Program-made: the position numbers and the translations under genes
In this document: piece by piece, positions 1 to 64,000 of the stretch
How positions within the stretch are numbered: position 1 is the stretch's first letter
Layout: each line of letters opens with the position of its first letter
DNA from: an uncultured virus (IMG/VR IMGVR_UViG_3300009124_000008)
Lineage: Duplodnaviria > Heunggongvirae > Uroviricota > Caudoviricetes
Virus record (IMG/VR): IMGVR_UViG_3300009124_000008
Direction: 5' to 3' (one strand)
DNA length: 64,000 nucleotides
Notes under the pieces: model-generated
What the model was told of the DNA's origin: nothing
Database searches by the model: none
Seen by the model: the letters and a program-made list of their open reading frames with translations, nothing else

Positions 1-86
1 AGTATGATTGTTAATGTTCACCCTATTTGAGATTCATCATGGTTGCTCCGATGCCTGGCACAGTACAATCAAAGGAAAATATAGAG

Positions 87-281
87 ATGTATCCAGTAGG
101 CACGGAAGTAAGATACAAAGATCACCATGGTTGGGTCAAGTTTTGTGACCCAGAGTCAGGTACATGTAGTATCTGTATTAGAACATTCCCCGAAGATCCA
201 GCACGTAATGTGTGCTTGATCGTATACAAACATGACTTAGAGCATGTTATTCCTGTTGTTGGCAACCACTCCCGAGGCTGA
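87..281 (+). CDS. hypothetical phage protein
   Basis: ORF track 27..281; ATG at 87 (MYPVGTEV) chosen as the likely start. Confidence 0.65.
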   Translation: MYPVGTEVRYKDHHGWVKFCDPESGTCSICIRTFPEDPARNVCLIVYKHDLEHVIPVVGNHSRG

Positions 282-283
282 TT

Positions 284-439
284 ATGAAGTACGCTGTTGT
301 GTACATGAAACCCAAGAAAAAGAAACTTGTTATGGAACAGGCAGTGTTCTATAATCTTGATGATGCTTCCATGTGGGAACAGCACATCAACAAAACCCAA
401 CACCTTAAAACAGAAATTATTCCAGTATTTGAATCATGA
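284..439 (+). CDS. small hypothetical protein (51 aa)
   Basis: Read by hand: MKYAVVYMKPKKKK...IIPVFES; GAGG upstream; ATGA overlap with next ORF. Confidence 0.65.
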   Translation: MKYAVVYMKPKKKKLVMEQAVFYNLDDASMWEQHINKTQHLKTEIIPVFES

Positions 440-567
440 ACAACGAATTTGAAGGCGACATCTTTGGTGATTATGAACTCCGTGAGAGTATTATTCGAGA
501 AATGAGTGAACAAGAATTGTGGGAGACGCCTGAGACCCTACCAGAAGACTTGCTAGCAGACTTCTGA
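436..567 (+). CDS. small acidic hypothetical protein (43 aa)
   Basis: Read by hand: MNNEFEGDIFGDY...LADF; ATGA coupling. Confidence 0.6.
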   Translation: MNNEFEGDIFGDYELRESIIREMSEQELWETPETLPEDLLADF

Positions 568-569
568 GG

Positions 570-627
570 CAACCACCTTACGAAGTGTCACACGACCCCT
601 CAGGATGCCCTCCTGGGGGGTTATACT
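570..627 (+). promoter_or_regulatory. early promoter, dyad type (copy 1)
   Basis: CAACCA-N10-TGTCAC (570-591), 30 bp, TATACT (622-627). Confidence 0.75.
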
Positions 628-655
628 ATATTCATACCAGTCAAGGGAACACCTC

Positions 656-901
656 ATGACCGTCCAAACCGTGAAGCACTCCTTCTACCGTATTGAGATC
701 GACTTCACTGAGACCCCTGAGCACCCCATCGTGTTCTTCCGTAAAGAAGGCAAGTGTAAGACTGCTAAGGGCATGGAGCGTCAGCACAACCGTGTTGTGA
801 ACGAGACTGTGGACCAGTGGCGTCAATACTCTCAGCAGATCAGCCGCTACACCATCTCCCGTGTGCCAGCTGAGGAAGTGGTCACTCCCGTGGTCAACTG
901 A
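656..901 (+). CDS. hypothetical early protein
   Basis: ORF 605..901; ATG 656 lies downstream of the promoter, with AAGGGA upstream. Confidence 0.7.
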   Translation: MTVQTVKHSFYRIEIDFTETPEHPIVFFRKEGKCKTAKGMERQHNRVVNETVDQWRQYSQQISRYTISRVPAEEVVTPVVN

Positions 902-920
902 CCCCTCAGCACCTTATAAT
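863..920 (+). promoter_or_regulatory. early promoter, dyad type (copy 2)
   Basis: GTGCCA-N10-TGGTCA (863-884), 30 bp, TATAAT (915-920). Confidence 0.8.
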
Positions 921-947
921 TACTACATCAGCAAACGAGGTTACCTC

Positions 948-1187
948 TTGAAGATCCAACAGTCTGCCGTCACCGTCGATTTCTTCCCTGTCGCTACTGG
1001 CAAACGTTTCGTCAAGCGTGTTGTCTGGCATCCTGGATGCCCTGACACTGAGATGACTTCATTCTCTACTGTAACTAAACTTGAGGCAATGTATGATGCT
1101 AACCAACGTCTTAACAACGGTGGCACTCTCATCGACTTTAACCTTGATGAGTATAGTGGTAAAGATTACTCCCCACTATTCTGCTGA
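948..1187 (+). CDS. hypothetical early protein
   Basis: ORF 861..1187; TTG 948 follows GAGGT and the promoter. Confidence 0.65.
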   Translation: MKIQQSAVTVDFFPVATGKRFVKRVVWHPGCPDTEMTSFSTVTKLEAMYDANQRLNNGGTLIDFNLDEYSGKDYSPLFC

Positions 1188-1228
1188 TAGTGTATGTTCT
1201 TTCCTTCCTCAACCACACCCAGACTGTA

Positions 1229-1378
1229 ATGTTCACTAAAGAAGATCACGAATTCATTGACATGTTGTTTGGCAAACTAACCTGTCAGGAGACCATGGAC
1301 GTTGACATGATCGACCTCCATGATGACGATGCTGCTGGCGCTGACGCCATCGAGTGGACAAAACTCGAACTGTCATGA
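1229..1378 (+). CDS. small acidic hypothetical protein
   Basis: ORF 1190..1378; ATG 1229 (MFTKEDHEFID). Confidence 0.6.
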   Translation: MFTKEDHEFIDMLFGKLTCQETMDVDMIDLHDDDAAGADAIEWTKLELS

Positions 1379-1413
1379 TCAGTCTCCCAAACCCCACCAA
1401 AACCATCTATACT
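1355..1413 (+). promoter_or_regulatory. early promoter, dyad type (copy 3)
   Basis: TGGACA-N10-TGTCAT (1355-1376), 31 bp, TATACT (1408-1413). Confidence 0.75.
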
Positions 1414-1434
1414 GACATCAGTTCAGACAACGAC

Positions 1435-1836
1435 ATGACCACCGAGACCTTCGCTGACTTCTGTGCCACCGCTGATGCTCGTAACAGCATCCAACTCAAC
1501 GTCACAAAGTATACCCTGATGCTGTGTGATGCTCTGGAGCAGAACTTCAAGGATCGTAACCATGGCAAAGTCGGTGGTTATGATGCTCCTGAGTATAAGT
1601 TTGTGATCGAGTCTGGTCGTAAGTATCACAAGATCATCATGGAAGTTCCCAACAACAATCGTCCTGCTTCCCGTAGTGTTCATGCTTTCGTTGATCGTAA
1701 GACTGGTGAAGTTTACAAGGCAGCATCATTCAAAGCACCTGCTAAGCATGTTCGTTTCAACTTGCTTGTCATTAATGATCGTGAGTGGTTGCTCCAACAT
1801 GCTGACTGGGCTGGTGGTTACCTCTACAAGCGTTGA
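1435..1836 (+). CDS. conserved phage hypothetical protein
   Basis: ORF 1354..1836; ATG 1435; GRKYHKI...SVHAFVDRKTGEVYKAAS..APAK motif recalled from cyanophage hypothetical proteins. Confidence 0.8.
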   Translation: MTTETFADFCATADARNSIQLNVTKYTLMLCDALEQNFKDRNHGKVGGYDAPEYKFVIESGRKYHKIIMEVPNNNRPASRSVHAFVDRKTGEVYKAASFKAPAKHVRFNLLVINDREWLLQHADWAGGYLYKR

Positions 1837-1838
1837 GG

Positions 1839-1867
1839 TTGACAGCAGACATTTTGTCTGCTAAATT
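1839..1867 (+). promoter_or_regulatory. sigma70-type promoter
   Basis: TTGACA-17 bp-TAAATT, with an 8-bp inverted repeat in the spacer. Confidence 0.8.
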
Positions 1868-1896
1868 ACTGTAGTACACTTTCTTCTCACAAACCA

Positions 1897-2118
1897 ATGG
1901 ACCACGATCTGATGTATGTTGTCGTCAATGGTGAAGCCATTATGATGGAACATGGTCAACTTGTTACGTATCTCGTTGATGAAAACGATGGTACTATTGA
2001 CTGGACTAGTCAGGATACTGTTGATTGGGAGGACATGCTTCCTAATGAGTACAAAATGTACAAAGCAGCAGTTGATTTCATCCAGACGTACACCTTTGAC
2101 AATGTTTACACCAAATGA
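1897..2118 (+). CDS. hypothetical protein
   Basis: ORF track; ATGA coupling to next ORF. Confidence 0.7.
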   Translation: MDHDLMYVVVNGEAIMMEHGQLVTYLVDENDGTIDWTSQDTVDWEDMLPNEYKMYKAAVDFIQTYTFDNVYTK

Positions 2119-2342
2119 AGAAGTTTACTCACATCTCAGATCTCTTCGCTCCCATTAATTATGATGCCACACCAGTACGTGTTTGTCCACGTGCTGACCT
2201 TGAACCAGAGCAAGTAAATAAGTTCTGGAGATACCACGGTCGCTTCCCAAATGACTTCGCCCGTGCTATCATGGAGATCCTGCCCGAGGGTAAAACCTTC
2301 GTGCAATATGACCACCTCGCTAACTCGCTCGTAATCAAATGA
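2115..2342 (+). CDS. hypothetical protein
   Basis: ORF track; ATGA overlaps on both sides. Confidence 0.7.
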   Translation: MKKFTHISDLFAPINYDATPVRVCPRADLEPEQVNKFWRYHGRFPNDFARAIMEILPEGKTFVQYDHLANSLVIK

Positions 2343-2563
2343 ATCCCCTCCAACAAGAGCAACAATCTGTGTCCAAGCAAGTTGATGCCATCATGGCAAA
2401 TCGTAACCGTCGTTTCAAATTCCTTATGAAGAAAGGACGTGTTGAAGATGCTATTGCTGTGGGTGAAGAGTTCATGGAGTGGATGATGCTTGACCAAGAA
2501 GATTGTGACGAAGAAATTCTGTATTATAAGGAGGGAGAACTTGAGGAATCTGTGGAACGCTAA
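2339..2563 (+). CDS. hypothetical protein
   Basis: ORF track; ATGA coupling. Confidence 0.7.
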   Translation: MNPLQQEQQSVSKQVDAIMANRNRRFKFLMKKGRVEDAIAVGEEFMEWMMLDQEDCDEEILYYKEGELEESVER

Positions 2564-2585
2564 TGCTGTTGTATCCAAAGGAGCA

Positions 2586-3218
2586 ATGAACATAAAACCC
2601 TTTGCTCCTATGGCAAAGGGTTCTTCTATTGTACAGTGGGATACTAATCTCCCCGACTTCCTTTGTGATGAGATCACTAGTTATTACATGAATAACTGTG
2701 AACCAAGAGATGCTACAGCAAAAGGTGATACTAAAGCAAAAGCAGCACGTAAAGTAGAAGCACGTTGGTCACTACCATATGACTGGGTGCCTTCTTTCTT
2801 ATGTAACTATATTAACTTAGCAAATGAATCATTCTTTCAATATGAGCTAAGAGCATTATCATACACTGAGTGTCATCATCTTAAATACACACCAGGACAT
2901 TATTATGATTGGCATGCAGATTCTTCTCCTGAACAAACTACATTAGTTGCTCCACCATCGTGGACTGAGATACATCAAGATATTACAGAGTATGTGAGGA
3001 AGATCTCTTTCACACTACAATTATCTGATGAAGATGAGTACACTGGTGGTGATGTTCAATTGATTGATGATTGTCATGGTAGAGTGCTGGTCACTGTGCC
3101 GAAGAAGAAAGGTTCTCTAGTTATGTTTGATTCTCGTATCAGACATCGTGTCAAACCAGTAAAGACTGGTACTAGATATTGTTTAGTAGGATGGGCATTA
3201 GGACCTAAATGGAAGTAA
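2586..3218 (+). CDS. 2OG-Fe(II) oxygenase (PKHD/prolyl-hydroxylase-like)
   Basis: WHAD (HxD), RKISFTLQLS, YTGG, FDSRIRHRV, GTRYCLVGW; GGAG before ATG 2586. Confidence 0.88.
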   Translation: MNIKPFAPMAKGSSIVQWDTNLPDFLCDEITSYYMNNCEPRDATAKGDTKAKAARKVEARWSLPYDWVPSFLCNYINLANESFFQYELRALSYTECHHLKYTPGHYYDWHADSSPEQTTLVAPPSWTEIHQDITEYVRKISFTLQLSDEDEYTGGDVQLIDDCHGRVLVTVPKKKGSLVMFDSRIRHRVKPVKTGTRYCLVGWALGPKWK

Positions 3219-3370
3219 ATATTGAATTAGGTGAAGATCTACAACTAGAGTACGAGTCATGGTTAGCGGTAAAAGAATCGTTGGGCATTCATCGTACTAT
3301 TAACAATTTCCTTTATTACACACACAATTATGGTACGTTCGCTAATCCCCGTATTCCTGACGATAGCTAG
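3209..3370 (+). CDS. small hypothetical protein (53 aa)
   Basis: Read by hand: MEVNIELGEDLQLEYESW...; fills the gap between larger genes. Confidence 0.5.
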   Translation: MEVNIELGEDLQLEYESWLAVKESLGIHRTINNFLYYTHNYGTFANPRIPDDS

Positions 3371-4010
3371 TCTAGGACTATCAAACTTCGCTCTCGCTAA
3401 TGAGAAAAAGATCACCAAGGGTTTCTATACTATGGATTCTCTTGGATGTATGTTGCTCCGTGAGTGTACTAAGGACGTGAAGGAAGTGTTTAGTTTGTTA
3501 GACATTAGTTCTAACTACGATAACACTGAAGAGTTCACACCAGTGGCACAAGAGTTTAATAATATGCTCATGTCACTCAATCAAATTGGTGTGAAAGTAT
3601 ATCTTGCTGATGAACGTTACTTCCCACGACTTCACCGTGGTGTGTATCATACTGTGGGTAATAACTTCTTCCTCAACAAGAAGTATATGAATGACCCTGG
3701 TACACTCATGATGGTAATGAGGCACGAAGGATGGCATGCAGCACAAGATTGTATGGCAGGTACTATCAAGAATAGTATGATCGCCATCATCCACAATGAA
3801 GAGGACGTGCCTATGCTGTGGCGTACCATGGCAGAGCGTACCTACGATGCCTCAGCGGTCCCCTGGGAGGCGGAAGCGTCGTGGGCAGGCAGAACTGAGG
3901 GAATGACCATGAAAGCACTCCAGTCGTGTGCTGCTGGCACCATGTGGACAGACTACGAACTGACCCCACTCACTCGTAAGTGGTTGACAGAGGAGGGATT
4001 CATCAAATAA
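3330..4010 (+). CDS. exported HEXXH (zincin-like) protein
   Basis: N-terminal signal-like segment ending ALA; RHEGWH motif; downstream WEAEA. Confidence 0.7.
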   Translation: MVRSLIPVFLTIASLGLSNFALANEKKITKGFYTMDSLGCMLLRECTKDVKEVFSLLDISSNYDNTEEFTPVAQEFNNMLMSLNQIGVKVYLADERYFPRLHRGVYHTVGNNFFLNKKYMNDPGTLMMVMRHEGWHAAQDCMAGTIKNSMIAIIHNEEDVPMLWRTMAERTYDASAVPWEAEASWAGRTEGMTMKALQSCAAGTMWTDYELTPLTRKWLTEEGFIK

Positions 4011-4342
4011 TGTATTACGATACAGTTCACTGCTCCTATGACCTTGGACCTGGATTCTGGAATAGGAATTTACAAACTAAAGAACTATCTCAGACATGTG
4101 GGTGCTATTGGATTAGTCCAGCAGGTGAATTGTATGAGGTAGATTACACTGGTACACAGGTATTCACTGACAGTGAGCGTGTGCCCTATGCACCAAGTGG
4201 ATTACATGGTAGAGTAACACCTGTGGACATTACCACCACAATTAGGTTACAACCTTTTAAGTGGGATGCTTATTATGCTAAGTGTCCCATCTGTCATGTT
4301 ACACTGTTCCACGGTAAGATTGTTCAACACTCAGTCAAATGA
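4010..4342 (+). CDS. hypothetical protein
   Basis: ORF 3980..4342; TAATG coupling at 4010. Confidence 0.7.
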   Translation: MYYDTVHCSYDLGPGFWNRNLQTKELSQTCGCYWISPAGELYEVDYTGTQVFTDSERVPYAPSGLHGRVTPVDITTTIRLQPFKWDAYYAKCPICHVTLFHGKIVQHSVK

Positions 4343-4635
4343 TTAATGTCACCCAGAAAAGCGAAAGAGAGTTCATCATCGAGTGGGACGAAAACGACCC
4401 AGGCGAAAGCATCTTCAACTCGTTCACGGAGCAAGACTTCATCGATGTCCTCATGTACTACTCCAAAAAAGAACTCGACAAAATCGAGAACAGCAGCAGC
4501 ACTGAAGAAGAACACGGAGAAGTTAACGACAACATCGAAGAACTCACGGAGCACTTCTTCGAAGACCCGTACCTCCAAGCAACAAACGAAGAAACCTACG
4601 GTATCTACCACCAAGAAAACAACGAAGCGCCGTAA
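4339..4635 (+). CDS. acidic hypothetical protein (overlapped by next ORF)
   Basis: ORF track; ATGA coupling to upstream stop. Confidence 0.65.
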   Translation: MINVTQKSEREFIIEWDENDPGESIFNSFTEQDFIDVLMYYSKKELDKIENSSSTEEEHGEVNDNIEELTEHFFEDPYLQATNEETYGIYHQENNEAP

Positions 4636-4828
4636 GAATGCGGAAGTTTCCGTAACTAACTCCCGCAAGTTGGAATTGTTTCCGTATGTGGAGACATTCC
4701 CTTACTTCCTTGAGGACAAAACAGAGAACAAAAAGTGTTGGTTTACCTGCTATGATCATGCGAGAAAGTACATCGAACGATACAACCCCAGTTACAAGTT
4801 ATACTGTTATACTGGAGGAGGAAAATGA
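4346..4828 (+). CDS. Lys/Ser/Thr-rich protein with globular C-terminal domain
   Basis: 160-codon open frame; C-terminus FPYFLEDKTENKKCWFTCYDHARKYIERY looks folded; start uncertain. Confidence 0.55.
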   Translation: MSPRKAKESSSSSGTKTTQAKASSTRSRSKTSSMSSCTTPKKNSTKSRTAAALKKNTEKLTTTSKNSRSTSSKTRTSKQQTKKPTVSTTKKTTKRRKNAEVSVTNSRKLELFPYVETFPYFLEDKTENKKCWFTCYDHARKYIERYNPSYKLYCYTGGGK

Positions 4829-4949
4829 TGATTTCCTCCTGTCCATTCCTGAAGATATTCTTAAGGAATTGGGTTGGGAAGAGGATGATGAGTTAGAATG
4901 GGATATAAATCAAGATGACAACTCAATTATTCTGAGGAAAGCACAATGA
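4758..4949 (+). CDS. AbrB/MazE/SpoVT-like DNA-binding protein
   Basis: LLSIPEDILKELGWEEDDELEW...SIILRK matches the swapped-hairpin pattern; start uncertain. Confidence 0.65.
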   Translation: MRESTSNDTTPVTSYTVILEEENDDFLLSIPEDILKELGWEEDDELEWDINQDDNSIILRKAQ

Positions 4950-5116
4950 CCGATGCTGAACGTTGGAACAGAGGATTAGATCTGTTCATCGAGAGCGTAC
5001 ACAAACCTGATCCCGCGCTCAGGCAGTGTGCTCACAATCAAGAATGTTATCATGAACTGATGTGGGTACGAGATAATGTGTTAGAATACCTCAAGACATT
5101 ACGTTGGGCAGAATGA
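4946..5116 (+). CDS. small hypothetical protein (56 aa)
   Basis: Read by hand: MTDAERWNRGLDLFIESVHKPD...; ATGA overlaps on both sides. Confidence 0.7.
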   Translation: MTDAERWNRGLDLFIESVHKPDPALRQCAHNQECYHELMWVRDNVLEYLKTLRWAE

Positions 5117-5325
5117 AAACTATGTGGGAGCGTTGTTTACGGTGGTCTGATCGTATTAACGCTCCTTTTTATCGTCACAAGCATCGGTTGCTACTCTATG
5201 TTGCCTTATCACAAACTGTTATTGTGACAGTAGGATTACTCAATCTATTCAGACCACAACCACCTCTCACATCAGTCTGTCAACAACAGTATGATGGAAC
5301 TACTATTTGTTATTGCCAACGATGA
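5113..5325 (+). CDS. small membrane protein
   Basis: Hydrophobic LLLYVALSQTVIVTVGLLNLF; ATG 5113. Confidence 0.6.
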   Translation: MKTMWERCLRWSDRINAPFYRHKHRLLLYVALSQTVIVTVGLLNLFRPQPPLTSVCQQQYDGTTICYCQR

Positions 5326-5816
5326 AAGAGTTTGATTATGAACTGGATTACAAACAACTTGACTTCACAGATCCAGACACTCGTAGACTTTATCGTATTG
5401 GAAGGGGAGAGCAAGGAGTTCTATTGGTTCGCCCTTATACAGACATTATTTGTGCTCATTGGCGATTTAGAACCCCTGACATAGCATTACAATCATCCAC
5501 ACAAATCTATGCTATGTTCCAAAGATATATGGACCAAGAAGATTTCATTGGCATGGATATGTGTCGTAAGTTCCTTGAGATGGGGTTCACACGGTCTAGA
5601 AGGTATGCCAACCACTCTTCAGGTAGGAAGTATGCCACGAAACCGCCATACTACCATACAGGCGATCGTGGAGGGGCACCAGTGTTGCCACAAGATCCTG
5701 ACTGTTTAGTAAATGAAAAGTCACAGTGTGCTAAGATTTTTAAAACTTATCGTGATAGGGCTGCCAAACATCCAATCTATGTTACAATGAGGAAAACATG
5801 GAGATCCAATGAATAA
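5322..5816 (+). CDS. DUF4385-like protein
   Basis: YRIGRGEQGVLLVRPY, HWRFRTP, GMDMCRKFLEMGFTRSRRYANH motifs. Confidence 0.8.
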   Translation: MKEFDYELDYKQLDFTDPDTRRLYRIGRGEQGVLLVRPYTDIICAHWRFRTPDIALQSSTQIYAMFQRYMDQEDFIGMDMCRKFLEMGFTRSRRYANHSSGRKYATKPPYYHTGDRGGAPVLPQDPDCLVNEKSQCAKIFKTYRDRAAKHPIYVTMRKTWRSNE

Positions 5817-5988
5817 CGACTACGATAGGGGGAACACTCCCTCTCACATCACACTAGATGAACAAATTCTCATTGACACTGAGTTGAATAAGATTCATGA
5901 TCAATACGATAGACTCATTGAAAGAGTATATGTAATGGGGTATACTAAAGGACTACTACATAAACAAAACACGCCTGAATTTCCATGA
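5809..5988 (+). CDS. small hypothetical protein (59 aa)
   Basis: Read by hand: MNNDYDRGNT...; GGAG upstream; ATGA coupling. Confidence 0.55.
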   Translation: MNNDYDRGNTPSHITLDEQILIDTELNKIHDQYDRLIERVYVMGYTKGLLHKQNTPEFP

Positions 5989-6167
5989 TGACTCAACGAC
6001 AATGGCAGGAAGTAGAATCAATCGTTCGTAAAGAACAGGAAAGAGCATTACAACAATACAATACATCACGATACAAAGAACTAGGTGAGATCCTAGATCA
6101 TTTGTGGGATCCTGCTCATTGTGAGCCACAAACACTAGCATGTAAAGATCACCTCACTGATGAATGA
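5985..6167 (+). CDS. hypothetical protein
   Basis: ORF track; coupled. Confidence 0.65.
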   Translation: MMTQRQWQEVESIVRKEQERALQQYNTSRYKELGEILDHLWDPAHCEPQTLACKDHLTDE

Positions 6168-6367
6168 CTTACACTAATCAGCAACTGATTAATGCTCTAG
6201 TTAAAGAGTATGAATGGTTATGCCATGATGACTTTGATCCAGACACTGATCCTACACCAGAAGAATACCTTGACGCTATCAAGGATCTATCCTATGATGA
6301 ACTGATAGAAGAAACACAGACTGATGATTTCTTCACCCTTGACCTATTCATGAAAGCATACTCATGA
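6164..6367 (+). CDS. acidic hypothetical protein
   Basis: ORF track; coupled. Confidence 0.7.
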   Translation: MTYTNQQLINALVKEYEWLCHDDFDPDTDPTPEEYLDAIKDLSYDELIEETQTDDFFTLDLFMKAYS

Positions 6368-6522
6368 CTGAACAAGAAAGAAAAGCATTGGAAGCACTTG
6401 ATAAACTCTATGAGGAGAATGGTGATGCGATGACAAAACTTGCTAAAGATGAGTATGTAGAAGATCCCTGGAATCTACGACCACGCCAACCAATGATACC
6501 AGTGAAGAAACAAAATGACTAA
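6364..6522 (+). CDS. small hypothetical protein (52 aa)
   Basis: Read by hand: MTEQERKALEALDKLYEENG...; ATGA coupling. Confidence 0.6.
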   Translation: MTEQERKALEALDKLYEENGDAMTKLAKDEYVEDPWNLRPRQPMIPVKKQND

Positions 6523-6730
6523 TGAGTTTCGTAATGGTGTCGCATTTAGTATTGCGATCACTGCCTTTGCTTTTGTAGTGATTGCCATGGTTATTGGTAA
6601 TAATGACACACCAATCAATGAAGCATCATTTGAGGTGGTTGATAAGTACAAAGAGTGTGATGTAGTACGATACACACCACAACAAGAAGCAACTTACAAG
6701 TATTTCCTTTATTGTGAGAAGAACAAATGA
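6515..6730 (+). CDS. small membrane-anchored protein
   Basis: TM-like VAFSIAITAFAFVVIAMVIG, then a Cys pair. Confidence 0.7.
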   Translation: MTNEFRNGVAFSIAITAFAFVVIAMVIGNNDTPINEASFEVVDKYKECDVVRYTPQQEATYKYFLYCEKNK

Positions 6731-7059
6731 GCATCCCTAACTTTAAATCTCAAGACGATTGGCAAGAGTTTCTCAATATCTTTGATGATCAATGGCAATG
6801 TAAGAAAGCAATGCTAAATCGTGTCAAAAATGATCTATTCCCTGAATATAAATCATGGGATCAACTTCAACCACAAACACTGGAAGTGATCAATGACATT
6901 GTATCCAATCTTGTGTATGAATGTGAGCGTCAATTCAAAGAGACACACCAGGACTATAAGACTGAGGATGATGACATCTTCATTCCCTATCGTTCATTCA
7001 AAGAGAATGTACTAGAAGCACTCAAAGAAGCAATGGAAGAACAATGTACGAAGAACTAA
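6727..7059 (+). CDS. hypothetical protein
   Basis: ORF track; coupled. Confidence 0.7.
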   Translation: MSIPNFKSQDDWQEFLNIFDDQWQCKKAMLNRVKNDLFPEYKSWDQLQPQTLEVINDIVSNLVYECERQFKETHQDYKTEDDDIFIPYRSFKENVLEALKEAMEEQCTKN

Positions 7060-7220
7060 ATTGTTTTGAAGAAGCATTGAAACACTTTGGTACACGTGTT
7101 GAAGTAATCACAGCAATGGAAATGTCACGACGTATCTCTGCTGAAGATGCTTATCAAATGATTAAGGATGAACTCAAAGAAGTAAAGAAATGCCGTAAAC
7201 AATTTAACAAAAATGATTAG
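7044..7220 (+). CDS. small helical hypothetical protein (58 aa)
   Basis: Read by hand: MYEELNCFEEALKHFGTRVEVITAMEMSRRISAEDAYQMIK... Confidence 0.65.
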   Translation: MYEELNCFEEALKHFGTRVEVITAMEMSRRISAEDAYQMIKDELKEVKKCRKQFNKND

Positions 7221-7279
7221 CACTCTCTACATACTATTCTTCATACTTACACTAACAATCACAATGGAGCTTACATGGG

Positions 7280-7498
7280 GTGTCAAGAAGTAAATGGTCT
7301 CATGGTGGACTACAACCCAATAGCATTAACATACTAAGACTAATCAGTGAACTAGAAGGTTGCTATCAACTAACCAAATACATGGCATTTGATGATGACA
7401 ACAAAATCATTACAGAGATGAAGCAACGCTACTATAAACTATACTACAAGACAGTAAAAGAGGAGAAGAACAATGTATCAAGTACAAACATGGGATGA
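7280..7498 (+). CDS. hypothetical protein
   Basis: ORF track; GTG start. Confidence 0.6.
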   Translation: MSRSKWSHGGLQPNSINILRLISELEGCYQLTKYMAFDDDNKIITEMKQRYYKLYYKTVKEEKNNVSSTNMG

Positions 7499-7655
7499 TG
7501 AGTTTAAATGTGTACGCTATCACTCCGTAGCTGATGCTATTGACTATGATGATGCTGTTGATGTAGTTAAAGGTTTACACCCTAATGAAAGACTATTAGG
7601 TGTTACGTTTTCCACACTTGCGGAAAAGGTTGTGGAAAAACCTGTGGAAAAGTAA
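7473..7655 (+). CDS. hypothetical protein
   Basis: ORF track; GAGGAG upstream; 3' end runs through the DnaA-box cluster. Confidence 0.6.
   Translation: MYQVQTWDDEFKCVRYHSVADAIDYDDAVDVVKGLHPNERLLGVTFSTLAEKVVEKPVEK
7608..7651. promoter_or_regulatory. cluster of four cyanobacterial-type DnaA-box-like 9-mers
   Basis: TTTTCCACA 7608-7616 (+); TGCGGAAAA 7619-7627, TGTGGAAAA 7631-7639 and 7643-7651 (-), at 12-bp period. Confidence 0.6.
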
Positions 7656-7751
7656 TGTATTAAAAAATATAGGGTGAATGATGTATAGATGCTTTAAATG
7701 TGCTCTGGTGTTGTTGGCTTAGCACGCCACCCAACGACTGTCAAGCACTCG

Positions 7752-7810
7752 TAGACACCCCTCAAAGTGGCACACAGACCCCTCTCAGGGCATCCTAGGC
7801 ACTGTATAAT
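7752..7810 (+). promoter_or_regulatory. early promoter, dyad type (copy 4)
   Basis: TAGACA-N10-TGGCAC (7752-7773), 31 bp, TGTATAAT (TATAAT 7805-7810). Confidence 0.8.
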
Positions 7811-7817
7811 TACTATG

Positions 7818-7911
7818 TTCTGAAAAACACGAAAAACTCAAAAAAATCAAAAAACCAGAAAGTTAAAATTCTTAAAAAGTGAGAATTTTGAGTTTTTTCG
7901 ATTTTTCAGAA
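7818..7911. repeat. AT-rich imperfect inverted repeat (about 26-bp arms)
   Basis: TTCTGAAAAACACGAAAAACTCAAAA (7818-7843) vs TTTTGAGTTTTTTCGATTTTTCAGAA (7886-7911). Confidence 0.8.
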
Positions 7912-7940
7912 TTTAAGATAATTAAACTTTAACAATTTCA

Positions 7941-8171
7941 ATGTTTTTCGAGAAATTTGAATCTTCAGCAGTTAAATCTATTGAAGTAGATGATAATATT
8001 GTTACTATAGTGTTTAATTCTTCAGATAAAGAATACAAATACAATATTATTGATGAAGAGTTTACAAATACTCTTCAAGATAGTATTATGAATAACAAAT
8101 CAATTGGTAGTTTGATTAATAAATCAATCAAAGATAAATTGATTGTTGAACTAAATACTACTACTATTTGA
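7941..8171 (+). CDS. KTSC-domain-like protein
   Basis: SSAVKSIEVD..IVTIVF...EYKY...SIGSLINKSIK fits the KTSC pattern SSxI..I..D..LxVxF..YxY..SxGxxxNxxIK. Confidence 0.6.
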   Translation: MFFEKFESSAVKSIEVDDNIVTIVFNSSDKEYKYNIIDEEFTNTLQDSIMNNKSIGSLINKSIKDKLIVELNTTTI

Positions 8172-8190
8172 TAGTAATACCAATAGATTA

Positions 8191-8352
8191 ATGGCAAAGA
8201 CTAATCGTAATCAAACTCAATCTTACAAAGCACAGTTTGAAGATGAGTATGAAGATTTCGGGTACGATGTTAAGAACGCCCGAAGATATCAGTCCAAATC
8301 AAAACGTACACCAAAATTCAAGGATCACGATGATACGTATGACAGTTTCTGA
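8191..8352 (+). CDS. small hydrophilic protein (53 aa)
   Basis: Read by hand: MAKTNRNQTQSYKAQFEDEY...; preceded by CTAAATA (8151-8157). Confidence 0.6.
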   Translation: MAKTNRNQTQSYKAQFEDEYEDFGYDVKNARRYQSKSKRTPKFKDHDDTYDSF

Positions 8353-8395
8353 ACTGTCTACTAATCTCCCCACTGGCACCCATTTCCTGTATTGT
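8339..8395 (+). promoter_or_regulatory. early promoter, dyad type (copy 5)
   Basis: GACAGTT-TCTG-AACTGTC perfect dyad, 29 bp, TATTGT (8390-8395). Confidence 0.75.
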
Positions 8396-8419
8396 TAACA
8401 AGTTGTCAGGAATTGATTC

Positions 8420-8593
8420 ATGTCTAGAAAAGATCTCGCCATGAGATTTCGTCACATGATGGATATCGAAGGATATTGTTTCAAGACAGACTATCAAGAA
8501 ATTTCTGAACTTTGGAGAGATTATGTTGATTTCATGCTGGAGTTGGGCAACATCAACCCTAGCAAACATGCAGCGATTTATGATCACTATTGA
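8420..8593 (+). CDS. small hypothetical protein (57 aa)
   Basis: Read by hand: MSRKDLAMRFRHMMDIEGYCF...; AGGA upstream. Confidence 0.55.
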   Translation: MSRKDLAMRFRHMMDIEGYCFKTDYQEISELWRDYVDFMLELGNINPSKHAAIYDHY

Positions 8594-8594
8594 T

Positions 8595-8652
8595 GTGCCA
8601 GTCGGACTAGTGGCACACAGGGGGTTGTGGATGCCCCCTGATGCTGTATTGT
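8595..8652 (+). promoter_or_regulatory. early promoter, dyad type (copy 6)
   Basis: GTGCCA-N10-TGGCAC perfect dyad, 30 bp, TATTGT (8647-8652). Confidence 0.82.
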
Positions 8653-8679
8653 TAATGAGTCAACCAAACGGAGTCAATT

Positions 8680-9039
8680 TTGCGTAAGATCGAACAGCAA
8701 ATGAACATCGCCATTTCTAACAACGAGAACTGGCAATCTGCTAACACCGCTGTTACTTTCGATCCTGACACTAACGAGTCTACTGTATACCTTCACGGCA
8801 ACAAGATTGCTGAGGTTGGTGATGATTACATCCGCCTCTTTGACGGTGGTTGGCAATCTAACACTACCAAATCTCGCCTGAATGCTATTCTCAGTGAGCA
8901 TGGTATTGCTGGTGAAGGTGTATACCAGAAGAACTATGAATGGTTCGTTCGCCTCTACAATGGCACTGAATTCTTCACCGTTCCTTTCACTTCTAGCATG
9001 AGACTTGGTGCTCTCGCCACATCTGACCTGCTGGTTTGA
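8680..9039 (+). CDS. conserved cyanophage hypothetical protein
   Basis: TTG start after GGAG; VYLHGNKIA, GGWQSNTTKSRLNA, GVYQKNYEW motifs. Confidence 0.8.
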   Translation: MRKIEQQMNIAISNNENWQSANTAVTFDPDTNESTVYLHGNKIAEVGDDYIRLFDGGWQSNTTKSRLNAILSEHGIAGEGVYQKNYEWFVRLYNGTEFFTVPFTSSMRLGALATSDLLV

Positions 9040-9089
9040 TTGATGGCATGTTACACTTTCCCTTCCCTACCTGTAGGGTTGGAGTATCA

Positions 9090-9117
9090 ACCCCTTCGAA
9101 AGAAGGGGTATTTTATT
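9090..9117 (+). terminator. probable intrinsic terminator
   Basis: ACCCCTTC-GAAA-GAAGGGGT followed by ATTTTATT. Confidence 0.7.
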
Positions 9118-9185
9118 GTGTATCAACTGATCAAATTTGTAATTAAATCTGTTAAATAGCAACGACAATCACAGGGAGCATTCTA

Positions 9186-9317
9186 ATGACAGTTCAGGAA
9201 ATGTATCAGGAAATGATTGAACAGTCATTAGAAGATTTATTGCTAGGATATAATGACCCACAGGATTACGATGATCGTGGTGACATCGTAGAGATCGAAT
9301 ATACCACACAAAGTTAA
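9186..9317 (+). CDS. small acidic protein (43 aa)
   Basis: Read by hand: MTVQEMYQEMIEQS...; GGGAG RBS. Confidence 0.55.
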   Translation: MTVQEMYQEMIEQSLEDLLLGYNDPQDYDDRGDIVEIEYTTQS

Positions 9318-9335
9318 CCAAACTGGGCGGCTGTG

Positions 9336-9392
9336 TGACCAGTTGGGTAAGTGGCACACAAAATGGGCACAGCACCCCAGACCGTGTATTGT
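9336..9392 (+). promoter_or_regulatory. early promoter, dyad type (copy 7)
   Basis: TGACCA-N10-TGGCAC, 29 bp, TATTGT (9387-9392). Confidence 0.8.
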
Positions 9393-9398
9393 AGACAC

Positions 9399-9569
9399 AT
9401 GAACAAAACCACTTCCAATCCCTACATCGCCCAGATCTACGCTAAGGGTCGGGACTATGTGCCCACCCCTGCCAAGATGCCTGAGTTCCCTAAGACTATT
9501 CATGGTCGGACCTTTGAGACCGAGGCAGAGTATCGTGAGGCAATTGCTGACATGCTCAACGGCATGTGA
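9399..9569 (+). CDS. hypothetical early protein, probably leaderless
   Basis: ORF 9351..9569; ATG 9399 is 6 nt after the -10 hexamer. Confidence 0.7.
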   Translation: MNKTTSNPYIAQIYAKGRDYVPTPAKMPEFPKTIHGRTFETEAEYREAIADMLNGM

Positions 9570-9609
9570 TCGCCTTAACTAACACTAACTGTTCTTTGCT
9601 TAACTAACT

Positions 9610-9729
9610 ATGTGGGATGAAATTATGGACATGCCAGGTGAGATCTTCGATCTGGACATTGATGATCGTGAGATGATGCCACCTGATATGCAGGATGACA
9701 TCGAGAAAGAAGATCCTTTGCTTGACTGA
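9610..9729 (+). CDS. small acidic protein (39 aa)
   Basis: Read by hand: MWDEIMDMPGEIFDLDIDD... Confidence 0.6.
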   Translation: MWDEIMDMPGEIFDLDIDDREMMPPDMQDDIEKEDPLLD

Positions 9730-9733
9730 CACA

Positions 9734-9895
9734 ATGACCATCACAGAACGTAATCAGAAACTCTACGATCTTCGGGTCAGGATGGATAAACTCAACGCAG
9801 AGTTAGCATGGGTTAAGCAGGAAATCTGGTTGACCAATGATAGATACGATCGCCAGCATCGTGATCTCTACACTGAAATGTTCGGCACTAACTGA
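9734..9895 (+). CDS. small coiled-coil protein
   Basis: ORF 9695..9895; ATG 9734. Confidence 0.6.
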   Translation: MTITERNQKLYDLRVRMDKLNAELAWVKQEIWLTNDRYDRQHRDLYTEMFGTN

Positions 9896-9902
9896 CACTA
9901 AC

Positions 9903-10067
9903 ATGACTGAGACTAAGTTCATCATCAGCGGACGATTTGAGCGCCCTAATGGTTGGGTAATGAGAGATGAGTTGGCATACATTAGCCCCAGTAAAAAGGA
10001 GGCAATTGAGACATGCCAGCGCCTCAATCCTAACTTTCACATTCACACTGTGAGAGAGGAGGATTAG
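9903..10067 (+). CDS. hypothetical protein
   Basis: ORF 9837..10067; ATG 9903. Confidence 0.65.
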   Translation: MTETKFIISGRFERPNGWVMRDELAYISPSKKEAIETCQRLNPNFHIHTVREED

Positions 10068-10099
10068 GGGCACTAATTAACACTAACCCCGCGGCTGCC

Positions 10100-10158
10100 C
10101 GACCAGTTGGCACACTGTCCACTATCGCCCTGAAACCGTCCGACCCCGTGCCTATAAT
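10100..10158 (+). promoter_or_regulatory. early promoter, dyad type (copy 8)
   Basis: CGACCA-N10-TGTCCA, 31 bp, TATAAT (10153-10158). Confidence 0.8.
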
Positions 10159-10164
10159 GGTTTC

Positions 10165-10323
10165 ATGAACAACGATCAACGGATCCGCTCCAACCTCGCC
10201 GCCTTCGGTGAGAACTATACACCCCCTTTCAACTGGTCTCAGTCTGAGAACTTCGGGCAGGGTGCCTGCCTGACTGCCAAGCAAGTTGAGAAGCGTCGCC
10301 GTCGTGCCCTATGGACCGCCTGA
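10165..10323 (+). CDS. small early protein (52 aa), probably leaderless
   Basis: Read by hand: MNNDQRIRSNLAAFGENY...; ATG 6 nt after TATAAT. Confidence 0.65.
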   Translation: MNNDQRIRSNLAAFGENYTPPFNWSQSENFGQGACLTAKQVEKRRRRALWTA

Positions 10324-10370
10324 GGCACTGTCCACCATTTCCCCCAAAGCACCCCATCTGCTGCCATACT
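10313..10370 (+). promoter_or_regulatory. early promoter, dyad type (copy 9)
   Basis: GGACCG-N10-TGTCCA, 30 bp, CATACT (10365-10370). Confidence 0.7.
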
Positions 10371-10376
10371 AGTCTC

Positions 10377-10562
10377 ATGATCAAACAACACAACGGAATG
10401 TTCCTTCTCAACGAGACCGCTGCCAACGACCCCGCTGTACAGGGTGCGATGACATCCTACATGCAGCAACTCGCCCGCGAGGCAGCATATCGCAAGGCAG
10501 TTCGTGAGGGTCGCGCTGCCACCAGTCAGTCGGGCAACTGGCACATCAGCGACCGTGACTGA
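10377..10562 (+). CDS. hypothetical early protein, probably leaderless
   Basis: ORF 10311..10562; ATG 10377 is 6 nt after the -10. Confidence 0.7.
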   Translation: MIKQHNGMFLLNETAANDPAVQGAMTSYMQQLAREAAYRKAVREGRAATSQSGNWHISDRD

Positions 10563-10581
10563 GCGGCAGACCGACTAGGAT
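10523..10581 (+). promoter_or_regulatory. early promoter, dyad type (copy 10)
   Basis: CAGTCA-N10-TGGCAC, 31 bp, TAGGAT (10576-10581). Confidence 0.7.
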
Positions 10582-10610
10582 ACACACAACACACAAACAG
10601 AGATCACACG

Positions 10611-10862
10611 ATGAACGGTTGGGCAAACTACGAGACTTGGAACGCCGCCCTGTGGATCGGCAACGATGAATTCCTCTATAACACTGCTAAGGCATGTGTG
10701 ACCTATAGAGAGGCAGGCATTGAGACCCCTTGGGAGAAGTTCGTTCGCTGTATGACTGACGGGCAGATCGGACGCCACCTCGTCAAGACTGGCGACGGCG
10801 TGGCATGGGATGACCCCGCCATCGATGCCGACGAGATGAACGAGATGCTGTGGGACCTGTGA
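10611..10862 (+). CDS. conserved phage hypothetical protein
   Basis: NGWANYETWNAALWIGNDEFLY N-terminal motif recalled from many phage hypothetical proteins. Confidence 0.8.
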   Translation: MNGWANYETWNAALWIGNDEFLYNTAKACVTYREAGIETPWEKFVRCMTDGQIGRHLVKTGDGVAWDDPAIDADEMNEMLWDL

Positions 10863-10916
10863 CGATCGGGGCACTGTCCCCCATGGGGTAGGCATTGCCG
10901 CCCTGGGCTCTACAAT
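10859..10916 (+). promoter_or_regulatory. early promoter, dyad type (copy 11)
   Basis: GTGACG-N10-TGTCCC, 30 bp, TACAAT (10911-10916). Confidence 0.7.
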
Positions 10917-10940
10917 ACACACAACACAGACAAACGACCA

Positions 10941-11165
10941 ATGCCCACCGCTGACTTCGCTGTTCAACCCAAGTCATTCGGCACCTTTGACGAGTGGGGT
11001 TGCCTCTGGGCGACTGACATCAACCACGCCTACCAACTGGCAGCAACCCTAGAGGAGGACGCTGTGATCTGGCGCTGCCCCCACCAGGGCAACCCCATGG
11101 CATGGGTCACAGTGAAGGCAGACGAGGCAGGCATTGAGGCGATCGCTTCCCTGTTGTTCGATTGA
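10941..11165 (+). CDS. hypothetical early protein
   Basis: ORF track; downstream of a promoter. Confidence 0.7.
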   Translation: MPTADFAVQPKSFGTFDEWGCLWATDINHAYQLAATLEEDAVIWRCPHQGNPMAWVTVKADEAGIEAIASLLFD

Positions 11166-11191
11166 CGGGCAGCGCCCCCATCCTGTACAGT
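11162..11191 (+). promoter_or_regulatory. sigma70-type promoter
   Basis: TTGACG-18 bp-TACAGT. Confidence 0.6.
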
Positions 11192-11212
11192 ACACACAAC
11201 ACACAGCACAGC

Positions 11213-11413
11213 ATGAACTTCGCCACAGCATCCAAAGCAGAACTCATGGCAGCAGGGTTTGCATTCAAGACGGTTCGCCCACGTCGCCCACGCAAGGGTG
11301 AGTTGATCTGCCAGCGAGTCGGATTTAAAACCAAGCGAGGCAGTCAGCAATGGCGACAGCGTGAGCACATCTCCTCTCCCTCTGCCTACGCTGTGGTGAT
11401 GGGCAACGGGTAG
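11213..11413 (+). CDS. small basic early protein
   Basis: ORF 11162..11413; ATG 11213. Confidence 0.65.
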   Translation: MNFATASKAELMAAGFAFKTVRPRRPRKGELICQRVGFKTKRGSQQWRQREHISSPSAYAVVMGNG

Positions 11414-11796
11414 GGCAGTCTACCACACAGGGGCGGGGGGGGACAGTTAATGCCCCCTTGCCCCCCTAGCGCCCCCGCGCCAAGCGATCCCAAAAAAGTA
11501 CCTTCTTTCTAACCTACAAACGTTTCCCAGCGCCCTCGATATTTTCAACGAAATAAAAAAAAATTCCCCAGGTAAAAAAGCATGAGAAAAGGTCAACCAT
11601 TACGAAAGACCACTGAGATCTGGAAGGTACATCAACAGCGAAAACGCTTAAAGGAATACTATGGTAGGCAAAAAAATTCCGTGGGTACAAAACGCCCTGG
11701 GAGGTCGAGCACTAAATATGTAAGAACCCCCAATATTGGGTGGAAAATCATACAGCTACTAGTGAGGGTAGTACGTAAGTTTATCAAAAAAAGACA

Positions 11797-12036
11797 ATGA
11801 AACACAAAGTAACTTACAGAACGCCTAATGGCGTATTACAGGAAACCATGTTTGATCAATTTGATGAATTTTGTGATAGCATGGAGGACGTAGCAGCACA
11901 ATATTACCAGGGACTGAAAGAACCTGGAGATGTTAACATTGAATCAGTATTAGACGATGGAACCACAAGAGGAGAGAAAGTTTCATTCGATGGCAGATCT
12001 GGATTCCTATCTGAGGAAAATGAAGCTGATGTATAA
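11797..12036 (+). CDS. hypothetical protein
   Basis: ORF track; late-type CTAAATA at 11712-11718. Confidence 0.65.
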   Translation: MKHKVTYRTPNGVLQETMFDQFDEFCDSMEDVAAQYYQGLKEPGDVNIESVLDDGTTRGEKVSFDGRSGFLSEENEADV

Positions 12037-12133
12037 ACCCCCTGGTGGGGACTATATGCTTCTGACAGACTATCTGAACACCGTAGAAGAGCGTTTAAGG
12101 AGGTTAGAGGATGGCACAACTGGTAATCCCTGA
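11957..12133 (+). CDS. small hypothetical protein (58 aa)
   Basis: Read by hand: MEPQEERKFHSMADLDSYLRKMKLMYKPPGG...; overlaps neighbours. Confidence 0.5.
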   Translation: MEPQEERKFHSMADLDSYLRKMKLMYKPPGGDYMLLTDYLNTVEERLRRLEDGTTGNP

Positions 12134-12479
12134 AACCGTCGATACAGGGCATACAGACGGCAATTGTTTGTATCCTCCGAAAGCATTAGGAGGTTCACCG
12201 ATTGAATCACCTAACATTAAGATTGATAAGCAGCAGGTAAAGTATTATACGTCTGCCACACCACCTGAGAATGTGGATGGTACTAAAGTAAATCCTCTCA
12301 TTCCTGTTCCATGTGTACCAGGAGTAAGAGTGTTAGTACCAAAGAACAACACGAATGTGTTTTTCAATGGACAGTTACCGATTGTTGTCGGAGATGTCTG
12401 TCAAACGCTAACAGGCATTGAGAGACCATTGGTAGGACCATTTGGACCGAGCACAGTTGTGATCGGCACCAAGTCATGA
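12111..12479 (+). CDS. PAAR-like spike tip protein (gp5.4-like)
   Basis: TGH..C.YPP, NVFFNGQLPIVVGD, STVVIG; position before gp25. Confidence 0.6.
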   Translation: MAQLVIPETVDTGHTDGNCLYPPKALGGSPIESPNIKIDKQQVKYYTSATPPENVDGTKVNPLIPVPCVPGVRVLVPKNNTNVFFNGQLPIVVGDVCQTLTGIERPLVGPFGPSTVVIGTKS

Positions 12480-12507
12480 TATAATATTAAAGTCAACTGA
12501 GGTAATT

Positions 12508-12654
12508 ATGGCAAGAGCAAAAGTCGGACTGAGTGGTCAGAAGCTGATCGAGTCCCAACCCAAGAACACCCGTCAGGGCAATGGGAAGAATACGAAGTAT
12601 GCTGCTACTAGCAGAAATAAAGCAAGGAAACCATATCGTGGACAAGGTAAGTGA
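12508..12654 (+). CDS. small basic protein ending YRGQGK (48 aa)
   Basis: Read by hand; GAGGT RBS; TGATATAAT -10 at 12477-12485. Confidence 0.75.
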   Translation: MARAKVGLSGQKLIESQPKNTRQGNGKNTKYAATSRNKARKPYRGQGK

Positions 12655-13135
12655 AGTAAGAGAATGGATTAAGCATGTTTCTGTGAAGCGTGGGGAACTG
12701 GGTGGTTTTGCCATCTGTCCCTACGCTTTTTCTGCGTCTGTACATATAGAGGAACGCGCTCTGAAGGATGTGACTCTGATAGAAGCGGGCGCGGATGTTA
12801 TTATTTTTATTGTCGAAGACTGTAGCGTTGCTTCTATGATGGCAACGGTAGATCGTCTTAATATGTGTCATAAGGATTATTTGTTCCTGGACGATCATAA
12901 AGACGAACCCACGTTTATTAATGGGGTTCAGTCAAACTTTGGTAAACATAATTTAATTTTGTGTCAACGCCGTGATAAATTACTACAGGCGAGAGAAAAT
13001 CTTCACAAGACGGATTATTATACCTATTGGCACCAAGAAATGTACGAGAGGATTATCAATGGCAAATTCACCAGTAGACAAGAGCAAACAATTCGTAGAC
13101 TCTGGAATGACACTCATAACAGATCCAGCAGCTGA
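12638..13135 (+). CDS. hypothetical protein (DUF1415-like CPYA motif)
   Basis: ORF 12581..13135; GTG 12638; WI...LGGFAICPYA. Confidence 0.65.
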   Translation: MDKVSEVREWIKHVSVKRGELGGFAICPYAFSASVHIEERALKDVTLIEAGADVIIFIVEDCSVASMMATVDRLNMCHKDYLFLDDHKDEPTFINGVQSNFGKHNLILCQRRDKLLQARENLHKTDYYTYWHQEMYERIINGKFTSRQEQTIRRLWNDTHNRSSS

Positions 13136-13271
13136 TTATTGGTTAGAGAAAGCAGCGAAAGCAAAAAAACCAACAGATCCTCGTAACGATGAAGATTATG
13201 ACACTTGGGAGTATGGTATGGAATACCTTCCAGGTGATATGGAATGGGCAGATGGTTTTGTTGGGAAGTGA
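13059..13271 (+). CDS. hypothetical protein
   Basis: ORF 12972..13271; ATG 13059 after GAGGA. Confidence 0.65.
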   Translation: MANSPVDKSKQFVDSGMTLITDPAADYWLEKAAKAKKPTDPRNDEDYDTWEYGMEYLPGDMEWADGFVGK

Positions 13272-13272
13272 G

Positions 13273-13279
13273 ATAAATA
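13273..13279 (+). promoter_or_regulatory. late promoter (gp55-type)
   Basis: ATAAATA upstream of gp25. Confidence 0.65.
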
Positions 13280-13297
13280 ATCAATAAAGCTGCCTTT

Positions 13298-13690
13298 ATG
13301 CCAGAGATCGTATCATATAAAGATTTCAATCTCAGTTTTAAACCCCATCCTGTAACTGAGGATTTAATGGTGGTGAAAGACAATGCAGATATTAAGCAGT
13401 CACTTAAAAGTCTTTTATTGACAAAAAAGGGTGAGCGACTGTTTAACTATGATATTGGAACAAATCTGACCAGTTTATTATTTGAACTTGCCGATTATTC
13501 TACAGCATCACTTATTCGTGATGAAATGATCGTTGTAATTTCTAATTTTGAAAAAAGAATTGTCATTAAAGAACTAACGGTCGATGTTAATTATGAAGAT
13601 AATGGTTATGATATTCGTTTGTCTTATGAGATTGTTGGTCGTTATGATACCCCTGTAAACGTAGAATTCTTCCTAGAGAGTGCTAGATAA
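13298..13690 (+). CDS. gp25: baseplate wedge subunit gp25
   Basis: YKDFNLSF..HP, IKQSLKSLLLT..GERLF, FEKRI; synteny. Confidence 0.92.
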   Translation: MPEIVSYKDFNLSFKPHPVTEDLMVVKDNADIKQSLKSLLLTKKGERLFNYDIGTNLTSLLFELADYSTASLIRDEMIVVISNFEKRIVIKELTVDVNYEDNGYDIRLSYEIVGRYDTPVNVEFFLESAR

Positions 13691-13692
13691 CC

Positions 13693-15489
13693 ATGCCTTC
13701 ATACGTACAAGTCGCTAATTTAGACTTTCAAGACATCAAAACTGCTCTCAAAGATTATCTAAGGGCACAATCAGACTTTACTTCATATGATTTTGAAGGA
13801 TCAGCGATGAATGTCCTGCTGGACGTTCTTGCTTATAATACTTACTATACAGCGTTTAACGCTAACATGGTAGTTAATGAGTTGTTTCTTGACTCTGCTA
13901 CCCTTCGTGATAACGTCGTAGCACTTGCTAAACAGTTAGGATACAAACCCAAGTCAAAAACCGCCCCTAAGGCAAAGATTACCTTTGAGGTAGATTATCC
14001 CCAAAGTGCTCCCGAAACCGCCGTACTGAGGAAGGGAACAGGGTTTACGACAGTATTTGATGACACTCTCTATACATACGTCGCTATTGAGGATCAAACG
14101 GCACCTGTAGAGAATGGCACTGCTTATTTTAATGATATTGAAATTTACGAAGGCACATTAATTACAAATAACTTTCTTGTAACGACAGACAGACCACAAA
14201 GATTTATCTTACAAAATAGTGGCGTCGATATTGATTCAATTAGAGTAAAAGTTTACAATAGCACCCAATCGACAGCTTTTTCTTGGTATGAGTATGCCGA
14301 CAATATTCTTAATGTAGAACCAAACTCCAAAGCATTCTTTTTAGAAGAAATTGAAGATGAACGCTACGAATTATTCTTTGGTGATGGTGTTCTTGGAAGA
14401 AAGTTAGAGAACGGCGAAAAAATTGAAGTATCGTATCTTGTTACTAATGGTGAAGACACCAATGGTGCTAGGAATTTCACTTACAATGGTGTTTTACAAG
14501 ATTTATTTGGTGGCACTGGATATCCCACTGTTGTTTCTATTACTAGCACCGAACCTTCAAATGGTGGTGCTGGAATTGAAAGCATTTCTAAGATTAAATT
14601 TAATGCTCCTAAGTTTTTTGCCACTCAGGACAGAGCGGTAACTGCTGCTGACTATGGTGCTATTATCAGAAACTTGTATCCTGCTATTTCCGACATAATT
14701 ACATTTGGCGGGGAAGAGGATGAACCACCCGAGTATGGCAAAGTAAAAATTGTTGTCAAACCAGAGAACGCTGCTACTTTATCTACAACAACTAAGAGAG
14801 ATTTAACAGCAAAACTTAAGAAGTACATGGTTGCTTCGGTAACACCAGAGATTGTTGATCCATCTATTCTTTATGTTGAGGTTACCAGTCAAATTTATTA
14901 CTCACTAACAAAAACGACTCAAAGACCTGAGCAAATTAAAGCAAAGGTTGTCACATCTGTGGAAAACTATTTGAAACAGGCAGATGTAGAGCAGTTTAAT
15001 GGTAAATTTAGATACAGTAAATTTGTATCTACAATCGATAATGCTGATGCCAGTATTAGTTCTAATACTAGTAGTATTACATTGAGAAAAGATTTCGTTC
15101 CACAAATTAATTCAACTTCATATTATGAGTTGTGTTATCAGAACATTTTTGACAAGGACTGTGAGGGATCGACCGTTGCTTCAACTGGGTTTAAGGTATC
15201 TGAGTTCCCAACGTACACAGTGTATTTTGAGGATAGAGATGGCGTAATCGTCCTATATAGAATAGACAATTTGACAGGCGAAAAGATCACACTTAACGAC
15301 TCTTTGGGTACAGTAGATTATGAAAAAGGCGAAATTAAGTTATACGATTTAACTATCGTTCAAGGTAGTTTTGGTGATAATAAGATTGAAGTTCGTGTAA
15401 GACCCAAAAACTTAGATATTGTTGCTTTGAGAGAAGTGTATCTAGATGTTGATTTGACTAAGAGTAAGTTCACGGCATACCCAGAGTAA
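13693..15489 (+). CDS. gp6: baseplate wedge subunit gp6
   Basis: LDFQDIK, YDFEGS, LLDVLAYNTYY, QDRAVTAADY. Confidence 0.95.
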   Translation: MPSYVQVANLDFQDIKTALKDYLRAQSDFTSYDFEGSAMNVLLDVLAYNTYYTAFNANMVVNELFLDSATLRDNVVALAKQLGYKPKSKTAPKAKITFEVDYPQSAPETAVLRKGTGFTTVFDDTLYTYVAIEDQTAPVENGTAYFNDIEIYEGTLITNNFLVTTDRPQRFILQNSGVDIDSIRVKVYNSTQSTAFSWYEYADNILNVEPNSKAFFLEEIEDERYELFFGDGVLGRKLENGEKIEVSYLVTNGEDTNGARNFTYNGVLQDLFGGTGYPTVVSITSTEPSNGGAGIESISKIKFNAPKFFATQDRAVTAADYGAIIRNLYPAISDIITFGGEEDEPPEYGKVKIVVKPENAATLSTTTKRDLTAKLKKYMVASVTPEIVDPSILYVEVTSQIYYSLTKTTQRPEQIKAKVVTSVENYLKQADVEQFNGKFRYSKFVSTIDNADASISSNTSSITLRKDFVPQINSTSYYELCYQNIFDKDCEGSTVASTGFKVSEFPTYTVYFEDRDGVIVLYRIDNLTGEKITLNDSLGTVDYEKGEIKLYDLTIVQGSFGDNKIEVRVRPKNLDIVALREVYLDVDLTKSKFTAYPE

Positions 15490-15493
15490 TTAG

Positions 15494-18400
15494 ATGGCTC
15501 CTAAGAAGAGAAGATTATCATCCCTAGTTGAGTCACAACTCCCAGGGTTTATCCGATACGAGTATGAAAATTTCTCTAAGTTCGTGGAAAAATACTACGA
15601 GCAACAGGAGTCTGTTGGTCAGCCAATTGACATCATTTCTAATCTTGGTAAGTATAGAGATATTGATACTTATGAGAAGCATCTTCTTGAGCAATCATCC
15701 ACGCTTGTAAGTAATATTGCTGCCGACTCTACTACATTTGAAATAGCAAATGCAGCATCATTTCCAGAAGAGAATGGTTATATTAAAATTGGCGACGAAA
15801 TTTTATTCTATCAATCCAGAACTGGAAATGTCCTAGAAGAGGTTTCTAGAGGTGTTAGTGGTAATACTACCCTAGGAGATCTATATCATTCATCTACGTT
15901 TGTTACAACGGCAGCTGCCCCTCACTATCAAAGTGATGTTGTATATAACGTAAGTAATCTATTTTTGTATGCTCTCGTAAAAGAGTTTGAAAAAACTTAT
16001 CTTTCTTCATTCCCAGAAGCGTATCTCAAAGATGAAGTAGATAAAAGAATTCTTATTAAGAATATCACCAAGTTCTATAAGAGCAAAGGTACTGATAGGT
16101 CTGTTAAATTTATTTTTAACTCTATTATCAACAAAGACCCTGATGATATTCCTGTAGTTGTCAGTCCAAAAGAATCTACTCTAAAAGCTTCTACATCTGA
16201 TTGGTCTCAAGATTATTATCTTGCTGTAAAAATTGTTAATGGCAATGCCGAAGATTTAATTGGTCAAGTTATTACCCAGAATTTAGATCCTTTTAATTCT
16301 AATATTACTTTTGCTTCGGGTGTTGTTGACAACGTAACTTATGTCGGTAACGACGAGTTTGACGGATACTACAAAGTTATTCTAGAGAAATCATCCGTAA
16401 ATGGCGAGTTTGCTGTTGCTGGAAGAACCAAGACGTTAGTTGGATTAACTGCTCAAGCAACCACTGATGATAGAATTACTGTAAAGTCAACAATGGGATT
16501 CCCTCGAAGTGGAAAACTATTGATTGGTGATGAAGTAATTATTTACAAGGACAAAACAGTAAATCAATTTATTATTGGTGAAAGAATTGGACCAATCCGT
16601 AATCACAATGCTGATAAAAACGTATACACATATGTTGACATCACTAGTTCTGATGTACGACTGATTTCTCTTGGAATGATTTACAATTTGTCTCCAGTTG
16701 TTTCTGCTCCTTATTCTTCTTCTGGAGAACGTGTTCAAATTTCACAACCTGGATTTGAAACTTTAGATCCAATTATTTACGATCTAGAGAACAAGAAAAA
16801 TAGGTGGTTGGTAAACACTGCTGGTTCTTTTGCTACCGTCAAAACAGTTACTCAGAATTTTACGTCCGATGTATCTGCCCTTTTTGAAGATGAACAGTAT
16901 TATTATGTTGCTTCCTCATCACTTCCATCACAAGATGTTTTAACAAATACCTCATATTCCGAAGTATTATCTGATCAGAAAAATTTAAAAATTATCAGAA
17001 AGAGACCATCAACTACTACTGAGGTGTATAAAACTACCAACAGAGATGTTGGCGTGTTTATTGATGGTGTTCCTGCTATTGGTTATAAAGATACCGAGTT
17101 TTTGAAGTATGGAGAAATCGTATCGGTAACAGTAACTAATAAAGGTAACTCATATGCTGCTGCTCCTTATGTCCTTATTAATGAAAGAACTAATCTAGCA
17201 AGATGTACATTATCTGGATCTACCGTCGATCAAATTGAAATTTTAACAAATGAAGTATTTGACGAAGATCCTACGATTAGAATCACATCTGGTGAAGGAG
17301 CTATCTTGAAAGCAGTAGTGACAAAAGGTGTCATTACTAGTATGGATGTTATTAATCCAGGTAGATACTATTCATCACCACCTAATATTAGAATTATTGA
17401 CAATCTAGGGAAGGGTGCTTTTGCTGAATATGAAGCAATTTTAACTCCAGATGGAAAACTCGATGGAGCTCGTAAAATTAGTGGTGGTAGATTCTACACT
17501 TCTGGACAAGTTAATGTAGTAGTAGAAGCAGTTGGAAGAAATGCTACTGGAGTATGTGAAATCAAGAAATGGGTTTATGATAGGTATAACAGATATAAGA
17601 ATAATCTAGATTCAAACAATGGTACTATTTTACCAAACTACAATCCTGGAAAGGGATTTGGATATGCTTATCTCGCTAACCCTGATAAGTTAAGAGAAAG
17701 AGCATATAGCAGTCCGTTAGAATATAGTCAGAACAAAGCGAATGCTACTAAGAAACATTCACCAATTTTAGGTTTTGCCTATGATGGCAATCCTATCTAT
17801 GGTCCATATGGTTACAGTGTTCCTACTAATAGTGCTTCTACTGTACAAAGACTGAGTACAGGATATAAAATTAATGGCAGTAGACCGAAAGGTCCTGATA
17901 CTGGAAGGTATCCACTGGGAACTTTTATTGACGATTATACTTGGACTCCTAGTATTAATTCTGGCAAGACTGAACTGGATCAAAATAATGGAAGATATTG
18001 TGTGACACCTGAATATCCAAACGGAACATATGCTTATTTTATCACTATCGACGATAATGAAGTTCCACAGTTTCCATATATTCTAGGTGACAACTTTTAT
18101 TCTCTACCAGTAGATTCTAACTACAATTCAAATATTTCACAAGATGATATTCCTTTCGGAGTAAAATCTTTGAGAACCACAACATCAGAACAAAATGGTG
18201 GAGGATTTTTTGGTTCTATTAAAGATGTCAAGAGTGGTAATATATCTTCTGCTTATATTGAAACCACTAGGGATTACTTCTCTCCTGGAGGAGATGTATA
18301 CATCAATAATGATGGTACTGGTGGATTTGGTGCTGTAGTAAAAGTAGATGAAGTTACTGGCAAGACCGTTCAATCTATTGAATCCCAAGAAACTAAAGCA

Positions 18401-21400
18401 GTTAAAATTAGCACAGTTCAACCAGCATACTTTTTTAAGGGAGATGAGATTATTCAGGTTGATTCTGAAGGAAATAGTTTTGTTGGTGGAGAAGTTATTG
18501 GCGATGTTATTAACGAAAATACTTTTGTTTTAAGGAATGTCTCTGGAGCTAGTGATTTTAAGATTGAAGATGGTTCTACTATTCAGTCAGAAACTTTAGT
18601 CCAAAGAGTAGTATTAGATATTGATGCTAGCTTCACTATTGGTTCTACAATTAGATTGACGAATGATGATGATGAGGATGTAGCAACTGGTTTGATTTTA
18701 GAAACTACAACCAGACAAAATTCACTCACCATTAAGGTTGACGATATCACTAAACCTTTTTATGCTACTACCGATTATTATTTACGTAGTTCTACACTAA
18801 GTGATACTAATAGAGCAGAAATTATTTCTGTAAATTCGTTAAGTAGTGGTTTAGAACCATTTGAAATTGATGATAACATTGCTATTGTTAAAACTGATGG
18901 TGATCACAATCTAGGAATTAATGATAAAGTTAACATTAGTATTATTCCAAGTGATGCTACTACCACTACAACATATTATGTCAGAAAGAGATTGTACCAA
19001 AGAGCATCAGTTCTTGCTCCGTCACATAGTTCAGTTGTAGAAGATAAAGGTCTTGGTAGTTTTGATATTTTAAATACTGGTTTAGAGTATACATCAAGTA
19101 TATACGAAGATGTAGAACTTATTTTCCAAGATTCAAATTTAGCACGTCCTAACATTGGTAAATTGGGTGATTCTGGAAATGCTAGAGCAACTGTTGTTGT
19201 TTCCAGTCCTGGTGGTCTTGGGTCTGGTACAGTTTCGTCTATTATAATTACCAATAAAGGATCTGGATATAGAACTGGCGATATTCTTACTATTAGAGAT
19301 AGTGATCTCAGCAGAGCTGCTAACGCAGCATCAACTCAAAGGCTTACTTTACAAGTAGATCATGCTGGATTTGCTTCTTCTAACACAACATTATACGTTT
19401 CTAATGTAAATAACCTTTCACAAAATGATTTGATTAAGATTGGTCCAGAAATCCTCAAGATTACTAGAGTTGATACTCAAACAAAGACTGTTACTGTCGA
19501 GAGAGGACAAGAAGGTACTGTACCTACAAATCACTATGATAGAGCACCTGTATCTTTAGTTAATCCTTATTATAGATTTGATGATAACTTCCGTCCTTTT
19601 GGTGATGGTATTACTAAACCTTATTTGTTAGATTACAATCAAGATAATCAAGAAATCTTTGTTGGGTATGACTATAATGTAGCAAATCCACAGAAAATTG
19701 CTCAAAGCACTAGCTTCTTTGACAATAGTGTTCCCAGAAAACTTGTACAAATGAGATCTGTACAAGATGCTGCTTATAATTTAGAGTTTTCGACAGATAA
19801 TACAAACTTTGAAGTAAACCCCATTATCAATATTCAAAAGTATTACAGATATACCTTTGATGTTTCACATGTGTCTATGGCAGACACGTATCTAGATTTT
19901 TCTGCTAGTGCTAACTATAATATCTTTACAGAAGAAAAAGAAGTTAGTAATATTTCTCCAGGAAGTGCTGGATCTTTTGTTAGTATTAAATTAGGATTTG
20001 GTCCAGCTATTTCTAACAACAACTTCCAAAATCAACAACCGATTAACTATCAAAACTATTTTTACTTTATTAAAGTTTCTCCCGATGTGGATACAAGCAA
20101 TTCTTATTTAAGAATTATCAACGATCCATTAACATCTATAAACACTGTAAATTATGTTACTTCTGATAGATTTGTTTATTCTATGGCAGAAATCCCTGCC
20201 TATGATGGATCTGGAGATATTTCATACACAACTACATCTAGGGAAGCAATTGGTGGACTGACCAACATTAAAATTGTCAATACAGGAGAAAATTACAATC
20301 TTCTCCCAACAGTTAAAGGTATCTCATTGTCTTCTGAATATGAAGCAAATGTTGAACCATTTTATGATGAAATTGGTCAAGTTGTAACTGGATTTAATAT
20401 CATTGATAGTGGTAGTAATTATTCAAAACCTGTACTAATCGTTACTGATGGCGATGGTTCTGGGTATGAATATGAATGTGATGTTCAGTTTGGTAGAGTC
20501 TCTACAATTAGAATTTTATCGAAAGGTGAAGGATTTACATATAAACCATCTGTGAGAATTGTTGAATCGGATGTTAAAGTTTACTTAGAATCTAATAATA
20601 TTGGATTGCCGAAGAATATTCAAATCAGCGGTCCAGGTAGAGGATTTAATGCTGACAAGTCTTTATTAAGCACTTATAAGTCACCAACTACATTTGTACT
20701 GAGAAGTATTTCTGACAAGTTCTTCTTTGGTGAAAAAATTATACAAGATGCTACTGGCGCTACTGCTATTGTATCTGAGAATGGATACAGAGAAGGAAGT
20801 AACTTATTAAAAGTAAATTCTTTGAGTGGTGTATTTAAGAACGGAGAAGAAATCAAGAGTGCTATTGGTTCTAGAACAGCAACTCTATACGCTCAACTCT
20901 CAACAGAATTTGATCCAGAAATAAAATCATACGTTGATAATTTTGGTTTCTATACATCAGATAGAGGTAAACTAAGCAACAACAATCAAAGATTACAAGA
21001 TTCCTATTTCTATCAAGATTACTCATATGTTTTAAAATCTAAAACATCTATTGAAGTATGGAGAGATCTGATTAAAGAAACGACTCACCCAGCTGGATTC
21101 CAGTTATTTGGTGAGATGGTTATTGATAGTAAGGCAGAAGCACCAATGCCTACTTCACAACCTACTTTAAATTATGTTAGTGTAATTGAGTTACCTACGG
21201 TACAGATAACATCTCTATCATCTTCTAGAGTAATCACAGTAATTCAAGAGAAGTTTGAAAACACTATTATTGAAGATGGTGTTGGATCTGTTTCTGTAGA
21301 TACTTTCGACACCACAGAAACTAACACTTATAATGTGTCATTAACACCAGCATTTGATGGTAGATTTGATCCCAATACTGGACAAGTCATTGGTACTAAG

Positions 21401-24400
21401 ACATTTACCATGGTTGACCAGACATCTGGAAATGCTTTAACATTGTCTAGAAATGAACAACTATTTGTCACATTAGATAGTGTTATTCAAGAACCAGGAG
21501 TTTCTTACACCATCAGTGGATCTTCAATTACATTTGCTCAAGCACCTTTTGGTGATAGAGTAATTGAGGGTCAAGATGTTTATGCTGTTAAGTTTTTCGG
21601 TAGGGCAATTAAATTCAAGAACCCAACCTTAAACACTAGGTATTTCAGAAAACTCCAAAGCATTGCTAATCAGTTTGATGGCGTACAATTTGAATTTGAT
21701 CTCTATTGGGAAGACGGCACTATTGTAAAGACTGACCCAAGTGAAAATCTTATTGTAGCATTGAATGGTGTTGTCCAAAAAGCAAGAAGTAATGAAACTG
21801 AACCATTCGGAAACTCATATTCTATTATTAGAGATGAAGACTCTAGTGTAGCCGATAAGATTAGGTTCTCCAAACCACCAATCGACAACGAAGATCTTTA
21901 TGGTCCTCCAGAAGAATTACCAGAGGAACTCAAAGCGTATGAAAAGTGTTTCATCTACAGTATTGGTAGTTATCAGCGTCTAAAAATTAATTCAAGACTT
22001 TATGAGTATAGATTTGGTGGTCCTTATCTAATTCAAGATGAAATTACTAATGAAATTAGAAAGGTTGATGATCCTTCATATGCCTTAGTATTCATCGACG
22101 GCGTTTTACAACAAGAAGGAAAATCCTATCAAATTGTAGGACCAAACATTACTTTCACAGAACCACTTAAGTCATATGAAGATGCTACTGGTCTTAGAGT
22201 CACTCAAGATGTAAATATCATTCTGATGTATGGTAGAGATGTTCCAAGAACTCTCACTTTCTATGAATTTGAACCTAATGCTTTTAACAATGTTTTAAGA
22301 GTAACTTTATCTGGAACAGATGTTTCTCAAAATCTACTTGATGAATACGACATTAAAGAATCAAACCAGAGAGTATATTTTACTCAAGGTTCTACTCTAG
22401 TTGGCAAGATTGCTAGTTATTCGGTTCAAAGTGCTGATGAAATTATTATCAACTTTGTTAATCCACTGAATGTCGAGTTAGATTCTGATACTCCTCTTAC
22501 AATTAATGATTTAGATCATTTTGGTGTGGGAAATTATTACTCTACCGATATTTTAGGAACTTATACTGTAAGTTATGAGTATAAGAAGGACGAAGATGGT
22601 GATAGAGTTCTAGAAAGATATGTACCTCAGTGGTTGTATGGATTAGTAGCTGGCAACCGAGCATGGAATAATAGAAATTCTATGTTTGCCAACTTGATTC
22701 CTGGTGATAAAATTTTAATCGATGGAGAATCTAAGTACCGTACTGTAACTGCCACGCCAGATACAGCCAAGGCAATGAACTATAGAGATGGCGATCTAGT
22801 TCAAACCGCCATTTATGCTAAGGCAAACGTAACTGATTATAATGGAGACACTCAAGGTGTTGGTTTAAGTTTGACCGCTAATATTAGTGGTGGTGCTGTT
22901 CAAACCTTAAATATTGCTGATGTTGAGTGGAACCAACGTGACCTACAACTATATTTTGAGCAAGATATTCTTCTACAACCCACTGCTTACGAATATTACA
23001 CAACTCCAGAAGTTCACTTTATTCCTGTAGATGGAAATGGTGGTGGTGCCAAGGCAGAGGTTATTGCTTATGGTGGTCAGATTCTTGATGTTGTATTAAC
23101 TGAAGGTGGTAGTGGTTACACACAACCACCAAAAGTAGTTGTAGCAAGGCGTTTCAAGAGAATCAAAGAAAATGCTCGTAAAGTTGATACTTTAATTAAA
23201 CTTGGAGTACAAAGTGTTAAAGGAGTAGGATCTCCAATTAGTTCTGTATCTGAGGTTATTCTCTTTGGCGATGGAGAGAGCAGTGCCATCTTCTCTTTAA
23301 TTACTTTTGGTGCTGTTGGATCAGTTTTTGTTAATGAAGAAGATCGTAAAATTACTTCCGAAGTTCACACCTTAGCAGGTGAAGAACGTCAGGCAACAAT
23401 GCCTCAACAGGCTGCTCCTACAGAACTTAAGGCAAGTCCAAGGATCTTTAGATTGCCGACTGTTAATTATAATGTTGATAGAGTTATTACCCAGGTTGTT
23501 GGTGGTGTTTCTGGATTTGAAATTGATAATTCTATTAAGACTATTGAGGTAGATCAGTTAACAGCAATCATCCAGATTCCAGCTAGAAAAGCATTTGTTC
23601 CAAAAGGACTACCTTCTTTGAATGGTTATGGAACATTCTTGGATGCTCCATTGGCAGAAGTTATCAATGCTCCTGATAACTACCGAGAAATTGTATACGT
23701 AGCAAACACTAATAGATTCCCAGACACTCCAAGTAGATTACGTATTGGTAGAGAACTTCTATTCTATAGAGAGAAACAAGAAGATAGATTCCTTGGGGTT
23801 AGCAGAGGTTGGTTAGGTACAGCAGCTGATGCTCATAATGCTGGTGATCTAGTTCTTCATGAACCAGAATTTGTCACTCTACTTTCTGGTGGTGTCACTG
23901 AGATTCACACTGAAGTCAGTGTTTCTTCTGCCTCTACTGCCAGAAGAGAATCTAAGTTTACTATTCAATCTATCAGTGATGTTCAGATTGTTGAAGAAGA
24001 ATCTCATGTAAATCAAATTGAAAATGAATTCCAAATCGAAGTTGATCAATTTGAACCAGATGTAATTGAACAGATTACAATCATTCCTCCTACATCATAT
24101 AATATCATTACCAGTGTACATTCTACTACTTCTAGAATTAGTTTTGCCGATGTAACTCCTAGAGATATATCTGGATTTGTTAATGCCGAAGTTGTTACAA
24201 TTGAAGAAACAACTCTCCAATTAACACAAGAAGATAATATTCTCATCAAACCACTTTCTAAGATTGAATCTATTTCTATTGGTTCGATTGCTGCTACAGC
24301 ATCTTCTACATCTCAAGTTGTTACTACTTCTTATAATGACACGTCTACTTTAATTGGTCTTAATGTTGAAGTACTCAATACAATAAAGACTATATCTTCT

Positions 24401-25246
24401 CCTCTTGTTGACCCAATTAATATTGAGGTCAATTCATTGCCAACGACTTCTATTGTGACAACAATTACAGATCATCAATTGGATCTTACTTCAATTGCTG
24501 AAATGAACGTTCTTACAGAACAGCAAGTATTACGTCGTTCAATTGAAATTACTACAAGTATACAAGATGTTGACACATTTGTAACTACATTTAGTTTGAT
24601 TGTTGGTTCTAGAGCAGATGGCGTTGGTGGATCTTCTGTTCAAGTTCCTTACAAATTTGCTGTTATTGATTTTATCATTGAAGAAAATGTTCTTGAAACT
24701 ACTATTGAGCAAAGAAATGGTAATACAGTATTCCTAGCAGATCCATATAATGAAGTTGTTTATAGAGATGGATCTACATTTATTGTAGAGAACAGATCAC
24801 AAAAACAACCACCAGGATTTGAAGAATACACGTTGGGTAATGTTGGTCTCACGTTAGGAGCATTCGAAACTAATGCTTTGATTGATTCTGGTATTAGTTC
24901 TGGATTAACAATTGGAGATCTAGATGCCATTTACCCAACATTAAGTATCCGTGATTTCGAATTTAGAGAGCAATCTGCTTTAATTGCTAATGGTGATAGA
25001 TTTAATCTTGCCATCCCATCGTATCAGCAACCTGTTGCTTTATCACAAGTGTCTGGTGCTGTACCAGCATCTATCACCGTATTGAGTACAGAATACTTTG
25101 CTGATTCTGGTTATCTATATACAAGAGGAGGAACAGTGGTACAGTATACCGCTAAAACCCCCACATCATTTGAAGGTTGTACGGTCTTCCGAGGAACAAA
25201 CAGCATTACGGTTGGGGACGATATCATTCCGTTCTCTGTCGTATAA
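15494..25246 (+). CDS. gp7: baseplate wedge initiator gp7 (cyanophage large form)
   Basis: SQLPGFI, FY.SKGT, LQDSYFYQDYSYVLKS, HPAGFQLFGE; lies between gp6 and gp8. Confidence 0.85.
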   Translation: MAPKKRRLSSLVESQLPGFIRYEYENFSKFVEKYYEQQESVGQPIDIISNLGKYRDIDTYEKHLLEQSSTLVSNIAADSTTFEIANAASFPEENGYIKIGDEILFYQSRTGNVLEEVSRGVSGNTTLGDLYHSSTFVTTAAAPHYQSDVVYNVSNLFLYALVKEFEKTYLSSFPEAYLKDEVDKRILIKNITKFYKSKGTDRSVKFIFNSIINKDPDDIPVVVSPKESTLKASTSDWSQDYYLAVKIVNGNAEDLIGQVITQNLDPFNSNITFASGVVDNVTYVGNDEFDGYYKVILEKSSVNGEFAVAGRTKTLVGLTAQATTDDRITVKSTMGFPRSGKLLIGDEVIIYKDKTVNQFIIGERIGPIRNHNADKNVYTYVDITSSDVRLISLGMIYNLSPVVSAPYSSSGERVQISQPGFETLDPIIYDLENKKNRWLVNTAGSFATVKTVTQNFTSDVSALFEDEQYYYVASSSLPSQDVLTNTSYSEVLSDQKNLKIIRKRPSTTTEVYKTTNRDVGVFIDGVPAIGYKDTEFLKYGEIVSVTVTNKGNSYAAAPYVLINERTNLARCTLSGSTVDQIEILTNEVFDEDPTIRITSGEGAILKAVVTKGVITSMDVINPGRYYSSPPNIRIIDNLGKGAFAEYEAILTPDGKLDGARKISGGRFYTSGQVNVVVEAVGRNATGVCEIKKWVYDRYNRYKNNLDSNNGTILPNYNPGKGFGYAYLANPDKLRERAYSSPLEYSQNKANATKKHSPILGFAYDGNPIYGPYGYSVPTNSASTVQRLSTGYKINGSRPKGPDTGRYPLGTFIDDYTWTPSINSGKTELDQNNGRYCVTPEYPNGTYAYFITIDDNEVPQFPYILGDNFYSLPVDSNYNSNISQDDIPFGVKSLRTTTSEQNGGGFFGSIKDVKSGNISSAYIETTRDYFSPGGDVYINNDGTGGFGAVVKVDEVTGKTVQSIESQETKAVKISTVQPAYFFKGDEIIQVDSEGNSFVGGEVIGDVINENTFVLRNVSGASDFKIEDGSTIQSETLVQRVVLDIDASFTIGSTIRLTNDDDEDVATGLILETTTRQNSLTIKVDDITKPFYATTDYYLRSSTLSDTNRAEIISVNSLSSGLEPFEIDDNIAIVKTDGDHNLGINDKVNISIIPSDATTTTTYYVRKRLYQRASVLAPSHSSVVEDKGLGSFDILNTGLEYTSSIYEDVELIFQDSNLARPNIGKLGDSGNARATVVVSSPGGLGSGTVSSIIITNKGSGYRTGDILTIRDSDLSRAANAASTQRLTLQVDHAGFASSNTTLYVSNVNNLSQNDLIKIGPEILKITRVDTQTKTVTVERGQEGTVPTNHYDRAPVSLVNPYYRFDDNFRPFGDGITKPYLLDYNQDNQEIFVGYDYNVANPQKIAQSTSFFDNSVPRKLVQMRSVQDAAYNLEFSTDNTNFEVNPIINIQKYYRYTFDVSHVSMADTYLDFSASANYNIFTEEKEVSNISPGSAGSFVSIKLGFGPAISNNNFQNQQPINYQNYFYFIKVSPDVDTSNSYLRIINDPLTSINTVNYVTSDRFVYSMAEIPAYDGSGDISYTTTSREAIGGLTNIKIVNTGENYNLLPTVKGISLSSEYEANVEPFYDEIGQVVTGFNIIDSGSNYSKPVLIVTDGDGSGYEYECDVQFGRVSTIRILSKGEGFTYKPSVRIVESDVKVYLESNNIGLPKNIQISGPGRGFNADKSLLSTYKSPTTFVLRSISDKFFFGEKIIQDATGATAIVSENGYREGSNLLKVNSLSGVFKNGEEIKSAIGSRTATLYAQLSTEFDPEIKSYVDNFGFYTSDRGKLSNNNQRLQDSYFYQDYSYVLKSKTSIEVWRDLIKETTHPAGFQLFGEMVIDSKAEAPMPTSQPTLNYVSVIELPTVQITSLSSSRVITVIQEKFENTIIEDGVGSVSVDTFDTTETNTYNVSLTPAFDGRFDPNTGQVIGTKTFTMVDQTSGNALTLSRNEQLFVTLDSVIQEPGVSYTISGSSITFAQAPFGDRVIEGQDVYAVKFFGRAIKFKNPTLNTRYFRKLQSIANQFDGVQFEFDLYWEDGTIVKTDPSENLIVALNGVVQKARSNETEPFGNSYSIIRDEDSSVADKIRFSKPPIDNEDLYGPPEELPEELKAYEKCFIYSIGSYQRLKINSRLYEYRFGGPYLIQDEITNEIRKVDDPSYALVFIDGVLQQEGKSYQIVGPNITFTEPLKSYEDATGLRVTQDVNIILMYGRDVPRTLTFYEFEPNAFNNVLRVTLSGTDVSQNLLDEYDIKESNQRVYFTQGSTLVGKIASYSVQSADEIIINFVNPLNVELDSDTPLTINDLDHFGVGNYYSTDILGTYTVSYEYKKDEDGDRVLERYVPQWLYGLVAGNRAWNNRNSMFANLIPGDKILIDGESKYRTVTATPDTAKAMNYRDGDLVQTAIYAKANVTDYNGDTQGVGLSLTANISGGAVQTLNIADVEWNQRDLQLYFEQDILLQPTAYEYYTTPEVHFIPVDGNGGGAKAEVIAYGGQILDVVLTEGGSGYTQPPKVVVARRFKRIKENARKVDTLIKLGVQSVKGVGSPISSVSEVILFGDGESSAIFSLITFGAVGSVFVNEEDRKITSEVHTLAGEERQATMPQQAAPTELKASPRIFRLPTVNYNVDRVITQVVGGVSGFEIDNSIKTIEVDQLTAIIQIPARKAFVPKGLPSLNGYGTFLDAPLAEVINAPDNYREIVYVANTNRFPDTPSRLRIGRELLFYREKQEDRFLGVSRGWLGTAADAHNAGDLVLHEPEFVTLLSGGVTEIHTEVSVSSASTARRESKFTIQSISDVQIVEEESHVNQIENEFQIEVDQFEPDVIEQITIIPPTSYNIITSVHSTTSRISFADVTPRDISGFVNAEVVTIEETTLQLTQEDNILIKPLSKIESISIGSIAATASSTSQVVTTSYNDTSTLIGLNVEVLNTIKTISSPLVDPINIEVNSLPTTSIVTTITDHQLDLTSIAEMNVLTEQQVLRRSIEITTSIQDVDTFVTTFSLIVGSRADGVGGSSVQVPYKFAVIDFIIEENVLETTIEQRNGNTVFLADPYNEVVYRDGSTFIVENRSQKQPPGFEEYTLGNVGLTLGAFETNALIDSGISSGLTIGDLDAIYPTLSIRDFEFREQSALIANGDRFNLAIPSYQQPVALSQVSGAVPASITVLSTEYFADSGYLYTRGGTVVQYTAKTPTSFEGCTVFRGTNSITVGDDIIPFSVV

Positions 25247-25255
25247 ATATAAATA
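25242..25255 (+). promoter_or_regulatory. late promoter (tandem TATAAATA)
   Basis: TATAAATA at 25242 and 25248. Confidence 0.8.
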
Positions 25256-25294
25256 AATCAGACAAAACGTTCACACCCCCGAGAGAGTTTATCA

Positions 25295-27163
25295 ATGGCT
25301 GCTATCATCTCAGATAAGTTTAGAATTTTTAATGCTTCCCAGTTTCTAGAATCACTGAGTGAAGCAGAAGACACGAAGATGTATTTCTTTGTAGGTCGTC
25401 CCCAGCGTTGGGATGCTTACCTAGAAATCTTCAGTGCTAATAACACAGCATTCGTTGTTGGCAACGAAGTATATGTTGGTGCTACTTATGGTACTGCTAC
25501 CTTTAAAGCAGAAATTAGAGAAGTATACGAAAACTCACTTCTTCTATTCCAAATTGCTCCAACCACAACTGCTACTCCTGCAGTAGGTTCACAACTCAAA
25601 GCGTGGAATGGAACTGCTGATACTGGTGCTCAAGCATTGACTGGTGTTTATCGTTACGCTACAGAGGATGTTCCCCCTGTACCTCTCGACAACCAAGCAG
25701 AAAAGTATGATATCTATGATGATATCATTGCTGCTAAGCGTATTACCACCGATTTTGCCCGTAGCGTAATCCGTCGTTTCAACTGGGACATCTCTGCTAA
25801 CCCAGTATTCGACATGTGGAAGCCTGACTACTCCACAACTCCTGGTTCTGGTGGTCAGATTGGTAAGGCAGCTGCTACTGGTGCTACCAACATTGCTGAC
25901 GCTAAGTACTATCTAATTAACTCACAGTATGAGGTATTTAAGTGCCTCTATAATGGTCAAGATCCTGCCAACACAAGTGGTCAAACTGCCACTAACGAAC
26001 CCAAGACCACACCTTCTGCTGGTCAAGGTTCTTATGATGCTGTCACTGGCAAATTTACCGAGGATGTTTCTGCTCCTGGTGGATATATTTGGAAGTATAT
26101 GTACACCATTCCAACTGATGACGTACTACGCTTCCTGTCTACGGACTTCATGCCAATTGTTCTCCCAACGAACCAGTCACGTATTGATACCGAAGCAATC
26201 GCTACAGCTGCTCCTAATGCCATCGATGTTGTTCTAGTTGAAGACGCTGGAACTGCTTTACCTAATGGTACTCACTATGCTCCTATTCTTGGAGATGGCA
26301 CTGGTGGTGCCGTTGAAGTTGTAGTTTCTGGCGGTAGTATCAGTGGAGTAACTGTTGTAACTCCTGGTTCTGGTTACACTTATGCTTCTATTGCTTTAGA
26401 AACTGGTCTTCTAAATGGCGATCCTGGTTGGACTGGTTCTGCTTATGGTTTGTACACTTCAACCGCTTTCACTGGCCCTGTCACCGTAGGTAACACAGCG
26501 ACTGGTGCTCTAGAAGTTGTTCTACCTCCCCAGGGTGGTCACGGTTCGAACTTCGAAGAAGAGCTCAACGCTAAGCGTGTTATGACGAATATTCGTCTAA
26601 CTTATGCCGAGGGTTCTGGCGACTTCCCTGTAGATAACGACTTCCGTCGTATCGGTATTATCAAGGATCCATATGCTTTCGGTACTACAACCGTCGCTTC
26701 TACCAGCACCTTAAATGGTGTATACGCTGCTAGAATTGAGAACGCTACTGCTGATTATCAGGTTGATGAAACAATTCGTCAAACTGTTGCTGCTGGTGGT
26801 TTTGCTTATGGCACTGTAGTTTCTTGGGAACTAGATGCTGGTAATGCTGGTCCTGGTGGAACTGGCGTTCTCAAGTGGATCCAGTCACCTTCACTTCACA
26901 CTGATGCTGGTGTAGTAAGAGATTTCGAAGCATCAGCTAACAACATTGAGGGTCTTTCTTCACTTGCTGCTGGTGATGTTATCACCACTGCTGATGATGC
27001 TGTAGAAGCAAACGTGACTCTCGGTGGTGTTACGTTCTCGAACGGTCTTGCTACCCCAGAGATCGAAAATAACTCTGGTGAGATCATCTATGTTGAGAAC
27101 CGCCGTCTCATCACACGTGCTGCCGACCAGATCGAAGATATCAAACTCGTTATTGAGTTCTGA
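25295..27163 (+). CDS. gp8: baseplate wedge subunit gp8
   Basis: MAAIISDKFRIFNA, VFKCLYN, YIWKYMYTI, NDFRRIGII, IEDIKLVIEF. Confidence 0.93.
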   Translation: MAAIISDKFRIFNASQFLESLSEAEDTKMYFFVGRPQRWDAYLEIFSANNTAFVVGNEVYVGATYGTATFKAEIREVYENSLLLFQIAPTTTATPAVGSQLKAWNGTADTGAQALTGVYRYATEDVPPVPLDNQAEKYDIYDDIIAAKRITTDFARSVIRRFNWDISANPVFDMWKPDYSTTPGSGGQIGKAAATGATNIADAKYYLINSQYEVFKCLYNGQDPANTSGQTATNEPKTTPSAGQGSYDAVTGKFTEDVSAPGGYIWKYMYTIPTDDVLRFLSTDFMPIVLPTNQSRIDTEAIATAAPNAIDVVLVEDAGTALPNGTHYAPILGDGTGGAVEVVVSGGSISGVTVVTPGSGYTYASIALETGLLNGDPGWTGSAYGLYTSTAFTGPVTVGNTATGALEVVLPPQGGHGSNFEEELNAKRVMTNIRLTYAEGSGDFPVDNDFRRIGIIKDPYAFGTTTVASTSTLNGVYAARIENATADYQVDETIRQTVAAGGFAYGTVVSWELDAGNAGPGGTGVLKWIQSPSLHTDAGVVRDFEASANNIEGLSSLAAGDVITTADDAVEANVTLGGVTFSNGLATPEIENNSGEIIYVENRRLITRAADQIEDIKLVIEF

Positions 27164-27171
27164 TTTACTTT

Positions 27172-27220
27172 TTACTCCGCTAAATACTTCAACGATAATG
27201 TAGAGTATTTGGCGGAGTAA
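27172..27220 (+). promoter_or_regulatory. late promoter within an RBS-sequestering hairpin
   Basis: 17-bp stem TTACTCCGCTAAATACT / AGTATTTGGCGGAGTAA; CTAAATA in 5' arm, GGAG in 3' arm. Confidence 0.75.
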
Positions 27221-27221
27221 C

Positions 27222-30200
27222 ATGCCACAGAAGACTAATCTTAATGTAGCACCATATTATGATGATTTTGATGCTGACAAGAACTTTTACAAAGTTCTGT
27301 TCAGACCTGGATACTCGATCCAGACTAGGGAATTAACATCTCTACAATCGATCCTCCAGAATCAAATTGAGAGTTATGGTAAGTTCTTGTTTAAACAAGG
27401 ACAACAAGTAATTCCTGGCGAGGTTGGTTTAAATACCAAACTTGACTTCGTTAAATTGTCTTCTGTGTCTGAGGTTGCTGTCAATGAAGGTGGACAAATT
27501 GTCTACAAAAAATATGACATTAAAAAGCTAGTTAATACTGACCTTAGGGGAATCAATTCGGGGGTTGTCGGTAAGGTCGTATCAGCAGAATATGGGTCTG
27601 ACGTAGAAGCTGATACATTATTTGTCAAGTATACAACTAGTGGTGACGCTAATAATGAATCTACTTTTAGACAAGGCGAAACACTCGAAGTTATTGATGG
27701 CATCAACACTCCTCTACTTGTAGTTGGTACTGATGGTAGTGTTCTACCAACTAGTATTAACGTAACCGATCCTGTCTCTGGAAATGTTAACTCGTTTAGC
27801 AGTCCAGCGATGGGATTTGCTACTGCAGTTGAAGTTCAGGAAGGTATTTACTTTGTAAATGGTTTCTTTGTTAAGAATCAAAAACAACTCCTGATTATTA
27901 ATAAGTATTATGACAAAGCTTCCGCTAAAGTTGGATTTACAATTGACGAAGATATTGTAACTCCAGAACAAGACGGTTCTTTGTATGATAACGCTAGAGG
28001 TTTCTCTAACGCTTCTGCTCCTGGTGCTCATAGACTTAGTATTGATTTAACCTTAACTAAGTTTGATTATGGAGCAAACACAGATAAGAACTTTATTCAA
28101 CTTCTTCAAATTAAAGAAGGTGCTGTAGAAAAACAAGTAAAAGCAGCAGATTATTCTTTACTAGAAGAAACTCTAGCAAGAAGAACTTATGATGAATCTG
28201 GGGACTATGTTGTAGATGATTTTGATTATTCTATTAGAGAATACTACCAGAAAGGATTTAACAACGGCGTATACGCTCTCAGTGAAGAAACTGGTCTAGT
28301 TAATGGATATAGCGAAGTAGATGCTGCTGATAGGATGGTGCTTACCGTAAGCTCTGGTAAAGCATATGTCAAAGGTTATGAGATTGTTAATAAAGAATCA
28401 AAACCTCTAGAAGTGGAGAAAGGAAGAGATACTCTTTCTAGAGATAATGTTACCCTGAAGAGTCGTGGACTCCCAGAGTTTAATATCACCAACGTATATG
28501 GTTCTGTACCTCTAAACAACGTTGGAGATACGATTACAGGATATCCAACTGTAACTTTGAATTCAACTTTTACTGATGGCACAATTGGATTTTCTGGTCT
28601 AGAAGCATCTTCATATTACAAGAGAACTGTTAATAGAAGATCAAAACAACTTGGTATTAATACTGGTATTAAAACTATTTGGGTTCAACTTTCTGGAACA
28701 GTTCCATCTAACACTAATGCTATTCCTAACACTTTATGGTTTGTCACTACAAGAGGATCTGGAACTGTTCTTGGCAAATCTGTTGAGGTAATTGCTAAAT
28801 CATTAGTAACCAGAGAAGATATTGCAGCGGCAACGACATTTGCCGAACTTACTGTTATTGGCGATAAGGCAATTTTAGATGAGTTTTTGCTTGAGTATGA
28901 TACTGGATTCCCAAATGTTTTTGAGAAATACCTATATCAAACTGAAGCCGCTATGCTCTCCGAGACGGGAGAATGGGGTACAATTAGAGATTATAATGCT
29001 AGTATTACTCCAGTAATTGGTTTGGCAAAACCAAAAAACTTTAGACTTATTAATAGAGCATTAGGATTTAATCCAGATACTGATATTGTTTTATCTAGAG
29101 GTAGATCTGGAACACAAACCCCTTATGAGGCTACATTTGGATTCAGTTATTTCAATCCAACATTCTTCACAAAACTAACTTTAGATAGAAGCATAGCAGA
29201 CGGCACCTTTACAAAAGGTAAGTACATTTATGGGAAAGAAAGCAAAGCATATGCTGTTATTGAAAATGACACTACAGAAAATTTCTCTGGAAATAGCACA
29301 CTGTTTGTAACTACTCTGTTTGGACAGTTTATTTCTGGTGAAACTATTATTGATGAAGCAAATAACACTATTAAGATTGCTAAGAACAACACTCTGTCAC
29401 ACTTTGTTGTTACCAAGCGAGGTGCTAGTTATGATGGTTCTGAGAACATGTTCATTAATGGTGCTGAGTATGATCAATCTAAGATCGACTTGTCTTACAA
29501 CTCCAGTGGAACAGCAATTGTATCTGCTGTAATTTTAGATCAAAAAGTTCGTAACATTGAGTATTTTTCACCACCTGTAGTTACATTAACTGGGGATGCT
29601 GATAACACTACCCCTGCCATTGTTGTTCCTGTATTGTTTAGAGATACTGTTCTGACTTACACGCCTCAAAATGTGAAGTCATTTGCTTCGGTATACAATA
29701 ACTATACTTTTACAGCAGACATTGATGTATCATCTTCATCTTATGCTACATACACTCAAATTAGTGACTTTAGTTTCTTTGGATCTCAGGGAGGAAAATA
29801 TCTTGAGTGTAATGGATTTGGTGCTAACTTAACTGGATTGGTTCAGGGAGACATTATTCAGTTTACCGATGCTGATAATAACGTAATTAGAACAGTTGTA
29901 CAATATGTTACCGAGCCTTCTGGTATTGATAAATCAAGAATTTATCTAGATTATTCTTTACCAGCAGATGTTGTAAATGCTACTATTATTAAATTACGTC
30001 CAAGAATTGCTAACTCTTCATCTTCACTGGTGTTCCCAACAGGAAGTAAGCAAGTCGCTTCTTTAGTTAGTGATACTAGCGATACTAAGTTTAAGTATTA
30101 CATCAGAAAAGATTTTGTAACTGAACTTTCTGCTGCTGGTGGATTACTAACTTTCACTGCTCAATTGCCAGTTGGTACACAAAAGTTTGTTGGATTTACT

Positions 30201-33200
30201 GAACAAAACTTTATCATCACTGTACTAGATAAAGGATCTTCTACAGTTGTAGAAAATGGTGATATTGTTTATATTGATCCAAGATACGTCACTATTACAG
30301 ATTCTCAAGTTACTGCTAGCACAGTTACAGCTGGCGCTTTGGCAATTGAAGGACTGCCACAAAATTACTTTGGAACTATCCTTGATGGCAACTATCCAAC
30401 TCTCAAATTAACCGCTACGGTAGAGATCGACAAAGCACGTCCTAGATTAAAAACTGTAGTTAGAAATAAGAGAGTTGTTGTCGTTTCAAGTGGTGACCGT
30501 GTAATTCCTATCAGGGGTCAAGATTATGATTCTGATATTATCGAAACGTTCTCATATTCTGATGTATTTAAATTAAAGTATATTTACGAAGGAACGGTAA
30601 CTAATCCACCATCAGTAGATAGATCTGGCAATTTGATTAGTGGAACAGACGTTACATACAAGTTTAGTTTTGACAATGGTCAGCGTGACACTTATTATGA
30701 TGTTTCTAGAATTATTCTAAAACCTGGATTTGATGCTCCCACGGGTCAGTTAATTATTGCTTTTGACTACTTCAATCATTCTGCTGGAGATTTCTCCACA
30801 GTTGATTCTTATGTACACGAAGCTGGTGTTACAGCAGAAGAAATTCCTTTGTTTAACTCAGAAGCAAATGGTTTGGTAGCACTTAGAGATTGTATTGACT
30901 TTAGACCAAAAGTAGACAATAATACTACAATTACTGGTTTCCAAGATAACTCAATTGTTTCTCTATTCGATTCTACCGACTATATTAGCTTTACTGGTAA
31001 TGGTGGTATTCCTTCTGCTACTCCTGCTCCAGATACAAATCTAATCTTTACTATGTCATTTAGTGAGAAGCAGTATCTTGATCGTATTGATGGATTGTTC
31101 CTTACCAAGCAAGGAGATTTTGTTGTTAAGAAAGGCAACTCTTCTCTCAATCCATCTAAACCAGAACCAATTGATGATGCCATTTCTCTTTGCTATCTAC
31201 ACATCCCTGCTTATACTAACAGCAGCAAAGATGTAAGAGTTATCCCAGTTGATAACAAGCGTTATACTATGAAGGACATCGGTAAGTTAGAGAAGCGCAT
31301 CGAACGTCTTGAATACTACACTACTCTAAGCATTCTAGAGCAGCAAACACAGAACATGCAAATCAAGGATGATCTTGGTCTAGAAAGATTTAAGAGTGGA
31401 TTCCTTGTAGATAACTTTGAAGCACATAGAGTTGGAAATCTCAAATCAGTTGATTACAAGTGTGCTATCGACACTCAGCAATCTGTTCTTAGACCACAAT
31501 CTAAAGAAGATAGCTTAATTCTTAGAGAAATCAACACAAGAGATGACCAAAGACAAGTTGCTGGTTACACAATTAAGAATGGAGTTGTTTCTCTACCATA
31601 CACTGAAGTAGAAGTTTTGGGCAATAAAAATGCTACTAAAACTATTAATCCAAATCCATTTGTTGTCATTCAATATGTTGGCGAGTCAGTGATTATTCCA
31701 CAACAAGATTCTTGGTATGATCAATCCGTCGCTCCTCTTGTTTCTGATTCTAATACTAAACTAAATTCTATTTACTTAGCAAAAGAAGAATATCTTGCTG
31801 ATGCTTATTCTAGTATTTACAATTCGTTTATTGTAAACTGGTGTGGTACTGATCAAGCATTCTTGCCAATTGAATCTCTAGCAAATGTCAACAGTGAAGA
31901 TTTAGAATCTTCTGTACAAACTGCCAGTGTTGCTAGTTCTTCCAACACCAGTCCACAAAATAATGAACTCGGAAAGGGACAATCTTCAAGGCAGGTTGGT
32001 AATAAGAAAATTGCTAGTTCTGTAACATTCTTTGCTAGATCGATTCCAATTAAGTTTGTTGTCAACCGTCTGAAGCCCAATACCAGAGTATACGTCTTTA
32101 TGGAAGGTCGTGATATTAACGGATGGGTAGTTCCTGATACGAGATTTACTGGTATTGCTGGAAACTCTTTAACTTCATTTGGATCTGAACTTGTAACAGA
32201 TTCTAATGGTAATCTCAGTGGTATCATTGTAGTTCCAGCAGGTCTAAAACCAACTCCAAATACCAGATGGACTGGCAACGTTGATACAGTTTCATACAGT
32301 GAAGGTTCTGAAGAGGTTAGATTTACAACTGGCGTTAAGACCATTAGATTTACATCAAGTGATCAAAACCAAGATAAAGCATCTGCTGATACATATGCCG
32401 AGGTTCAGTTCTATGCTACTGGAGCTCTTCCAAACAATCCTCCAAGCATTACATCTACACAAGCAGCATTCTTCAAATCAAATGAGGGTGTACAATTAGT
32501 CGATAGCAATACTGACAACCCAATCAAACCAAATCCTCTTGCTCAGACATTTAAAGTTGAGAATTTTGCTCTTGGTATGATGACAACTGGTGTGGATCTA
32601 TTCTTCCAGAAAAAGAGTTCTTCTGTTCCCCTAAGAGCATATTTGACAGATGTCGTTTCTGGTAAACCAGGAAAGAATATTATCCCTGGCACACAAGTGT
32701 CTCTTAATCCAGAAACATATTTAAAAGTGTATGTAACGGGCGAGAAAGAGACGGTAACTATTGGTAAGGATGAATATGTATCTGGAACTAGTTCTAACGC
32801 TTCTGGACCTATCTTGAAGGTGCTGGACGCTAATAACGTAGAGGTTGGTGATGAGTCAAGTACTACATTTGAGTTAAACAAAGAACAAGTTTACACTTTG
32901 GTTCTAAGCAATCATAATGGAACAGCATTTGTTCCAAACGAATCACTATCAATTCCTTCTATTGTTAGTTACAATGCTAAGAATAATACCACTTTAGGAA
33001 TTTTTATTGCTAAAGATTCTGGTAAGGTTACGAGATTAAAAGTTCTCGACACTGGTGACAATTACGAAACCGCTTCGTTAACAATTGAAAGTCCACAACT
33101 TCCAGGTGGTTCTTCTGCTACTGCCAGCGTTGGTGTTTCTGATGGCAAGGTTTACAATGCTGAAATTTCTCTATCTGGTCGTGGTTACACTGAAGCTCCA

Positions 33201-35294
33201 TCAGTTGTTATTAAAGGTGTAGGAACTGGTGCTGCTGGTGCTATCATTCAATCATTCATTGAAATTGACACACCTGCTGTTAGCATGGGTATTGCTACAG
33301 ATTTCGAAGGTGATATTGAATCGACTACACCAACCAACTTCAAGTTTAAGCACCCAGTTTATCTACAGAACAATACCGAATATGCTTTAGTAGTAGAGAC
33401 TGATTCTTTGGATTATGCTCTCTGGGCATCTAAGTTGGGAGAAATTGAAATTGCTACCAGCAATGTAGTTACTACACAACCTTTACTTGGTTCTGTTTAT
33501 AAGTCACAAAATACTGATAACTGGACAGAAGACTTGTTCGAAGATTTGAAGTTTGTTCTGTATCGTGCTGATTTTGATATTGCTACTGAAGGAAATTTAG
33601 AACTTACTAACGATTCGCTAGGTTACGAGTTACTAGACATTTCTCCTTTCGAAACCAGCGTTAGATCTCCATCTAATGCTACATCACCACTTTTCAAAAA
33701 TAATAATTCTATTATTAAAGTAAATCATAGAAACAATGGATTCGAAGATAGTGGCAATTCATATGTATTCTTTGCTAATACACAAGATGTTGGTGGCATC
33801 TCAAGTGCTACTCTGAATGGAAGATTGTTTAAGGTTTCTAACTCTGGTTTAGATTTCTATAACATTGTTTCTCCAAACCCAGCTGGTTCTAGCGTACTTG
33901 GTGGTGGTGATAAAGTTATCGCTTCTTTCAATAGAAAGTATGAAAGACTTTATGCTCAGATTCCTCACTTAGAACTAGAGGGAACTAAGATTGATACATT
34001 TGTTTCAACAACTAACGTTATTCCAACGGATGCCAGTGTAACAAATTACGATTCTTATTCTACATCTGACTATGAACAAACTTTCTTAAATGAAGAGCAT
34101 TTCTTTATTAATCAGAAGCTTGTTGCTTCGGACATCAACTCTATTACCAATGGCATTAAAGACAGTCTTAAGTATAAGTTGAGACTCAAGTCAACAAACT
34201 CTGCTGTTTCTCCAATCGTTGATCTTAGAACTGCTTCTGTCAAGACAGCATCAAACCGTGTAGAAAATGCTACTGGTTATGAGAATCGTTATGGTAAGAG
34301 AAATCAAATCCTAACTTTCTTACCACTGTTTGATATCACCGTGGCTGTTTCTGGTGACAACTCCGATCAATTTGTACCAGGAACTGTTATTGTTGGACAA
34401 AATTCTAAAGCAGAAGGATATGTTGTATCATACGACAATGGAACTGCTCGTGTAAGATTAAGAACACAAACAGAATTCCAGGCAAGTGAGTCATTAACGT
34501 TGATCAACACCTCAGGTGCTACTGTTGGTGATATCAGTTTACAAGTTGGAAACATTTCCAGAATTACATTTGACTTTAGTGTTGGATCTAACTTAATTGC
34601 TTATTATCCTTTTGATACTGATACGGATTACAACAACAAGATCAATGGCAAAATTGTTCTGTGGGATCCAGAAGAAAATATTCTTGTAGTTGAGAATGCT
34701 TTTGCTCCTATTAATAACAACTACACTGCCAGCAACACAGAAGATACTGCTTATGTAAGGTTAGCTTCTTCAACTAGTCAGCAGGCAGATATCTTCAGAA
34801 AAGGTGATGTTGTCAAGACAACTGCTGGAACAGAATCATTCCTAGAGATTGCTACAATGACATTTGATACTGGTATTGATTATGTACCAGAAACAGATTC
34901 TTCTAATAGTTCTGCTATTGCCAAATACGTTACTAAGGAAGTTTCTATTAACAATCCTGGCAGTTCTATTACGGTTAAAACTACAGTTAACCTTCCTGAT
35001 ATTGAGAATGTCAAAGTATACTACAAAATTAAAGAAGCTTCGAGTTCTATTAATTTTGAAGATACTAATTGGATTCCTTTCAATAAAGATGGTAATCCAG
35101 ATTTTGATGTTATTGCTACTCCAGCAAATTCAATCTCTGGTCAATTTGAAAAACAAGAAGATTATCAAGAACTAACATACAGTGCTTCAGATCTTCCAGA
35201 TTTCAGTTCATTTGCTGTCAAGATTATTATGAAATCTGAAAACCCAGCATATGTTCCTAAAGTACAAGACCTACGAGCAGTTGCTTCATACTAA
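27222..35294 (+). CDS. vrlC: VrlC-like (DUF4815) virion structural protein
   Basis: NVAPYYDDFD..KNFYKVLFRPG, LARRTYDESGDY, YTMKDIGKLEKRIERLEYYT, PLAQTF. Confidence 0.85.
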   Translation: MPQKTNLNVAPYYDDFDADKNFYKVLFRPGYSIQTRELTSLQSILQNQIESYGKFLFKQGQQVIPGEVGLNTKLDFVKLSSVSEVAVNEGGQIVYKKYDIKKLVNTDLRGINSGVVGKVVSAEYGSDVEADTLFVKYTTSGDANNESTFRQGETLEVIDGINTPLLVVGTDGSVLPTSINVTDPVSGNVNSFSSPAMGFATAVEVQEGIYFVNGFFVKNQKQLLIINKYYDKASAKVGFTIDEDIVTPEQDGSLYDNARGFSNASAPGAHRLSIDLTLTKFDYGANTDKNFIQLLQIKEGAVEKQVKAADYSLLEETLARRTYDESGDYVVDDFDYSIREYYQKGFNNGVYALSEETGLVNGYSEVDAADRMVLTVSSGKAYVKGYEIVNKESKPLEVEKGRDTLSRDNVTLKSRGLPEFNITNVYGSVPLNNVGDTITGYPTVTLNSTFTDGTIGFSGLEASSYYKRTVNRRSKQLGINTGIKTIWVQLSGTVPSNTNAIPNTLWFVTTRGSGTVLGKSVEVIAKSLVTREDIAAATTFAELTVIGDKAILDEFLLEYDTGFPNVFEKYLYQTEAAMLSETGEWGTIRDYNASITPVIGLAKPKNFRLINRALGFNPDTDIVLSRGRSGTQTPYEATFGFSYFNPTFFTKLTLDRSIADGTFTKGKYIYGKESKAYAVIENDTTENFSGNSTLFVTTLFGQFISGETIIDEANNTIKIAKNNTLSHFVVTKRGASYDGSENMFINGAEYDQSKIDLSYNSSGTAIVSAVILDQKVRNIEYFSPPVVTLTGDADNTTPAIVVPVLFRDTVLTYTPQNVKSFASVYNNYTFTADIDVSSSSYATYTQISDFSFFGSQGGKYLECNGFGANLTGLVQGDIIQFTDADNNVIRTVVQYVTEPSGIDKSRIYLDYSLPADVVNATIIKLRPRIANSSSSLVFPTGSKQVASLVSDTSDTKFKYYIRKDFVTELSAAGGLLTFTAQLPVGTQKFVGFTEQNFIITVLDKGSSTVVENGDIVYIDPRYVTITDSQVTASTVTAGALAIEGLPQNYFGTILDGNYPTLKLTATVEIDKARPRLKTVVRNKRVVVVSSGDRVIPIRGQDYDSDIIETFSYSDVFKLKYIYEGTVTNPPSVDRSGNLISGTDVTYKFSFDNGQRDTYYDVSRIILKPGFDAPTGQLIIAFDYFNHSAGDFSTVDSYVHEAGVTAEEIPLFNSEANGLVALRDCIDFRPKVDNNTTITGFQDNSIVSLFDSTDYISFTGNGGIPSATPAPDTNLIFTMSFSEKQYLDRIDGLFLTKQGDFVVKKGNSSLNPSKPEPIDDAISLCYLHIPAYTNSSKDVRVIPVDNKRYTMKDIGKLEKRIERLEYYTTLSILEQQTQNMQIKDDLGLERFKSGFLVDNFEAHRVGNLKSVDYKCAIDTQQSVLRPQSKEDSLILREINTRDDQRQVAGYTIKNGVVSLPYTEVEVLGNKNATKTINPNPFVVIQYVGESVIIPQQDSWYDQSVAPLVSDSNTKLNSIYLAKEEYLADAYSSIYNSFIVNWCGTDQAFLPIESLANVNSEDLESSVQTASVASSSNTSPQNNELGKGQSSRQVGNKKIASSVTFFARSIPIKFVVNRLKPNTRVYVFMEGRDINGWVVPDTRFTGIAGNSLTSFGSELVTDSNGNLSGIIVVPAGLKPTPNTRWTGNVDTVSYSEGSEEVRFTTGVKTIRFTSSDQNQDKASADTYAEVQFYATGALPNNPPSITSTQAAFFKSNEGVQLVDSNTDNPIKPNPLAQTFKVENFALGMMTTGVDLFFQKKSSSVPLRAYLTDVVSGKPGKNIIPGTQVSLNPETYLKVYVTGEKETVTIGKDEYVSGTSSNASGPILKVLDANNVEVGDESSTTFELNKEQVYTLVLSNHNGTAFVPNESLSIPSIVSYNAKNNTTLGIFIAKDSGKVTRLKVLDTGDNYETASLTIESPQLPGGSSATASVGVSDGKVYNAEISLSGRGYTEAPSVVIKGVGTGAAGAIIQSFIEIDTPAVSMGIATDFEGDIESTTPTNFKFKHPVYLQNNTEYALVVETDSLDYALWASKLGEIEIATSNVVTTQPLLGSVYKSQNTDNWTEDLFEDLKFVLYRADFDIATEGNLELTNDSLGYELLDISPFETSVRSPSNATSPLFKNNNSIIKVNHRNNGFEDSGNSYVFFANTQDVGGISSATLNGRLFKVSNSGLDFYNIVSPNPAGSSVLGGGDKVIASFNRKYERLYAQIPHLELEGTKIDTFVSTTNVIPTDASVTNYDSYSTSDYEQTFLNEEHFFINQKLVASDINSITNGIKDSLKYKLRLKSTNSAVSPIVDLRTASVKTASNRVENATGYENRYGKRNQILTFLPLFDITVAVSGDNSDQFVPGTVIVGQNSKAEGYVVSYDNGTARVRLRTQTEFQASESLTLINTSGATVGDISLQVGNISRITFDFSVGSNLIAYYPFDTDTDYNNKINGKIVLWDPEENILVVENAFAPINNNYTASNTEDTAYVRLASSTSQQADIFRKGDVVKTTAGTESFLEIATMTFDTGIDYVPETDSSNSSAIAKYVTKEVSINNPGSSITVKTTVNLPDIENVKVYYKIKEASSSINFEDTNWIPFNKDGNPDFDVIATPANSISGQFEKQEDYQELTYSASDLPDFSSFAVKIIMKSENPAYVPKVQDLRAVASY

Positions 35295-35494
35295 TGAAAT
35301 ACTTAAAAGTAGAAGGTCATGATAACTTGATTCGTGACCTTGATACGGGAGCTATTATCAATACAGATAAACCTCCTCGTAACAACCTTTCTCATACAAT
35401 GACCAATGCTCTTCATGACATAAATACTTTGAAGGAAGAACTATCTGAAATCAAACTACTTCTTAGAGAGATCGTAAGAAATGCCAGCAATTAA
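35294..35494 (+). CDS. small conserved protein
   Basis: KVEGHDNLIRD..TGAIINTD plus C-terminal coiled coil. Confidence 0.8.
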   Translation: MKYLKVEGHDNLIRDLDTGAIINTDKPPRNNLSHTMTNALHDINTLKEELSEIKLLLREIVRNASN

Positions 35495-38400
35495 CGTCGC
35501 CAGAACAGATACCTTTGAGGTTCAAAGGCAAAAGATTAACCAGATTGGAGATATCCTATCGAACATTTCCGCTGGCGGAAGTGATCTCCAAACTGGTAAT
35601 TTGAAATTGGGTGATGGTACAAAAGAAGTTCCTTCTCTTTCTTTTATTAGTGATTCTACATTAGGTTTATACAAACCAGACAATTCACAGATTTCTTTTG
35701 TATCTGATGGTAAAGATTTAATCAGACTTGAAACGGAAGCATTTTATACGTTTCAAGATTTATATGTAAGAAAGAAAACATTAACGTCGGCTGGTTTTTC
35801 TATTACGAACGCTGGACAAAATTATGATGTTGGTAGTTTTAGTGATGTCAATGTAATTGGTGGTTCTGGATCTAATGGTTCTGTAAACTTAGTTGTAGAA
35901 GCTTTTGGTGGTAATATTACATCGGGGGGAACTAATTATTTAACAGGAACTTACAGTAGTATTCCATTAGTTTCGGATGGCAGTGGCAGCGGAGTAGCAG
36001 TAAATTTCGATACAGGAACCCCCACATTTGTAATTCAAAGTTCTGGTTCTGGATATACCGATGGTGTTTATAGCAGTATTAATGTAGTATCTAGTGGAAG
36101 TGGACAAGAACAACAACTTACCCTAGAATTTACGGGTGGACAGTTAACTTCTATTACTGTAGAAAATGAGGGTCTATACCATTTAGCAGGAGATACTTTT
36201 AGCGTTCCAAATTCTGAGTTACTTTATTTTGACGAAGATCTTCAGGAAGAAGTACAAAGTGGTGGATCTGGTGCCACTATTGCTATTAGTGGTAACCCAA
36301 ATATAATTGATGTAGCGTCAGTAGAATTTGTAACTAAAGGTGACGGACATGCTGTTGGAGATAACCTAACTACTCCAGGATCTCAAACCTTTACTGGAGA
36401 TCTTGGTGGTACTGTATCTGGAGTGTCTACTACTTTAGGAGCAGGAACAAGTATTACAGTTGCTTCTACTGCTGGTATTATTGCTGGTATGGATGTTCTT
36501 CAGGTATCTGGGGATGGTCAACTTGCCGATGATACAACTGTTGCTAGCGTCACAAATTCCACAACTCTAGTACTATCTGCTGCCCCAGCAGCCTCTGGTG
36601 CTGTTGTTTTAGATTTTTCTAGTCAATCTCTTAGTAGCATTGCTTTATCTGGAGATGTATCAACTATTATTTTAGGATCTTCTGTTAGTGGTGGTGGATA
36701 TACTGGAGAAGTTACTGGTGTCGATATTGACTTAAATGAAATTAGTATTGTACCAGATAGTACAACTGCAGCAAGTAATGTAACTTTTACAATTAATCCC
36801 CCATATGGCACGGGATCGGGATTTAATTTTTTAATTGATGCTGTTGGTGTTGTTACAAGTGCTTTAGTAAATAACGAAGGAAATGGATATGATGCTGGTG
36901 ATGTATTAGCAGTTAATGCTGCTGATCTAACAAATCCAATTTCAGTATTTGTATCCGTATTTGAGGGACAGCAAGTCACTGCTACAGGAAACGTTAATGT
37001 CTCTGTTGGTGATAACGTTAATACATATACGCCGCCAGATGCCGAAGCAGGAACTCCAGCAACATATGGTCCAGATCTAGAAGTTATCGAAGTTATTAGT
37101 GGTACTACTTTCATTGCTTCTAGTGAAGAGCAGTTAGGACAGGGAACTCAGTTTGCTGTCAATGCTGGAGGCACAGTATATACATCTAATGAATCTATCC
37201 CAGCAAATAGATATTACGCTGGGTTTGATGAAGAAAATCAAACTCTAACACCAACACTCCCTCTTTATATTGGAAGTAAATATCAGTTCCAGCAAACTGA
37301 TGGTTCATTTGGTACACATCCATTATCATTCTCTAGACATCCAGATGGATCTAGAAATCTAGTCTCTGGGGTAACAGCAGATTTGGATGTTGCTTCGACT
37401 ACAATTACTGTATCAGATCCTACTGGTATTCTTGTAGGCATGGTGGTATCCGTTACTGGTGGAGATGGCGGTGTTAATATTGGCACTACTGTTCAAGATG
37501 TTACGGGAAGTGTTGTTACGTTGTCAGAAGTTCCCACTACAAATGGTGTAGGGACAACTTTAAGTTTTAGTGGTGCTCCATTTACTGATGGTCTCACTTC
37601 GACTTCTGATGGATCGATCTTAGAAATTACAGAGTCAACTCCAGATCCTTTATATTACTACTGCCCTAATCATGACGGCATGGGAGGATCACACGATCCA
37701 GATCCAAATAATCCTAAAGTTTTTGGCGATGGGTTTGAACTAACTATTATTAGTGTTGCTATTGACGATACCATTTCTTTTGATGTAGGCACTGGAACAA
37801 TAAATTCTACCGACATTGCTTCTGAAACAGGTTCTATTAAAGACCTCACAGCAGAAACTAAAATAGACACTGCTCTTATTAATGCTACAGATGTAGTTGC
37901 TACTAATATCACAGCAACATCTGGTTCTAATTTGTCTTTAGCATCATCTGGCGATGTTAATGTCACTGCTGTTAATTTTAAAGTAAGTGACATTGTTTTA
38001 AATTCTGCTAATAATAGCATTACATCTACTGGAGATATTAAGACATCAACCGTATTGAATGTCAATGATGTTACTACTATTACAAACAACACCATTGCTA
38101 CCAATGCTACTAATGATTTAATTTTACAACCTGGATTTGGAAAGGTAGCTAAAGTAGATCAAGTCACTGCTTTGACTCTACCTGTTGGAGATACAAGTCA
38201 AAGACCACAAGTACAAGAAAGTGGGCAAATTAGATTTAATAACGAAACAAATCAGTATGAAGGATATAGTTCCTTAAATGGTTCTTGGTCTTCTCTTGGT
38301 GGTGTACGTGACCTGGATGGGGACACTACAATTCTTGCCGAATTAAATGTTGGTGATGATGACGATACTTTATGGTTCAGAAATGATGGTAACTACACAT

Positions 38401-39710
38401 TAAAATTAGATAGAAATTTCTTAGATTTTAATACTGTCAAAGACATTAAATCCACAAAGCAAGGTATTCCTGAATTTACTAAATGGATTGCTAATGCTCC
38501 ATTAACTGCTGGATCATATGTCAAAGAAGGTTTAAACTTATATGAAGTAATTGTAGGTGGTGTATCTGCTGGTCCTGGATCTCCTCCAGGAAATACTACT
38601 GGGGACCAATTCACAAATGGTTCCGCTACTTTACAATGGTACTCTCTTGCCGTTGCCCCACTAGTAATTGCTGAAGTCGAAGAATTTAGAATTGGTCCAA
38701 CAGAACCAATTCCATTGGTTGTTAATGGCGATTTGAGATTTGCTGGAAATAAAATTTCTACTGATGTTAATGATCTATTAATTCAACCAAACGGATTACA
38801 GAAAGTTAAGATTGAATCTGTTACATCGCTTGTATTGCCTGTTGGAGACTCAAACTCCAAAGGAAATCCAGAACAAGGATCTGTAAGATACAATACTACA
38901 GATTCCCAATTTGAAGGATTTAATGGTAGTCAATGGGGAGGTCTTGGTGGTGTTAAAGATATTGACCAAGATACTCTCATCCAAGCAGAAACTGCTCCTG
39001 GGGCTGATGAAGATACTTTATACTTTAAAAATGCCAATAATGAAACGTTAAGACTTAACGATCAAAAATTAGTATTCAATTACATTGATACTTTAGAGTC
39101 TGAAACTAGCAATGCTTTCAATTTTGTTGCTGATACTATTACGTTTGGATCACAAGACACAACATTATTGAACACTTCAACTACCGAAACTTTCTTATTC
39201 TCCTCAAAAAATAATTTTGATATTGGTCTTTCATCTGGTCTAAACACAGATACATTAATCAGACTAACAAATACTGGCAAGATTTTCTTCAACACCTCAT
39301 TTGGACTTGGAAATTATCAAGCAATTGAAATCTTAAATGAAGACCTATCTAAACTAGAACTATCTCATATTAAGACTCACACAACCAAAATCACACTTGT
39401 CAAAGGAACTTCAGATATCAGTTCTGTTATATTGTATGATCCTGCCGTTGCTGAGTGTGCTCAAGTAGAACTTGTTGCTCACAATCAAGCAAGTGGAGAC
39501 AAAGAGTTTATCCAATTTACTGTTATTGATGATGGTACGGATATATACCGTACAGAGATTGGTAATGTAAAAACTGATCAAGAAATTGTTGGGACCACAT
39601 TTGATTTTGATTCTTCAAGTAAAGTTCGTGTTACCTATACCTTAGATTCTGGATTGATTAATGGTAACAATGTTGATATCACTGTAGTAACTACCGTAAT
39701 CAAGAGGTAA
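35481..39710 (+). CDS. large virion structural/fibre protein
   Basis: TDTFEVQRQKIN N-terminus, beta-rich repeats, cupredoxin-like motif; ATAAATA at 35420. Confidence 0.8.
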   Translation: MPAINVARTDTFEVQRQKINQIGDILSNISAGGSDLQTGNLKLGDGTKEVPSLSFISDSTLGLYKPDNSQISFVSDGKDLIRLETEAFYTFQDLYVRKKTLTSAGFSITNAGQNYDVGSFSDVNVIGGSGSNGSVNLVVEAFGGNITSGGTNYLTGTYSSIPLVSDGSGSGVAVNFDTGTPTFVIQSSGSGYTDGVYSSINVVSSGSGQEQQLTLEFTGGQLTSITVENEGLYHLAGDTFSVPNSELLYFDEDLQEEVQSGGSGATIAISGNPNIIDVASVEFVTKGDGHAVGDNLTTPGSQTFTGDLGGTVSGVSTTLGAGTSITVASTAGIIAGMDVLQVSGDGQLADDTTVASVTNSTTLVLSAAPAASGAVVLDFSSQSLSSIALSGDVSTIILGSSVSGGGYTGEVTGVDIDLNEISIVPDSTTAASNVTFTINPPYGTGSGFNFLIDAVGVVTSALVNNEGNGYDAGDVLAVNAADLTNPISVFVSVFEGQQVTATGNVNVSVGDNVNTYTPPDAEAGTPATYGPDLEVIEVISGTTFIASSEEQLGQGTQFAVNAGGTVYTSNESIPANRYYAGFDEENQTLTPTLPLYIGSKYQFQQTDGSFGTHPLSFSRHPDGSRNLVSGVTADLDVASTTITVSDPTGILVGMVVSVTGGDGGVNIGTTVQDVTGSVVTLSEVPTTNGVGTTLSFSGAPFTDGLTSTSDGSILEITESTPDPLYYYCPNHDGMGGSHDPDPNNPKVFGDGFELTIISVAIDDTISFDVGTGTINSTDIASETGSIKDLTAETKIDTALINATDVVATNITATSGSNLSLASSGDVNVTAVNFKVSDIVLNSANNSITSTGDIKTSTVLNVNDVTTITNNTIATNATNDLILQPGFGKVAKVDQVTALTLPVGDTSQRPQVQESGQIRFNNETNQYEGYSSLNGSWSSLGGVRDLDGDTTILAELNVGDDDDTLWFRNDGNYTLKLDRNFLDFNTVKDIKSTKQGIPEFTKWIANAPLTAGSYVKEGLNLYEVIVGGVSAGPGSPPGNTTGDQFTNGSATLQWYSLAVAPLVIAEVEEFRIGPTEPIPLVVNGDLRFAGNKISTDVNDLLIQPNGLQKVKIESVTSLVLPVGDSNSKGNPEQGSVRYNTTDSQFEGFNGSQWGGLGGVKDIDQDTLIQAETAPGADEDTLYFKNANNETLRLNDQKLVFNYIDTLESETSNAFNFVADTITFGSQDTTLLNTSTTETFLFSSKNNFDIGLSSGLNTDTLIRLTNTGKIFFNTSFGLGNYQAIEILNEDLSKLELSHIKTHTTKITLVKGTSDISSVILYDPAVAECAQVELVAHNQASGDKEFIQFTVIDDGTDIYRTEIGNVKTDQEIVGTTFDFDSSSKVRVTYTLDSGLINGNNVDITVVTTVIKR

Positions 39711-39719
39711 TAAAAACCA

Positions 39720-40229
39720 ATGGCAGGCAACTTAAACACACTAGATTCTGTTGGTGGATTTTCAGTATCTAACAAAGTAATTGTAAACCACACATATGAT
39801 GCTAAAAATCTAAACACTCTAGAAGTAAGAAACAATTTTTATGATGATTCTTTTGCTCAGCATTATATTCTAAGAGGAACTAACACATCAACATTATCTG
39901 TTGATAACGTAAATGGTATTATTCCAATCCCTTCAAATACCATGAATTTTGTCGAGGCAGTCGTTGTTGCTGTCAATGATGACAATACTGCTAGTATTAC
40001 TCAAAAGTTAGAAAGTGCTTTACAAGTAAATGGTACTGGTGTAGTAACAGAGTTGTCTACAATGACAACTATTATTAAAGATAGTATTCCAGAAGGTCAA
40101 ACTTGGGAAATCGATGTCTTTACTGGTGGTGGAGCAAATAAGTTTAGTTATTCTACCACAAGGATTGGTACAACTAAAACTGTCAAGTGGTGTGTATACG
40201 TTAAAGTAGTGAGTATCGACTGGACTTGA
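39720..40229 (+). CDS. virion structural protein
   Basis: LDSVGGFSV N-terminus; beta-rich; synteny. Confidence 0.75.
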   Translation: MAGNLNTLDSVGGFSVSNKVIVNHTYDAKNLNTLEVRNNFYDDSFAQHYILRGTNTSTLSVDNVNGIIPIPSNTMNFVEAVVVAVNDDNTASITQKLESALQVNGTGVVTELSTMTTIIKDSIPEGQTWEIDVFTGGGANKFSYSTTRIGTTKTVKWCVYVKVVSIDWT

Positions 40230-40274
40230 TGCTAAATAGATAAGAGAATAAATCATCAGCGGGCTGGATAGAAG

Positions 40275-43200
40275 ATGAGCTTTAAGTTTAATTCTGACAG
40301 GGAACAATTAAGAGCAATTGCTCCTCAGATTATCGGAGATGAAGTAGTTTCTTACAGGTCTGGCACAGGAGCTGATGAGAAAGAGGTAATGAGGACCCTA
40401 TTGGATCCTGATACAAAACTTCCTCGTGTTGGTATTAATAGAACTGGTAGTAGAATTGACAGATATGTAATAACAAATCAAGGTTCTGGGTACACTCAGT
40501 TACCTACTGTCACAGTTGCTCCACCCCCAGCTGGTCCTAATGCTCGTCAGGCATTTGCTTCTGCTTCTGTATCTGCTGAAGGTAGAGTTGTTGGTATTCT
40601 AATTGACGACCCTGGTGATGGTTATACTTCCGCCCCTGCTGTAAGTATCACTGGTGGTAACGGATCTGGTGCTGCTGCTGATGCTTTTCTTGACACTGTT
40701 GATTTTGAACTTGATATTAACGGTGCTATCAGAACATCTACTTCTATCATTTCTGATACGGCACGAATTTTAAACCTGGATATCGACAACCTCGTTACTC
40801 CAGACGCTCAATACAGAGCACCAAACTTAAAAACATTTATTAACAATACAGGAACACAATGGGTTCCAGATAAATTTTATCAAGAAAACGCTTTTGTAGT
40901 TCGTGGTGGTAACGTATACCAAGCAGTTTCTACTGGATATTCATCTGCCAATCCCTTAGATCCTCCTCTACATATTGATGGTACTGAAGTTAACGGCAAT
41001 CCTGTTGATGACCTAGCGAGACCTGGAGTTCTTTTTAAACACATCGGTTTCCGTGTAGCTGACCAAAACGAAGTATATTATAATCAAACTGGCGAGGCAG
41101 GTGTCTATCCAAGATCTATCACTCCTTTACTTGGTGATAAGTCTGATAAAATTGCTACCACAGAATACGTCCTCAACCTAGCAACGAATGACGTTGGTGG
41201 TCGTATCTACGTTTCACAACAAATTGGTAACGACGAAAATGATGGTCGTTCTGCTGTTAATCCAGTCAGGACAATTAAAAAAGCATGTCAGTTAGCATGG
41301 CAGACTCCTGGTGTTAAAGAGTCTATTATTATTTCTGGTGGAGACTACACTGAAGATAACCCAATTTCAATTCCACCAGATGCTTCTATTGTTGGTGATA
41401 ACCTTCGTCTAGTTATTATTCGTCCTGCCAACCCAAGAAAGCACATCTTCAAGTTTGGTGATAAGAACTACGTTATTGGTGTTACTTATCGTGACCAGGA
41501 AGGTGCTGATACCTTTACCTGGGACTTTGCTATGGTCTTTGACGACAAGCAAAGAATCACATATGATTCTACAGTAAATGGTGATTACGGAACATCTTGG
41601 CCAGTAGGTACACAAGTATTTGGCGATGATGCTTTTAGAGCAACTTTCCAGGATAACGGAGCTTTGTCAAGTCTTGTCTCTGGTCTTGAGATGAGAGGTG
41701 TTAATGGTGGTCTTATTAGATCTACCAGGGTAGAATTTACAACCACTACAGGACCGTCTGCCTATATTACAGGTGTGTTTGATTATGTGAACGTATCTGG
41801 TGGTATTACTTCTGGTGAAACATTAAGTTTTGGTGGACCTAATACTGTTAGATTTGCTCCAAATACGGCATACACAATAGGTCAACTTATTTGGACTAGC
41901 GATCACACATACAATGTTACGGTTGCTGGTACTTCTGGAGAAAATAGTCCAACACATGACCAAGGAGCTGCTAACAATGGTGATGGAACTCTAGAGTTTA
42001 CATTCGTTAGAGATACTTACACTGTAGTTACTACGGATATCATTTCAATCAGACCTGAAGGTGAGGTCGTATTTGAAAATGTTCCAAATGATGCTGATCC
42101 TCCACTACCTATTTACAGAATTGACTTCTCTCAGCAAGGTCAAGCAGATATTGCTACTGGAGGTTATCAAGATCCTGGAATCCAAGAAGATCTAGGTGGC
42201 ATTATTTTATACACCAATGCTCTCCAAGGTGCTGAAAACATTCACGATTTTAAAGAAGGAGAAGAGATCTTTATCTCTGGTCTTTCCACATCTGGTCCTG
42301 ATCTATCAAGTCTTAATGGCATTTCGAGAATCTACAAAGTTATTGAAGATCCTGATGGTAGATCTAGACGTTTTGTTATTCCCAAAAAGTTACCATCTCT
42401 AACCGACAATAACTACGATCCTGGTCAGTTTGCTGCTGTAAGGAGTGTTGCTAAGTCAGTTACACTAACTCTACTCAACTCACCATTTAAATTTAATGAA
42501 GCAACACCTGTTGCTAGACGATATCAAGACGCTTGTTTACAAATTAAAAACAACGCTGACTTTATTGCCGATGAAGTTGTAGGTAAGATTAATGATGAAT
42601 TTAAGAAAGAATATTTCTCCATCTACGACATCGGTGGTACTGCTGCTCAGCAGTTTACCCCATCTAATGTAACTTATGATCCTGCTACTGGTTATGCTAC
42701 ATTCACCGTCAATGGTCACGGACTGACCGCTGGTGATGGCGTAAGTATTGCCGATGGATCAATTACATTTACTTGTGCCATGGATGGCAACAAGACTGAA
42801 CATTACTACCCAGAGTCTCACAATTACTCTAGTGGAAAAGCACTTCCTGTAGAGAATCCAACAGCAAACACATTTGATCTCTATGTAGGTGTATCTGGTC
42901 CAGATCAACAATTCACCCCAACTGGCGCTTCATATAATCCTGCTACAGGCGATTTAACGATTAACCTCAATACCACTCACGGTCTTTCTGTGGGCGAAGG
43001 TATTACAATTGATGATAATTCTTTGTCATTCACATGTGACATGGATAACAATCAATCAACTAAAACCTATCCACGTCCAGGTATTGACCCATATGCTGGT
43101 AGAGCAGTCAAGATTACTGCTATACCATCTACTACAGAAATCACTGTTAACGTAGGTGCTTCTAGAGCTAATCAACTTTTCACCCCAACTGCTGCCACTT

Positions 43201-46200
43201 ACGAACCTGTAACTGGCAACTTGACAATGACTATTGGTCAGCACGGTATTGGTGTTGGCAGAAATATTGTTCTTGAAGATGAATCGTTTACGTTTACTTG
43301 TGCCCTAGATGGCAACCAAACAGAACACACATATCCACGTCCTGGTGTTGATCCATATTCAGGTGGCAAATCTATTGAAGTTACAGCAGTAGGATTTACT
43401 CAACACACTGTAACTGATGCTCCTTATGATCCTGCTACAGGAGATGTAACTCTAACGGTTCCTAACCACGGATTTACCAACGGAGATTATATTAAACTAA
43501 GTGATGGTTCTTTAACCTATACATGTGACTTAGATGGTAATACTGTTCAAAAATCATATCCACGTGCTGGATATGATTATCCATCTGGTCGTTGGTTACA
43601 AATCACTAACGTATCTACTAATACATTTGATATTAATATTGGTTCTGCTGATTATACTGGCACCCATACGTTTGTATCTGCCGCTGTAAACGGATTAGAA
43701 AGACAAGATGGAACTCTCACAATTAATGTAGGAACTTCTTCTGATACTTCACAACATACATTTGTTCCTGGAACTGAGAACACGAATGCTGTTAAGTATC
43801 TACCACAGTCTACCCACACATTTGTTGGTACTACCGCTAATTCTATTAAACACCTACCACAGTCTGCCCATACATTTGTAAGATCAGAACCTAATTCACT
43901 ATTAGTTGGTGGAGACCAATTTAAGATTTATCTTGGAACGTCTAGATTTGTCCACACATATGTTAGCGGTGGTACGATAACCTTTGGTGGATCTTCATAC
44001 AACATTACCAATTTCGAATACGATAACTTCATTACTGGTACTGCTACAATCACTATTGATACATCAATTCCAGGGGTATCAGAAGACAACATTGTAAAAC
44101 TTGCTGATATCTTGGTTGAATGTGTCATTGATGGTGTAACAACTCAAAAGACTTATCCAAGTTTTAACATTCCTGTAAGTGACAATAAGTGCCGTAGAGA
44201 CATCAAGCACTTCCTCAACGCTTTGACTCAAGACCTTGAGTTTGGAAGTAATAATAATATTCTTGATGCCGCTAAGAGATATATTGATGGTACTAATACT
44301 GAAATTACATACGTAGAGAACGAAATTATTCAAACAGTTCGTGCTATTGAGTATGCTAGAGAACTAGCAATCTACGCTATGAGAAAGTGGAGAACTGGCA
44401 ATGGTATGGCTGGCGATCCAATTTACACCCCAGTATATTCTACTGTAGCAAGATACTTTGATAATACTATTATTGATGACGGCAATTCACCTGCTTGTGA
44501 TAACGTAAGATCTGCTATCGATACTTTATCGTATCTCTTTGTTGATGTACTTGCTAATAATGCTTCTGGAACATATCTAGATGCTGCTTATCTAATTGCT
44601 AGAAATAGAGATCACATTGCTGACGAAGCATATAATGCTGCTATTGTTCAATATCCAAATCTAGGTTTAGTTAATATTGATGAGCGTAAATGCCGTAGAG
44701 ATATTGGATTTATTTTACGTGCTCTCATTAGAGACTTAATCTTAGGCGGCAATGCTGGTATGCTCCAGGCTGCCGAGTCGTACTATACGGGCACAACACT
44801 AACTGGTATTCCAGCTTCTGAACTAGGTGCTACAATCTTTGCTTTCAATAAGGTGAGAGACCTTTCTATTGAAGCAATGAGAAATTGGGTAGATTCTTCT
44901 GGCAATGCTAGTAGTGCTGCTCTATACACACCAATTCCAAGATTTACTGATTCATCAATTCTTGCTGATCCTGCTGGAAATCCACTATGTGCTGCTGTCG
45001 AGTCTTCTATTACCACAGAATTCCAACTATTAGAAGATATCTTAGATGGAACTATTGCTAAAGGTGCCACCGAAGAAACCACAGGAACTCTATTCGATAC
45101 TGTTGGACTCTATACATATGCCGATAGCGTAATTAAAGACTCTGTTGGTAATTATATTACCGTAAAAGCAACTTACGATGATCTACCAATCATTGAAGCA
45201 TCTCCATATACCCAAAACTCTTCTATCATCTCCAAGTTAGGTGGTGGTGGTGCTCTGATTGATGGTTCTAAAGTTAAGCAACCTAACTGTCCTTTCCCTG
45301 GACTAACACTAGATGGAGAAGCTCAATTCCCCAACCAAGGTAAGTCGATGGTTGCCGCGGCATTCACGGTTGTATCCGAAGGTGGTATTGGATACAAGAT
45401 TATTGAAGATGGTTATGTACAGTTAGTTTCGGTCTTCTGTATTTTCTGTGCTGATGGTATTCTTGCTGAGTCTGGTGGTTACGCTTCGGTTACCAACTCT
45501 GCTTCTAACTTTGGTATTTTCGCTCTGAGATCTACTGGTTTCAGAAGAGAAGCATATGAGTTTGACGTTGCTACAATCAGTAATGTTTCTTCTACTCCAA
45601 CTGGAAGAACTATTCTTTCTATCAGTGGAATTGGAAGAGAACCTCTTGAGCACTACGTTGTCAAGATTGATGGTTATGAGAATGTCAATCCAGATATTGA
45701 ATACTTTGTTGACGTTGTAGAAGGAGTAACAGTTGGTCCTCCTTTCTCTGCTCAAATCACTCTTGAGTCTGGTTCTGGTGGTCCAGCAGAATTTAAAGAA
45801 ATTTCTACGGGCAATGTAGTATCACTATCATCTCTGGTTGGAGAAACTGTCAGACTACACAGACCATCAATTGTTAACTCTTCTTCCCACACTTGGGAAT
45901 ACGCTGGTTCTGGTACTAACTATAATGCTCTACCTGAAAACGGTGGTGTTAAGATTGAGGCAAACGAGCAAGTCTCCGAGAACTATGGTAGAACATACGT
46001 CTCTGGTACTGACGAACTAGGTGACTTCAAGGTTGGTACATTTGCTAGAATCGAGAACAGAACTGGTAACATTACCTTCACGGGTACGGTTACTATCTCA
46101 GAAGTTGAATTCTTGAAACTGAAAGGCGGTGACGTTGTTGTTACTGGTTTTGATAATAGCAACACACTGGGCGGTGCTAACGCCACCGATTCCAAACTAC

Positions 46201-49200
46201 CAACTCAGAAGGCAGTTAAGGACTTTATCACAAATAACCTCGGTCCTTTCATCAACAAACCATATTCTACGAACCCAGTTCCTAGAGCACTGGTTGAACT
46301 TACCGACTCTGGTAAGATCTCCGAAGATCAAATTCCACCTCTACGTCCTTTCCAGGTTTATACTGTTGCCGATCAGGCAGAACGTCTAGCAATTGAAGGA
46401 GCACTTGCTGGTGACATTGCTATTCAAGAAGGGGATCCTGATGCTCTCCCAGAGCCAATTGATCCAAGCACATATATTCTCAACAACGATAACGATAGTC
46501 TATTCCTAGGATTCCCTGTAGATACCACACTACAATTTACTATTGGTGATGTTTTCACTGGCAATATTTCTGGTGGCAAAGTTCAAGCAACCGAATATAG
46601 ACAAGGTGTTGTCTATCAGTTGAATATTACAGATGGCGGTTCTGGTTATATTACACCTCCTCTTGTTACTGTAACTGGTGGTAACCCACAATCAGGTGCT
46701 ATTACCGCGGCAGTAACAACTGAGATTGCTAATGGTCAAGTTGTTATCATGAACATTGAGTTGTTCAATGGATACAAGGGTGGTAAAGGATATACAACTC
46801 CACCAACTATCACTATTGCTGCCCCATCTGGTTCTGGTACACAAGCTACTGCTACTGCTCTTATTGAAAGTAGACTCTATGGAGATATTGTTAATAACGT
46901 TAAGATTGTTGATACAGATACTATTGAATCTAGTGATCTTCCAGCAGAAACAATCAATCTCACTAGAGTAATTAATACTTCTGGTCAAGATGATGCTAAC
47001 TGGGTATCTCTATCTTCCGAAAGTATTTCTGCCAACCAGATTACTTCAGGCGTTATTTCTACAGCACGTCTGGCATCCAATGCTTCTGGCGAAGAAAGTG
47101 CTGCTAACTCGTTTACCTTCCTAAGAGGTGACCAGTCTTATCAACCTGCTGTACAGACAATCAAAGGTCCAGAGACCAGATATTTCGCTAAACTAAAATC
47201 ACAAGCAAATAGTGGTGCTTCACAGTTAGTCTTTGATTCCAATTCAAACTTCATTAAGGGTCACGAAGTTGTACAGATTACTGGTATTCAAGCAGACACC
47301 AATATTGATGGTGTACTAACTGAGGCTGGCGAAACTACCGTTACTCTAGATAAGTTCCTTACAGCAACTCTTGCTGCTAATACAGTTCTAGAATTCAATA
47401 GAGGTTCTTCTCCTCTAACCTTTGAGTCATCACAGACTCAAGGTGAATTTGTTGAGCAGATTGTTATTCAGAACGGTGGATCTGGATTTGATGCTGGTCC
47501 ATTCTTTAACGTTCCTCTATCTGGTGGCAATGGATCAGGTTTGAGAGTTAACATCATTACAACTGGTGGTGTTGTTACTGATGTCACCATTGTTAATGGT
47601 GGTGAAGGATATGGTCAAAACACTTCTCAGCAAAATGTTGACTTTATTGTATCGTCTGCTCCTACCGAAATTGGACCTGGAACAGGTTTAGTCTTACTGG
47701 CAAAAGTAACCACAGTTCTAAGACAGTACGCTAACGTTGCTGTTGACATTAACAGAGTTACTGATCTAACAACTTCTGGCGATCTATATGGTACTCTTGG
47801 TGTTGCTAGATTTAAGAAATCTCAGTTCGAAATTGGTCAATCTGGCAATGGTTCTGTTGATATTAAAACTGGTCCAGATAGTGGACTTGATGCTGATACC
47901 CTTGACGGTGCCCAAGGTTCTTTCTATCTAAACTCCAGTAACCAAAGTGCTGGTACTCTACCTGTTGATAGACTGTCTGGTACATATAACATCAACATTT
48001 CCAACCAGTCTGGTAGTACCCTCAGACTAAGAACTTCTACTACTACACCAACAAGTAATCCATCTCCAGATGAGTTTTCTGCTGGTGTCATTGCTGATAC
48101 CAAGAATAATAATGCTGATAACCTATTTGATGGTGGAACCAGACACATGGTTCTTACTTTCAGAAATGGCGGTACTGACTTTGATGCTACATTTGGTGGT
48201 GTAAGACAACTTGCTATTACTGATGGTACTACCGACAATGGCGGTAACCTATGGCTTCGTGGTTCTTACAACAGTCCAGCAAATCAATTTGGCGATTGGC
48301 ATAAGATTTGGAGTTCTGGAAATGATGGTACTCTTAGCGGACTAGATGCCGATAAGATGGATGGGCGTCAAGGCACATGGTATCAAACTGCTACCCATAT
48401 TAATTATGGCATCTTTAGTAACAATAGACTACCAAAACTACAGTCAGAAAAAGATATTCTAAAAACATTTAGAGTTCTTGATTGGTCTGGTACTCCAAGA
48501 TATAACGTCCTAGTTCGTGACGAACTTCTTAACTCTGCTCCATTCCAAGTTGGTACACCACTCAATCTATATGATAACGGTGGTAATGGTGTTGGTGAAC
48601 TTACTCTAACAAAAGTTGATCCTGTACAGGATACCAACGATTCTGCCAATAACTATACATTGTTGACTGGTAGTCTGACTTCTGGAGATTTCATTGATGC
48701 TCAAGGAAATCAAGTTGCTTTCTTTATTGGTACTGGTGGTGTTGCTAATGCTTTCGAATTCCAAGACTACAGTGTTTCTTACATCGACCAAAATGCTGAT
48801 GGAAGGGCGGATGGTACATACGAAGTAATTGAAGCTATAAGTGACGGCGGTAAAGCTGTTCTTAAGATGGGTAGAGTTGATGGTCAGGCATCTACTGCTC
48901 CTTCTATTTTCTTCAGATCATCACAACAAGCAGCACCAAATTATAATACAGCGATCATTGCTAGTGGTGGTGATACTAGTGATGGTAGTGGTGCTCTAGA
49001 GTTTAAGACAGGAACTGCTAATTCACTAACAGTAAATGGCAATATTATTTGGAACGCTGCCAACGTTTCTGTTTCTGTTGCCAACCTAGGTTCTACTTAC
49101 TCAGGAACTAATAACGCCGACTTTGATGGTAATAATCCTGATGACAACGTAACATCGAGAAACGTTGTCATGAGAGATCTTAATGGCGACTTTGATGCTG

Positions 49201-50483
49201 GGACAATTACAGCAAATCTGACTGGTGCTGCTTCCTTGAACGTTCTGGCAGCAGGAGACGACATGACTGGTCGCCTCGGTATTGGTAATGTTGCTACTAC
49301 TGATCAAGCATTAGAAGTTTCTGGTAGAGCAGATTTCTTAAGCAACATTACAGTTGATTCAGATCTAACAGTTGATGGAAGTACATTCCATGTAGATGGT
49401 ACAGACAATGCTGTTTGTATTGGTACTACTGCTTCCGAGGTTGCCACTAAACTACTGATTACCGAATCTGGTGCCCAAGATGCTCTATTGAAAATCTATG
49501 GTCAAGAAAATGGTGGCGTACAGTATGACCCAGTAATTCAGATGTTGGGGCAAGGAAATGATGCTTCTGTTGAAGGTTTTGAACTAAGATATGATAATAG
49601 TGTTGGTGATGTACAGTTTAAGCAACTTCTATCTTCAACAACCACCACCCCAGCATTCAGATTCAGCACTGGTGCCTTTACTGATGCTTTAACCATCACT
49701 GGCAATGGCAACTTAGGTGTTCAAATGACTGCCGATGATGCCTACGAATTAGATGTCAACGGTAATGTCAGAACTAAAACATCTTACACTGTTGGATATG
49801 CTAATGCTAATAATGGTGCCACCATTGTATTTGGAGGTGCCACTGGAACAGAACTTTCAACAATAACTGATGCCCAATCACAAGTTTCTAACTTTAGAAT
49901 TGGTAATCAGTTGACAACTAGTGATGTATTTGAAATCACTGCTAATGATTCTACCCAAGGCAATCTTGTTTGGAAAGGTACACCAGCACTTGCTGTTCAA
50001 GGTTCTTACAACAGAGTTGCTATTAACACTGATCAGTTTGGTGGTGTTGATCCAGAAGACAGCACCCAAAGATACTACAGCTTGAACATTCAAGGTGACT
50101 TGAATATCAATGGACTTGTCTATCAGAACAACGCTGAGTTTGTTACTTCACGTTGGACTGAAGCAGATAACGAGCTTGATATTTACAGAGCATCTAAAGT
50201 TTGGATTAATCCAGATGTTACTGTCAACGGTTTTACTGGCAATCCAACGTATGATTTACAAGTCGGTGGTGGTGCTAATGATGGTCACCTAGGGATGACT
50301 GGTATCTTATATGTAAACGATGCTGCTCAGTGGATTGATACACTGGGAATTATTAAGACTAACCCAAATACAATTGCTGAAGATGTAGAAATCCCAGCAA
50401 ACACCAACGCTACTTCTGCTGGTCCAATCACGATTCCACAAGGAGTAACAATTGATGTTCTAGGTAACTGGTCTATCGTCTGA
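40275..50483 (+). CDS. very large tail fibre-like protein
   Basis: 3402 aa; IYVS..GNDENDG beta-helix start, GLDADTLDG/GLDADKMDG, C-terminal GPITIPQGVTIDVLGNWSIV; CTAAATA at 40232. Confidence 0.85.
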   Translation: MSFKFNSDREQLRAIAPQIIGDEVVSYRSGTGADEKEVMRTLLDPDTKLPRVGINRTGSRIDRYVITNQGSGYTQLPTVTVAPPPAGPNARQAFASASVSAEGRVVGILIDDPGDGYTSAPAVSITGGNGSGAAADAFLDTVDFELDINGAIRTSTSIISDTARILNLDIDNLVTPDAQYRAPNLKTFINNTGTQWVPDKFYQENAFVVRGGNVYQAVSTGYSSANPLDPPLHIDGTEVNGNPVDDLARPGVLFKHIGFRVADQNEVYYNQTGEAGVYPRSITPLLGDKSDKIATTEYVLNLATNDVGGRIYVSQQIGNDENDGRSAVNPVRTIKKACQLAWQTPGVKESIIISGGDYTEDNPISIPPDASIVGDNLRLVIIRPANPRKHIFKFGDKNYVIGVTYRDQEGADTFTWDFAMVFDDKQRITYDSTVNGDYGTSWPVGTQVFGDDAFRATFQDNGALSSLVSGLEMRGVNGGLIRSTRVEFTTTTGPSAYITGVFDYVNVSGGITSGETLSFGGPNTVRFAPNTAYTIGQLIWTSDHTYNVTVAGTSGENSPTHDQGAANNGDGTLEFTFVRDTYTVVTTDIISIRPEGEVVFENVPNDADPPLPIYRIDFSQQGQADIATGGYQDPGIQEDLGGIILYTNALQGAENIHDFKEGEEIFISGLSTSGPDLSSLNGISRIYKVIEDPDGRSRRFVIPKKLPSLTDNNYDPGQFAAVRSVAKSVTLTLLNSPFKFNEATPVARRYQDACLQIKNNADFIADEVVGKINDEFKKEYFSIYDIGGTAAQQFTPSNVTYDPATGYATFTVNGHGLTAGDGVSIADGSITFTCAMDGNKTEHYYPESHNYSSGKALPVENPTANTFDLYVGVSGPDQQFTPTGASYNPATGDLTINLNTTHGLSVGEGITIDDNSLSFTCDMDNNQSTKTYPRPGIDPYAGRAVKITAIPSTTEITVNVGASRANQLFTPTAATYEPVTGNLTMTIGQHGIGVGRNIVLEDESFTFTCALDGNQTEHTYPRPGVDPYSGGKSIEVTAVGFTQHTVTDAPYDPATGDVTLTVPNHGFTNGDYIKLSDGSLTYTCDLDGNTVQKSYPRAGYDYPSGRWLQITNVSTNTFDINIGSADYTGTHTFVSAAVNGLERQDGTLTINVGTSSDTSQHTFVPGTENTNAVKYLPQSTHTFVGTTANSIKHLPQSAHTFVRSEPNSLLVGGDQFKIYLGTSRFVHTYVSGGTITFGGSSYNITNFEYDNFITGTATITIDTSIPGVSEDNIVKLADILVECVIDGVTTQKTYPSFNIPVSDNKCRRDIKHFLNALTQDLEFGSNNNILDAAKRYIDGTNTEITYVENEIIQTVRAIEYARELAIYAMRKWRTGNGMAGDPIYTPVYSTVARYFDNTIIDDGNSPACDNVRSAIDTLSYLFVDVLANNASGTYLDAAYLIARNRDHIADEAYNAAIVQYPNLGLVNIDERKCRRDIGFILRALIRDLILGGNAGMLQAAESYYTGTTLTGIPASELGATIFAFNKVRDLSIEAMRNWVDSSGNASSAALYTPIPRFTDSSILADPAGNPLCAAVESSITTEFQLLEDILDGTIAKGATEETTGTLFDTVGLYTYADSVIKDSVGNYITVKATYDDLPIIEASPYTQNSSIISKLGGGGALIDGSKVKQPNCPFPGLTLDGEAQFPNQGKSMVAAAFTVVSEGGIGYKIIEDGYVQLVSVFCIFCADGILAESGGYASVTNSASNFGIFALRSTGFRREAYEFDVATISNVSSTPTGRTILSISGIGREPLEHYVVKIDGYENVNPDIEYFVDVVEGVTVGPPFSAQITLESGSGGPAEFKEISTGNVVSLSSLVGETVRLHRPSIVNSSSHTWEYAGSGTNYNALPENGGVKIEANEQVSENYGRTYVSGTDELGDFKVGTFARIENRTGNITFTGTVTISEVEFLKLKGGDVVVTGFDNSNTLGGANATDSKLPTQKAVKDFITNNLGPFINKPYSTNPVPRALVELTDSGKISEDQIPPLRPFQVYTVADQAERLAIEGALAGDIAIQEGDPDALPEPIDPSTYILNNDNDSLFLGFPVDTTLQFTIGDVFTGNISGGKVQATEYRQGVVYQLNITDGGSGYITPPLVTVTGGNPQSGAITAAVTTEIANGQVVIMNIELFNGYKGGKGYTTPPTITIAAPSGSGTQATATALIESRLYGDIVNNVKIVDTDTIESSDLPAETINLTRVINTSGQDDANWVSLSSESISANQITSGVISTARLASNASGEESAANSFTFLRGDQSYQPAVQTIKGPETRYFAKLKSQANSGASQLVFDSNSNFIKGHEVVQITGIQADTNIDGVLTEAGETTVTLDKFLTATLAANTVLEFNRGSSPLTFESSQTQGEFVEQIVIQNGGSGFDAGPFFNVPLSGGNGSGLRVNIITTGGVVTDVTIVNGGEGYGQNTSQQNVDFIVSSAPTEIGPGTGLVLLAKVTTVLRQYANVAVDINRVTDLTTSGDLYGTLGVARFKKSQFEIGQSGNGSVDIKTGPDSGLDADTLDGAQGSFYLNSSNQSAGTLPVDRLSGTYNINISNQSGSTLRLRTSTTTPTSNPSPDEFSAGVIADTKNNNADNLFDGGTRHMVLTFRNGGTDFDATFGGVRQLAITDGTTDNGGNLWLRGSYNSPANQFGDWHKIWSSGNDGTLSGLDADKMDGRQGTWYQTATHINYGIFSNNRLPKLQSEKDILKTFRVLDWSGTPRYNVLVRDELLNSAPFQVGTPLNLYDNGGNGVGELTLTKVDPVQDTNDSANNYTLLTGSLTSGDFIDAQGNQVAFFIGTGGVANAFEFQDYSVSYIDQNADGRADGTYEVIEAISDGGKAVLKMGRVDGQASTAPSIFFRSSQQAAPNYNTAIIASGGDTSDGSGALEFKTGTANSLTVNGNIIWNAANVSVSVANLGSTYSGTNNADFDGNNPDDNVTSRNVVMRDLNGDFDAGTITANLTGAASLNVLAAGDDMTGRLGIGNVATTDQALEVSGRADFLSNITVDSDLTVDGSTFHVDGTDNAVCIGTTASEVATKLLITESGAQDALLKIYGQENGGVQYDPVIQMLGQGNDASVEGFELRYDNSVGDVQFKQLLSSTTTTPAFRFSTGAFTDALTITGNGNLGVQMTADDAYELDVNGNVRTKTSYTVGYANANNGATIVFGGATGTELSTITDAQSQVSNFRIGNQLTTSDVFEITANDSTQGNLVWKGTPALAVQGSYNRVAINTDQFGGVDPEDSTQRYYSLNIQGDLNINGLVYQNNAEFVTSRWTEADNELDIYRASKVWINPDVTVNGFTGNPTYDLQVGGGANDGHLGMTGILYVNDAAQWIDTLGIIKTNPNTIAEDVEIPANTNATSAGPITIPQGVTIDVLGNWSIV

Positions 50484-50489
50484 TAAATA
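50483..50489 (+). promoter_or_regulatory. late promoter
   Basis: ATAAATA before glycine-rich gene 1. Confidence 0.7.
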
Positions 50490-50523
50490 AATATAACAAC
50501 AGGATAACTACGACTTTACTGCT

Positions 50524-51579
50524 ATGTCAACTCTTAATGTAGGGACTATTACTTTATCAACAGGATTGACTCTCCCCGCTTATAATTCAAGCCCTGATAA
50601 TAGACCTGCTCATTCTGCTGGTAGAACAATCTTTGATAACACAACAGGAACTATCCAAGTTTCTGATGGTACTCAATGGATCTCTGCTGGCACTAGTGGA
50701 AGTGGTTTGATTTCTGCTACTGGAGGAGAGATTACTTTCTCAGGTGGATATAAAGTTCACACTTTTTCCCAAGTAGGACAATATAATTTTTCAGTTGGCG
50801 GCGCTGCCTCAGGTGCTACTGCTGAAGTTCTTGTTGTTGCTGGAGGCGGCTCTGGTGGAACCATTGGTGGTGGAGGAGGTGGAGGTGGCGTTTGCTACCA
50901 CTCTGCTTATCCTATTTCTACTGGTTCGTATTCTGTTGAAGTCGGTGCTGGTGCTATCTGTCCACTAGCGGGTTATCCTTCACCCAAAGGACAGCAAGCA
51001 GGACCAAGTATTTTTGGATCTCATGAAGCATATGGTGGTGGTCCTGGTGGATCTTGGTCTGGACAAACTAATGAGCAAGGAACTCCAGGTGGTTCTGGTG
51101 GGGGCGGGACTGGTCCTGGACCAGATGCTCAAGGTGGAAGTGCCACCAAAGGAGTTGCTCCTGGCGGCGGTCAAACTTATGGAAATCCTGGATATAATGG
51201 TGGTAACTTAACTTCTGGCACCCACAGTGGCACCCACACTGGTGGAGGCGGCGGCGGTGCTAATCCCAATAACAATAATAACGGAAGAGTTGGTGGTGAT
51301 GGTATAACACTTATGGGTCTGACTGTCGGTGGCGGCGGTGGCGGGGGTTGCCACGAAAACTATGCTAACTCTCCTATTACTACTCCAAATGCTCCTGGTG
51401 GCGGTGGTCGAGGTGCTTCAAGATCTTCTCAGTTTGCTGGTGGTGGGGGTCTAGGTTTTGGCGAACCTGCTCTTACTAACACTGGCGGCGGAGGCGGCGG
51501 TGGATGGTATAATGGAGGTGGCACTGGACAAGGTGGTGCTGGAGCTCCTGGTATCGTTGTTGTTAGACACTCTGTATGA
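50524..51579 (+). CDS. glycine-rich domain protein 1 (putative fibre tip/adhesin)
   Basis: YKVHTF, VLVVAGGGSGG, multiple Gly runs, GAPGIVVVRH C-terminus. Confidence 0.8.
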   Translation: MSTLNVGTITLSTGLTLPAYNSSPDNRPAHSAGRTIFDNTTGTIQVSDGTQWISAGTSGSGLISATGGEITFSGGYKVHTFSQVGQYNFSVGGAASGATAEVLVVAGGGSGGTIGGGGGGGGVCYHSAYPISTGSYSVEVGAGAICPLAGYPSPKGQQAGPSIFGSHEAYGGGPGGSWSGQTNEQGTPGGSGGGGTGPGPDAQGGSATKGVAPGGGQTYGNPGYNGGNLTSGTHSGTHTGGGGGGANPNNNNNGRVGGDGITLMGLTVGGGGGGGCHENYANSPITTPNAPGGGGRGASRSSQFAGGGGLGFGEPALTNTGGGGGGGWYNGGGTGQGGAGAPGIVVVRHSV

Positions 51580-51587
51580 GGTAATTA

Positions 51588-52085
51588 ATGTTTTATGATG
51601 TAATTGAAAATTTTCTAAGTGAAGAAGATTTTGGTGATCTTGTAACAAATACACTCAATAATATATACTTCCCATTGTTTCTAAAGCAGCGTGTCGCTGC
51701 TTCTTGGACTAACGATGGGATTTATTTTACACATTGTTTTTGGCAGAATGATGGGGTTAACAGCGATTTTTACAAGCATATAGTTCCAATTCTAGATAAG
51801 TTATCACCAAATAAAATCAAAAGAATTCAATTTAATTTGTACCCAAAAACCCACGAAATTGTACGCCACGACTGGCATGTTGATGAACCAGACGATCATA
51901 AGGGTTGTATATTATATCTAAATACTAATGACGGACAAACGTTATTGAGAGAATCGGAAGATAGTGCTATAGGTATTAGATCTATTGCTAATCGAGCATT
52001 ATTTTTTAATCCAGCAAAACCTCACTGTAGTACAACTTGTACTGATAAAGAATTTAGATCAAATATTATTTTCAACTATGAGTGA
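51588..52085 (+). CDS. 2OG-Fe(II) oxygenase
   Basis: WHVD, CILYLNTNDG.T, NRALFF...H, R.NI.FNY. Confidence 0.8.
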   Translation: MFYDVIENFLSEEDFGDLVTNTLNNIYFPLFLKQRVAASWTNDGIYFTHCFWQNDGVNSDFYKHIVPILDKLSPNKIKRIQFNLYPKTHEIVRHDWHVDEPDDHKGCILYLNTNDGQTLLRESEDSAIGIRSIANRALFFNPAKPHCSTTCTDKEFRSNIIFNYE

Positions 52086-52746
52086 ACTACATAATGTGTT
52101 TTCGATACCTGTATGGAAAACAAAGATTACAGAATCTGATTATAATAAAAAATTAATTCTCAATGAAATGTTGGACAACTTTAAAGTTGATCCAAAGAGA
52201 AACACTTGGGATAAGGTGATGCCCACTACTATGAAAAGTGTGTGGCACCACTCAAATAATGATGAAGATGATAAAAGATTTACTTCGATTAGTTATGAAG
52301 AATCTGGTCTTACTAAAATAATAGATTCTAGAATTAGAGAATTCTTTTCTCATTGTAGATTTACATCCGACGTAAATTATTTTTTTCAGATTACAAACTA
52401 TACTGTATCTACAGAAGGTTATTTTCTTACTAGTCATGGACATGGACAAGACTCTTTTAGTTCCGTCTTGTTCTTACAATACGATAAACTAAATCATCCA
52501 TCGACATATTTTAATAATCCATATTCAGCGGCAGATCAAACACGTTGGTTACAAAAAGATCTTTATAATTCTATTGATCACAAAGATCCATTTTTTAGTT
52601 ATTTCCAAGATGTATGGTCTATCGAAACTGAAGAAGATGACTATATGATTTTCCCTGGACATGTTAAACATGAAGTTCCTACTGTAGGAAAATCAGACAA
52701 AGAACGTGTTACCATTTCCTGTAATATTAAAGTGTATAAACCATGA
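52078..52746 (+). CDS. 2OG-Fe(II) oxygenase (HxH type)
   Basis: HGH..SFSSVLFL, IFPGHVKHEV, RVTISCN; ATG 52078. Confidence 0.8.
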   Translation: MSELHNVFSIPVWKTKITESDYNKKLILNEMLDNFKVDPKRNTWDKVMPTTMKSVWHHSNNDEDDKRFTSISYEESGLTKIIDSRIREFFSHCRFTSDVNYFFQITNYTVSTEGYFLTSHGHGQDSFSSVLFLQYDKLNHPSTYFNNPYSAADQTRWLQKDLYNSIDHKDPFFSYFQDVWSIETEEDDYMIFPGHVKHEVPTVGKSDKERVTISCNIKVYKP

Positions 52747-54302
52747 GTAAGATTATTAATAGCATAACAGTTGTTGGTGGTGGTAGTGCTGGATGGATGA
52801 CCGCCGCTACTTTGTGTAGGTTTTTCCCCAACCGAAAAATTACGGTAATTGAAAGTCCTGATATTCCTATTGTTGGTGTTGGTGAAAGCACATTAGGTCA
52901 GATCAATCATTGGTTGTATGCTCTTGGTATCAATGATGATGAGTTTATGAAAGAATGTGATGCTTCTTACAAGTTGAGCATCAAGTTCACAAATTTTTAT
53001 AAGAAGAATGATGGTGGATTTCATTATCCTTTTGGAGCTCCATATTTAAAGGATACAGAACTTGGTTACAATGATTGGGGGTTAATTAAATTATTTTACC
53101 CAGCCATACCAAATATTGATTTTGCTCGATGTTACAATCCTGCTACTACCCTAGCAGAAAACAATAAAATCTCTATGAACACTAGAGGTGAGTTTGACAA
53201 TTTCAATTTCAAGAAAGATACTGCTTATCACTTCGATGCCGTAAAGTTTGGTCAGTGGTTGAAGAATAATTACTGCCTTCCCAGAGGTGTAGTTCTAATC
53301 AACAAAAATGTTGAGAATGTAATTACAAATGATGATGGCATTGAGAAGTTAATTCTTGATGATGGTTCAGAACATACATCAGATCTATTTGTAGATTGTA
53401 CAGGATTCAAGAGTCTTCTCTTACAGCAAGCAATGGATGAGGAGTTCATTTCTTATGAGGACATTCTACCAAACAACAAAGCATGGGCAACTAAACTTCC
53501 ATACACAGACAAGGATAAACAACTAGAACCATTCACAAACTCAACTGCTTTATCTAATGGTTGGGTATGGAACATTCCACTATGGAGTAGAATTGGTACA
53601 GGTTATGTTTATAGTGATAAATTTACAACTAAGGAAGATGCTTTAGAAGAGTTTAAAGAATACTTAGGTAGAGATGATTTAGAATTCAAAGACATCTCTA
53701 TGAGAATTGGTATTCATAAGAGAACTTGGGTTAAGAATGTAGTTGCCATTGGTTTGTCGGCAGGATTTATTGAACCACTAGAAAGTAATGGTTTGTTTAC
53801 TGTTCACGAATTCTTGCTTAAACTAGTCAAGTCTTTGTCCAAAGAATCAATCAATCAGTTTGATAGAGACACATACAATCTAGTCACCAGAGATATGTTT
53901 GATGTCTTTGCTACTTTTGTATCTCTTCATTATAAACTAAGTGCTAGAGACGATTCGGAATATTGGAGATATATAACTGAGAAAAGTGTGGAAAGAGATG
54001 AGATTAATTTAATCCCACAACTACAATCTGACTTTAGGAATCTCGCTCAAGCAAAGTTATACAATGAAGAATTTATGTTGAATAGTGGCACTCCATATAT
54101 CGCTATGGGAATGAACTATAGTATAATTAATGACCAAACATTATTATCATGGGAGTATTATCATGGCAAAAATTACAAAGAAATTGCTGATAGAGCGTAT
54201 ACTATGTTCGGTAAAAGAAAAAGTTTATGGCAACAAGCAGCATACATATCCCCAACATTGAACCAATTTTTGGCAAATAAATATAACAGTGAGGTCGTTT
54301 GA
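52743..54302 (+). CDS. prnA: flavin-dependent halogenase (tryptophan halogenase/PrnA family)
   Basis: VVGGGSAGW, GVGEST, ASYKLSIKF (catalytic Lys position), YHFDA, GWVWNIP, FIEPLESNG. Confidence 0.92.
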   Translation: MSKIINSITVVGGGSAGWMTAATLCRFFPNRKITVIESPDIPIVGVGESTLGQINHWLYALGINDDEFMKECDASYKLSIKFTNFYKKNDGGFHYPFGAPYLKDTELGYNDWGLIKLFYPAIPNIDFARCYNPATTLAENNKISMNTRGEFDNFNFKKDTAYHFDAVKFGQWLKNNYCLPRGVVLINKNVENVITNDDGIEKLILDDGSEHTSDLFVDCTGFKSLLLQQAMDEEFISYEDILPNNKAWATKLPYTDKDKQLEPFTNSTALSNGWVWNIPLWSRIGTGYVYSDKFTTKEDALEEFKEYLGRDDLEFKDISMRIGIHKRTWVKNVVAIGLSAGFIEPLESNGLFTVHEFLLKLVKSLSKESINQFDRDTYNLVTRDMFDVFATFVSLHYKLSARDDSEYWRYITEKSVERDEINLIPQLQSDFRNLAQAKLYNEEFMLNSGTPYIAMGMNYSIINDQTLLSWEYYHGKNYKEIADRAYTMFGKRKSLWQQAAYISPTLNQFLANKYNSEVV

Positions 54303-54308
54303 ATTATT

Positions 54309-54911
54309 ATGGCATACGAAGCTATTTGGTATTACACCAGCATTCCTGATGATGTTGTTGATTGTTTATCTAGAGATTTAGAAAATCTTACTAACAATGA
54401 TGAGTTTTTAGAATCTCAAACTAAGTCAGGTCCTGACTATCAAATGAGAGATAGTTCTAATCTATGGATTCCAGATACTCACTGGGTCTGTGGATTAATG
54501 TGGCACTACATTAACTTGGCAAATAAAAATAACTTTAGATACGACATTGATGGATTTGATGGAGGATCTATCCAATACACTAGATACCAAACTGATAATT
54601 ATTACAATTGGCATAAAGATGATGGAGTAGGTAATGCTTATACACCTCTTCCAGATCCACAAGAAGATTTTATAGTCAGTAACACACAAAAGATTAGAAA
54701 GCTTTCTATTACTGTACAATTATCTTCCCATGAAGATTATACTGGTGGTGAAGTTCAGTTTATGGAAGATCAAAAGAAAACATTTTTTGCTCCGAAGAAA
54801 AAAGGAACAGTAATCGTTTTCGATAGTCGATTGCCACATAGAGCAAAGAAAGTTTTAACTGGAGAAAGACGTTCTCTGGTTGGTTGGGTAGTTGGTCCAC
54901 AATGGAGGTAA
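54309..54911 (+). CDS. 2OG-Fe(II) oxygenase (PKHD-like)
   Basis: WHKD, RKLSITVQLS, YTGG, FDSRLPHR, RRSLVGW. Confidence 0.88.
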   Translation: MAYEAIWYYTSIPDDVVDCLSRDLENLTNNDEFLESQTKSGPDYQMRDSSNLWIPDTHWVCGLMWHYINLANKNNFRYDIDGFDGGSIQYTRYQTDNYYNWHKDDGVGNAYTPLPDPQEDFIVSNTQKIRKLSITVQLSSHEDYTGGEVQFMEDQKKTFFAPKKKGTVIVFDSRLPHRAKKVLTGERRSLVGWVVGPQWR

Positions 54912-54912
54912 T

Positions 54913-55485
54913 ATGAGAGAGTGGGATGATTGGTCTGTTATTTTAGTTCGTCAATTAATAGATCCTGTGTATCTTTTCCAACCTATTCCATGGGAAAGAG
55001 GTCAGTACACATACAGGTCTTCTGGAAATGTAGTGGTAGATACAAGTGAGAGGCAGGTTCCTGGTAGTATTTCTAGATACAACCACCCTCACTACAGAGA
55101 AATTTATTACGATGTAAAAAACAAAATACAAGAAATAATTAACGAATCCTTATATCCTACGTATTACTACGATAGGTTTTATTTCAAAAATCAAGAACTA
55201 ACTCCACATAAAGATAGACCATCTTGTGAAGTCAGTGTTTCTTTACATTGTTCTAATAACTTAGATTATGAATGGCCTATATGGTTTGATACACCAGACG
55301 GAGACAAAGTTCCTTTGACAACAAATCCTGGTGATGCTGTCATATATAAAGGATGTGAACGTGAACATTGGCGTGAACCAATGAAAGGAAATCACAAATC
55401 ATACTACCACCAAATCTTTTTCCATTATGTAAGAAGAGATGGACCTTACATTGAACATGCCTTTGACTCTCCTAATCGAAGATAA
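54913..55485 (+). CDS. 2OG-Fe(II) oxygenase-like protein
   Basis: HKDRPSCEVSVSL, PGDAVIYKG...HWRE, QIFFHYV; GGAGGT RBS. Confidence 0.8.
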   Translation: MREWDDWSVILVRQLIDPVYLFQPIPWERGQYTYRSSGNVVVDTSERQVPGSISRYNHPHYREIYYDVKNKIQEIINESLYPTYYYDRFYFKNQELTPHKDRPSCEVSVSLHCSNNLDYEWPIWFDTPDGDKVPLTTNPGDAVIYKGCEREHWREPMKGNHKSYYHQIFFHYVRRDGPYIEHAFDSPNRR

Positions 55486-55488
55486 ATA
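55482..55488 (+). promoter_or_regulatory. late promoter
   Basis: ATAAATA before glycine-rich gene 2. Confidence 0.65.
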
Positions 55489-55514
55489 CTTAGAGACACT
55501 ACCGCCCGATAAAC

Positions 55515-56708
55515 ATGTCGAATTTAAATGTTGGTGAAGCTGTTGTAGGATCGGAGTTAAACCTACCGATCCACACTAATTCATCAAGACCTACTGGAGC
55601 ACCTCCAGGTCATATGATTTTTAATCAGCAAGAGGGAAAGATTCAAATTTATGATGGATCTGAATGGATTTCTATTGGATCTACTAATTACGATATTTCT
55701 GCTACTGGTGATGTAACCACTTTTGATCTTACTGGAGATAATGCTGGGGATAGAGTTATCAAATTTACTGGTGATGGAACACTGACCATAAACAATGCTT
55801 CTACTGATAAAGGTATTGATCTTTTGATTATTGGAGGTGGCGGCGGTGGCGGTGGTGTTATCGGCGGCGGGGGCGGCGCTGGTGGCACATTGTATAAGAG
55901 AAATCTCCAACTTCCAGTTGGTACGTACCAAATTACTGTTGGTTCTGGTGGTCTTGGTGGTAGGGGATGGAACAACGTTGACCAAGAAGGAAGAGCAGGT
56001 CAACCATCTATATTAGTTGGTGGCGATATCATTTACGAAGCTGTAGGTGGTGGCGGTGGTGAAGCACATGGTGGATCTAGTGGTCCTGGTTTTTCTGGGT
56101 CTGGTGGTTGTGGCGGTGGATCCGCTAACAGATCTAGACGTGGTGGTTCTGCCGTAGGTAATGCTTTTGGTTATATAGAAACTCTACAGACTCCACCTAG
56201 ATCAGCCAGTAATGATGCTTATGCTGAAGGGGCTGGTGTTCTAGGATCCCACACAGCCAACACAGGCGGTAATAACAGTGCTCTTGTAAAAAGAGGTATC
56301 CAAGGTTGGCCAGGTGGAAATTGGGGAGGTGGAGACACTGGCGCTGGTGGCGGCGGTTGTGGTTACTGTGGTACTAATGGAGGAGCACCAAGAGATGTTG
56401 GTGGTCCTGGTGGTCCTGGATGCTATATGGAAATTGAAGGCACCCTAAAAGCATATGCTGGTGGAGGTGGCGGAGGTGTCCGTGGTACTGGAAGACAAAG
56501 AGGTGTGGGTGGTGTAGGTGGAGGCGGCGAAGGTGGTAGAAACACCTTGCTTCCTGCTGATTATGGTTCAAATAATGGAGAAGCTGCCGAAAACGGTCAG
56601 GTAAACACTGGTGGAGGCGGCGGCGGAGCAGGTTATAATGGTGGTAGTAGCTCCACCATCGGAGGCACTGGTGGTCCTGGTATTGTAATTGTTCGCTATA
56701 AAAAGTAA
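55515..56708 (+). CDS. glycine-rich domain protein 2 (paralogue of 50524)
   Basis: Same N-terminal module, LLIIGGGGGGG, NTGGGGGG, GGPGIVIVRY. Confidence 0.8.
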   Translation: MSNLNVGEAVVGSELNLPIHTNSSRPTGAPPGHMIFNQQEGKIQIYDGSEWISIGSTNYDISATGDVTTFDLTGDNAGDRVIKFTGDGTLTINNASTDKGIDLLIIGGGGGGGGVIGGGGGAGGTLYKRNLQLPVGTYQITVGSGGLGGRGWNNVDQEGRAGQPSILVGGDIIYEAVGGGGGEAHGGSSGPGFSGSGGCGGGSANRSRRGGSAVGNAFGYIETLQTPPRSASNDAYAEGAGVLGSHTANTGGNNSALVKRGIQGWPGGNWGGGDTGAGGGGCGYCGTNGGAPRDVGGPGGPGCYMEIEGTLKAYAGGGGGGVRGTGRQRGVGGVGGGGEGGRNTLLPADYGSNNGEAAENGQVNTGGGGGGAGYNGGSSSTIGGTGGPGIVIVRYKK

Positions 56709-56709
56709 A

Positions 56710-57030
56710 ATGGATTTAACATATATTGCTTCACTAACTGAAGATCAAAAGCAAGTTTTAGCCGATCTATTAAATCATATTAACGACGAAGAACCATTTG
56801 GTCCTGGCGTTAGTTCTGATTGGGTCATTAAAATGAGAGAGGATCTTCGTTTATCTACTCCCAAAAGAGAAGATCTTGAGAGATGTAGAATGCTACAGTT
56901 GCTCAATAGATCAGAAGCTAAAGTAGGTTATACTGTCGATGACTTGACAACTCCCGATGGTCTACCTGTTGTTAGAATTGTTGGGTCAACTGTAGAACTT
57001 GATAAATTACTTGATACTGACACAGAATGA
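56710..57030 (+). CDS. hypothetical protein
   Basis: ORF 56689..57030; ATG 56710. Confidence 0.65.
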   Translation: MDLTYIASLTEDQKQVLADLLNHINDEEPFGPGVSSDWVIKMREDLRLSTPKREDLERCRMLQLLNRSEAKVGYTVDDLTTPDGLPVVRIVGSTVELDKLLDTDTE

Positions 57031-57635
57031 GATTTGATATTTTGCCATTGTTCTCTAGTCCTCTTACATTATCTAAATTAAATTTAAATACAAATTTGAT
57101 TCTTGAGAAGTTAAAAGAGACTGAGTACATTGAGACTCTTGACTCTCAAAATAGTCAGACAAACATACACTCTAGAATATCCAAATCTAAAAATATTCTA
57201 GAATATTTTCCAGAGTTACAAAGTAATATTATAGAGCACTTATCTTTTTATATTAAAGATGTGTTGAAGTACGAAGATCTACAATTCAAAATCACTAGTT
57301 CTTGGGCATCACTAACTCTTTCTGGTCATAGTGGAGAATCACATTCACACAAGAACAGTTGGTTGAGTGGAGTTTTTTATCCAGAAGACGGTAGCAATAT
57401 TTTATTCAATGATGGATATAGATTTTTCTACCACGAACCCACAGAGTATAATCTGTGGAATTCATCAAACTGGGCAATTCCAGCAGAAGAGAACTTATTA
57501 ATCTTTTTCCCAAGTCATTTATCACATCAAATAACTACAAACACATCAAAAAACAATAGATATTCTATTGCTTTTAATGTATTCCCTTGTGGTATGTGGG
57601 GCGAGGGAGATTCTATAAATAATATCGTATCGTAA
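57027..57635 (+). CDS. 2OG-Fe(II) oxygenase (HxH type)
   Basis: HSHKNSWLSGVFY, FFPSHLSH, RYSIAFN. Confidence 0.85.
   Translation: MRFDILPLFSSPLTLSKLNLNTNLILEKLKETEYIETLDSQNSQTNIHSRISKSKNILEYFPELQSNIIEHLSFYIKDVLKYEDLQFKITSSWASLTLSGHSGESHSHKNSWLSGVFYPEDGSNILFNDGYRFFYHEPTEYNLWNSSNWAIPAEENLLIFFPSHLSHQITTNTSKNNRYSIAFNVFPCGMWGEGDSINNIVS
57614..57621 (+). promoter_or_regulatory. late promoter
   Basis: TATAAATA. Confidence 0.75.
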
Positions 57636-57650
57636 TCTTACCTGATTATC

Positions 57651-57839
57651 ATGGACACTGAACAACTTAGAAAAAATTTCGAGGAGCAACTTGCTAGCAC
57701 AGATAAGCAAATTGCTGAACTAGAAGCAAACCTTAGCAAGGCAAGGGAGTATAAACTCAAACTAGCTGGTGGTTTGGAAACTCTAGATCTTCTCAATCCT
57801 AAAGAAGAAGAACCTGCTGAAGAATCAGCAGCAGAATAA
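57651..57839 (+). CDS. small coiled-coil protein
   Basis: Heptad pattern; LKLAGGLETL. Confidence 0.75.
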   Translation: MDTEQLRKNFEEQLASTDKQIAELEANLSKAREYKLKLAGGLETLDLLNPKEEEPAEESAAE

Positions 57840-57843
57840 TCCT

Positions 57844-57880
57844 AAGTCCCTGCTTCCTAAATAGAAGTAGGGACTTTTTG
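57844..57880 (+). terminator. intrinsic terminator with late promoter in the loop
   Basis: AAGTCCCTGCTTC-CTAAATA-GAAGTAGGGACTT followed by TTTG. Confidence 0.7.
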
Positions 57881-57890
57881 TGTAAGATAC

Positions 57891-58721
57891 ATGGCAGCGC
57901 CAAGCACTAAGCAGGAACTAATTGATTACTGTAAACGTCAGTTGGGTGCTCCTGTATTGCAGATCAACATTGCTGATGAACAAGTAGACGATATCATTGA
58001 TGATGCTATCCAGTTTTATCACGAACATCATTTTGATGGTCTTGAGCAAATGTATCTCAAGCACAATATCACTGATTCTGATATTACTAGGTTTACCACA
58101 GAAAATGAAGTAACTCAAACTGTAGCTCCAGATGCTACTGGATGGGAACATAGAAAGAACTTCCTAGAGATCCCAGAGCATGTGATGGGTATCAGTAAAG
58201 TGTTTGGAGTGTCGTCAAACTTTGTACGTAACGAACTGTTTGGTATGACCAACCAGTTTTTCTTGATGGATATGTTCTCCTTCTCGAATGGATTCAAGAT
58301 GGGGAATTTTGACCTGACTAATTTCTACATGGTCAAGCAATATTTTGAAACTTTAGATCAAGTTATTAATACAGGTTCTCTAGTACAATATAGATTTACA
58401 AAGAGACAAGATAGATTGTATATCGACATTGACACCAGCAGATTAAAAGAAGGAAACTGGTTGTTAATCGATTGTTGGGGTGCTGTAAATCCAGAAACAT
58501 TTACTCAAGTATATAATGACTCATTCCTTAAGAGGTATGCTACTGCCTTAATGAAGAGACAGTGGGGAGCAAACCTAATCAAATTTAATAACGTACAACT
58601 TCCTGGTGGCATTACTCTCAACGGTCGTCAGATTTGGGAAGATGGTAACAGAGAAGTTCAAGCACTTGAAGCAGAAATGCTGACCAAGTATTCCCTTCCA
58701 CCAATGGACATGATCGGATAA
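57891..58721 (+). CDS. gp13: neck protein gp13
   Basis: LIDYCKRQLGAPVLQINI, KRQWGANLIKF, LPGGITLNG. Confidence 0.95.
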   Translation: MAAPSTKQELIDYCKRQLGAPVLQINIADEQVDDIIDDAIQFYHEHHFDGLEQMYLKHNITDSDITRFTTENEVTQTVAPDATGWEHRKNFLEIPEHVMGISKVFGVSSNFVRNELFGMTNQFFLMDMFSFSNGFKMGNFDLTNFYMVKQYFETLDQVINTGSLVQYRFTKRQDRLYIDIDTSRLKEGNWLLIDCWGAVNPETFTQVYNDSFLKRYATALMKRQWGANLIKFNNVQLPGGITLNGRQIWEDGNREVQALEAEMLTKYSLPPMDMIG

Positions 58722-58722
58722 G

Positions 58723-59844
58723 ATGCCAACATCACCTTACTTTCCCACTTACTACGGCGGATATTCTGGCGAGCAAAACCTCGTACAGGATCTGGTTGAC
58801 GAACAGATTAAACTGTTTGGATCAGATATCTATTACATGCCTAGGACAATCCTGAAAGACAATACTTTAGATGACATCATCTATTCGAAGTATCAGTCAC
58901 AGTTTCAAATTGAAATGCTCCTGGAAAATGTAACTGGATTTGGAGAGACATCAGAATTCATTAGTAAGTTTGGTCTACGCATCACAGATGAAATCAAGTT
59001 CCGAGTGTCTACAAGACGTTGGGATGAAGAAGCAGCGTCATATGATCTTACTGTGGATGGTAGACCTAATGAAGGTGATCTTTTATACTTCCCATTAACT
59101 CAAGACTTATACGAGATCAAGTTTGTAGAACGAGAGCAACCCTTCTATCAGATGGGCAAACTACAGTTCTATACAATGACTGCCGAGATCTATGAGGTTG
59201 GCAGTGATCTCATTGATACTGGTGTTGAAGAAATTGATGAGATTGAAACTAAGTTCTCCAGTTCTATCAGACTCTTTATGGACCCTGGTGGTACGGGGAA
59301 CTTCCAAGTTGGTGAGGAAATTGTCGGAGATGAATTCCTTGCTAAGGCAACAGCAAGTATTAGTGGAGACGCTGTAGGTAATGTAGTTATGACAGACACA
59401 GGTCTGTACTACAACCAAGCACTGCCACCAACAGTTACATTCTCTGGAGGAGGAGCAACTACAGATGCTACAGGAACTGCCACAGTTAGCGCGACGGGTC
59501 TTGTTACTGGTGTTATTATCACTGACGGCGGGGTTGGGTATACATCAGAACCTACGGTCACCATCGATTATTCGCCAAAGGACAATAGAGCGGAAGTCAA
59601 GTCCTGGGATAGTGCCACTAGAGCACTCGAAGTTATCAACAGAACAGGAACGTTTACTACTGCTGAAGTAGTAACTGGTCTAACTTCAGGTGCCAAGTGG
59701 AGTCCTGAGTCCTATAACACTCTAAATAATACCAACAGCAGCTACGATCAAAATTATGAGATCGAACAAGAGGCTGACGAATTAATCGATTGGGGTGAAG
59801 TTAATCCCTTCGGTGAGTATGGTAACTTTATGGATTCATTCTAA
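58723..59844 (+). CDS. gp14: neck protein gp14
   Basis: EQNLVQDLVDEQIKLFG, SKFGL, RPNEGDLLYFP, NPFGE. Confidence 0.95.
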   Translation: MPTSPYFPTYYGGYSGEQNLVQDLVDEQIKLFGSDIYYMPRTILKDNTLDDIIYSKYQSQFQIEMLLENVTGFGETSEFISKFGLRITDEIKFRVSTRRWDEEAASYDLTVDGRPNEGDLLYFPLTQDLYEIKFVEREQPFYQMGKLQFYTMTAEIYEVGSDLIDTGVEEIDEIETKFSSSIRLFMDPGGTGNFQVGEEIVGDEFLAKATASISGDAVGNVVMTDTGLYYNQALPPTVTFSGGGATTDATGTATVSATGLVTGVIITDGGVGYTSEPTVTIDYSPKDNRAEVKSWDSATRALEVINRTGTFTTAEVVTGLTSGAKWSPESYNTLNNTNSSYDQNYEIEQEADELIDWGEVNPFGEYGNFMDSF

Positions 59845-60647
59845 TGCTTGGGGCACACTTCTACAACGAAGCTATCCGTAAAACGGTAATTGGTTTCGGT
59901 ACACTATTCAACAACATCGAACTTAAGAAAGTAGATCCCAACACGGGTGATGTGTTGGAGGTTGAAAAAGTTCCCCTTGCTTATGGACCTAAGCAAAAGT
60001 TCTTGACACGTCTAGAACAGAATCCAGATGTAGACAGAAAAGTTGCTATTACACTACCACGTCTCTATTTCGAGATGACTGGTATCACATATGATCCTGC
60101 TCGTAAGACAAGTCCTGTACAAAAATACAGAACTACTATTGCTGATGATGGATCAGAAGTTAAGACTCAGTATGTTCCAGTTCCATATGACATGTCATTT
60201 GAACTAGGAATTATCGGTAAGTCTCAAGATGATGGTCTACAGATTCTTGAACAGATTTTACCATTCTTCCAACCTAACTTTAACATCACTCTTAACATGA
60301 TCACTGACATGGAAGAGAAAAAAGATATTGCTATTGTGCTGAACAATATTAACTACGAAGATGATTGGGATGATAGTTTCTTAGATCGTAGAAGCATTGT
60401 GTGGTCGTTAAACTTTACTGCCAAATCATATATCTACGGTCCTTACACCAACACAGGTATCATTCGTAAAGCAACTATTTACGAATCAGTTGGAGACCTT
60501 GCTGCTAGCAGAAGAACTGCTGCTTACAGTTACTCACCTAAGGCATTGGAAGATAAGAATGCCGATGGTGCCATCAATGCTGCTGACGATGAACTGATTA
60601 TTTCTACCGACGACTTTGGATTTAATGAAGGGATTGAACTACTATGA
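59844..60647 (+). CDS. gp15: tail sheath stabiliser/terminator gp15
   Basis: FYNEAIRKTVIGFGTLFNNI, VPLAYGPKQKF, LPRL, EQILPFFQP. Confidence 0.95.
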   Translation: MLGAHFYNEAIRKTVIGFGTLFNNIELKKVDPNTGDVLEVEKVPLAYGPKQKFLTRLEQNPDVDRKVAITLPRLYFEMTGITYDPARKTSPVQKYRTTIADDGSEVKTQYVPVPYDMSFELGIIGKSQDDGLQILEQILPFFQPNFNITLNMITDMEEKKDIAIVLNNINYEDDWDDSFLDRRSIVWSLNFTAKSYIYGPYTNTGIIRKATIYESVGDLAASRRTAAYSYSPKALEDKNADGAINAADDELIISTDDFGFNEGIELL

Positions 60648-61069
60648 ACGAATTTGAAAAGAACATGGAAGATATCTTTGATATCGAAGTTGAATCTACA
60701 GATATTGAACCATCAAAACCAAGACCTCCCAGAGAGGCAGACAAGGACGACCAGACAAAGGATTACGAGTTTACCCGTGGGTCTTTGTACTCCCTCATAG
60801 ACAAGGGCACAGAGGCGCTTAACGGTGCCTTAGAAGTAGCACAGGAGTCTGGACACCCTAGAGCGTATGAAGTCGCTGTGAATGCTATGAAGCAGGTAGC
60901 AGACGCCACTGATAAACTTCTAGATCTTCAGCAGAAGATGAAGAACCTTGAGGCACCTACTAAGCGTGAGACTAATAATACTACAAACAATTTATTTGTA
61001 GGTAGCACAGCAGACCTACAGAAAATGCTTAAACAAATAAATAAGAAAGAAGAGTCTGGAGAGTCATGA
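60644..61069 (+). CDS. gp16: terminase small subunit gp16
   Basis: DYEFTR, HPRAYEV, NNLFVGSTADLQKML. Confidence 0.93.
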   Translation: MNEFEKNMEDIFDIEVESTDIEPSKPRPPREADKDDQTKDYEFTRGSLYSLIDKGTEALNGALEVAQESGHPRAYEVAVNAMKQVADATDKLLDLQQKMKNLEAPTKRETNNTTNNLFVGSTADLQKMLKQINKKEESGES

Positions 61070-61341
61070 TCCTAAAACCAATTACTCCGTTAGTAGAAAT
61101 TCCAGTAATCGGATCTGATATTTCTCTAGCTACTGTAGTATCAGTATTAAATAACTCTGGTGCTCCATGTCAAATTAGAATCGACAATGGAGAAGCTGCT
61201 AACGATCAACCATCGATTGCTTTGGCAACTGGCGAGAGAGCAACGATTGCTAAACATGCTTCAGATGAAATCTTTGCTGAAGATTTAACTGGCACTTCAG
61301 TTACTGATGTCTTTGCTACAAAAATTGCTTACGGAAACTAA
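61066..61341 (+). CDS. hypothetical protein
   Basis: ORF track; ATAAATA at 61037. Confidence 0.75.
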   Translation: MILKPITPLVEIPVIGSDISLATVVSVLNNSGAPCQIRIDNGEAANDQPSIALATGERATIAKHASDEIFAEDLTGTSVTDVFATKIAYGN

Positions 61342-62138
61342 TGGCACAGTGGAACAAGGATGCTCAAGACTATAGAGCACAGGACACAACAAACTTTGAA
61401 GTAGTGATGATTGCCGATGAAGACGGCAACCCTATCAACTCGTTTGGTGCTGCTTCAAACATTCCTATTGCTGGTGGACAGATTGAAGGATACAATTACG
61501 TTCATAAGTTTGGTGCTAACACAGCATTAGACAACCAAAATTACGAAACTATCTGGGATGGTAGTAGTTTATATCCTTGGGCGACCATGGATACTGCTGC
61601 TACTACACTAACTACGAATGCTGAAGCTGGTAATAGCGGAGCAGAGATTACTATTCAGGGATTGAATGAGAACTGGGAACTAACAACAGAAGTTCTCACT
61701 CTTGATGGCACAGCACAAACTACATCAAATTCATGGAAGCGTGTGTTCCGTGGTTTTGTTTCTGGATCACAAGAAATTACTGCTGACTTCACATTATCAA
61801 AGGGTGCTGTTGTAGTTCTACAAATTGGAACTGAAGCTCAACAAACTTTGATGTCAATTTATACTATCCCTGCTGGTAAGACAGGATATCTATTCAACCT
61901 TGATGCTACTACGCTCAAGAATGAACAAGTTACGATGAAAATAAAGGCAAGATTGTTTGAGAAAATTTTTAGAACACAGCATATCTTCCAAGTTGCTGGC
62001 GTTCATTACAACCATACATTTACAGTTCCGCTATACTTCCCAGAGAAAACTGATATTGATTTGAGAGCGATTGGTGGTTCTTCTGGTCTTGATGCTTACG
62101 CCCATTTTGATTTGATACTTGTAGATAACGAGGTATAA
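61341..62138 (+). CDS. hypothetical (probably virion) protein
   Basis: MAQWNK.., VHKFG, YTIPAGKTGY, PEKTDIDLR. Confidence 0.8.
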   Translation: MAQWNKDAQDYRAQDTTNFEVVMIADEDGNPINSFGAASNIPIAGGQIEGYNYVHKFGANTALDNQNYETIWDGSSLYPWATMDTAATTLTTNAEAGNSGAEITIQGLNENWELTTEVLTLDGTAQTTSNSWKRVFRGFVSGSQEITADFTLSKGAVVVLQIGTEAQQTLMSIYTIPAGKTGYLFNLDATTLKNEQVTMKIKARLFEKIFRTQHIFQVAGVHYNHTFTVPLYFPEKTDIDLRAIGGSSGLDAYAHFDLILVDNEV

Positions 62139-62140
62139 AT

Positions 62141-62545
62141 ATGAAGTCGCTTAAACAGTTAAGGCATGACATTAGAGAATCTGCCGAAAAACGATACTGC
62201 CCCAAGTGTGAAAAGTGGGAGACCCGAGCAGAATGTGCCTACGGAGTCTCCTACTGGGACAAGTATGCCACCAAGAACTTCAAGGAGTCAATCCTCGGAG
62301 AAGCAGCTTGGACAAGGAAAGAAGGAAAGTCCAAATCAGGCGGACTTAATGAGAAAGGAAGAAAGTCTTACGAGAGAGAAAATCCAGGATCTGACCTCAA
62401 GGCACCAAGCAAGAAGGTTGGAAACCCCCGTAGGAAATCATTCTGTGCTCGAATGAAGGGCATGAAAGCAAAGCTAACTTCTAAGAAGACAGCAAGGGAT
62501 CCCGACTCCCGTATTAATAAATCGTTACGAGCCTGGAATTGCTAA
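62141..62545 (+). CDS. conserved basic phage protein
   Basis: CPKC..C; AWTRKEGK..GGLNEKGRKSY, RRKSFCARM, SLRAWNC. Confidence 0.8.
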   Translation: MKSLKQLRHDIRESAEKRYCPKCEKWETRAECAYGVSYWDKYATKNFKESILGEAAWTRKEGKSKSGGLNEKGRKSYERENPGSDLKAPSKKVGNPRRKSFCARMKGMKAKLTSKKTARDPDSRINKSLRAWNC

Positions 62546-62586
62546 CCTGAATAGATATAATTACATTATTAGAATGGCATATGGAA

Positions 62587-62736
62587 ATGAGATTAAACTC
62601 AGACGACATTGCACGTTTGATTCGTGCTTGTGAAATGTACAAAGACTACACTGGATCCGAGTACATGTGGGACGAGTATGATCGTCTCGAAAAGAAACTG
62701 ATGTACTACGAAGAAGAAAATTGCCCTGAGGACTAG
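62587..62736 (+). CDS. small hypothetical protein (49 aa)
   Basis: Read by hand: MRLNSDDIARLIRACEMYKDYTGSEYMWDEY... Confidence 0.7.
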   Translation: MRLNSDDIARLIRACEMYKDYTGSEYMWDEYDRLEKKLMYYEEENCPED

Positions 62737-62960
62737 GTGTACAGAGAACCACATCTCCAAAAGAAAAGTGATGAATGTGCCAACCTTTGGAGGGAGTGGT
62801 TTCGTTTGAAGCAAAAAAAGCATTAGGGGCACCAGAAGCAAGACAAATATGGTGCCAATGTTGTGATGAATTTGCTGAGATGATAAGTCAGGAAGTCAAA
62901 ACAAATCCACGATACAATAAGCTACAACTATTCCCTGGTAAAGACAAACCTGATAGATAA
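62737..62960 (+). CDS. small Cys-containing protein, candidate -1 programmed frameshift (29 aa and 74 aa products)
   Basis: GTG 62737 after GAGGA; A_AAA_AAG 62814-62820; 0-frame stop at 62824-62826; -1 frame open to 62960. Confidence 0.6.
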
Positions 62961-62978
62961 TATAGTTGAATAAGTTTT

Positions 62979-63302
62979 ATGAAGTTTTTCTTTGCGCTTC
63001 TGTCAACACTATTTCTGGCACTTCCTGCATGGGCAGTAGATGTCCAGATGGGTGCTAATGGCAACCTAGTATTCGAACCTGCTGAGGTATCAATCAATGC
63101 TGGAGAATCTGTTCATTTTATTAACAATATGCTACCACCACATAATGTCGTGGTTGATGGTCACCCTGAGTGGTCCCACGAAGGTTTAGCAATGTTACCA
63201 GGTGAGGACTTTGAGTTGACATTTCCAGAGGCAGGTGATTATACTTACTGGTGTGCTCCCCACAAAGGTGCGGGCATGATCGGTACAATTCATGTCTCAT
63301 AA
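62979..63302 (+). CDS. petE: plastocyanin
   Basis: Signal peptide, LVFEPAEV, NNMLPPHNVV, YWCAPHKGAGMIG. Confidence 0.96.
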   Translation: MKFFFALLSTLFLALPAWAVDVQMGANGNLVFEPAEVSINAGESVHFINNMLPPHNVVVDGHPEWSHEGLAMLPGEDFELTFPEAGDYTYWCAPHKGAGMIGTIHVS

Positions 63303-63414
63303 TCACAACTATGAACCTATGCCTGCCTGGGTTGCCTGGGCAGGTGTAGGACTGATGATCTTTACGATCATGATTTTTGTTGTCTTCACACTTTCTGTAA
63401 TGTATTTCGGATGA
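63292..63414 (+). CDS. small single-TM protein (40 aa)
   Basis: Read by hand: MSHNHNYEPMPAWVAWAGVGLMIFTIMIFVVFTLSVMYFG. Confidence 0.65.
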   Translation: MSHNHNYEPMPAWVAWAGVGLMIFTIMIFVVFTLSVMYFG

Positions 63415-63545
63415 ACCACGCTGACCACTCAACCTTTGAACACCTTATTCATATGTTTCTTTGCTGTCTTGCTGGTCTAGGTATCGGCACCCTCGCTGTC
63501 TGGGGATATCAAAAAATTAAAGAAAATAAGAACCACAATCCATGA
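63411..63545 (+). CDS. small His/Cys-containing TM protein (44 aa)
   Basis: Read by hand: MNHADHSTFEHLIHMFLCCLAGLGIGTLAVWGYQKIKENKNHNP. Confidence 0.6.
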   Translation: MNHADHSTFEHLIHMFLCCLAGLGIGTLAVWGYQKIKENKNHNP

Positions 63546-63682
63546 GGAAGTATATCGTTACAGTAGACGGTATCAAACATGTAGTTTATTCTACAGCATC
63601 CGAATGGTTCGTATTAAATTCAACACTTTCACACATTCCAAATAAAAAAACATGGAGCATTTATTGGGACGGGCACTGCTGA
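63542..63682 (+). CDS. small hypothetical protein (46 aa)
   Basis: Read by hand; ATGA coupling. Confidence 0.5.
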   Translation: MRKYIVTVDGIKHVVYSTASEWFVLNSTLSHIPNKKTWSIYWDGHC

Positions 63683-63783
63683 TTGTAGCGGTGCCTTTTG
63701 TTTTAACTACACTCTACTTTGGAGCAAAGAAAGGTGGATATTACGACACCGATATGTACAAAGGAAATGGAACCGCTCACTAA
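63652..63783 (+). CDS. ndhP: NDH-1 subunit NdhP homologue (43 aa)
   Basis: MEHLLGRALLIVAVPFVLTTLYFGAKKGGYYDTDMYKGNGTAH matches the NdhP tail pattern FG...G(F/Y)YDTD.Y.GNG.AH. Confidence 0.85.
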   Translation: MEHLLGRALLIVAVPFVLTTLYFGAKKGGYYDTDMYKGNGTAH

Positions 63784-63961
63784 GAGGCGGTATAATTTTG
63801 CTTTATCTTCCTTTGCCAGAATGTATGGAGTTCCTCGTGTAACTCAAGAGATGTCTGACTTTTGTTTAGGTTGGGCATTACATGATGAGATAGCACCACT
63901 GGATTGCTTACATCATGTTGACAAATACTTTAGAGATTTATGGATCGAATCACAGAACTAG
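63767..63961 (+). CDS. hypothetical protein
   Basis: ORF 63719..63961; ATG 63767 after AAGGA. Confidence 0.65.
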   Translation: MEPLTKRRYNFALSSFARMYGVPRVTQEMSDFCLGWALHDEIAPLDCLHHVDKYFRDLWIESQN

Positions 63962-64000
63962 AAAATGAAAACCGCTGGTTGAAAGAAGAGATCAGAAGAT
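63940..64000 (+). CDS. partial hypothetical protein (runs off the window)
   Basis: MDRITELENENRWLKEEIRR... Confidence 0.45.
   Translation, partial: MDRITELENENRWLKEEIRR

Follow-up and report, generated by a model that had tools for sequence, protein, structure and literature searches.

A cluster of cyanobacterial-type DnaA boxes in a T4-like cyanophage lies at one position of a conserved control module, and we found that related phages carry either such boxes or unrelated motifs at that position, in helical register with a promoter-like core. We tentatively read the boxes as an exchangeable, phased docking site at which host DnaA, which likely binds the cluster, would regulate the adjacent predicted promoters without opening an origin. 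The window is a 64,000-nucleotide stretch of IMG/VR record IMGVR_UViG_3300009124_000008, a fragment (39% complete) with a contig of 74,677 bp. Structural genes on the contig are of T4 type (baseplate, neck and terminase small subunit) and occur together with PetE, and 219 of the 220 records that match it come from Synechococcus, Cyanophage or Prochlorococcus phages. The phage is a T4-like cyanomyovirus (Kyanoviridae), closest to Synechococcus phages.

A cluster of DnaA boxes at the head of a small-gene module

An earlier note on this DNA had described one plus-strand box and three opposite-strand copies at a 12-bp period, one of them mismatched, with AT-rich DNA after them. We recovered this arrangement at 7608-7651, where 44 bp hold three perfect copies of TTTTCCACA and one variant, the minus-strand boxes being spaced at 12 bp; the AT-rich stretch follows at 7653-7673. 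The features of the region, in window coordinates, are as follows.

7473-7655, plus strand: small ORF of 60 amino acids, phrog_1093, function not assigned; a 43-position profile matches residues 2-42
7608-7616, plus strand: perfect cyanobacterial-type DnaA box TTTTCCACA, head-to-head with the tandem series
7619-7627, minus strand: variant box TTTTCCGCA with one mismatch
7631-7639, minus strand: perfect box TTTTCCACA, on the 12-bp period
7643-7651, minus strand: perfect box TTTTCCACA, closest to the promoter core (61 nt away)
7653-7673, no strand: conserved AT element containing an A-tract, retained in relatives regardless of slot content, among the least stable 1.3% of 25-bp windows
7674-7712, no strand: spacer, varying in length among relatives by units of 10-11 nt
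7713-7744, minus strand: promoter-like core that faces the boxes, with TTGACA (7744-7739), 17 nt and TAAGCC (7721-7716)
7764-7774, plus strand: GTGGCACA-type motif, predicted upstream element of early promoters
7805-7810, plus strand: TATAAT, predicted -10 hexamer of a rightward promoter, 59-62 (or 70-71) nt from the core in relatives
7818-7911, no strand: A/T-tract inverted repeat with 26-nt arms, 85% complementary, a candidate unwinding element that begins the least stable stretch of the contig
7941-8171, plus strand: first gene of the small-gene module, phrog_4357, function not assigned, syntenic in 11 named cyanophages

The clustering exceeds chance. A 9-mer scan of the contig, of the kind that the earlier note had suggested, found that TTTTCCACA alone among 45,994 distinct 9-mers has three exact, non-overlapping copies within 44 bp, and neither of two Markov orders, with 300 simulations each, gave a pair of copies within that distance (0/600). 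The total count is mildly high (four, against a shuffle mean of 1.11; at least four in 2 of 100 shuffles), and the single further perfect copy, as had been claimed, lies at 14958 within a baseplate wedge gene. RNA folding of the box region gave structure only through the head-to-head boxes (z = -2.6). A contig from a public estuary run is identical to the window across 7157-7690, and this run may be the source sample. Run X1 contains a population variant at position 7620 that lacks 2 bp of the imperfect box (depth 24.7 of 169).

The suspected coding overlap is real: the boxes sit in the 3′ tail of ORF 7473-7655, whose last 16 codons cross them and encode a C terminus ending in AEKVVEKPVEK. This VEK tail is common only to the 98%-identical homologue L004. 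The earlier note had set as its refuting case that relatives would keep the VEK peptide alone, and the comparison went the other way. Eight of nine translated homologues end differently (L012 and L013 were omitted as repeats of L011), and in L005 and L006 the boxes persist 3′ of the ORF stop codon. Among 32 related modules with at least two boxes, the boxes are non-coding in 25 and crossed by an ORF of at least 35 amino acids in the other seven. The cluster is conserved as DNA and not as VEK peptide, and the tail is private to this lineage. The position of the boxes in an ORF tail here, together with those seven modules, could point to chance or to a by-product of the peptide repeat; given the non-coding majority, the homologues without the tail, the boxes beyond the stop codon and the simulations, we consider this origin scarcely credible.

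The boxes match those of the hosts

The identity of the 9-mer, as stated in the earlier note, agrees with the literature: TTTTCCACA is a cyanobacterial DnaA box, and domain IV of Cyanothece DnaA binds pairs of it in vitro (PMC4674748, PMC4009838). The repeated 9-mer of the cluster is TTTTCCACA, not TTATCCACA. At 26 dnaN loci representing presumed hosts, reached through two records titled Synechococcus, we observed TTTT-type boxes, mostly with one mismatch, and no TTATCCACA. A single perfect box is present at 11 of these loci and none at 15, six loci being cut by the record start, and the TTTTCCGCA variant occurs three times among the 26. Each of five host genomes carries 10-16 perfect boxes, no more than a reversed control (8-17), and never three within 50 bp. 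All five encode DnaA. A search for dnaA in five named phages and on this contig found no such gene, so any DnaA acting at the cluster is proposed to be host-derived. Conserved perfect box pairs also occur far from dnaN in the marine Synechococcus host records G003, G011, G012, G014 and G017, in all five head-to-head and about 270-290 bp apart; where checked, they adjoin DUF2811 and DUF1818 genes and are candidate DnaA-regulated or titration loci.

To place the cluster among phages, we counted closely spaced boxes. Two perfect TTTT boxes lie within 50 bp in 11 of 21 named cyanophages, a sample in which eight records had been chosen for box similarity (seven positive) and the remaining 13 gave four positives. 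Such a pair is absent from T4 and HTVC008M, and TTATCCACA pairs were found in none of 23 phage records. Across IMG/VR we estimate that about 2,000 stretches have TTTT-type pairs (5 of 64 parts scanned). Their spacings fall at 11, 12, 20, 21 or 22 bp in 129 of 166 cases and at 15, 18 or 24 bp in 10. A shuffled 9-mer gave about 590 stretches, with 132 of 158 spacings at multiples of three and 77 at 15, 18 or 24 bp. E. coli-type (TTAT) pairs occur in an estimated 10,000 or so viral stretches (1 of 64 parts), with 128 of 157 spacings at 11-12 or 20-22 bp. A large share of the viruses in these counts are not cyanophages. The abundance of both pair types means that the general purpose of paired boxes may differ from promoter control.

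Anatomy of the control module

Alignment with 12 named phages revealed a conserved order: variable slot, AT element, spacer, core, GTGGCACA motif, TATAAT, A/T inverted repeat, phrog_4357 and small genes. In the modules compared, the gap between the AT element and the last box is mostly 9-10 or 20-22 nt. The -10 of the core matches at two of six positions and the promoter scanner made no call there, so the leftward core may instead be a protein-binding site; the Syn9 core has no -35. The GTGGCACA-type motif, which we take to be the published Syn9 early-promoter element, recurs ahead of small genes at 585, 8610, 9351, 10114, 10327 and 10538. In RNA folding, the A/T inverted repeat forms a long hairpin (z = -3.4). 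Scans of the window returned no Rfam match, no tRNA gene, no promoter above chance and no terminator, and two RNA runs contained small shares only, which do not amount to evidence of expression.

Several neighbouring elements vary among relatives. In 40 of 76 modules, a conserved CTAGTGATAGCAAGGGTT-like element resembling an IHF or HU site lies to the left of the slot; the window does not have it, and there the upstream ORF reaches the boxes directly. A second head-to-head box pair lies about 1 kb downstream in S-RIM32 (61859-61880), Syn1 (59749-59771) and ACG-2014e (58977-58999), directly before a promoter of the same type that precedes a gene resembling 9351-9569 of the window; the window has no boxes there. 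Several complete records also begin or end within about 1.5 kb of the module, S-H9-1 (862-944) and IMG/VR L396 among them, possibly at assembly breaks and possibly at a preferred packaging or end site. In the S-PM2 record (L257, AJ630128.1 17414-19333), tRNA genes are annotated over the box cluster and over protein genes, and their coordinates look misplaced.

Slot contents are exchanged among relatives

A pattern for the core gave 111 matches in IMG/VR, of which 96 were distinct and 76 were kept as modules. A downstream-motif filter removed 13 rows, four of which look like chance and nine like divergent true modules (eight with boxes); five rows with less than 200 nt upstream and two matches judged by eye to be chance (L337 and L347) were also removed. 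Because the modules were gathered by the core pattern, conservation of the core is built in and divergent modules are under-sampled. In the 76 modules, the slot contains DnaA boxes in 36, a Fur-box-like motif in 20 (L413 assigned by eye), a CCCCCTCGGTGAA-type motif in 12, a GGATACTACCCAA-type motif in two and nothing recognized in six. DnaA boxes and Fur-like motifs share a slot in only one of 78 rows (Fisher p = 1.3e-5, with rows that are not independent). On a tree of the core (75 rows, 130 columns, without L439), the DnaA label changes nine times, at least five of these changes being forced by well-supported branches, with a bootstrap that had not settled.

The Fur-box-like motif, TTGA(G/T)AATCAAT, is usually present in two copies with an inverted TTCTCAATA between them. 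It is carried by L283 (S-WAM2, 53500-53592), L284 and L302 and by the 20 IMG/VR modules (for example, L341, L353 and L366). The close relatives S-WAM2, S-RSM4 and S-H9-1 have no perfect DnaA box anywhere in their genomes (186-194 kb), and their slots hold 2 of 2, 1 of 1 and 2 of 3 genome-wide copies of the Fur-like motif, respectively. The CCCCCTCGGTGAA motif fills the slot in L356, L368, L378, L423, L441 and Sf-CH1b (L299) and is inverted upstream in L426 and L432; GGATACTACCCAA occurs in L376, L434, ACG-2014e and S-CAM4. An NtcA-like reading of the ACG-2014e slot (GTA-N8-TAC) was not supported as a class.

The reverse complement of the Fur-like motif, TTATTGATTCTCAAT, has ATTCTCAAT in common with the Anabaena FurA consensus (PMC4005646). 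In the five host genomes, the exact motif has one match, beside non-iron genes. Allowing one mismatch gave eight matches: one precedes a flavodoxin gene by about 600 bp, and the others give no link to iron. A Fur-like profile scored higher upstream of 20 host flavodoxin matches than at dnaN controls, but about equally downstream, and AT-rich islands confound this comparison.

Slot motifs are in helical register with the core

Box-to-core distances, measured from the last box, cluster at 40, 50-51, 61-62, 71-72, 79-82, 92, 104, 114 and 124 nt, with one module at 76. The best-fitting period is 10.5 bp (R = 0.86 over 33 modules, 0.72 over the 16 distinct lengths), and none of 2,000 random sets reached either value. 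Fur-like motifs and the third motif are phased to the core too (2 and 1 of 2,000 random sets, respectively, on distinct lengths), as is the core-to-TATAAT distance, which is mostly 59-62 or 70-71 nt. Box position is therefore constrained relative to the promoter core in a 10.5-bp register, as looked for at DnaA-regulated promoters. Since the spacer changes in units of 10-11 nt, slippage may contribute to this phasing and could account for it in place of selection. We also considered whether the spacer units are weak DnaA sites and rejected this: in DnaA-type modules they match the box at no more than about 4.6 of 9 positions on average, and modules with other slot motifs gave similar values.

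The module lacks the layout of a host origin

The earlier note had proposed that the cluster mimics oriC and recruits host DnaA for initial replication. The basal unwinding layout of origins comprises a box, GC, DnaA-trios and AT-rich DNA (PMC8287927). Using patterns that approximate the published program (PMC8287927) and are not identical to it, we found strictly defined CTA trios 3′ of a box at 24 of 26 host dnaN loci versus 1 of 36 phage modules. A looser trio score ran from 6 to 8 in hosts and from 4 to 7 in phages, overlapping at 6, and was at least 7 of 9 in 14 of 26 host loci versus 2 of 36 phage modules; the window scored 6, from the coding stretch left of the cluster. An oriC layout, with a minimum of three DnaA-trios no more than 16 bp from a box and AT-rich DNA after them, was not recovered here. 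In 33 of 36 modules, the AT-proximal box faces away from the AT element, opposite to the host polarity, and AT-rich unwinding DNA is not found 3′ of the box strand. Nor is the cluster retained by all relatives, as an oriC would be, since S-WAM2, S-RSM4 and S-H9-1 are without a perfect box. The oriC mimic is not supported, because trios are mostly missing (less cleanly so by the looser score), the AT element is on the opposite side and close relatives have no boxes.

By nearest-neighbour values, no 100-bp window of this contig, S-RIM32 or Syn1 is less stable than the A/T block, which ranks second in the box-less S-WAM2; Syn9 has boxes, yet its module is outside its eight least stable windows. 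A cumulative-skew check, which the earlier note had suggested, revealed no genome-scale inversion at the module in four genomes, in which the skew follows the coding strand. Small negative GC-skew dips occur at the module in three of the four (S-RIM32, Syn1 and S-WAM2), and dips occur elsewhere too. The layout of a T4-type R-loop origin is present as sequence, with TATAAT at 7805 and then the least stable stretch, although not in Syn9.

DnaA might still assist an origin, with the bound protein helping to open AT-rich DNA or loading the host helicase for the first replication round, in the manner of an oriC mimic or of an accessory of the iteron-plasmid kind. We regard this as unlikely. The low stability of the A/T block, the 9-10 or 20-22 nt between the AT element and the last box and the skew dips would all fit such a role, as would the prediction of a single theta origin in Syn9 (PMC2984593). 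Of the 11 listed modules whose boxes lie downstream of the core, nine have them 100-290 nt away from it, near the A/T block, which suits an origin equally. Set against this are the trio counts, with the overlap noted for the looser score, the orientation of the AT-proximal box, S-WAM2 with its low-stability block and no boxes, the stability rank of Syn9 and the lack of skew inversion. Cyanomyoviruses, furthermore, encode their own replisome (PMC2984593), and P-SSM4 carries an annotated gp59 loader.

Interpretation and alternatives

We favour a regulator site because the element is optional, is swapped for unrelated motifs and keeps helical register with the promoter core. Host DnaA would bind through domain IV soon after DNA entry, and the bound protein, the A-tract and the core might assemble into a single bent nucleoprotein complex in contact with RNA polymerase or with a core-bound factor. 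Such a complex could tune how strongly, or when, transcription starts from the predicted rightward promoter, which stands at the head of the small-gene module and reads into the A/T palindrome. Should that promoter and the palindrome together make up a T4-type R-loop origin, DnaA would have indirect control over the first start of replication. The effect on the promoter could be either activation or repression, and both modes of transcriptional control are known for DnaA (PMC13438810). An extension of this reading, which we think doubtful, is that the slot serves as a plug-in host-sensing socket into which lineages swap sites for regulators of the host (DnaA reporting replication state, Fur reporting iron, and others) at one phased position, gating early genes, and perhaps the first replication start, on host physiology.

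The earlier note had also raised the possibility that the cluster titrates DnaA and halts host replication. Titration loci of the datA or DBC type are clusters of high-affinity boxes that lower free DnaA, and perfect phage boxes could in principle outcompete the host origin and stall initiation there. As host dnaN loci have at most one perfect box, and the five host genomes carry just 10-16 each and never three within 50 bp, replicated phage DNA would exceed the host in perfect sites. A single infecting genome, however, adds only three or four, a sponge does not need helical register, a different motif could not substitute for it, and 10 of 21 named cyanophages have no close pair. A pure sponge leaves both the register with the core and the replacement by unrelated motifs without explanation, and we judge it quite improbable; titration may be a side effect of the cluster. 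It is similarly improbable that another protein, of phage or host, binds the 9-mers and that their match to the DnaA box is inherited or incidental. DnaA binding here is a prediction, the slot accepts several motifs, and T4 oriE carries 12-nt repeats at even intervals, with no defined role (PMC3016281). The match is nevertheless exact over nine bases and follows the host variant, its 3-bp gap is that reported for T5 DnaA-box pairs (10.1101/866236), and canonical-type pairs elsewhere prefer 11-12 or 20-22 bp, whereas the shuffled 9-mer shows codon spacings.

A tether or entry signal in the style of the T5 injection stop, with membrane-bound DnaA catching incoming DNA at the module, seems very unlikely to us. 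In T5-like phages, box pairs 3 bp apart lie in a non-coding repeat region by the pre-early genes (10.1101/866236, in silico). Several records start or end near the module (S-SCSM1 at 903, S-SZBM1 at 614, S-E7 at 177070 of 177622 and S-H9-1 at about 900). Record starts are often arbitrary, however, the T5 model is itself in silico, and relatives without boxes exist. The genomes of T4-like phages are also usually circularly permuted, which counts against a tether.

Relation to known systems

The nearest published phage case that we found is the T5 injection-stop region, described in an in silico preprint (Davison, 10.1101/866236). As here, host-type boxes lie in non-coding DNA of a lytic phage, beside early genes, in pairs 3 bp apart and at whole-turn spacing. 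The T5 boxes are of E. coli type, lie in the terminal repeat of a siphovirus that injects in two steps and are kept by all T5-likes compared, whereas the boxes studied here are of TTTT type, belong to a T4-like myovirus, are optional and are exchanged for other motifs. Cyanobacterial oriC, upstream of dnaN (PMC4674748, PMC4009838, PMC8287927), has the same 9-mer and TTTTCCGCA, boxes in tandem or head-to-head and AT-rich DNA nearby. The module differs in having no CTA trios 3′ of the box, an AT element on the other side, a location away from dnaN and dispensability in relatives, and it holds more perfect boxes than the origins of marine hosts.

DnaA-regulated promoters, such as those of E. coli dnaA and nrdAB and P. 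aeruginosa gidAB-parAB, similarly have a box cluster by the promoter and do not need unwinding elements (PMC13438810); the module departs from them in belonging to a lytic phage and in a site interchangeable with non-DnaA motifs, and its regulation is predicted. The T4 origins oriF and oriG, which use R-loops, likewise have a promoter followed by an easily unwound stretch, and oriE has repeats spaced at 12 nt (PMC3016281). The T4 origin promoter is MotA-dependent (PMC3016281), and the cyanophage module is a putative origin only. The word DnaA is absent from that T4 replication review (PMC3016281).

A literature search, mostly of titles and abstract openings, found no paper on DnaA boxes in cyanophages, and the literature examined contained no mapping of replication start or of the coupling of early expression to host state in T4-like cyanophages. 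What this analysis adds is the identity of the motifs that replace one another in the slot and the phasing of slot to core. The module offers a short, defined target, a 44-bp site with a phase rule that predicts which edits matter, and cultured phages provide natural alleles, with boxes in S-PM2, Syn1 and S-RIM32 versus none in S-WAM2 and S-RSM4. If the alternative motif is a Fur box, abundant ocean viruses would take their infection timing from iron in certain lineages and from the host replication cycle in others. The estimated 12,000 or so viral stretches with phased box pairs suggest that phages commonly use host DnaA sites and that this has received little study.

Other features of the contig

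Downstream of the module, positions 10001-11500 form a GC-rich island (53-61%, versus a contig value of 40%) whose small genes carry recurring promoter motifs and ACACACAACACA leaders, and GC skew is positive from about 11750 onward. The PetE plastocyanin gene lies at 62979-63302. Phage-like PetE matches also occur in a Synechococcus bin, on a 194-kb contig, and in a Euryarchaeota bin (L277 and L279), where they are probably cyanophage DNA that was mis-binned. We also observed, amid the structural genes at 51985-57635, a cluster of three 2OG-Fe(II) oxygenase genes with a tryptophan-halogenase-like gene and a gene annotated as ferrochelatase.
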